Of a DNA stretch of 17,146 nt, positions 1-17,146 are shown one piece after another. Position numbers and translations under genes: made by a program. This stretch comes from Candidatus Hadarchaeota archaeon (GTDB lineage Archaea > CAYQAE01 > CAYVLA01): positions 1-17,146 of the forward strand of contig CAZUNO010000040.1 of NCBI GenBank assembly GCA_964621445.1, written 5' to 3'. Each line of letters opens with the position of its first letter. The first letter of the stretch is position 1. The notes under the pieces were generated by a model. That model did no database searches, was not told where the DNA came from, and saw only the letters and a list, made by a program, of their open reading frames with translations.

Positions 1-38
1 CTTAGACCACTAAACCAAAAACCGCGCCCACACAAGGC

Positions 39-779
39 TCATTCCCGAGCCTTAGGTAAGTTATCTTCGGAATCTTTGGTGACAATTAATCCGTCCTGTA
101 TTCTGAGTACCCTGTCTGCGATCCTGCCTACTCGTTTGTCGTGGGTGACTATGATCTCGGTTTTATTGTACTGGTCTCTTAGGTTTTTGAATAGGTCAAG
201 TATCCGGGACCCGGTTGCGGTGTCGATTTATCCGGTTGGTTCATCGGCTAGGATTATGGGAGGGTTATTTGTCAGGGCGGCCGCGATTGCTATTCTCTGT
301 TGCTCCCCTCCTGATAGTTCGTCAGGCCGGTGGTGCTCTCTGTCGGCCATATCAACAGCCTCCAATAACTGTTCGGTGGTTTTTTGTATATATTCGGCCG
401 GTTTCCCGGCTGCCTGTATAGGGAGTTCCACGTTCTCTCTGGCTGTTAGGGATGAGGAAAGGTTGAAGAACTGGAAGATTACGCCCACCACGTTGCGTCT
501 ATACCTGACCAGTTGAGACTCGTCCATTTCTGATATGCTTTCTCCCTCTACCCGGACCGAACCTGCTGTAGGTTGATCAAGCCCCGCCAAGATGTTGAGA
601 AGAGTTGTCTTTCCACAGCCTGAGGGACCCATTATGGCCACTATTTCACCTTTCTCCACATCCATATCGACACCTCGGAGCGCTATTACCTCCAGTTTCC
701 CGTTCTTATAAACCTTGATAAGATCCCTCACGGTTATGAGGCTTGGGCCTGGGTCCACATCGTTATTGTCATTGGGCAT
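39..779 (-). pseudogene. LolD/MacB-type ABC transporter ATP-binding protein with an in-frame nonsense codon
   Basis: Walker A GPSGCGKTT, Q-loop IFQFFNL, signature LSGGEQQR, Walker B IILADEPTG. A TAA at 228-230 follows, but the frame continues as IDTATGSRILDLFKNLRDQYNKTEIIVTHDKRVGRIADRVLRIQDG (D-loop and H-loop) to a TGA at 39-41. Confidence 0.88.
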
Positions 780-1358
780 CTAGTTCAACTTCCTTAAGAC
801 TTGGTTGATATTTATCCTTGAGACATGAATACCGATAATCATGGAAGAAGCCAAGAGAGCGAGCATAGACGCCAGGGTGAGGGGGAGAAGGCCCGCAGGG
901 AGGGAGAATAGCGGCGGGATGATGATATCTTCCATATGGAATGACGATATGGTCTGGAGGTATCCCGGTAGTAACCCTGCTACAATGCCGACGCCGACGC
1001 CCAGCAAGGATATAACCCATACCTGAACCAGGATGAGAAGGGTCTGCTGTTTCCTGCTCACCCATCTTGCTATCTGACGCGCCATTTCGCCTAGCCGAGG
1101 CCGGTAGGAGGAATATGTACCGAGGCAGAGGCCCAGGGAAGCTAGCGCTAGAACGAAGATAAACTCTACCTTGGTGTATGGAATAACCGTTCCTAGGACT
1201 GGGAAACGTTTCTCTAGCAGGTCTTATTCTGCGTCCGCGATAGATACCTGCCACCAGTACGATGTGGCGGGGTAAAGAGATGTGATTGAATGGGCAATAT
1301 TCTCACTAACCCTTGGATCCTCAACCTTGACCAGGCAATCTCTTCCCGTAGGCTGCGG
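780..1358 (-). pseudogene. 5'-truncated remnant of an FtsX/MacB-family ABC permease (C-terminal TM domain)
   Basis: The frame of the 780..1085 ORF extends upstream as ...LVKVEDPRVSENIAHSITSLYPATSYWWQVSIADAE*DLLEKRFPVLGTVIPYTKVEFIFVLALASLGLCLGTYSSYRPRLGEMARQIARWVSRKQQTLLILVQVWVISLLGVGVGIVAG... This matches the FtsX pattern TM - R.xEIA...G.SR.Q - TM - TM and ends in INQVLR. There is an in-frame TAA at 1224-1226 and a TAG at 1359-1361, with no N-terminal portion. It abuts the ATPase gene. Confidence 0.72.
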
Positions 1359-1372
1359 CTACGATGCAAGGA

Positions 1373-1567
1373 TCACCAACCGCCAAGCTCCAAGTCGCAG
1401 ACGGAGAGCCAGACTGGCAGCCTGGCCAAGAACTCGTCCGGCAGCAGGTGATCATCCTCCGAGCAGATCGCATGCCGCAGACTTGAGTCACTTGGCAGCC
1501 TCTTTCTGGCGAATTCCTTTAGCGGACGAATATCCAGGGGGAAGAGAGAACGCCCACCGGCCGTCAA
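1373..1567 (-). CDS. Small conserved-looking hypothetical protein (about 64 aa), possibly associated with archaeal mobile elements
   Basis: The sequence DIRPLKEFARKRLPSDSSLRHAICSEDDHLLPDEFLARLPVWL has an amphipathic-helix pattern. From memory it resembles small archaeal hypotheticals (I.PLK.FA...LP..S.LR..L..E.D.L...EFLAK...WL); this was not verified by search. Confidence 0.6.
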   Translation of the reverse strand: MTAGGRSLFPLDIRPLKEFARKRLPSDSSLRHAICSEDDHLLPDEFLARLPVWLSVCDLELGGW

Positions 1568-1622
1568 GTGACGACCACCACCTAGAGAATTTCTGGGAGG
1601 TCAAAACGTCCCGATTTCGGTG

Positions 1623-1700
1623 AAACCCACCTACTCAAAAAACCAAGCAAAATACTACACAGCAACCCTAGATCTAAAACCAAAACAACCAACCAAATAA
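1623..1700. other. Strongly strand-skewed C/A-rich low-complexity intergenic tract
   Basis: aaacccacctactcaaaaaaccaagcaaaatactacacagcaaccctagatctaaaaccaaaacaaccaaccaaataa is almost G-free on the + strand, unlike the rest of the window. Confidence 0.7.
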
Positions 1701-1729
1701 TTATGTCCCACAGCCCGCGCTGGGATCTT

Positions 1730-2776
1730 TCACCAAGCATGGTTTGTGCCGTCAACAATTGGATATGAGCCATAAGAGCGGCCGGCTTCCATCATGGCTA
1801 GGTAGTTATCTGGCTTGACCGCGGGATGTATGCTGTTGCTTGAGGCCAGGACGTATCCACCTTGGGGGGCAGCTCTTTGTATAGTATCCTTTACGGTGGC
1901 CACCACGTCGGTAGGTGAACCGGTGGATAGGAGGTGTCCGCAATCTATGTTACCCATAAGGCAGATGCGATCTCCGTATTGGTGTTTGACCTTGCCTATA
2001 TCCATCCCTGCAACCGGCTCCAGGGGGTCTATTGCAGTTATTCCTGCATCGACCATGAGGTCAAGAATGGGCCAGATATTGCCATCGGTATGTTTGATAT
2101 AGGGTATGCCGTGTTTCTTTGCCGTCCTTATGGTTTCCTTCAGGTAGGGCAAAACAAAGGACTTGAAATGGTCAAGGGACATTATGGGCCCGGCGCGGTT
2201 GCAGTAATCGTCACCGGTAACTATGGCATCAGCGCCAATCTCTATAGCCCTCTCTATGACCTCCTTCTTGTAATCGGTGACCATCCTGGCAAGCTTTTTG
2301 GCAAATCCCGGGTTCCTGTAGTAATCTATGAGCAGGTTTTTCATTCCACGGAGATAGTGTGAGAACTCAAAGGCCTCGTGAGATAGAAACACAACCGCTC
2401 TCTCTCCCCCAAATCTGTCAACCGTGTTTTCAAGGGTTTTCAAACGGTGGTCCGCGTGGGGATCAGGCGGGGTGTAGTTGGAGAGAGCCTCCTTCCCATC
2501 TATCGGTCCACCGCCTGGGTAGGTGAGCCCGCTGGGTTCAATCTTCCATGTAATATTCCACTCATCAATGTAGGTGGTCTTGTCAACCCTTTCAAGCATC
2601 TTTGTATCTTCAAAGATGGTGACCCCGTCATGGTTCTCCTTCTCAGCGAAGTCCAGATATGACATGTCACCGGCCAATGCCTGTATTACTGGTCTGTTGA
2701 TTATGAGTTCCCAGATGGGAACTCTATCCGGCTCCTCCAGCTGAAGGGCCCTTAACATCCTCTGACGTCCATTCAT
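1730..2776 (-). CDS. Uroporphyrinogen decarboxylase (URO-D) superfamily protein, MtaA/CmuA methyltransferase-like rather than HemE
   Basis: N-terminal MNGRQRMLRAL..EEPDRVP, then GADAIVTGDD, PYIKHTDGNI, IDPLEP, LMGNIDC and GGYVLASSNSIH. It lacks the HemE RQAGRY motif. Start taken at ATG 2776 (GGGGT upstream); the ORF could extend to 2800. Confidence 0.85.
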   Translation of the reverse strand: MNGRQRMLRALQLEEPDRVPIWELIINRPVIQALAGDMSYLDFAEKENHDGVTIFEDTKMLERVDKTTYIDEWNITWKIEPSGLTYPGGGPIDGKEALSNYTPPDPHADHRLKTLENTVDRFGGERAVVFLSHEAFEFSHYLRGMKNLLIDYYRNPGFAKKLARMVTDYKKEVIERAIEIGADAIVTGDDYCNRAGPIMSLDHFKSFVLPYLKETIRTAKKHGIPYIKHTDGNIWPILDLMVDAGITAIDPLEPVAGMDIGKVKHQYGDRICLMGNIDCGHLLSTGSPTDVVATVKDTIQRAAPQGGYVLASSNSIHPAVKPDNYLAMMEAGRSYGSYPIVDGTNHAW

Positions 2777-2884
2777 GGTTACCCCAAGAAAGGGTTGCAC
2801 AATGCCTTATGATTCTTTTTCATCCAACCGGCTATGATTTATCTATCTTTGAAACCAGGGGGAGGGGATTTGAGTTGAGGTATC

Positions 2885-4264
2885 ATGGTTATAGATAAAG
2901 AGCCCTACTACCAGGGATCAAGACTGGAATTGTTCGTGGAGGATTTTCTGATAGAGGAACTGAAAAACGCCGAAAGGCGAATACACCACCCGGTTCCCCA
3001 GGAGAGGTCAATTACCTTTGATCGTCCATGGGAGGGGAACACCTCCACCTACGTGACCGTTTTCGAGGACGGTGATATTTACCGTATGTATTACAGGGGG
3101 AGCAATTACGACTGGGAGGAGGAAGAGAGCAGAGAATGCTTCACCTGTTATGCCGAGAGCGATGATGGTTTGAACTGGAGAAGACCGGATCTTGGTATCT
3201 TCGAGTACCTTGGATCAAAGAATAACAACATAGTCTGGAAGGGCTTAGGAACTCATAACTTCTCCCCATTCAAGGATAAGAATCCGGATTGCGAGAGAGG
3301 AAGGAAGTACAAGGCTATAGGTGGTTCAGTGAGGGAGGGAGGGCTCTTTGCATTCCATTCTGCCGACGGAGTTCATTGGGAGCTAACTCTGGATGAACCG
3401 GTCATCAAGAGTGATAATAGGTCAAAATACAAGTTTGATTCTCAGAACATAGCCTTTTGGGATAGGGAAGCTGGGCTATATCGGGAATATCATCGTGGTT
3501 CAAGAGAGAAATATCGTGACATATTGACATCCACTTCACGTGATTTCCTAAACTGGTCCGAGCCGGTATTTTTGGATTTTGGGGAATGCTCCCTGGAGCA
3601 CCTCTACACGAATGCAGTGGTTCCATACCCCAGGGCAGAACACATACTGCTCGGGTTTCCTAAGAGATTTCTAACCAAGCGAAAGAAAGTCCTCGACCAT
3701 CCTCTCCCCGGTGTTTCGGATGGAGTTTTAATGGCCAGTAGAGACGGGGTTACCTGGGAGCGCTGGCTGGAGGCCTTGGTTAGGCCGGGTCTGCAGAGAG
3801 AAAGATGGTGGGAGAGAAATAACATGATCGCCCGCGGGCTACTGTTGACCGAGGGCAGAATACCGGGAACTCCTCGGGAGATTTCCATATACCTGAATGA
3901 GGGTTACTACGAGACGGGAACCGGGCTTAGAAGGCATACCCTGCGAATGGACGGCTTCGTCTCCATACATTCGGGGTCCGAGGAAGGGGAGATCATGACC
4001 CGTGATATCATCTTTGAGGGGGAAGAGCTCCTGGTAAATTACTCCACCTCGGCTGCAGGCTGGATAAGGGCGGAGATACTGGACACGAACTCGGATCCCA
4101 TCCCCGGGTTTGAGCTTCGTAGATGCGAGGAGATATACGGGGATGAATTGGAAGGGCTGGTAACCTGGGATGGTGACGGAGATCTATCGGAGCTCAGCTG
4201 CCGGCCCATAAAGCTCCGTTTCAAGTTGAGGGATGCCGATATATATTCCTTCCGGTTTGCGTGA
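2885..4264 (+). CDS. Uncharacterised glycoside-hydrolase-like five-bladed beta-propeller protein with a C-terminal beta-sandwich, cytoplasmic
   Basis: 459-aa ORF with a GAGGT RBS. It has repeated Asp-box-like motifs (YAESDDGLNW, HSADGVHW, TSRDFLNW, ASRDGVTW), plus FDRPWEGN, YRMYYRG, FDSQN, LRMDGFVS and a terminal LRFKLRDADIYSFRF. No signal peptide is evident. Confidence 0.7.
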   Translation: MVIDKEPYYQGSRLELFVEDFLIEELKNAERRIHHPVPQERSITFDRPWEGNTSTYVTVFEDGDIYRMYYRGSNYDWEEEESRECFTCYAESDDGLNWRRPDLGIFEYLGSKNNNIVWKGLGTHNFSPFKDKNPDCERGRKYKAIGGSVREGGLFAFHSADGVHWELTLDEPVIKSDNRSKYKFDSQNIAFWDREAGLYREYHRGSREKYRDILTSTSRDFLNWSEPVFLDFGECSLEHLYTNAVVPYPRAEHILLGFPKRFLTKRKKVLDHPLPGVSDGVLMASRDGVTWERWLEALVRPGLQRERWWERNNMIARGLLLTEGRIPGTPREISIYLNEGYYETGTGLRRHTLRMDGFVSIHSGSEEGEIMTRDIIFEGEELLVNYSTSAAGWIRAEILDTNSDPIPGFELRRCEEIYGDELEGLVTWDGDGDLSELSCRPIKLRFKLRDADIYSFRFA

Positions 4265-4273
4265 AATCCGTTT

Positions 4274-5494
4274 TCAAATCTCCAGTCTGGTGGAGGATAC
4301 CTCTCGATAAGCTCTGCGCCTAATCATCAGAGTCCATAGTATGGTCCCCGACATGATGGCGGCCGAGGTTATGGCTAACCACTCCGATACGTATACCCAG
4401 AACATTGCCTCGTCCTTGAGGGCAACGGCATCGCTGGTGATCTCGGCTACCTGATTTGATAGGGAGTCCATTGTATCCACGGATGTAGCATAGTCCTGTT
4501 GGAGGTAGTAAGCGGTGGCCCGTGTCACATCGCCTTCCAGGTCACCCAGCTTTTCCGAAAGGGTCACCGTGTTCGCCCCAAATCTATAGGCCCAGTCCAT
4601 CATGGAAAGAACTAGTGACTTTTCCTTCTGGAATGAGTATATAAGCGATCGAGCCTCCCTCCTTGCGTGGATGTCGGTTATCATCGGTCGTCCTAGGGAG
4701 TAGAGGATTAGGTTTGTGGCCATATCAATTGCGTATGGGTTTTCTCCCCGTGAGTTGGGGGTTGTAGACCACCACTGCCTGTTAAACTCATCCCCGCAGA
4801 CCCAGGTCAGGCCGGGGTTGGATCCATAAGGTTCCCAAGACACCAGCCAGGGAAAATCAACCGGTTGCATATATGCCCAGATCTTGGCCCCCTGACGGGG
4901 CTTCATCTTGGCGTATGCATCCCCGGTCACCTTTTCCATTCCAAGATCTATGAAGGGAAGGAATACCGGGTTCCTATTTCTAACAAATCGCACTTTCCAG
5001 CTTTGGTGGAAATAGAAATCGTACTCGGATATGGGCATTAGATCATACATTATTGTGGGTTCAAATGCGTGGATCCACCCCGGGCCGAAGCTTGATAGCG
5101 AGGGTATCCCTGCTTCCCTGAAGGCATAGTCTATGTCCCTGAACTGCCTGGAAGTATAATGTTGTATGCGGGCGTCAGAAAAAACAAAGAACTGGTAGCT
5201 CTCCACGAGGGCATTTCTGGTCCTCGGGAAGTAAATCCGGTCTATTTTCCGCTTCTCCCTATCGCCCATATCTACTGGAACCGGCTCCACGCTGTACTTG
5301 AATAGGGGATCTTGTATGAAAAATCCGGTGAACGGACAACGCGTTGGATCCACGGAGCCGATGACAAAGCAATTTATGCGTTCCGGGGAACCCTGGACGA
5401 TAGCTGCGTTTATACAAAAAAGGACCGCCAGGATAGTTGGAAAAGCATGGCGAATATTAACTTTGCCGAATGGTAGTAGATGAATGGTTCTCAT
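4274..5494 (-). CDS. Secreted, C-terminally membrane-anchored hypothetical protein (divergent GATase1-like domain, helical stalk, TM); paralog of 8906..10141
   Basis: N-terminal hydrophobic signal (FPTILAVLFCINAAIV) and a C-terminal TM followed by a basic tail (FWVYVSEWLAITSAAIMSGTILWTLMIRRRAYREVSSTR). It aligns by eye with the 411-aa ORF. Confidence 0.8.
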   Translation of the reverse strand: MRTIHLLPFGKVNIRHAFPTILAVLFCINAAIVQGSPERINCFVIGSVDPTRCPFTGFFIQDPLFKYSVEPVPVDMGDREKRKIDRIYFPRTRNALVESYQFFVFSDARIQHYTSRQFRDIDYAFREAGIPSLSSFGPGWIHAFEPTIMYDLMPISEYDFYFHQSWKVRFVRNRNPVFLPFIDLGMEKVTGDAYAKMKPRQGAKIWAYMQPVDFPWLVSWEPYGSNPGLTWVCGDEFNRQWWSTTPNSRGENPYAIDMATNLILYSLGRPMITDIHARREARSLIYSFQKEKSLVLSMMDWAYRFGANTVTLSEKLGDLEGDVTRATAYYLQQDYATSVDTMDSLSNQVAEITSDAVALKDEAMFWVYVSEWLAITSAAIMSGTILWTLMIRRRAYREVSSTRLEI

Positions 5495-5717
5495 GATTTC
5501 ACTTTGGAATCTCGAGAGATCCTAAACTCAAGTCAAGCTCGACCGACCTCGAATCCAGTAGCACCCGATTAAGGCTGGGGACTTAGAATCGTACTTCTTA
5601 CCTGGCTTAAAAGGATTTTTGGCCCCGATACATTTTCTAATCAAATTGTCGATATCTGGGAATCGGGCATCTCAAATCGTTATGTATATTCTACCTTCTC
5701 TAGACAAAAAGAGGATA

Positions 5718-5751
5718 TTTATAAATTTGTATAATAGCGTTATGCGAATTT
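5718..5751 (+). promoter_or_regulatory. Putative archaeal TATA box (TTTATAAA, 5718-5725) overlapped by an imperfect inverted repeat (5723-5751)
   Basis: AAATTTGTATAA-tagcg-TTATGCGAATTT has 10/12 matching arms. It lies in the AT-rich divergent intergenic region about 100 nt upstream of the oxidoreductase gene. Confidence 0.5.
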
Positions 5752-5823
5752 GATCAATCTTACTGGCGACTTTGAGTATCCCATTCTTGTCATTGAAGTC
5801 AGGCATTTGAAGAGGCGGTATTG

Positions 5824-8800
5824 ATGAGCAGTAAAAGTATCTCCAGTCAAGGTGAGCTTCAAAAACTCGGCCAAAGGGCTAAATCAAGTATCGAAAACTC
5901 ATCCGCAAGAACCATCGTCAGGATTCATATGGGAACCTGTGGTATTGCGTCCGGGTCCCGTGAGGCGAAAAATTACCTGGAGGAAAATCTTGAGGATTTG
6001 GGTCTCGATCTGAGGGTCCTGGAGGTCGGATGCTGTGGTGCCTGCCATCAGGAACCCATGATAACCGTGATTGACCCTGATGGAACCGAAACCATGTACG
6101 GCGATCTGGATCAGGAAAAGCTTGATATCATAATCAACGATCACCTGGCGAATGGAAACATCGTCGAGGATCTAAAGACGGATGGAAATTCTCCCTTTTT
6201 CCAGAAACAGGAGAAGAGGGTTACCCGTCTCCTGGGAGTAGTGGACCCCTACGACATACTCGATTATTTGGCATATGACGGTTACCGAGGTTTGGCCAAA
6301 GCGCTTTCCATGAACCCTGAGGAAACGATCGCTGAGGTAAAGGAGTCCGGACTAAAAGGTCGGGGAGGGGCCGGGTTCCCTACTGGTGTAAAGTGGGGAT
6401 TTGCCGCCAATGCCCAGGGCGATAAAAAATACATGATCTGCAATGCGGATGAGGGGGATCCCGGAGCCTACATGGACCGGGCAATAATCGAGGGAAGTCC
6501 CCATTCTGTTTTGGAAGGCCTGGCAATTGCGGCTCATGCAATAGGTGCAAATGAGGGCTTCGTATATATTCGGGCGGAGTACCCGCTTGCAGTTAAGATA
6601 CTAAGAAATGCCATAAAACAGGCCCGAGAGTACGGATTACTGGGAAAGAATATTCTGGGAAGCGGCTTTAATTTTGATATACAGATATACCTCGGCGCGG
6701 GAGCATTCGTTTGTGGCGAGGAGACGGCCTTAATCGCATCCATCGAGGGAAAAAGGGGTAATCCGGTGCCAAAGCCGCCTTTCCCGGCCAATAAGGGCCT
6801 TCATGGAAAGCCCACTATAATAAATAACGTCAAGACATTGAGCAACGTACCCCTGATCTTCCTAAAAGGTGCGGACTGGTTCTCCTCGGTGGGTACGGAG
6901 ACGAGCAAGGGAACCATGATCTTCTCCCTTACAGGAAAGGTCAAAAGAGCAGGGCTTATAGAAGTTCCACTAGGTATACCACTGGGAGACATCATATTTG
7001 ACATCGGAGGGGGCATTCCTTCAGGCAAGGAGTTCAAGGCCGTCCAGCTAGGTGGCCCATCCGGGGGTTGTATACCTTCTCAATATCTCAACACACCCGT
7101 GGACTACCATGATATCGAAGCACTGGGTGCCATAATGGGCTCCGGTGGCATGATCGTCATGGACGAGGATTCTTGCATGCCCGACATGGCCAGGTTTTTC
7201 ATGGAGTTCACCAAGGAGGAATCCTGCGGGAAATGTACGCCATGCAGGGCAGGCATACCCCAGATGCTCCGGCTATTGGACAAGATAGTCGAGGGTGGGG
7301 CCATACCCGAGGATCTGGAGAGGCTAGAGGATCTTGCACTCACCATCAAGGATTGCTCCCTTTGTGGCCTCGGACAGACAGCGCCCAATCCAGTTCTGAG
7401 CACCCTTCGTCACTTCAGGGATGAGTATCTTGCTCACATCATCGATCAGAAGTGTTCTGCGGCAACCTGTGAGACGTTATTCCGATCACCCTGCCAGCAC
7501 GCATGTCCTCTAGGAAATGACATTCCTGGCGCATTATGGCTGATAAAGCAGGGGCGTTACGAGGATGCCTTTAAGTTGATAAGGAGATTCAATCCCTTGC
7601 CATCGGTTTGTGGCAGGGTCTGCGTCCACTTTTGTGAGAACAAATGTAGAAGGTCTCAGATCGATGAAAACCTATCCATTAATCACCTATTGAGGTGCGC
7701 CTCCGATCAGGCCTTGAAAGCTGGTGTTGATTATCATCCCGATATCCAGGAGGATAGGAATCAGCGGATCGCTATCATTGGAGGTGGACCGGCGGGTCTA
7801 TCCGCTGCTTACGACCTGGCTCTCTACGGATATAAGGTCAAGATATTCGAGGCCACATCAGAGGTGGGGGGCATGTTGATCTGGGGTATTCCCGCCTACA
7901 GACTCCCTAGAGATGTTTTCAGGGCCGATGTAAAGGTATTACGAGACTTGGGGGTGGAGATTGAGGTAAATAGGAAGATAGAGGACCCCCAGGAGCTCCT
8001 GGAGAAGGGATACGATGCCGTTTTCGTGGCCACGGGCCTACCGGAGGGTAGAAAGCTGGGCCTGGAGGGAGAGGACCTTGAAGGGTCATATGAAGGCCTA
8101 GACTTACTGAGACGTATCAACTCCGGTGAGCAAATCGAAGTCGGCAATTCCGTGGTAATCATCGGTGGAGGAAACGTTGCCATCGACGTAGCCAGAGTAT
8201 GTAGAAGAATGGGCGCAGAGGATGTCAGGATACTCTACAGGCGTGAAAGGAAGGACATGCCGGCAATTGATAATGAGATCGAAGATGCCCTGGAAGAGGG
8301 AGTGACCATCATTCCTTTGACGACCGTGGAGAGGGTTCTTGGAAAAGGAGGTAAGGTATCTGGCTTGGTATGCTCCCGCATGGAGCTTGGGGTTTTCGAT
8401 AGCAGCTGTCGCAGGAGACCCAAAAAGATGGAGGACTCCGAGTTCCAGATGGAGGTAGATACTTTTATCCAGGCCGTGGGACAGAAACCCGAGGAGGGAG
8501 TGTTTGAGGGTAAGCTGGAGCTAAATGACAGGGAGTTGATATCGGTGAATAACAGAACACTTGAAACCGATGTCAAAGGCATTTTCGCAGGCGGAGATGC
8601 AGTAACTGGTGCAAGTACGGTGGTCGAGGCCATTGCTGCCGGTCAGAGTGCTGCACTGTCCATACATTGCCACGTCCAGGGCCGTCAAATTCCCGAGAGG
8701 ATGCGGAGGGAAATCGGTGAAAGTCTGGACCTTCCCTACGAAGAGGTGGAAGTTGATGAGGGTCAACGTGTTAGCTGGGGTTGCTGCCCTCCCAAGGAAA

Positions 8801-8895
8801 GAGTAGCCGACTTCAGGGAAGTGATCAAGGGTTACTCCAAGGGAGAAGCCCGAGAAGAGGCCTCCCGCTGCCTAAGATGTGATATAAGCTATTGA
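5824..8895 (+). CDS. Fused HydB/NuoF-like NADH:FMN module and GltD/NfnB-like NAD(P)H:FAD oxidoreductase with an N-terminal thioredoxin-like [2Fe-2S] domain
   Basis: N-terminus MGTCGIASG...VGCCGACHQEP. NuoF motifs GRGGAGFPTG, CNADEGDPGAYMDR, GAGAFVCGEETAL, GGPSGG and the [4Fe-4S] motif ESCGKCTPCR...SLCGLG, followed by H...C.A..C. GltD part: PCQHACP, CGRVCVHFCENKCRR, IIGGGPAGLSAA, IGGGNVAIDVAR, YRRERKDMPA, FAGGDAVTG, EASRCLRCD. The start is TTG 5821 or ATG 5824. Confidence 0.92.
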   Translation: MSSKSISSQGELQKLGQRAKSSIENSSARTIVRIHMGTCGIASGSREAKNYLEENLEDLGLDLRVLEVGCCGACHQEPMITVIDPDGTETMYGDLDQEKLDIIINDHLANGNIVEDLKTDGNSPFFQKQEKRVTRLLGVVDPYDILDYLAYDGYRGLAKALSMNPEETIAEVKESGLKGRGGAGFPTGVKWGFAANAQGDKKYMICNADEGDPGAYMDRAIIEGSPHSVLEGLAIAAHAIGANEGFVYIRAEYPLAVKILRNAIKQAREYGLLGKNILGSGFNFDIQIYLGAGAFVCGEETALIASIEGKRGNPVPKPPFPANKGLHGKPTIINNVKTLSNVPLIFLKGADWFSSVGTETSKGTMIFSLTGKVKRAGLIEVPLGIPLGDIIFDIGGGIPSGKEFKAVQLGGPSGGCIPSQYLNTPVDYHDIEALGAIMGSGGMIVMDEDSCMPDMARFFMEFTKEESCGKCTPCRAGIPQMLRLLDKIVEGGAIPEDLERLEDLALTIKDCSLCGLGQTAPNPVLSTLRHFRDEYLAHIIDQKCSAATCETLFRSPCQHACPLGNDIPGALWLIKQGRYEDAFKLIRRFNPLPSVCGRVCVHFCENKCRRSQIDENLSINHLLRCASDQALKAGVDYHPDIQEDRNQRIAIIGGGPAGLSAAYDLALYGYKVKIFEATSEVGGMLIWGIPAYRLPRDVFRADVKVLRDLGVEIEVNRKIEDPQELLEKGYDAVFVATGLPEGRKLGLEGEDLEGSYEGLDLLRRINSGEQIEVGNSVVIIGGGNVAIDVARVCRRMGAEDVRILYRRERKDMPAIDNEIEDALEEGVTIIPLTTVERVLGKGGKVSGLVCSRMELGVFDSSCRRRPKKMEDSEFQMEVDTFIQAVGQKPEEGVFEGKLELNDRELISVNNRTLETDVKGIFAGGDAVTGASTVVEAIAAGQSAALSIHCHVQGRQIPERMRREIGESLDLPYEEVEVDEGQRVSWGCCPPKERVADFREVIKGYSKGEAREEASRCLRCDISY

Positions 8896-8905
8896 TATCT
8901 TGGGG

Positions 8906-10141
8906 CTACCTCGTTGAACGGGTTATACGGACCTCCTTGAATGCAGAACGCCTTATCATAAGGGCCCAGATGATGGAGCCGCAAATAATCAGGGTGGAGG
9001 CAACGACCATCCACTCGATAACATAGACCCAGAAAAGAGCATTCTCCTTGGCCTCCACGGCCATTTGTTCCACCTTCTTGGTTTCAGATATTGCGTCTTC
9101 TATCAAACCAAGAGCTTCCTGGTATTCTCCTTCCAGGTAAAACCCGTCAGATTCCTCCCTCAGGGACCTTATCTGATACATGCTCTGCTCCACTTCGCCC
9201 ATATTTGCACCGAACTTGTCGGCAAATTCCACCAAACTCAATAGCAGCTTGTTTTCCACCCGGTACTGGTGCCATTTCCTGCGGAGTTCATGTACGGTCA
9301 ATAAATCGTCAGGGAGGGGGAAGTCCACCGTGTAGTAGTAGGTGTGGAGCACGCTATCCTGAAAATACTGCCACTGGTTGAAATCACACCCGAAGACGCC
9401 AAATATATTCTGACAACCAACGAATCTTCCCTCCCCCACATCCCAATAGAACCAAAGCGGGGTTCTCTTGGTATCATCCGATTCGATGATCACCGTGGAG
9501 CCATCCTTCGGGGCGACGAAGTTGTAGGGGAAGAAGCAGGGAGCCTCCTGCCAGGGTATGCTCTGGGCCAGCTCATTCTCCGGGGCTGCAATTCTTAGTT
9601 TGGGAGTGTAGGCCTTGGAATGTTCCCCCCTCTCGCATTTCACCGGCAGGACTTCATCCAACACGGTATCTCCCCAGCTCGGGAATGCACCATAGCCACC
9701 AAAACCCTGAGAGCCACCAGTCATCAGGCAACCCAGCCCGTCATTGAGAACACTGTCACGGAACCATGCAATATTCTGGGGGGTGAATATCCGGCGATCG
9801 ATATTTGCCAGTAAAATCAGGTCGATGCTTCCTACAAAGGAATGATAGCTTCTCGGTAGATAGATCCTGGCCACTCTTTTGGCGTGGGTGAGGTCTATGG
9901 CCGGACTGGCAAGACTGAGGTGTGGGACTGTGGCACGTACATCGAATCTGGGATCTTCCATTGCAAATAGAAAGACCTCGGCCCACCCTGACCATCCGGA
10001 AACGGGGAGTCCGCCGAGTAAGGCCCTTATTCTATTGGTCTCCGGATCGGTCCGGGTTTCCATACCATTGGTTGATACCAATAGGAAGAGGGAAAAAACT
10101 ACCATTACCGTTATCTTGGCCCGACCAGGCATTTTACCCAC
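8906..10141 (-). CDS. Secreted, C-terminally membrane-anchored protein with a putative class-I glutamine amidotransferase-like (GATase1_like/DUF1355) domain
   Basis: Signal peptide (KITVMVVFSLFLLVS). DLILLANI, GLGCLMTGGSQGFGGYG..WGDTVLDEVLPV and WDVGEGRFVG match the GATase1-like pattern. An acidic helical stalk precedes a C-terminal TM and the tail LMIRRSAFKEVRITR. Confidence 0.8.
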   Translation of the reverse strand: MGKMPGRAKITVMVVFSLFLLVSTNGMETRTDPETNRIRALLGGLPVSGWSGWAEVFLFAMEDPRFDVRATVPHLSLASPAIDLTHAKRVARIYLPRSYHSFVGSIDLILLANIDRRIFTPQNIAWFRDSVLNDGLGCLMTGGSQGFGGYGAFPSWGDTVLDEVLPVKCERGEHSKAYTPKLRIAAPENELAQSIPWQEAPCFFPYNFVAPKDGSTVIIESDDTKRTPLWFYWDVGEGRFVGCQNIFGVFGCDFNQWQYFQDSVLHTYYYTVDFPLPDDLLTVHELRRKWHQYRVENKLLLSLVEFADKFGANMGEVEQSMYQIRSLREESDGFYLEGEYQEALGLIEDAISETKKVEQMAVEAKENALFWVYVIEWMVVASTLIICGSIIWALMIRRSAFKEVRITRSTR

Positions 10142-10162
10142 CGGGTTTTTCCGTACTCCCTT

Positions 10163-10190
10163 CTTATATCAATTCTCGAATCCCGGATTC
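10163..10190 (-). promoter_or_regulatory. Possible TATA-like element (GATATAAG) with an adjacent perfect palindrome GAATCC-C-GGATTC
   Basis: The TATA-like sequence lies about 25 nt upstream of the GTG at 10141, consistent with a leaderless transcript. The palindrome at 10178-10190 is just upstream of it. Confidence 0.35.
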
Positions 10191-10222
10191 CGGACCGAAA
10201 AATGGAAGCAGTGGCGAATTTT

Positions 10223-10999
10223 TTACATAGGTCGGAGGGTTCCGAAGAATACCTGCCAGGCGAGGGCCGTCTTAGCAACGAGACTGAGAATTATGTAGAA
10301 CCTCTCTCCATACAGGTAATCGCTCCATGGCCCGATCTTCTTGTATTGAAGTATCATGTTGATGGCAAAGACGTTGAAGAAGAAGGCTATGGATATGTAT
10401 ATGTATAATACAAAGTCCGGTATGGAACCCGCGGACGCAATGCTCGCCCCGGCGAAGTAAATACCAATGACGGCCCAGGGCACTATCCCGGCAAGGACCC
10501 CGATGTAATAGGCGGCCCAACTCGTTTCCTCCGTGGTTTGGTTATGCAGTTCCATCATAAGGCCGCAGAGATTCATGATGGCGTTGACCACGAAGATGGG
10601 GAGCAGCGTCCCGATGTCATAGATGCCCACTAGCATGGCAATGACAACGATCATGACTGAGGAGCTAATCGAGTACTCGTACCATCGGGCGTAGTTTATG
10701 TGCTTCTTTAGGTTCTTAACGTACCAAGGATAGCCCCAGGGGGAAGCTAGAGTGAAATGAGCAATGGCAGATATCAGCAGGAAGAGGGCGACAAGTGGCC
10801 CAATTGGGATTTCCATAAGCGTGTTGGTCTCTAGAACCAGAGATCTGGTCGCTTCATCGAATGTAAGGTATGAGGCATTCAGCGGAAGCGAGAAATCGTT
10901 GCTTAATATAAACATTAATCCTGATTGGATCAGGTGTATAACGCCCATCACGGCATTAAACCGTCTTAACTTTGGAAATTTTTCTTCATCAGAACTCAA
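10223..10999 (-). CDS. heR: Heliorhodopsin
   Basis: Seven hydrophobic segments and a basic N-terminus (KLRRFN, consistent with inverted topology). Motifs: TM1 His/Gln (IHLIQ), TM2 His (AIAHF), TM3 RWYEYSISSS (counterion Glu), GLMMELHNQ, LQYKKIGPW..Y..GE..YIILSLVAK (retinal Lys, codon 10271-10273) and C-terminal GTLRPM, all as in the Thermoplasmatales HeR. The start is TTG 10999 (GGGGG upstream) or TTG 11014. Confidence 0.97.
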   Translation of the reverse strand: MSSDEEKFPKLRRFNAVMGVIHLIQSGLMFILSNDFSLPLNASYLTFDEATRSLVLETNTLMEIPIGPLVALFLLISAIAHFTLASPWGYPWYVKNLKKHINYARWYEYSISSSVMIVVIAMLVGIYDIGTLLPIFVVNAIMNLCGLMMELHNQTTEETSWAAYYIGVLAGIVPWAVIGIYFAGASIASAGSIPDFVLYIYISIAFFFNVFAINMILQYKKIGPWSDYLYGERFYIILSLVAKTALAWQVFFGTLRPM

Positions 11000-11043
11000 A
11001 GGATTGCCCCCCAAGATTGGGATTCAAAATGAACTACCCCTAC

Positions 11044-11520
11044 TTAAGTATTCCGATTGGGATGGCCAAGTTCATAATTTCCGATGAGTCCCCAGTCCTC
11101 TACTTTCTCCTTGGAGCCTCTCTTGAAATGAATCATAACGGGAGCTTGATCTAGTTTCCTGCTCCTGATCAGCTTTCTATCTCCGTATTGAATGGCCTCG
11201 AGTACCAGCGGCATCTCCTTCCTGAATATCGATTCCCGCCAATTGGCCGGCCCTAGAACAAACCCACCGCTGACATGGCAGTATATATGGAGCTCGTTTC
11301 CCGATCCGGTCTGCTTCCAGGCCGCCAGGATTTCATCCCTCATGAGTCGAGTATATATTCCGGATATCTGGGACTTGTCATATTCGAGGCCGACGGTGAG
11401 AAAAAGATCGCCGGTTAAGTCGGAATGGGTGAGTGTATATTTACGAGAGCTTATAGGTCCATCTTCCGTAGCACCCGGGAGGTAATGAATCTCTAACTTA
11501 TCCGGTTGAAGGCGACTCAT
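11044..11520 (-). CDS. Staygreen (SGR) family protein, homolog of plant chlorophyll Mg-dechelatase
   Basis: Full set of Staygreen motifs: L.P.KL, RKYTLTHSDLTGDLFLTVG, YTRLMRDEILAAW, LHIYCHVSGG, IFRKEMPLVLEAIQYGD, L.QAPVMIHF and E.WG.I..Y. The start is ATG 11520 (MSRLQPDKL) or ATG 11541. Confidence 0.92.
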   Translation of the reverse strand: MSRLQPDKLEIHYLPGATEDGPISSRKYTLTHSDLTGDLFLTVGLEYDKSQISGIYTRLMRDEILAAWKQTGSGNELHIYCHVSGGFVLGPANWRESIFRKEMPLVLEAIQYGDRKLIRSRKLDQAPVMIHFKRGSKEKVEDWGLIGNYELGHPNRNT

Positions 11521-11696
11521 GAACGCTTTCTGCTTTTCCATTTAGTCATCCAATGGATAAAAAACAGTTGGCGAAGTGTCCAAATATTGCTCGACCTATC
11601 AGGTTAGCGTGCCCCACGGTATCATAATTCCACAATATTTATTAGATGTCCCGCTCCGGTTTGGAGGCACGACCCGTACGGTGGAAGGTTTGTGAA

Positions 11697-12887
11697 ATGT
11701 CTTTAGTAAATAATAGTAGGAATATTGAGAGTGGCTCCTCCAAGAGGAGCAGAATACCTCTGGCAGTAGTTGCTTTGATTGTGGTTGCAATTGTTGCCCT
11801 GGCAGGCTGCATATCGAGCGAAGAGAAAACGGCCAAGATAGGAGTGATGATGTGTCTTTCCGGGGACCTTGGGCCGGTCGGGCCTGACCTGGTTCAGGGA
11901 ATTGAACTTGCGGCCTGGGATGCCAACAGGAAAGGTGACGTTAACGTCAGCCTCATAATTGAGGACACGGCCACCTCAGCGGACAAGGCGGTGGAGGTCG
12001 GGACGAAACTCATAGATATTGATGGTGTTCAGGTCATAGTAGGCCCCATGATGTCCCCGAGCGTTCTCTCCCTAGCTACAAAGGCACAGGAGGCGGAGGT
12101 CGTTTTGATAAGCCCATCAGGAACGGCGGCCTCAATTAGCGACGCCGGTGAGTATGTGTTCCGGGTTTGTCCCTCCGACGATCTTCAGGGAAAGGCACTG
12201 GCAGATCTGGCCGAGGAGAAAGGCTATACCAAGGTAGCTACCATGGTCGTGAACAACGATTATGGAGTCGGCCTGGAGGAGACCTTTGAGGAGAACTTCC
12301 CGGGCGAGGTTACCGAGAATATTAGATTTGAATCCGGTAGAGCCGATTACCTCACCGAACTGGAGAGCATAAAGGGAACAGAGCCGGAGGCAATAATGCT
12401 TGTGGCCTATCCCGAGAGCGGCACGGTCATTCTGAAGCAGGCGCTGGAGCTCAACCTGGGAACTGAGTGGATAGCTGCAGAAGGTATTGCCGATCCCGTG
12501 ATGCTTGAAAATCAGGAGATCATTCCCGAGCTGGAGAAGATGTTGTTCACTAAGCCATCCAGCCCCGAGGACCTTCAGACCTACCAGGATTTCCTTGACC
12601 TCTTCCACGAGAAGTATGGCGACGACCAGGAGCCAGGGATATACGCGGAGTACGCCTTTGACGCCACCAATCTGGCCATTGAGGCCATCAAAGAGGTCGG
12701 GAACAACGGTAAGGAGATAAATGATGCCCTTTACGACATAAGCGATGGATATAAGGGTGCAAGCGGGGACAAGACCTTCGACGAGAACGGAGACGTTGTG
12801 TCCGATTTCGATATTCTTGGAGTCCAGAACGACGAGATGGTTTCCGTGGGCAGCTGGATTGCGGGCGAAGTGACCCTTAACGAATAG
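11697..12887 (+). CDS. livK: Branched-chain amino acid (HAAT/LivJK-type) ABC transporter substrate-binding lipoprotein
   Basis: Basic N-region, hydrophobic stretch and archaeal lipobox LAGC. Motifs KIGVMMCLSG, IEDTAT, VGPMMS, ISPSGT, VFRVCPSDDLQG, NNDYGVGL, YAFDA and GASG..TFDENGD. Start taken at ATG 11697. The actual substrate is not determined. Confidence 0.88.
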   Translation: MSLVNNSRNIESGSSKRSRIPLAVVALIVVAIVALAGCISSEEKTAKIGVMMCLSGDLGPVGPDLVQGIELAAWDANRKGDVNVSLIIEDTATSADKAVEVGTKLIDIDGVQVIVGPMMSPSVLSLATKAQEAEVVLISPSGTAASISDAGEYVFRVCPSDDLQGKALADLAEEKGYTKVATMVVNNDYGVGLEETFEENFPGEVTENIRFESGRADYLTELESIKGTEPEAIMLVAYPESGTVILKQALELNLGTEWIAAEGIADPVMLENQEIIPELEKMLFTKPSSPEDLQTYQDFLDLFHEKYGDDQEPGIYAEYAFDATNLAIEAIKEVGNNGKEINDALYDISDGYKGASGDKTFDENGDVVSDFDILGVQNDEMVSVGSWIAGEVTLNE

Positions 12888-12924
12888 GGTGCTTCATTCG
12901 AAAGATGAAAAAGCTAGGAAATTA

Positions 12925-12956
12925 GGGTGTCGGCAGAACCGTCTCTACCGACACCC
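12925..12956. terminator. GC-rich intergenic stem-loop (terminator or mRNA-stabilising hairpin)
   Basis: GGGTGTCGG-c-AGA-accgtc-TCT-a-CCGACACCC forms a perfect 9-bp stem plus 3 bp, just downstream of the binding-protein gene. There is no canonical U-tract on the + strand. Confidence 0.5.
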
Positions 12957-12990
12957 ACAAATGTATTAGTAGCTCTGCCCTAGCCCAGCC

Positions 12991-13794
12991 ATGAATATCT
13001 CGGTACTCTCAGAAGATTGTGCTATGTATAATAGCGTTGGGATAGTTGCTGAACATGGCATATCCCTCCTGGTAAAAAGGGAAGGTCGGGAAATAATCTT
13101 CGATACCGGTCAATCGTCCGCGTTTCTTAGAAATGCGCGCACTATGGGAGAGGATTTGGAGGACGCTGAATATCTGGTTCTCAGTCACGCCCATTTTGAT
13201 CATACAGGAGGACTCCCCGAACTGATGGGGGAGTTGAAGGGAAGCCTGACGGTCGTATCTCATCCACAGGTTTTCGAGAGAAAATTGGACGATCAGGGTA
13301 ATGATGTGGGTTGCCCGGTTCCCCTTGATGAGATCCGTGAGAGGTTTGATGTGGTTCTTACCAGGGAGATAAGGGAGATTGTTGATGGTGTTTACCTCCT
13401 GACCGAGGTGCCGAGGACCTACGAGGATCCAGGAACCGTAGTTTTTCATCTACGTGATGGAAAGATGGAACCGGACCCGGTGGAAGATGACGCAAATCTG
13501 GTCGTTAGGACCGAGAAGGGGTTATTCATCGTCTGTGGTTGTGCTCACTCCGGGGTATTGAATATAGTAAATCACGCCGCAGAGGTCTTCGATGAGGAGA
13601 TATACGGAATAGCCGGGGGATTACATCTTTTTGACGCTTCAAGGGAGAGGGTAGATGCTGTAATGCATCGTTTTAGGGAACTTGGAATTAAGAGGATTCA
13701 TCCCTGTCATTGCACCGGTATCGAGGCTACCTATCTGATGATGAGAGAACTCGGAGCGGAGAGGGTAAGCTCCGGGCAGTGTATAGAGATCTAA
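12991..13794 (+). CDS. MBL-fold metallo-hydrolase, MJ0301/Tflp-like (archaeal dihydropteroate-synthase-like MBL subgroup)
   Basis: Motifs EHGISLLV, IFDTGQ, LSHAHFDHTGG, DD..LV, GCAHSG, GGLHL and PCHCTG. Confidence 0.88.
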   Translation: MNISVLSEDCAMYNSVGIVAEHGISLLVKREGREIIFDTGQSSAFLRNARTMGEDLEDAEYLVLSHAHFDHTGGLPELMGELKGSLTVVSHPQVFERKLDDQGNDVGCPVPLDEIRERFDVVLTREIREIVDGVYLLTEVPRTYEDPGTVVFHLRDGKMEPDPVEDDANLVVRTEKGLFIVCGCAHSGVLNIVNHAAEVFDEEIYGIAGGLHLFDASRERVDAVMHRFRELGIKRIHPCHCTGIEATYLMMRELGAERVSSGQCIEI

Positions 13795-14504
13795 CCTGTC
13801 TTCTTTCCGAGGTAAAGCCTACCTATCTCCTTATGGTCCAGTATTGCGTCTCCTGTGCCGTCAAACGCCTTCTTGCCCATGACCAAAACGCAGCCACGAT
13901 CACAGATTGCCAGGGAATTCTTTGCGTTCTGTTCTACGAGCAGGATGGAGGTACCGGTTTCCCGGATCTTCTCGATCCTTTTCAGGATATCCTTCACTAA
14001 AACCGGCGATAACCCAGCCGTTGGCTCGTCCAGGAGCAGGAGCTTAGGGTCGGTCATCATGGCCCTTCCAACAGCGACCATCTGCCTCTGACCTCCGCTA
14101 AGATTGATGGCCTTCACATCCCTCTTTTCCTTGAGATCCGGGAATATATTGAATACCTCCTCCAGCATGTCCTCGCTATCATCGACGGTATATGCCCCCA
14201 TCTCTAGATTCTCCTGGACGGTCAGACTTGGAAATGCGTTCTCCAGTTGAGGTACATATCCCATCCCCTCCCTGACTACCCGGTGGGGACTCATGCCGGT
14301 GATGTCCTTTCCATCGAAGGTGATACTGCCTTCAACCGGGTTCAATATGCCGAATATGGTCTTAAGCAAGGTACTCTTCCCGGAACCGTTGGGACCGATT
14401 ATTACCAGGATCTCGTCTCTCTCTACCTCTATATCGACATTCTTTACGATTATCATCTTGTCGTATCCCGAGGAGATATTGTTAGCTTTCAGCACTTCAT
14501 CCAC
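13791..14504 (-). CDS. livF: Branched-chain amino acid ABC transporter ATP-binding protein LivF
   Basis: GPNGSGKST, GMGYVPQ, LTVQENLEMGA, LSGGQRQMVAVGRAMM, LLLDEPTAGLSP, LLVEQNA and terminal RLYLG. Confidence 0.93.
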   Translation of the reverse strand: MDEVLKANNISSGYDKMIIVKNVDIEVERDEILVIIGPNGSGKSTLLKTIFGILNPVEGSITFDGKDITGMSPHRVVREGMGYVPQLENAFPSLTVQENLEMGAYTVDDSEDMLEEVFNIFPDLKEKRDVKAINLSGGQRQMVAVGRAMMTDPKLLLLDEPTAGLSPVLVKDILKRIEKIRETGTSILLVEQNAKNSLAICDRGCVLVMGKKAFDGTGDAILDHKEIGRLYLGKKTG

Positions 14505-15252
14505 CCAGGTAGGCGTCTATCACCTTTCTGTTCTCTTGGATATCGCTGGGACTCCCTTTGGCAACGACCTTACCCTTGGTCAACACGTAGATTTCCTCGC
14601 AGAAATTCATAACTATGTCCATGTTATGCTCGATTACCAGGAAAGTGGTTCCCTCGTTCCTGATGTTCCTTATCTTGTCGAAGATCTTGGTAGCCAGGGT
14701 TGGATTCACTCCGGCCACTGGCTCGTCCAGAAGGACAAGCAGCGGGTCAGACATCAGGCATCTACCGAGCTCGAGGAGCTTTTGCTGGCCTCCGGACAGG
14801 TTGGATGCATATTCGTTTCTTAGTCTCTCTATTTCCAGAAAATGGAGGATCTCCGTGGCCTTTTCTATCAGGGACTCCTCCTGATCCCGGACGTTTCCCC
14901 AACGAAGAAATACATTGATCAGGCCCTCGCCCGCCTGCTCTCTCGGCGCCAGAAGCATATTTTCCATTACCGTCATCTTTGGGAAAACCCGGGTTACCTG
15001 GAAGCTTCTAACCAGTCTTTGTTGCGCCACCTGGTGAGGGCTAAGGTCCGTTATGTCCTTGCCCTGAAATAGAATCCTTCCCGAATCAGCTTCATAATGT
15101 CCAGCGATAACATTGATCATCGTGGTTTTACCGGAGCCGTTGGGTCCTATCAGACCAACCACCGTTGCCTCCTCTACCCCGAGGGAGGCCTTATCAAGGG
15201 CCCTTAGTCCTCCGAAATTCTTGCAGATATCCTGAACCTGAAGCAATGTCAC
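14497..15252 (-). CDS. livG: Branched-chain amino acid ABC transporter ATP-binding protein LivG
   Basis: KNFGGLRAL, GLIGPNGSGKTT, RSFQ, LSGGQQKLLELGR, LLDEPVAGVNP, IEHNMD and VIDAYLG. The true start is likely GTG 15252, a GTGA overlap with the livM stop, with a GGTGA RBS. Confidence 0.93.
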   Translation of the reverse strand: MTLLQVQDICKNFGGLRALDKASLGVEEATVVGLIGPNGSGKTTMINVIAGHYEADSGRILFQGKDITDLSPHQVAQQRLVRSFQVTRVFPKMTVMENMLLAPREQAGEGLINVFLRWGNVRDQEESLIEKATEILHFLEIERLRNEYASNLSGGQQKLLELGRCLMSDPLLVLLDEPVAGVNPTLATKIFDKIRNIRNEGTTFLVIEHNMDIVMNFCEEIYVLTKGKVVAKGSPSDIQENRKVIDAYLGG

Positions 15253-16151
15253 TTTGCGATCACCTTGGTTTTTTTCTCCTCCAATACGCCCTGAGGTCTG
15301 TACAGCAGGAAGATGATGATAAGCAGACCTATGACGATCCACCGTAGGTTGACCTGGGTTCCGCTTGATACATCTATGAGATCCTTGAGAAATCTGGTTG
15401 ATCTCTCGAATATCTGAATCATGAAGGCACCCAGAATTACCCCGTAGTTATTGGAGGTTCCTCCGATGATCAGCATGGTCCATACGGAGAAGGTTAGGAG
15501 AGGCATGAACATATCGGGGCTGATGAAGGTGATGTAATGTGCGAAAAGGCTCCCTGCGGCCCCGGCCATGCAGGATCCGAGAACCAGTGACTTGGTCTTG
15601 AACATGAACACATTTTTGCCCAGTGATTCGGTGGCCACCTCGTCCTCTCGTATGCCCTTTAGTACCCGACCGAATGGCGAGGAAGCCATGCGTTGGGTGA
15701 GAAGTAAACAGATCACCACGCATATCCAAACCAGTCCGAGATAGAAAAGGGGGTAGAAATCACCGAAATGCCCGGCAAGGGGTTTGGGTATGTTCCGGAT
15801 CCCCATTGGTCCCAGGCCATAGGATTTCTCGTTGAGAAGTATGATGCGTACTATCTCTGCCATGGCTATGGTGGTAATTGCTAGGTAGTCTTCCCTTAGT
15901 TTCAGGGTTGGGAGGGCAACCAGGAAACCCAATATTCCGGCCACAACTATAGCTCCCACTAGACCTCCGATAAAGGGGAATCCTGAAACGGTCAGCAGCG
16001 CCGAGATATAGGCTCCTACGGCGAAGAAAGCTACCTTTCCGAAATTCATCAGCCGGGTGTAACCAGCCTCTATGTTAAGGCTGAGGGCCAATATGGCGAA
16101 GAAGCCCACATAGATCAGTGTGTCAGCGATGTAAGCCAGGAAAGATGCCAT
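15249..16151 (-). CDS. livM: Branched-chain amino acid ABC transporter permease LivM
   Basis: ALSLN...GY...NFG..AFFAVGAY, LKLREDYLAITT, SPFGRVLKGIREDE.A.ESLG, IIGG, and YRPQG. Confidence 0.92.
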   Translation of the reverse strand: MASFLAYIADTLIYVGFFAILALSLNIEAGYTRLMNFGKVAFFAVGAYISALLTVSGFPFIGGLVGAIVVAGILGFLVALPTLKLREDYLAITTIAMAEIVRIILLNEKSYGLGPMGIRNIPKPLAGHFGDFYPLFYLGLVWICVVICLLLTQRMASSPFGRVLKGIREDEVATESLGKNVFMFKTKSLVLGSCMAGAAGSLFAHYITFISPDMFMPLLTFSVWTMLIIGGTSNNYGVILGAFMIQIFERSTRFLKDLIDVSSGTQVNLRWIVIGLLIIIFLLYRPQGVLEEKKTKVIAK

Positions 16152-16155
16152 TTTC

Positions 16156-17052
16156 TCACTCCTTCTCAGAACCCATTATACCGGTTGGTTTTACTAGAAG
16201 CACGATTATCAGCACGAGAAACGCGATGGCGGGCCTGTATCCAGTTGATATGGATAGGGTAGCGAGCATCGCCACGCCCAGGTTCTCGGCAAGTCCTAGG
16301 ATATATGCCGCGATTATGGTTCCATAAAAATTGCCCACTCCTCCCAGAATAACTACGGCGAACGTAGGAAGCAGTACCTCCCAACCTAACTGTGGCACGA
16401 GACGGGTGTTGGCTCCCCTAAGGACCCCACCGATCCCGGCCAAACCTGCACCTATGAACCAAACCCAAATCAGTATCCTGTTCACATCTATTCCGCAGGC
16501 AGCGGCAAGGGTGGGATCATCCGATGTAGCTCGCATGGCCTTACCGATCCTGGTTCTAGTCAGGAATAGATGGACCATGGTTACCAGAATCACAGAGGCC
16601 ATTATGATCCATATGTGGAGGCTGGTGATATTTGCCTCGGTTCCTCCCAGCTTTATGGTGTATTTTGCGGTGTTGAGTTCGTACCAAGCGAATCTTGGGC
16701 CCCAAATCTGCTGTATGGCGTGTCTAATGACCAGACCCAGACCTATGGAGGCAACCATCAGAGATATTCTTCCGCCACCCTTTCTCCTCAAGGGCCTGAA
16801 TACCGTGAACTCGGAGGCCACCCCGATTGCCCCGGCAACAAGAAAACCACCGATAATTGATACCAGTAGATTTTCGCCCACCAGCCGGTTGAGAAAGAGG
16901 CCAAAGTAGGCTCCAATTGCAACCATCTCCGCGTGGGAAAAGTTGGCGAATTTCAGTATCCGGTAGACTAGCGTGAGGCCTATGGCAACAAGCGCATAGA
17001 TGCTGCCGGTCAACAAGGAATTGATCATGACCTGAGCTATATTGATCGACAA
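16156..17052 (-). CDS. livH: Branched-chain amino acid ABC transporter permease LivH
   Basis: GSIYALVAIGLTLVY.ILKFANFSHAE, TRIGKAMRATSDD..LA..CGI, AVVILGGVGN and VKPTGIMG. TTG start. Confidence 0.92.
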   Translation of the reverse strand: MSINIAQVMINSLLTGSIYALVAIGLTLVYRILKFANFSHAEMVAIGAYFGLFLNRLVGENLLVSIIGGFLVAGAIGVASEFTVFRPLRRKGGGRISLMVASIGLGLVIRHAIQQIWGPRFAWYELNTAKYTIKLGGTEANITSLHIWIIMASVILVTMVHLFLTRTRIGKAMRATSDDPTLAAACGIDVNRILIWVWFIGAGLAGIGGVLRGANTRLVPQLGWEVLLPTFAVVILGGVGNFYGTIIAAYILGLAENLGVAMLATLSISTGYRPAIAFLVLIIVLLVKPTGIMGSEKE

Positions 17053-17077
17053 CGACTAGCCTTGACAAGAAGCTCGA

Positions 17078-17085
17078 CATATAAA
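17078..17085 (-). promoter_or_regulatory. Archaeal TATA box (TTTATATG) for the livHMGF operon, probably leaderless
   Basis: The box ends 26 nt upstream of the livH TTG start, and no RBS is evident. Confidence 0.55.
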
Positions 17086-17146
17086 TTACACAGTTGTACA
17101 CTAGCCTGGAATAATGATCAATAGGGCTCTTTGATGCTCATTTCCT

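Follow-up and report, generated by a model that had tools for sequence, protein, structure and literature searches.

We report that a gene of the Staygreen family (SGR, Mg-dechelatase family) and a heliorhodopsin gene (HeR), which lie side by side on one strand of an archaeal contig, are paired in a recurrent, non-random association also present in members of the Chloroflexota. The window, the whole stretch of 17,146 nt from a Candidatus Hadarchaeota archaeon that was analysed here, had been described in a sequence-only reading as holding SGR directly upstream of an intact HeR, a candidate light- and pigment-handling module that was to be given up if the adjacency were found only in this genome or its close relatives. 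Since the pairing is recurrent and non-random, such confinement does not apply: adjacent pairs occur in Anaerolineae, in Dehalococcoidales and in the class of a Bathyarchaeota genome. The pairing suggests a so far undescribed light-linked handling of chlorophyll-like pigments, and the statement that it had not been described agrees with the literature searched, in which no relevant paper treated heliorhodopsin jointly with Staygreen or a dechelatase, supplementary files on HeR neighbourhoods being a place where unnamed Staygreen neighbours could appear. Two questions become testable through the gene pair, the role of Staygreen in organisms that do not synthesize chlorophyll and what it is that heliorhodopsins signal to, with natural SGR-HeR pairs available in both Archaea and Chloroflexota.

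The SGR and HeR genes of the archaeal window

The SGR open frame lies on the minus strand from 11541 to 11044, with its stop codon at 11046-11044, and encodes 165 aa if counted from 11541. The start is most likely the ATG at 11520 (M8 of this frame), which yields a protein of 158 aa (11520-11044), because nearly all homologues, as well as the copy on L112, a syntenic contig of a near relative that is 91% identical and carries the same pair, begin at the aligned MSRL. The public gene call on the contig comprises a C-terminal fragment of 99 aa alone (P0004). The ORF matches Pfam Staygreen (PF12638) with an E value of 4e-41 and 140.7 bits, the cut-off being 27, over profile positions 2-146 of 147, and its residues 8-162 align end to end with PDB 7y5y, a 'Staygreen domain-containing protein' (1.7e-51). 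Residue numbers in the 165-aa frame equal those of the Anaerolineae homologue AbSGR-h plus 7. Equivalents of AbSGR-h R26, T29, T31, H32, D34, R61, D62 and R95 are invariant in two SGR alignments (A1, 24 sequences; A4, 71 sequences), while those of Y28, E63 and D114 show no variation in A1 and a conservation of at least 90% in A4. In the available text on AbSGR-h, H32, D34 and D62 are reported to be needed for activity and R26, Y28, T29 and D114 for folding (PMC8531759); these correspond to H39, D41, D69, R33, Y35, T36 and D121 of the window SGR. By homology, the window SGR is a putative enzyme for removal of Mg from chlorophyll a or chlorophyllide, an activity known from homologues of ∼55% identity.

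HeR is also encoded on the minus strand, in an open frame from 11014 to 10223 that gives 263 aa from the TTG at 11014. The second TTG, at 10999, is the most likely start (10999-10223, 258 aa), because of the comparison with L112 and a conserved G-run at 11012-11007 ahead of this codon; the nearest homologue (P0123, 92% identity, 258 aa) begins at the aligned TTG. The ORF matches Pfam Heliorhodopsin (PF18761) over the complete profile, 1-242 of 242, with an E value of 4.9e-99 and 331 bits, the NCBIfam HeR equivalog NF038020 with 356 bits (cut-off 100) and the heliorhodopsin structure PDB 6is6 at 3.7e-92. In the 263-aa numbering, K248 (LVAKTALAW) and E113 (RWYEYS) align with their 6is6 counterparts and are invariant in 80 HeRs; we take K248 to be the Schiff-base lysine of the last helix and E113 the glutamate counterion of helix 3, the counterion position being marked by the structure of an E-to-D variant (7clj). 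SGR and HeR look functional because the equivalents of SGR H32, D34 and D62 and the lysine and glutamate counterion of HeR are kept, and the family assignments made in the sequence-only reading are borne out. Each gene is present as a single copy in the 3.2-Mb genome. A search of this genome for Blh-type retinal formation (PF15461) gave no match, control genomes being equally silent, and microbes with HeR as their sole rhodopsin are reported, in the accessible part of one study, mostly to lack a retinal pathway (10.1101/2021.02.01.429150).

SGR is upstream and HeR downstream, separated by exactly 29 nt if HeR starts at 11014 or 44 nt if it starts at 10999, the same distances as had been claimed. 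The 44-nt spacer (11000-11043, minus strand) contains the G-run, 7 nt ahead of the TTG; L112 has kept this G-run as well as the SGR tail AATCGGAATACTTAAGTA. A search of the spacer for terminator-like sites gave none. The G-run before the HeR TTG resembles a Shine-Dalgarno site, which suggests that SGR and HeR may be co-transcribed. Between SGR and the divergent gene for a LivK-like binding protein lies an intergenic region (11521-11650) in which alignment of the window with L112 reveals a conserved AT-rich block at ∼11608-11650, overlapping the ATG (11646) annotated as the start of the LivK-like ORF, and which we infer to include a candidate promoter region in this block. On the other side, a GATase1_like gene (8906-10141, minus strand; PF07090, 1.7e-9) is located 81 nt downstream of HeR and is syntenic in L112, where it is 79% identical. 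Its paralogues adjoin SGR in one family-level relative (G003) and HeR at another locus (L117), and none was found beside the SGR-HeR pair in Chloroflexota; it is possibly a third gene of the unit, in the window's genus only.

The description of the host as archaeal and non-phototrophic is supported by an archaeal RNase P RNA in the genome (203 bits) and by a search of the genome for a type-II reaction-centre gene, which found none. No BchG match in the genome exceeded the cut-off; sub-cut-off matches of UbiA type were obtained, as in most control genomes. Sequencing runs containing nearly all of the stretch carry the label 'microbial mat metagenome'; a microbial mat may be its source.

Recurrence of the pair and other neighbours of SGR

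Genomes that contain SGR hold HeR far above background in each of three separately sampled classes. In Anaerolineae, 401 sampled genomes included 25 with SGR, 62 with HeR and 14 with both; in 10 of these 14 the two genes are immediate neighbours and share a strand. Each gene also occurs without the other, 11 of the 25 SGR genomes lacking HeR and 48 of the 62 HeR genomes lacking SGR. All six SGR genomes among 401 from Dehalococcoidia hold HeR, which is found in 76 genomes of that class; the pair is adjacent in one of the six and 2.5 kb apart in another. Similarly, in the class of a Bathyarchaeota genome (161 genomes, 19 with HeR) all five with SGR over the cut-off hold HeR, and two adjacent pairs are present, one co-directional with SGR first and a gap of ∼130 nt (G965) and one divergent (G967). 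Fisher tests of co-occurrence, with the centre genomes left out, gave p values of 4.8e-6 for Anaerolineae, 2e-4 for Dehalococcoidia and 1e-4 for the class of the Bathyarchaeota genome, values which, like the genome counts, ignore kinship among the related genomes sampled. Given single copies of SGR and HeR in genomes of a few thousand genes, we estimate by reasoning that adjacency by chance in 10 out of 14 would have a negligible probability. Adjacency of the two genes greatly exceeds what chance would give.

A similar picture is obtained from the loci themselves. HeR was detected in the flank of SGR at 14 of the genome loci of the best 80 of 591 SGR relatives, and at 12 of these it is no more than 400 nt away and co-directional with SGR. 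Both gene orders are seen, as are convergent (G804) and divergent arrangements, and in 12 of the 15 pairs with HeR first the distance from HeR stop to SGR start is 12-97 nt, with gaps of 12 nt in the Anaerolineae pairs of L029 and L099. SGR and HeR are the only genes common to linked loci, whose flanking genes differ. Linked HeRs fall into at least three separate, well-supported clades, namely the window with L112 (99, starred), a 54-row Anaerolineae clade (99, starred) and Dehalococcoidales (100, starred), and the HeR of G965 is only 40% identical to that of the window. A search for longer SGR proteins returned three, all without a HeR domain and none a HeR-SGR fusion, a blank that is weak evidence, and comparison of 13 SGR-linked with 34 unlinked Anaerolineae HeRs yielded no residue signature (the lowest of 526 p values was 0.012, and none survived correction).

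In the family to which the window belongs, a single genus, represented by the window and L112, has the pair, which is young there. G003 carries SGR on one contig and HeR on another, both well away from the contig ends, and in G001 as well as in G004, a relative at class level, HeR is present but SGR is not. Among the best 80 metagenome loci with HeRs most like that of the window, many of them on short contigs, SGR is present in L112 alone. The proposal that two orphan families are coupled stands as regards a recurrent association, but is qualified by this restriction to one genus and by the many genomes that hold one gene. Between the window and L112, SGR has diverged ∼5 times faster than HeR (dN 0.266 and 0.053, respectively), a comparison for which dN values alone are usable as dS is saturated. 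In the HeR tree, the window HeR is grouped with the HeRs of its family inside a clade of archaeal type, and transfer of SGR-HeR as a unit from Chloroflexota was rejected on the basis of this position. The SGR tree is poorly resolved and does not give the placement of the window SGR.

The most frequent neighbours of SGR within three ORFs, at 91 deduplicated loci, are HeR and MFS transporters (13 each), followed by photolyase (8), alpha/beta-hydrolase (6), amine oxidase (6), DUF1295 (5), peroxiredoxin (5), NmrA/DUF2867 (5), TspO/MBR-like (5) and MsrB (4). Extension to four ORFs adds CarH-like MerR+B12 regulators, YbgA-like, MsrA and CrtB genes, and MerR+B12-binding regulators, photolyase, YbgA-like, CrtB and CrtI-like genes adjoin SGR in several genomes. 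Judged from family matches, the neighbours of SGR other than HeR appear mostly to be light or photo-oxidation genes (photolyase, CarH-like, MsrA/B, peroxiredoxin, TspO-like), a 'light' set that was named after inspection of the data, and they lend independent support to the earlier theme of a module that deals with light and with photosensitising tetrapyrroles. The TspO-like assignment is made from Pfam only, where matches at E ≤ 0.01 were obtained for 6 of 10 members and two of three scored singly are above the 24-bit cut-off; comparison of a profile of this cluster (A7) with solved structures gave no match at the same E value. One Anaerolineae string (L099) consists of a Rieske/VanA_C oxygenase, MFS, HeR, SGR and an alpha/beta hydrolase, and is repeated in part at L067. 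The alpha/beta-hydrolases beside SGR match generic esterases or meta-cleavage hydrolases and one uncharacterised structure, and no case was found for identifying them as pheophytinase. URO-D-like genes adjoining HeR in relatives were also considered as a second link to tetrapyrroles and dropped, being distant, MtaA/CmuA-like and far below the cut-offs.

A proposed light-response module and its alternatives

The reading we prefer, to which we give roughly an even chance, is that SGR and HeR constitute a co-transcribed light-response module in which SGR would strip Mg from chlorophyll-type photosensitisers and HeR would provide the light input, probably by binding SGR. HeR would act as a membrane-bound light sensor that binds retinal and does not pump, and SGR as a soluble Mg-dechelatase, likely stripping Mg from chlorophyll-type pigments that are taken up by, or partition into the membrane of, a heterotroph living among phototrophs. 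Removal of Mg would be the first step in disposal of the photosensitiser, with alpha/beta-hydrolases and MFS or ABC exporters encoded nearby in some bacteria possibly acting after SGR. HeR would confer light dependence, most likely by binding to SGR on the cytoplasmic side of the membrane, which would alter the activity or placement of SGR. This route is favoured because HeR is reported to behave in this way with adjacently encoded partners, binding and light-modulating a glutamine synthetase (PMC9529153), a photolyase (PMC9769723) and the ABC transporter OmrDE (PMC11109279) in the available parts of these papers. In favour of the module are the conserved functional residues of both proteins, the independent recurrence of the pair, the co-occurrence of SGR and HeR across genomes, the short gaps, the light-stress surroundings of SGR and the dechelation of chlorophyll a by AbSGR-h in vitro. 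We infer co-transcription, HeR-SGR binding, the substrate and the direction of control. Prediction of a complex between HeR (A3) and SGR (A4), run without controls, returned a score of 0.00, the mark being 0.32, and counts neither for nor against binding.

Several observations count against the module. Removal of Mg alone leaves phototoxicity, pheophorbide a being described as a strong photosensitiser in the accessible portion of a recent study (10.64898/2026.03.19.712979). In addition, the pair is of recent date in the window's family and each gene often occurs without the other. The position of the AbSGR-h gene away from HeR, the blank searches for a fusion and for a residue signature of linked HeRs, and the faster divergence of SGR also speak against it.

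The same gene arrangements could arise without contact between the proteins, if SGR and HeR belonged independently to a regulon for light or photo-oxidative stress, adjacent through shared switching, for example by a light-controlled promoter, with a separate role for HeR; we regard this as possible, though somewhat unlikely. SGR is found equally often in strings without HeR ('amine oxidase-photolyase-peroxiredoxin-SGR', 'SGR-MsrB-MsrA', 'TspO-like-SGR', or downstream of CarH-like MerR+B12), either gene is often present alone, neither a residue signature of linked HeRs nor a HeR-SGR fusion emerged from the searches above, and the divergent and convergent arrangements would also fit such co-regulation. 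However, no neighbour of SGR is commoner than HeR (13 of 91 loci), most pairs are immediate and on the same strand with short gaps, a sensor without an output domain needs a partner, and the HeR cases with adjacent genes in the available published accounts proved to be physical partnerships. Absence of any functional link, with lineage-specific rearrangement or a hitch-hiking insertion here and with common descent, or a cassette passed among Chloroflexota, elsewhere, appears highly improbable. It would accommodate the confinement of the pair to one genus within the family, the interrelated genomes sampled and the poorly resolved SGR tree, which leaves room for one or few origins inside Anaerolineae, its starred branches forcing at least three changes. 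It is opposed by the spread of the pair over separate HeR clades, from two phyla of Bacteria and Archaea, with either gene first and with different flanks, by the enrichment in three separately sampled classes and by the estimate that chance adjacency is negligible.

The native target of SGR might also be something other than chlorophyll, either another metallated tetrapyrrole or a pigment-protein, with SGR for example docking on HeR as plant SGR does on light-harvesting complexes, or processing a chlorin that serves as a second chromophore of HeR, such that dechelation in vitro is a side activity. We consider this improbable. It draws on bacterial SGR activities, reported in the accessible text of two studies as highly variable and 'promiscuous' (PMC8531759; 10.64898/2026.03.19.712979), on a host without a reaction-centre gene or a BchG match over the cut-off and on the recurrence of TspO-like tetrapyrrole-binding membrane proteins beside SGR. 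In opposition, the residues with which AbSGR-h dechelates chlorophyll are invariant in the alignment of HeR-linked SGRs, a chlorin bound to HeR is purely hypothetical and the likely source of the DNA, a phototrophic mat, is rich in chlorophyll.

If the link between HeR and SGR is true, SGR would be an eleventh client class for the regulatory-HeR model and would tie a retinal photoreceptor to tetrapyrrole chemistry, with a bearing on chlorophyll turnover in mats and sediments, and the committed step of plant chlorophyll breakdown would descend from a microbial light-stress system. A broader form of the module, which we hold to be doubtful, makes HeR-SGR the core of an unrecognised, light-triggered defence of non-phototrophs against chlorophyll phototoxicity. 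HeR would dock or switch SGR, SGR would demetalate (bacterio)chlorophylls from phototroph debris in the membrane, and neighbouring alpha/beta-hydrolases, TspO-like proteins, Rieske oxygenases and MFS or ABC exporters would finish the disposal. Were this so, prokaryotic SGR and many HeRs, both orphan families, would gain a native function and the entry step of plant chlorophyll breakdown would originate in microbial photoprotection.

Likeness to known systems

The window pair shares with operons of HeR and its partners a non-pumping HeR encoded some tens of nt from a same-strand gene whose product is an enzyme or a transporter, and an arrangement conserved in several taxa, here Anaerolineae, Dehalococcoidales, a Bathyarchaeia-class genome and the window's genus. 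Ten neighbour groups are listed in the available text of one survey, namely GS, NAD+ synthetase, photolyase, MerR, TerC, ABC transporter, SDR, alpha/beta hydrolase, DUF2177 and DUF2238, and Staygreen is absent from these ten (PMC11109279). Two of the published groups, photolyase and alpha/beta-hydrolase, also occur around SGR-HeR loci. The window pair differs further in being archaeal and in having SGR upstream, and is known here from its genes.

In the accessible account of the plant PAO/phyllobilin pathway, the first steps are carried out by SGR, then by the alpha/beta-hydrolase pheophytinase and then by the Rieske oxygenase PAO (10.64898/2026.03.19.712979). The likeness is that SGR comes first and that the L099 string, with L067 in part, echoes the three plant enzyme classes. 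However, the oxygenase of the L099 type carries a VanA_C rather than a PaO domain, the hydrolases are generic, hydrolase and oxygenase genes are absent from the window, and the prokaryotic strings include a light sensor and exporters.

Photolyase and carotenoid regulons are light-induced under B12 photoreceptors of the CarH/LitR type. The genes beside SGR in several other genomes (MerR+B12, photolyase, YbgA-like, CrtB and CrtI-like) recall these regulons, whereas HeR is the sole light-related neighbour of SGR in the window, and the idea of a regulon is drawn from gene order.

AbSGR-h belongs to the same family as the window SGR, aligns with it over the whole length and has the same catalytic and structural residue positions from M8. 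It dechelates chlorophyll a and derivatives in vitro, its physiological role being stated as unknown in the available portions of the reports (PMC8531759, PMC11006732). In contrast to the situation in the window, no HeR lies in the 7.5 kb upstream or the 10 kb downstream of its own gene (locus L056); HeR is located on another contig of that genome, and a TspO-like gene lies three ORFs upstream of the L056 SGR.

The gene pair in the window

The window is a complete 17,146-bp contig of a 3.2-Mb genome that is 96% complete and in which an archaeal RNase P RNA scores 203 bits (gathering score, 84). The sequence-only reading had placed a Staygreen (SGR) gene closely ahead of an intact heliorhodopsin (HeR) gene on the same strand, and this arrangement was confirmed, both genes being full-length and immediate neighbours on the minus strand. 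The SGR open frame (11541..11044) encodes a full-length Staygreen domain (PF12638, E 4e-41) and the HeR open frame (11014..10223) a full-length heliorhodopsin domain (PF18761, E 4.9e-99; NCBIfam equivalog, 356 bits). Each gene is present in one copy in the genome and both pass the sequence-based family tests run, namely domain scores and key residues. The starts were refined by comparison with L112, the 59.7-kb metagenome contig of a near relative, which is syntenic across the whole window. SGR is taken to start at the ATG at 11520, since the seven upstream codons are missing in L112 and nearly all homologues start at the aligned MSRL. HeR is taken to start at the second TTG, 10999, preceded by a conserved G-run at 11012-11007, leaving a 44-nt spacer between the genes in which no terminator-like site was found. 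The database gene call for this SGR (P0004) begins only at M67 and covers just the C-terminal 99 aa, whereas the full domain requires a 158-aa frame; the fragmentary call may have concealed the pair in automated surveys.

Identity between L112 and the window is 91% for HeR, 84% for LivH and LivM, 80% for LivF, 79% for the GATase1-like protein, 77% for LivK, 72% for the NuoF-GltD protein, 64% for the MBL-fold protein and 63% for SGR. Between the two contigs, SGR changes about fivefold faster than HeR (dN 0.266 and 0.053, respectively), a rate similar to that of the neighbouring MBL-fold gene. A block of ∼43 nt at 11608-11650 is nearly identical in the two contigs, lying directly upstream of and overlapping the annotated LivK-like start, in the divergent region that this gene shares with SGR. 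The sequencing runs that contain 98% of the window's sampled words, a possible source of this DNA, carry the label microbial mat metagenome.

The residues associated with function are retained in both proteins. The alignment of the window SGR to PDB 7y5y (1.7e-51) is full-length. Mutagenesis of AbSGR-h, the Anaerolineae Mg-dechelatase homologue, is reported in PMC8531759 to show that activity depends on H32, D34 and D62, and folding on R26, Y28, T29 and D114. All are retained in the window, with identical numbering from M8, the eighth residue of the 165-aa open frame; alignments of 24 and 71 homologues, HeR-linked ones included, show each of them to be invariant or ≥90% conserved. The solved structure nearest to the window HeR is the archaeal HeR 6is6 (3.7e-92), and the lysine of LVAKTALAW and the glutamate of RWYEYS, both invariant in 80 HeRs, are present.

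Recurrence and origins of the pair

Confinement of the pair to this genome or its close relatives, a check set by the sequence-only reading, was not what we observed, as the pair also occurs in Anaerolineae, Dehalococcoidia and the class of a Bathyarchaeota genome. An SGR alignment scan with one genome per species returned 591 relatives, the best 80 of which were examined together with flanks of up to 10 kb. HeR was present in the flank of 14 of these 80 loci, all labelled Chloroflexota except one Actinomycetes MAG; in 12 it was co-directional and no more than 400 nt away (11 with HeR first, HeR>SGR, and one SGR>HeR) and in two at distances of 4.5 and 8.3 kb. Among 401 Anaerolineae genomes, 25 contain SGR, 62 HeR and 14 both; 10 of the 14 have the genes as immediate same-strand neighbours, one SGR is truncated at the end of its contig, and in one pair only a HeR remnant is present. 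All six SGR-containing genomes among 401 Dehalococcoidia have HeR, compared with 76/401 overall; one pair is adjacent and one convergent, 2.5 kb apart. Likewise, all five genomes with SGR above cut-off among 161 in the class of the Bathyarchaeota genome have HeR (19/161 overall), and two pairs are adjacent: SGR>HeR on one strand, ∼130 nt apart, in G965, and, in G967, in divergent orientation with 75 nt between the genes and a frameshift in SGR. Co-occurrence is enriched in each class (Fisher, p = 4.8e-6, 2e-4 and 1e-4, respectively), in tests that exclude the three centre genomes and ignore kinship. Elsewhere the genes are further apart or one is missing: 434 kb apart on one Bathyarchaeota chromosome, on separate contigs in the AbSGR-h-type and a Thorarchaeota genome, with only a HeR fragment in one Euryarchaeota SGR genome, and with HeR absent from one Alicyclobacillus and one Hermodarchaeota genome carrying SGR.

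Two pairs are decayed. In L096 (G234:C27, 4447-5161) a HeR remnant of the last ∼40 residues precedes an intact SGR, while another SGR and a complete HeR are encoded elsewhere in this genome. In L233 (G967:C10, 6197-6657) SGR is split by a frameshift beside an intact divergent HeR.

Evidence for the association is weaker within the window's own lineage. Among 40 relatives, only G003, of the same family but another genus, has an SGR (53% identical), on a different contig from its HeR, each gene >5 kb from a contig end. The family member G001 and the class-level relative G004 have HeR and lack SGR, and among 80 metagenome loci with the most similar HeRs (57-91% identity), many on short contigs, SGR occurs only in L112. 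Thus, the pair in this archaeon is a genus-level arrangement and the association in its lineage is recent.

Linked HeRs occupy separate clades in a tree built from 135 HeR sequences (quick search, LG+G4). The window HeR groups with that of L112 (starred support 99) within a 19-row archaeal-type clade (starred, 98) that includes G001 and G003, none of those relatives being SGR-linked. A 54-row Anaerolineae clade (starred, 99) has 12 HeR>SGR and one SGR>HeR members scattered among 35 unlinked, two Dehalococcoidales HeR>SGR HeRs fall in a distant clade (starred, 100), and the G965 HeR is only 40% identical to that of the window. The 91-row SGR tree is poorly resolved; the HeR>SGR label requires eight changes, at least three forced by starred branches, and 0/500 label shuffles gave as few. 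Clustering of all locus ORFs revealed that linked loci have only the pair in common, their flanks differing. Gaps from HeR stop to SGR start are 12, 12, 19, 19, 38, 42, 45, 45, 66, 77, 82, 97, 166, 172 and 378 nt. Combined, these observations indicate that the association arose or was retained repeatedly, in both gene orders and in two domains.

Genomic surroundings of SGR

Neighbours were counted in 91 deduplicated SGR loci using crude ORFs, BLAST clusters and Pfam scans of cluster representatives. Within three ORFs of SGR, HeR and MFS transporters each occur at 13 loci (seven of the latter directly upstream on the same strand), DNA photolyase at 8, alpha/beta-hydrolase and flavin amine oxidase at 6 each, DUF1295, AhpC/redoxin, NmrA+DUF2867 and a TspO/MBR-like membrane protein at 5 each, and MsrB and Abhydrolase_5 at 4 each. 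Within four ORFs are found YbgA-like DUF1722 and ABC exporters (5 each), CarH-type MerR+B12-binding regulators and phytoene synthase (4 each) and MsrA (3). Recurrent strings are amine oxidase-photolyase-peroxiredoxin-SGR, SGR-MsrB-MsrA, TspO-like-SGR and, in locus L099, Rieske/VanA_C oxygenase-MFS-HeR-SGR-alpha/beta-hydrolase. The photolyase frequency is estimated to be far above chance for a gene of 1-3 copies per genome. At least one 'light'-set neighbour occurs at 36/91 loci, a descriptive count only, as the set was named after the data were seen. The picture suggested by these neighbours is a context of light and photo-oxidation with a tetrapyrrole flavour.

The TspO/MBR-like family (260-300 aa, with a C-terminal extension; PF03073 is matched by 6/10 members, the top score being 30.6 bits for a cut-off of 24) is encoded immediately before SGR in genomes of Bathyarchaeota, Dehalococcoidia and Anaerolineae (L012 9065-9865; L075 9076-9858; L101 95-928; L020 125-988; L056 5366-6151, the crystallised AbSGR-h type). 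In Anaerolineae, HeR is closely preceded at several loci by a gene for a Rieske + VanA_C oxygenase, SGR present or not (L067 6941-7966; L099 2508-3500; L218 3930-4922); its enzyme class is like that of plant pheophorbide a oxygenase, although no PaO domain was found.

A possible light-regulated dechelatase and other observations

The arrangement resembles published HeR-plus-client operons. AbSGR-h strips Mg from chlorophyll a and derivatives (PMC8531759; PMC11006732), bacterial HeRs are described as non-pumping, with a long photocycle and inverted topology (PMC11109279), and PMC11109279, PMC9529153 and PMC9769723 report three cases in which HeR binds and modulates the product of the adjacent gene. 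By analogy, HeR would report light with SGR as its client, the module serving to start disposal of chlorophyll-type photosensitisers acquired from phototroph debris. That the two proteins act in one light-related process is probable, while chlorophyll-type substrates for SGR are an even prospect and direct HeR-SGR binding is conceivable but somewhat doubtful; for the combined reading the chances appear balanced. Demetalated products are still photosensitisers (10.64898/2026.03.19.712979), so that detoxification would need downstream steps or export, candidate genes for which occur in some bacterial loci and not in the window.

The main rival, plain co-regulation of both genes within a light-stress regulon, is favoured by the numerous SGR strings without HeR and the many genomes with only one of the two genes, and also by the failure to find a HeR-SGR fusion in a search of longer SGR proteins or a residue signature of linked HeRs. 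We consider it rather unlikely. A light-reporting HeR with an SGR client would, in our rating, add Staygreen to regulatory heliorhodopsins as a new class of client, and the pairing may be the first genomic context pointing to a native role of prokaryotic Staygreen proteins. A full-text literature search for heliorhodopsin together with Staygreen or dechelatase returned no relevant paper, although supplements could contain unlabelled instances; the sequence-only reading likewise knew of no description of the pairing. Staygreen is not among the ten neighbour groups given for HeR in the available part of PMC11109279, and the section of the Bulzu et al. preprint on genomic context does not name it. 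In the portions available, the SGR literature (PMC8531759; 10.64898/2026.03.19.712979) states the bacterial role as unknown and does not treat gene context, the former never mentioning rhodopsin, operon or neighbouring genes and the latter, a 2026 preprint on prokaryotic chlorophyll degradation, never mentioning operon, gene cluster or neighbouring genes. The solid observation of the pair makes two orphan families accessible to a simple experiment.

Several further features were observed. A 1024-aa fusion at 5821-8895 (+) joins a NuoF-like module (2Fe-2S thioredoxin-like, FMN and 4Fe-4S domains) to a GltD-like NAD(P)H-flavin oxidoreductase and has a GATase1_like gene on either side (PF07090; paralogues at 8906-10141 and 4274-5494, both minus), a block syntenic throughout in L112. 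HeR in the window's family is closely followed, on its own strand, by a gene of distant URO-D/MtaA-CmuA type, as seen in G001 (L010 5650-6660, 174 nt away) and in L114 (7134-7952); with those at L009 3399-4523 (G003) and window 1730-2800, these genes score far under family cut-offs, the relatives' copies being ∼25% identical to that of the window. Rare longer SGR proteins, P0244 (530 aa) and P0245 (296 aa), include one with Peptidase_S8 (subtilase) and one with PF13027; joining a protease to a chlorophyll dechelatase would be in keeping with pigment-protein breakdown. HeR domains also occur within long open frames of 788, 579, 432 and 433 aa (G208:C74:4875-5606; G659:C6:18215-18934; G791:C1:509288-510007; G744:C66:1958-2674, respectively), which may be HeR fusions or mere stop-free stretches.
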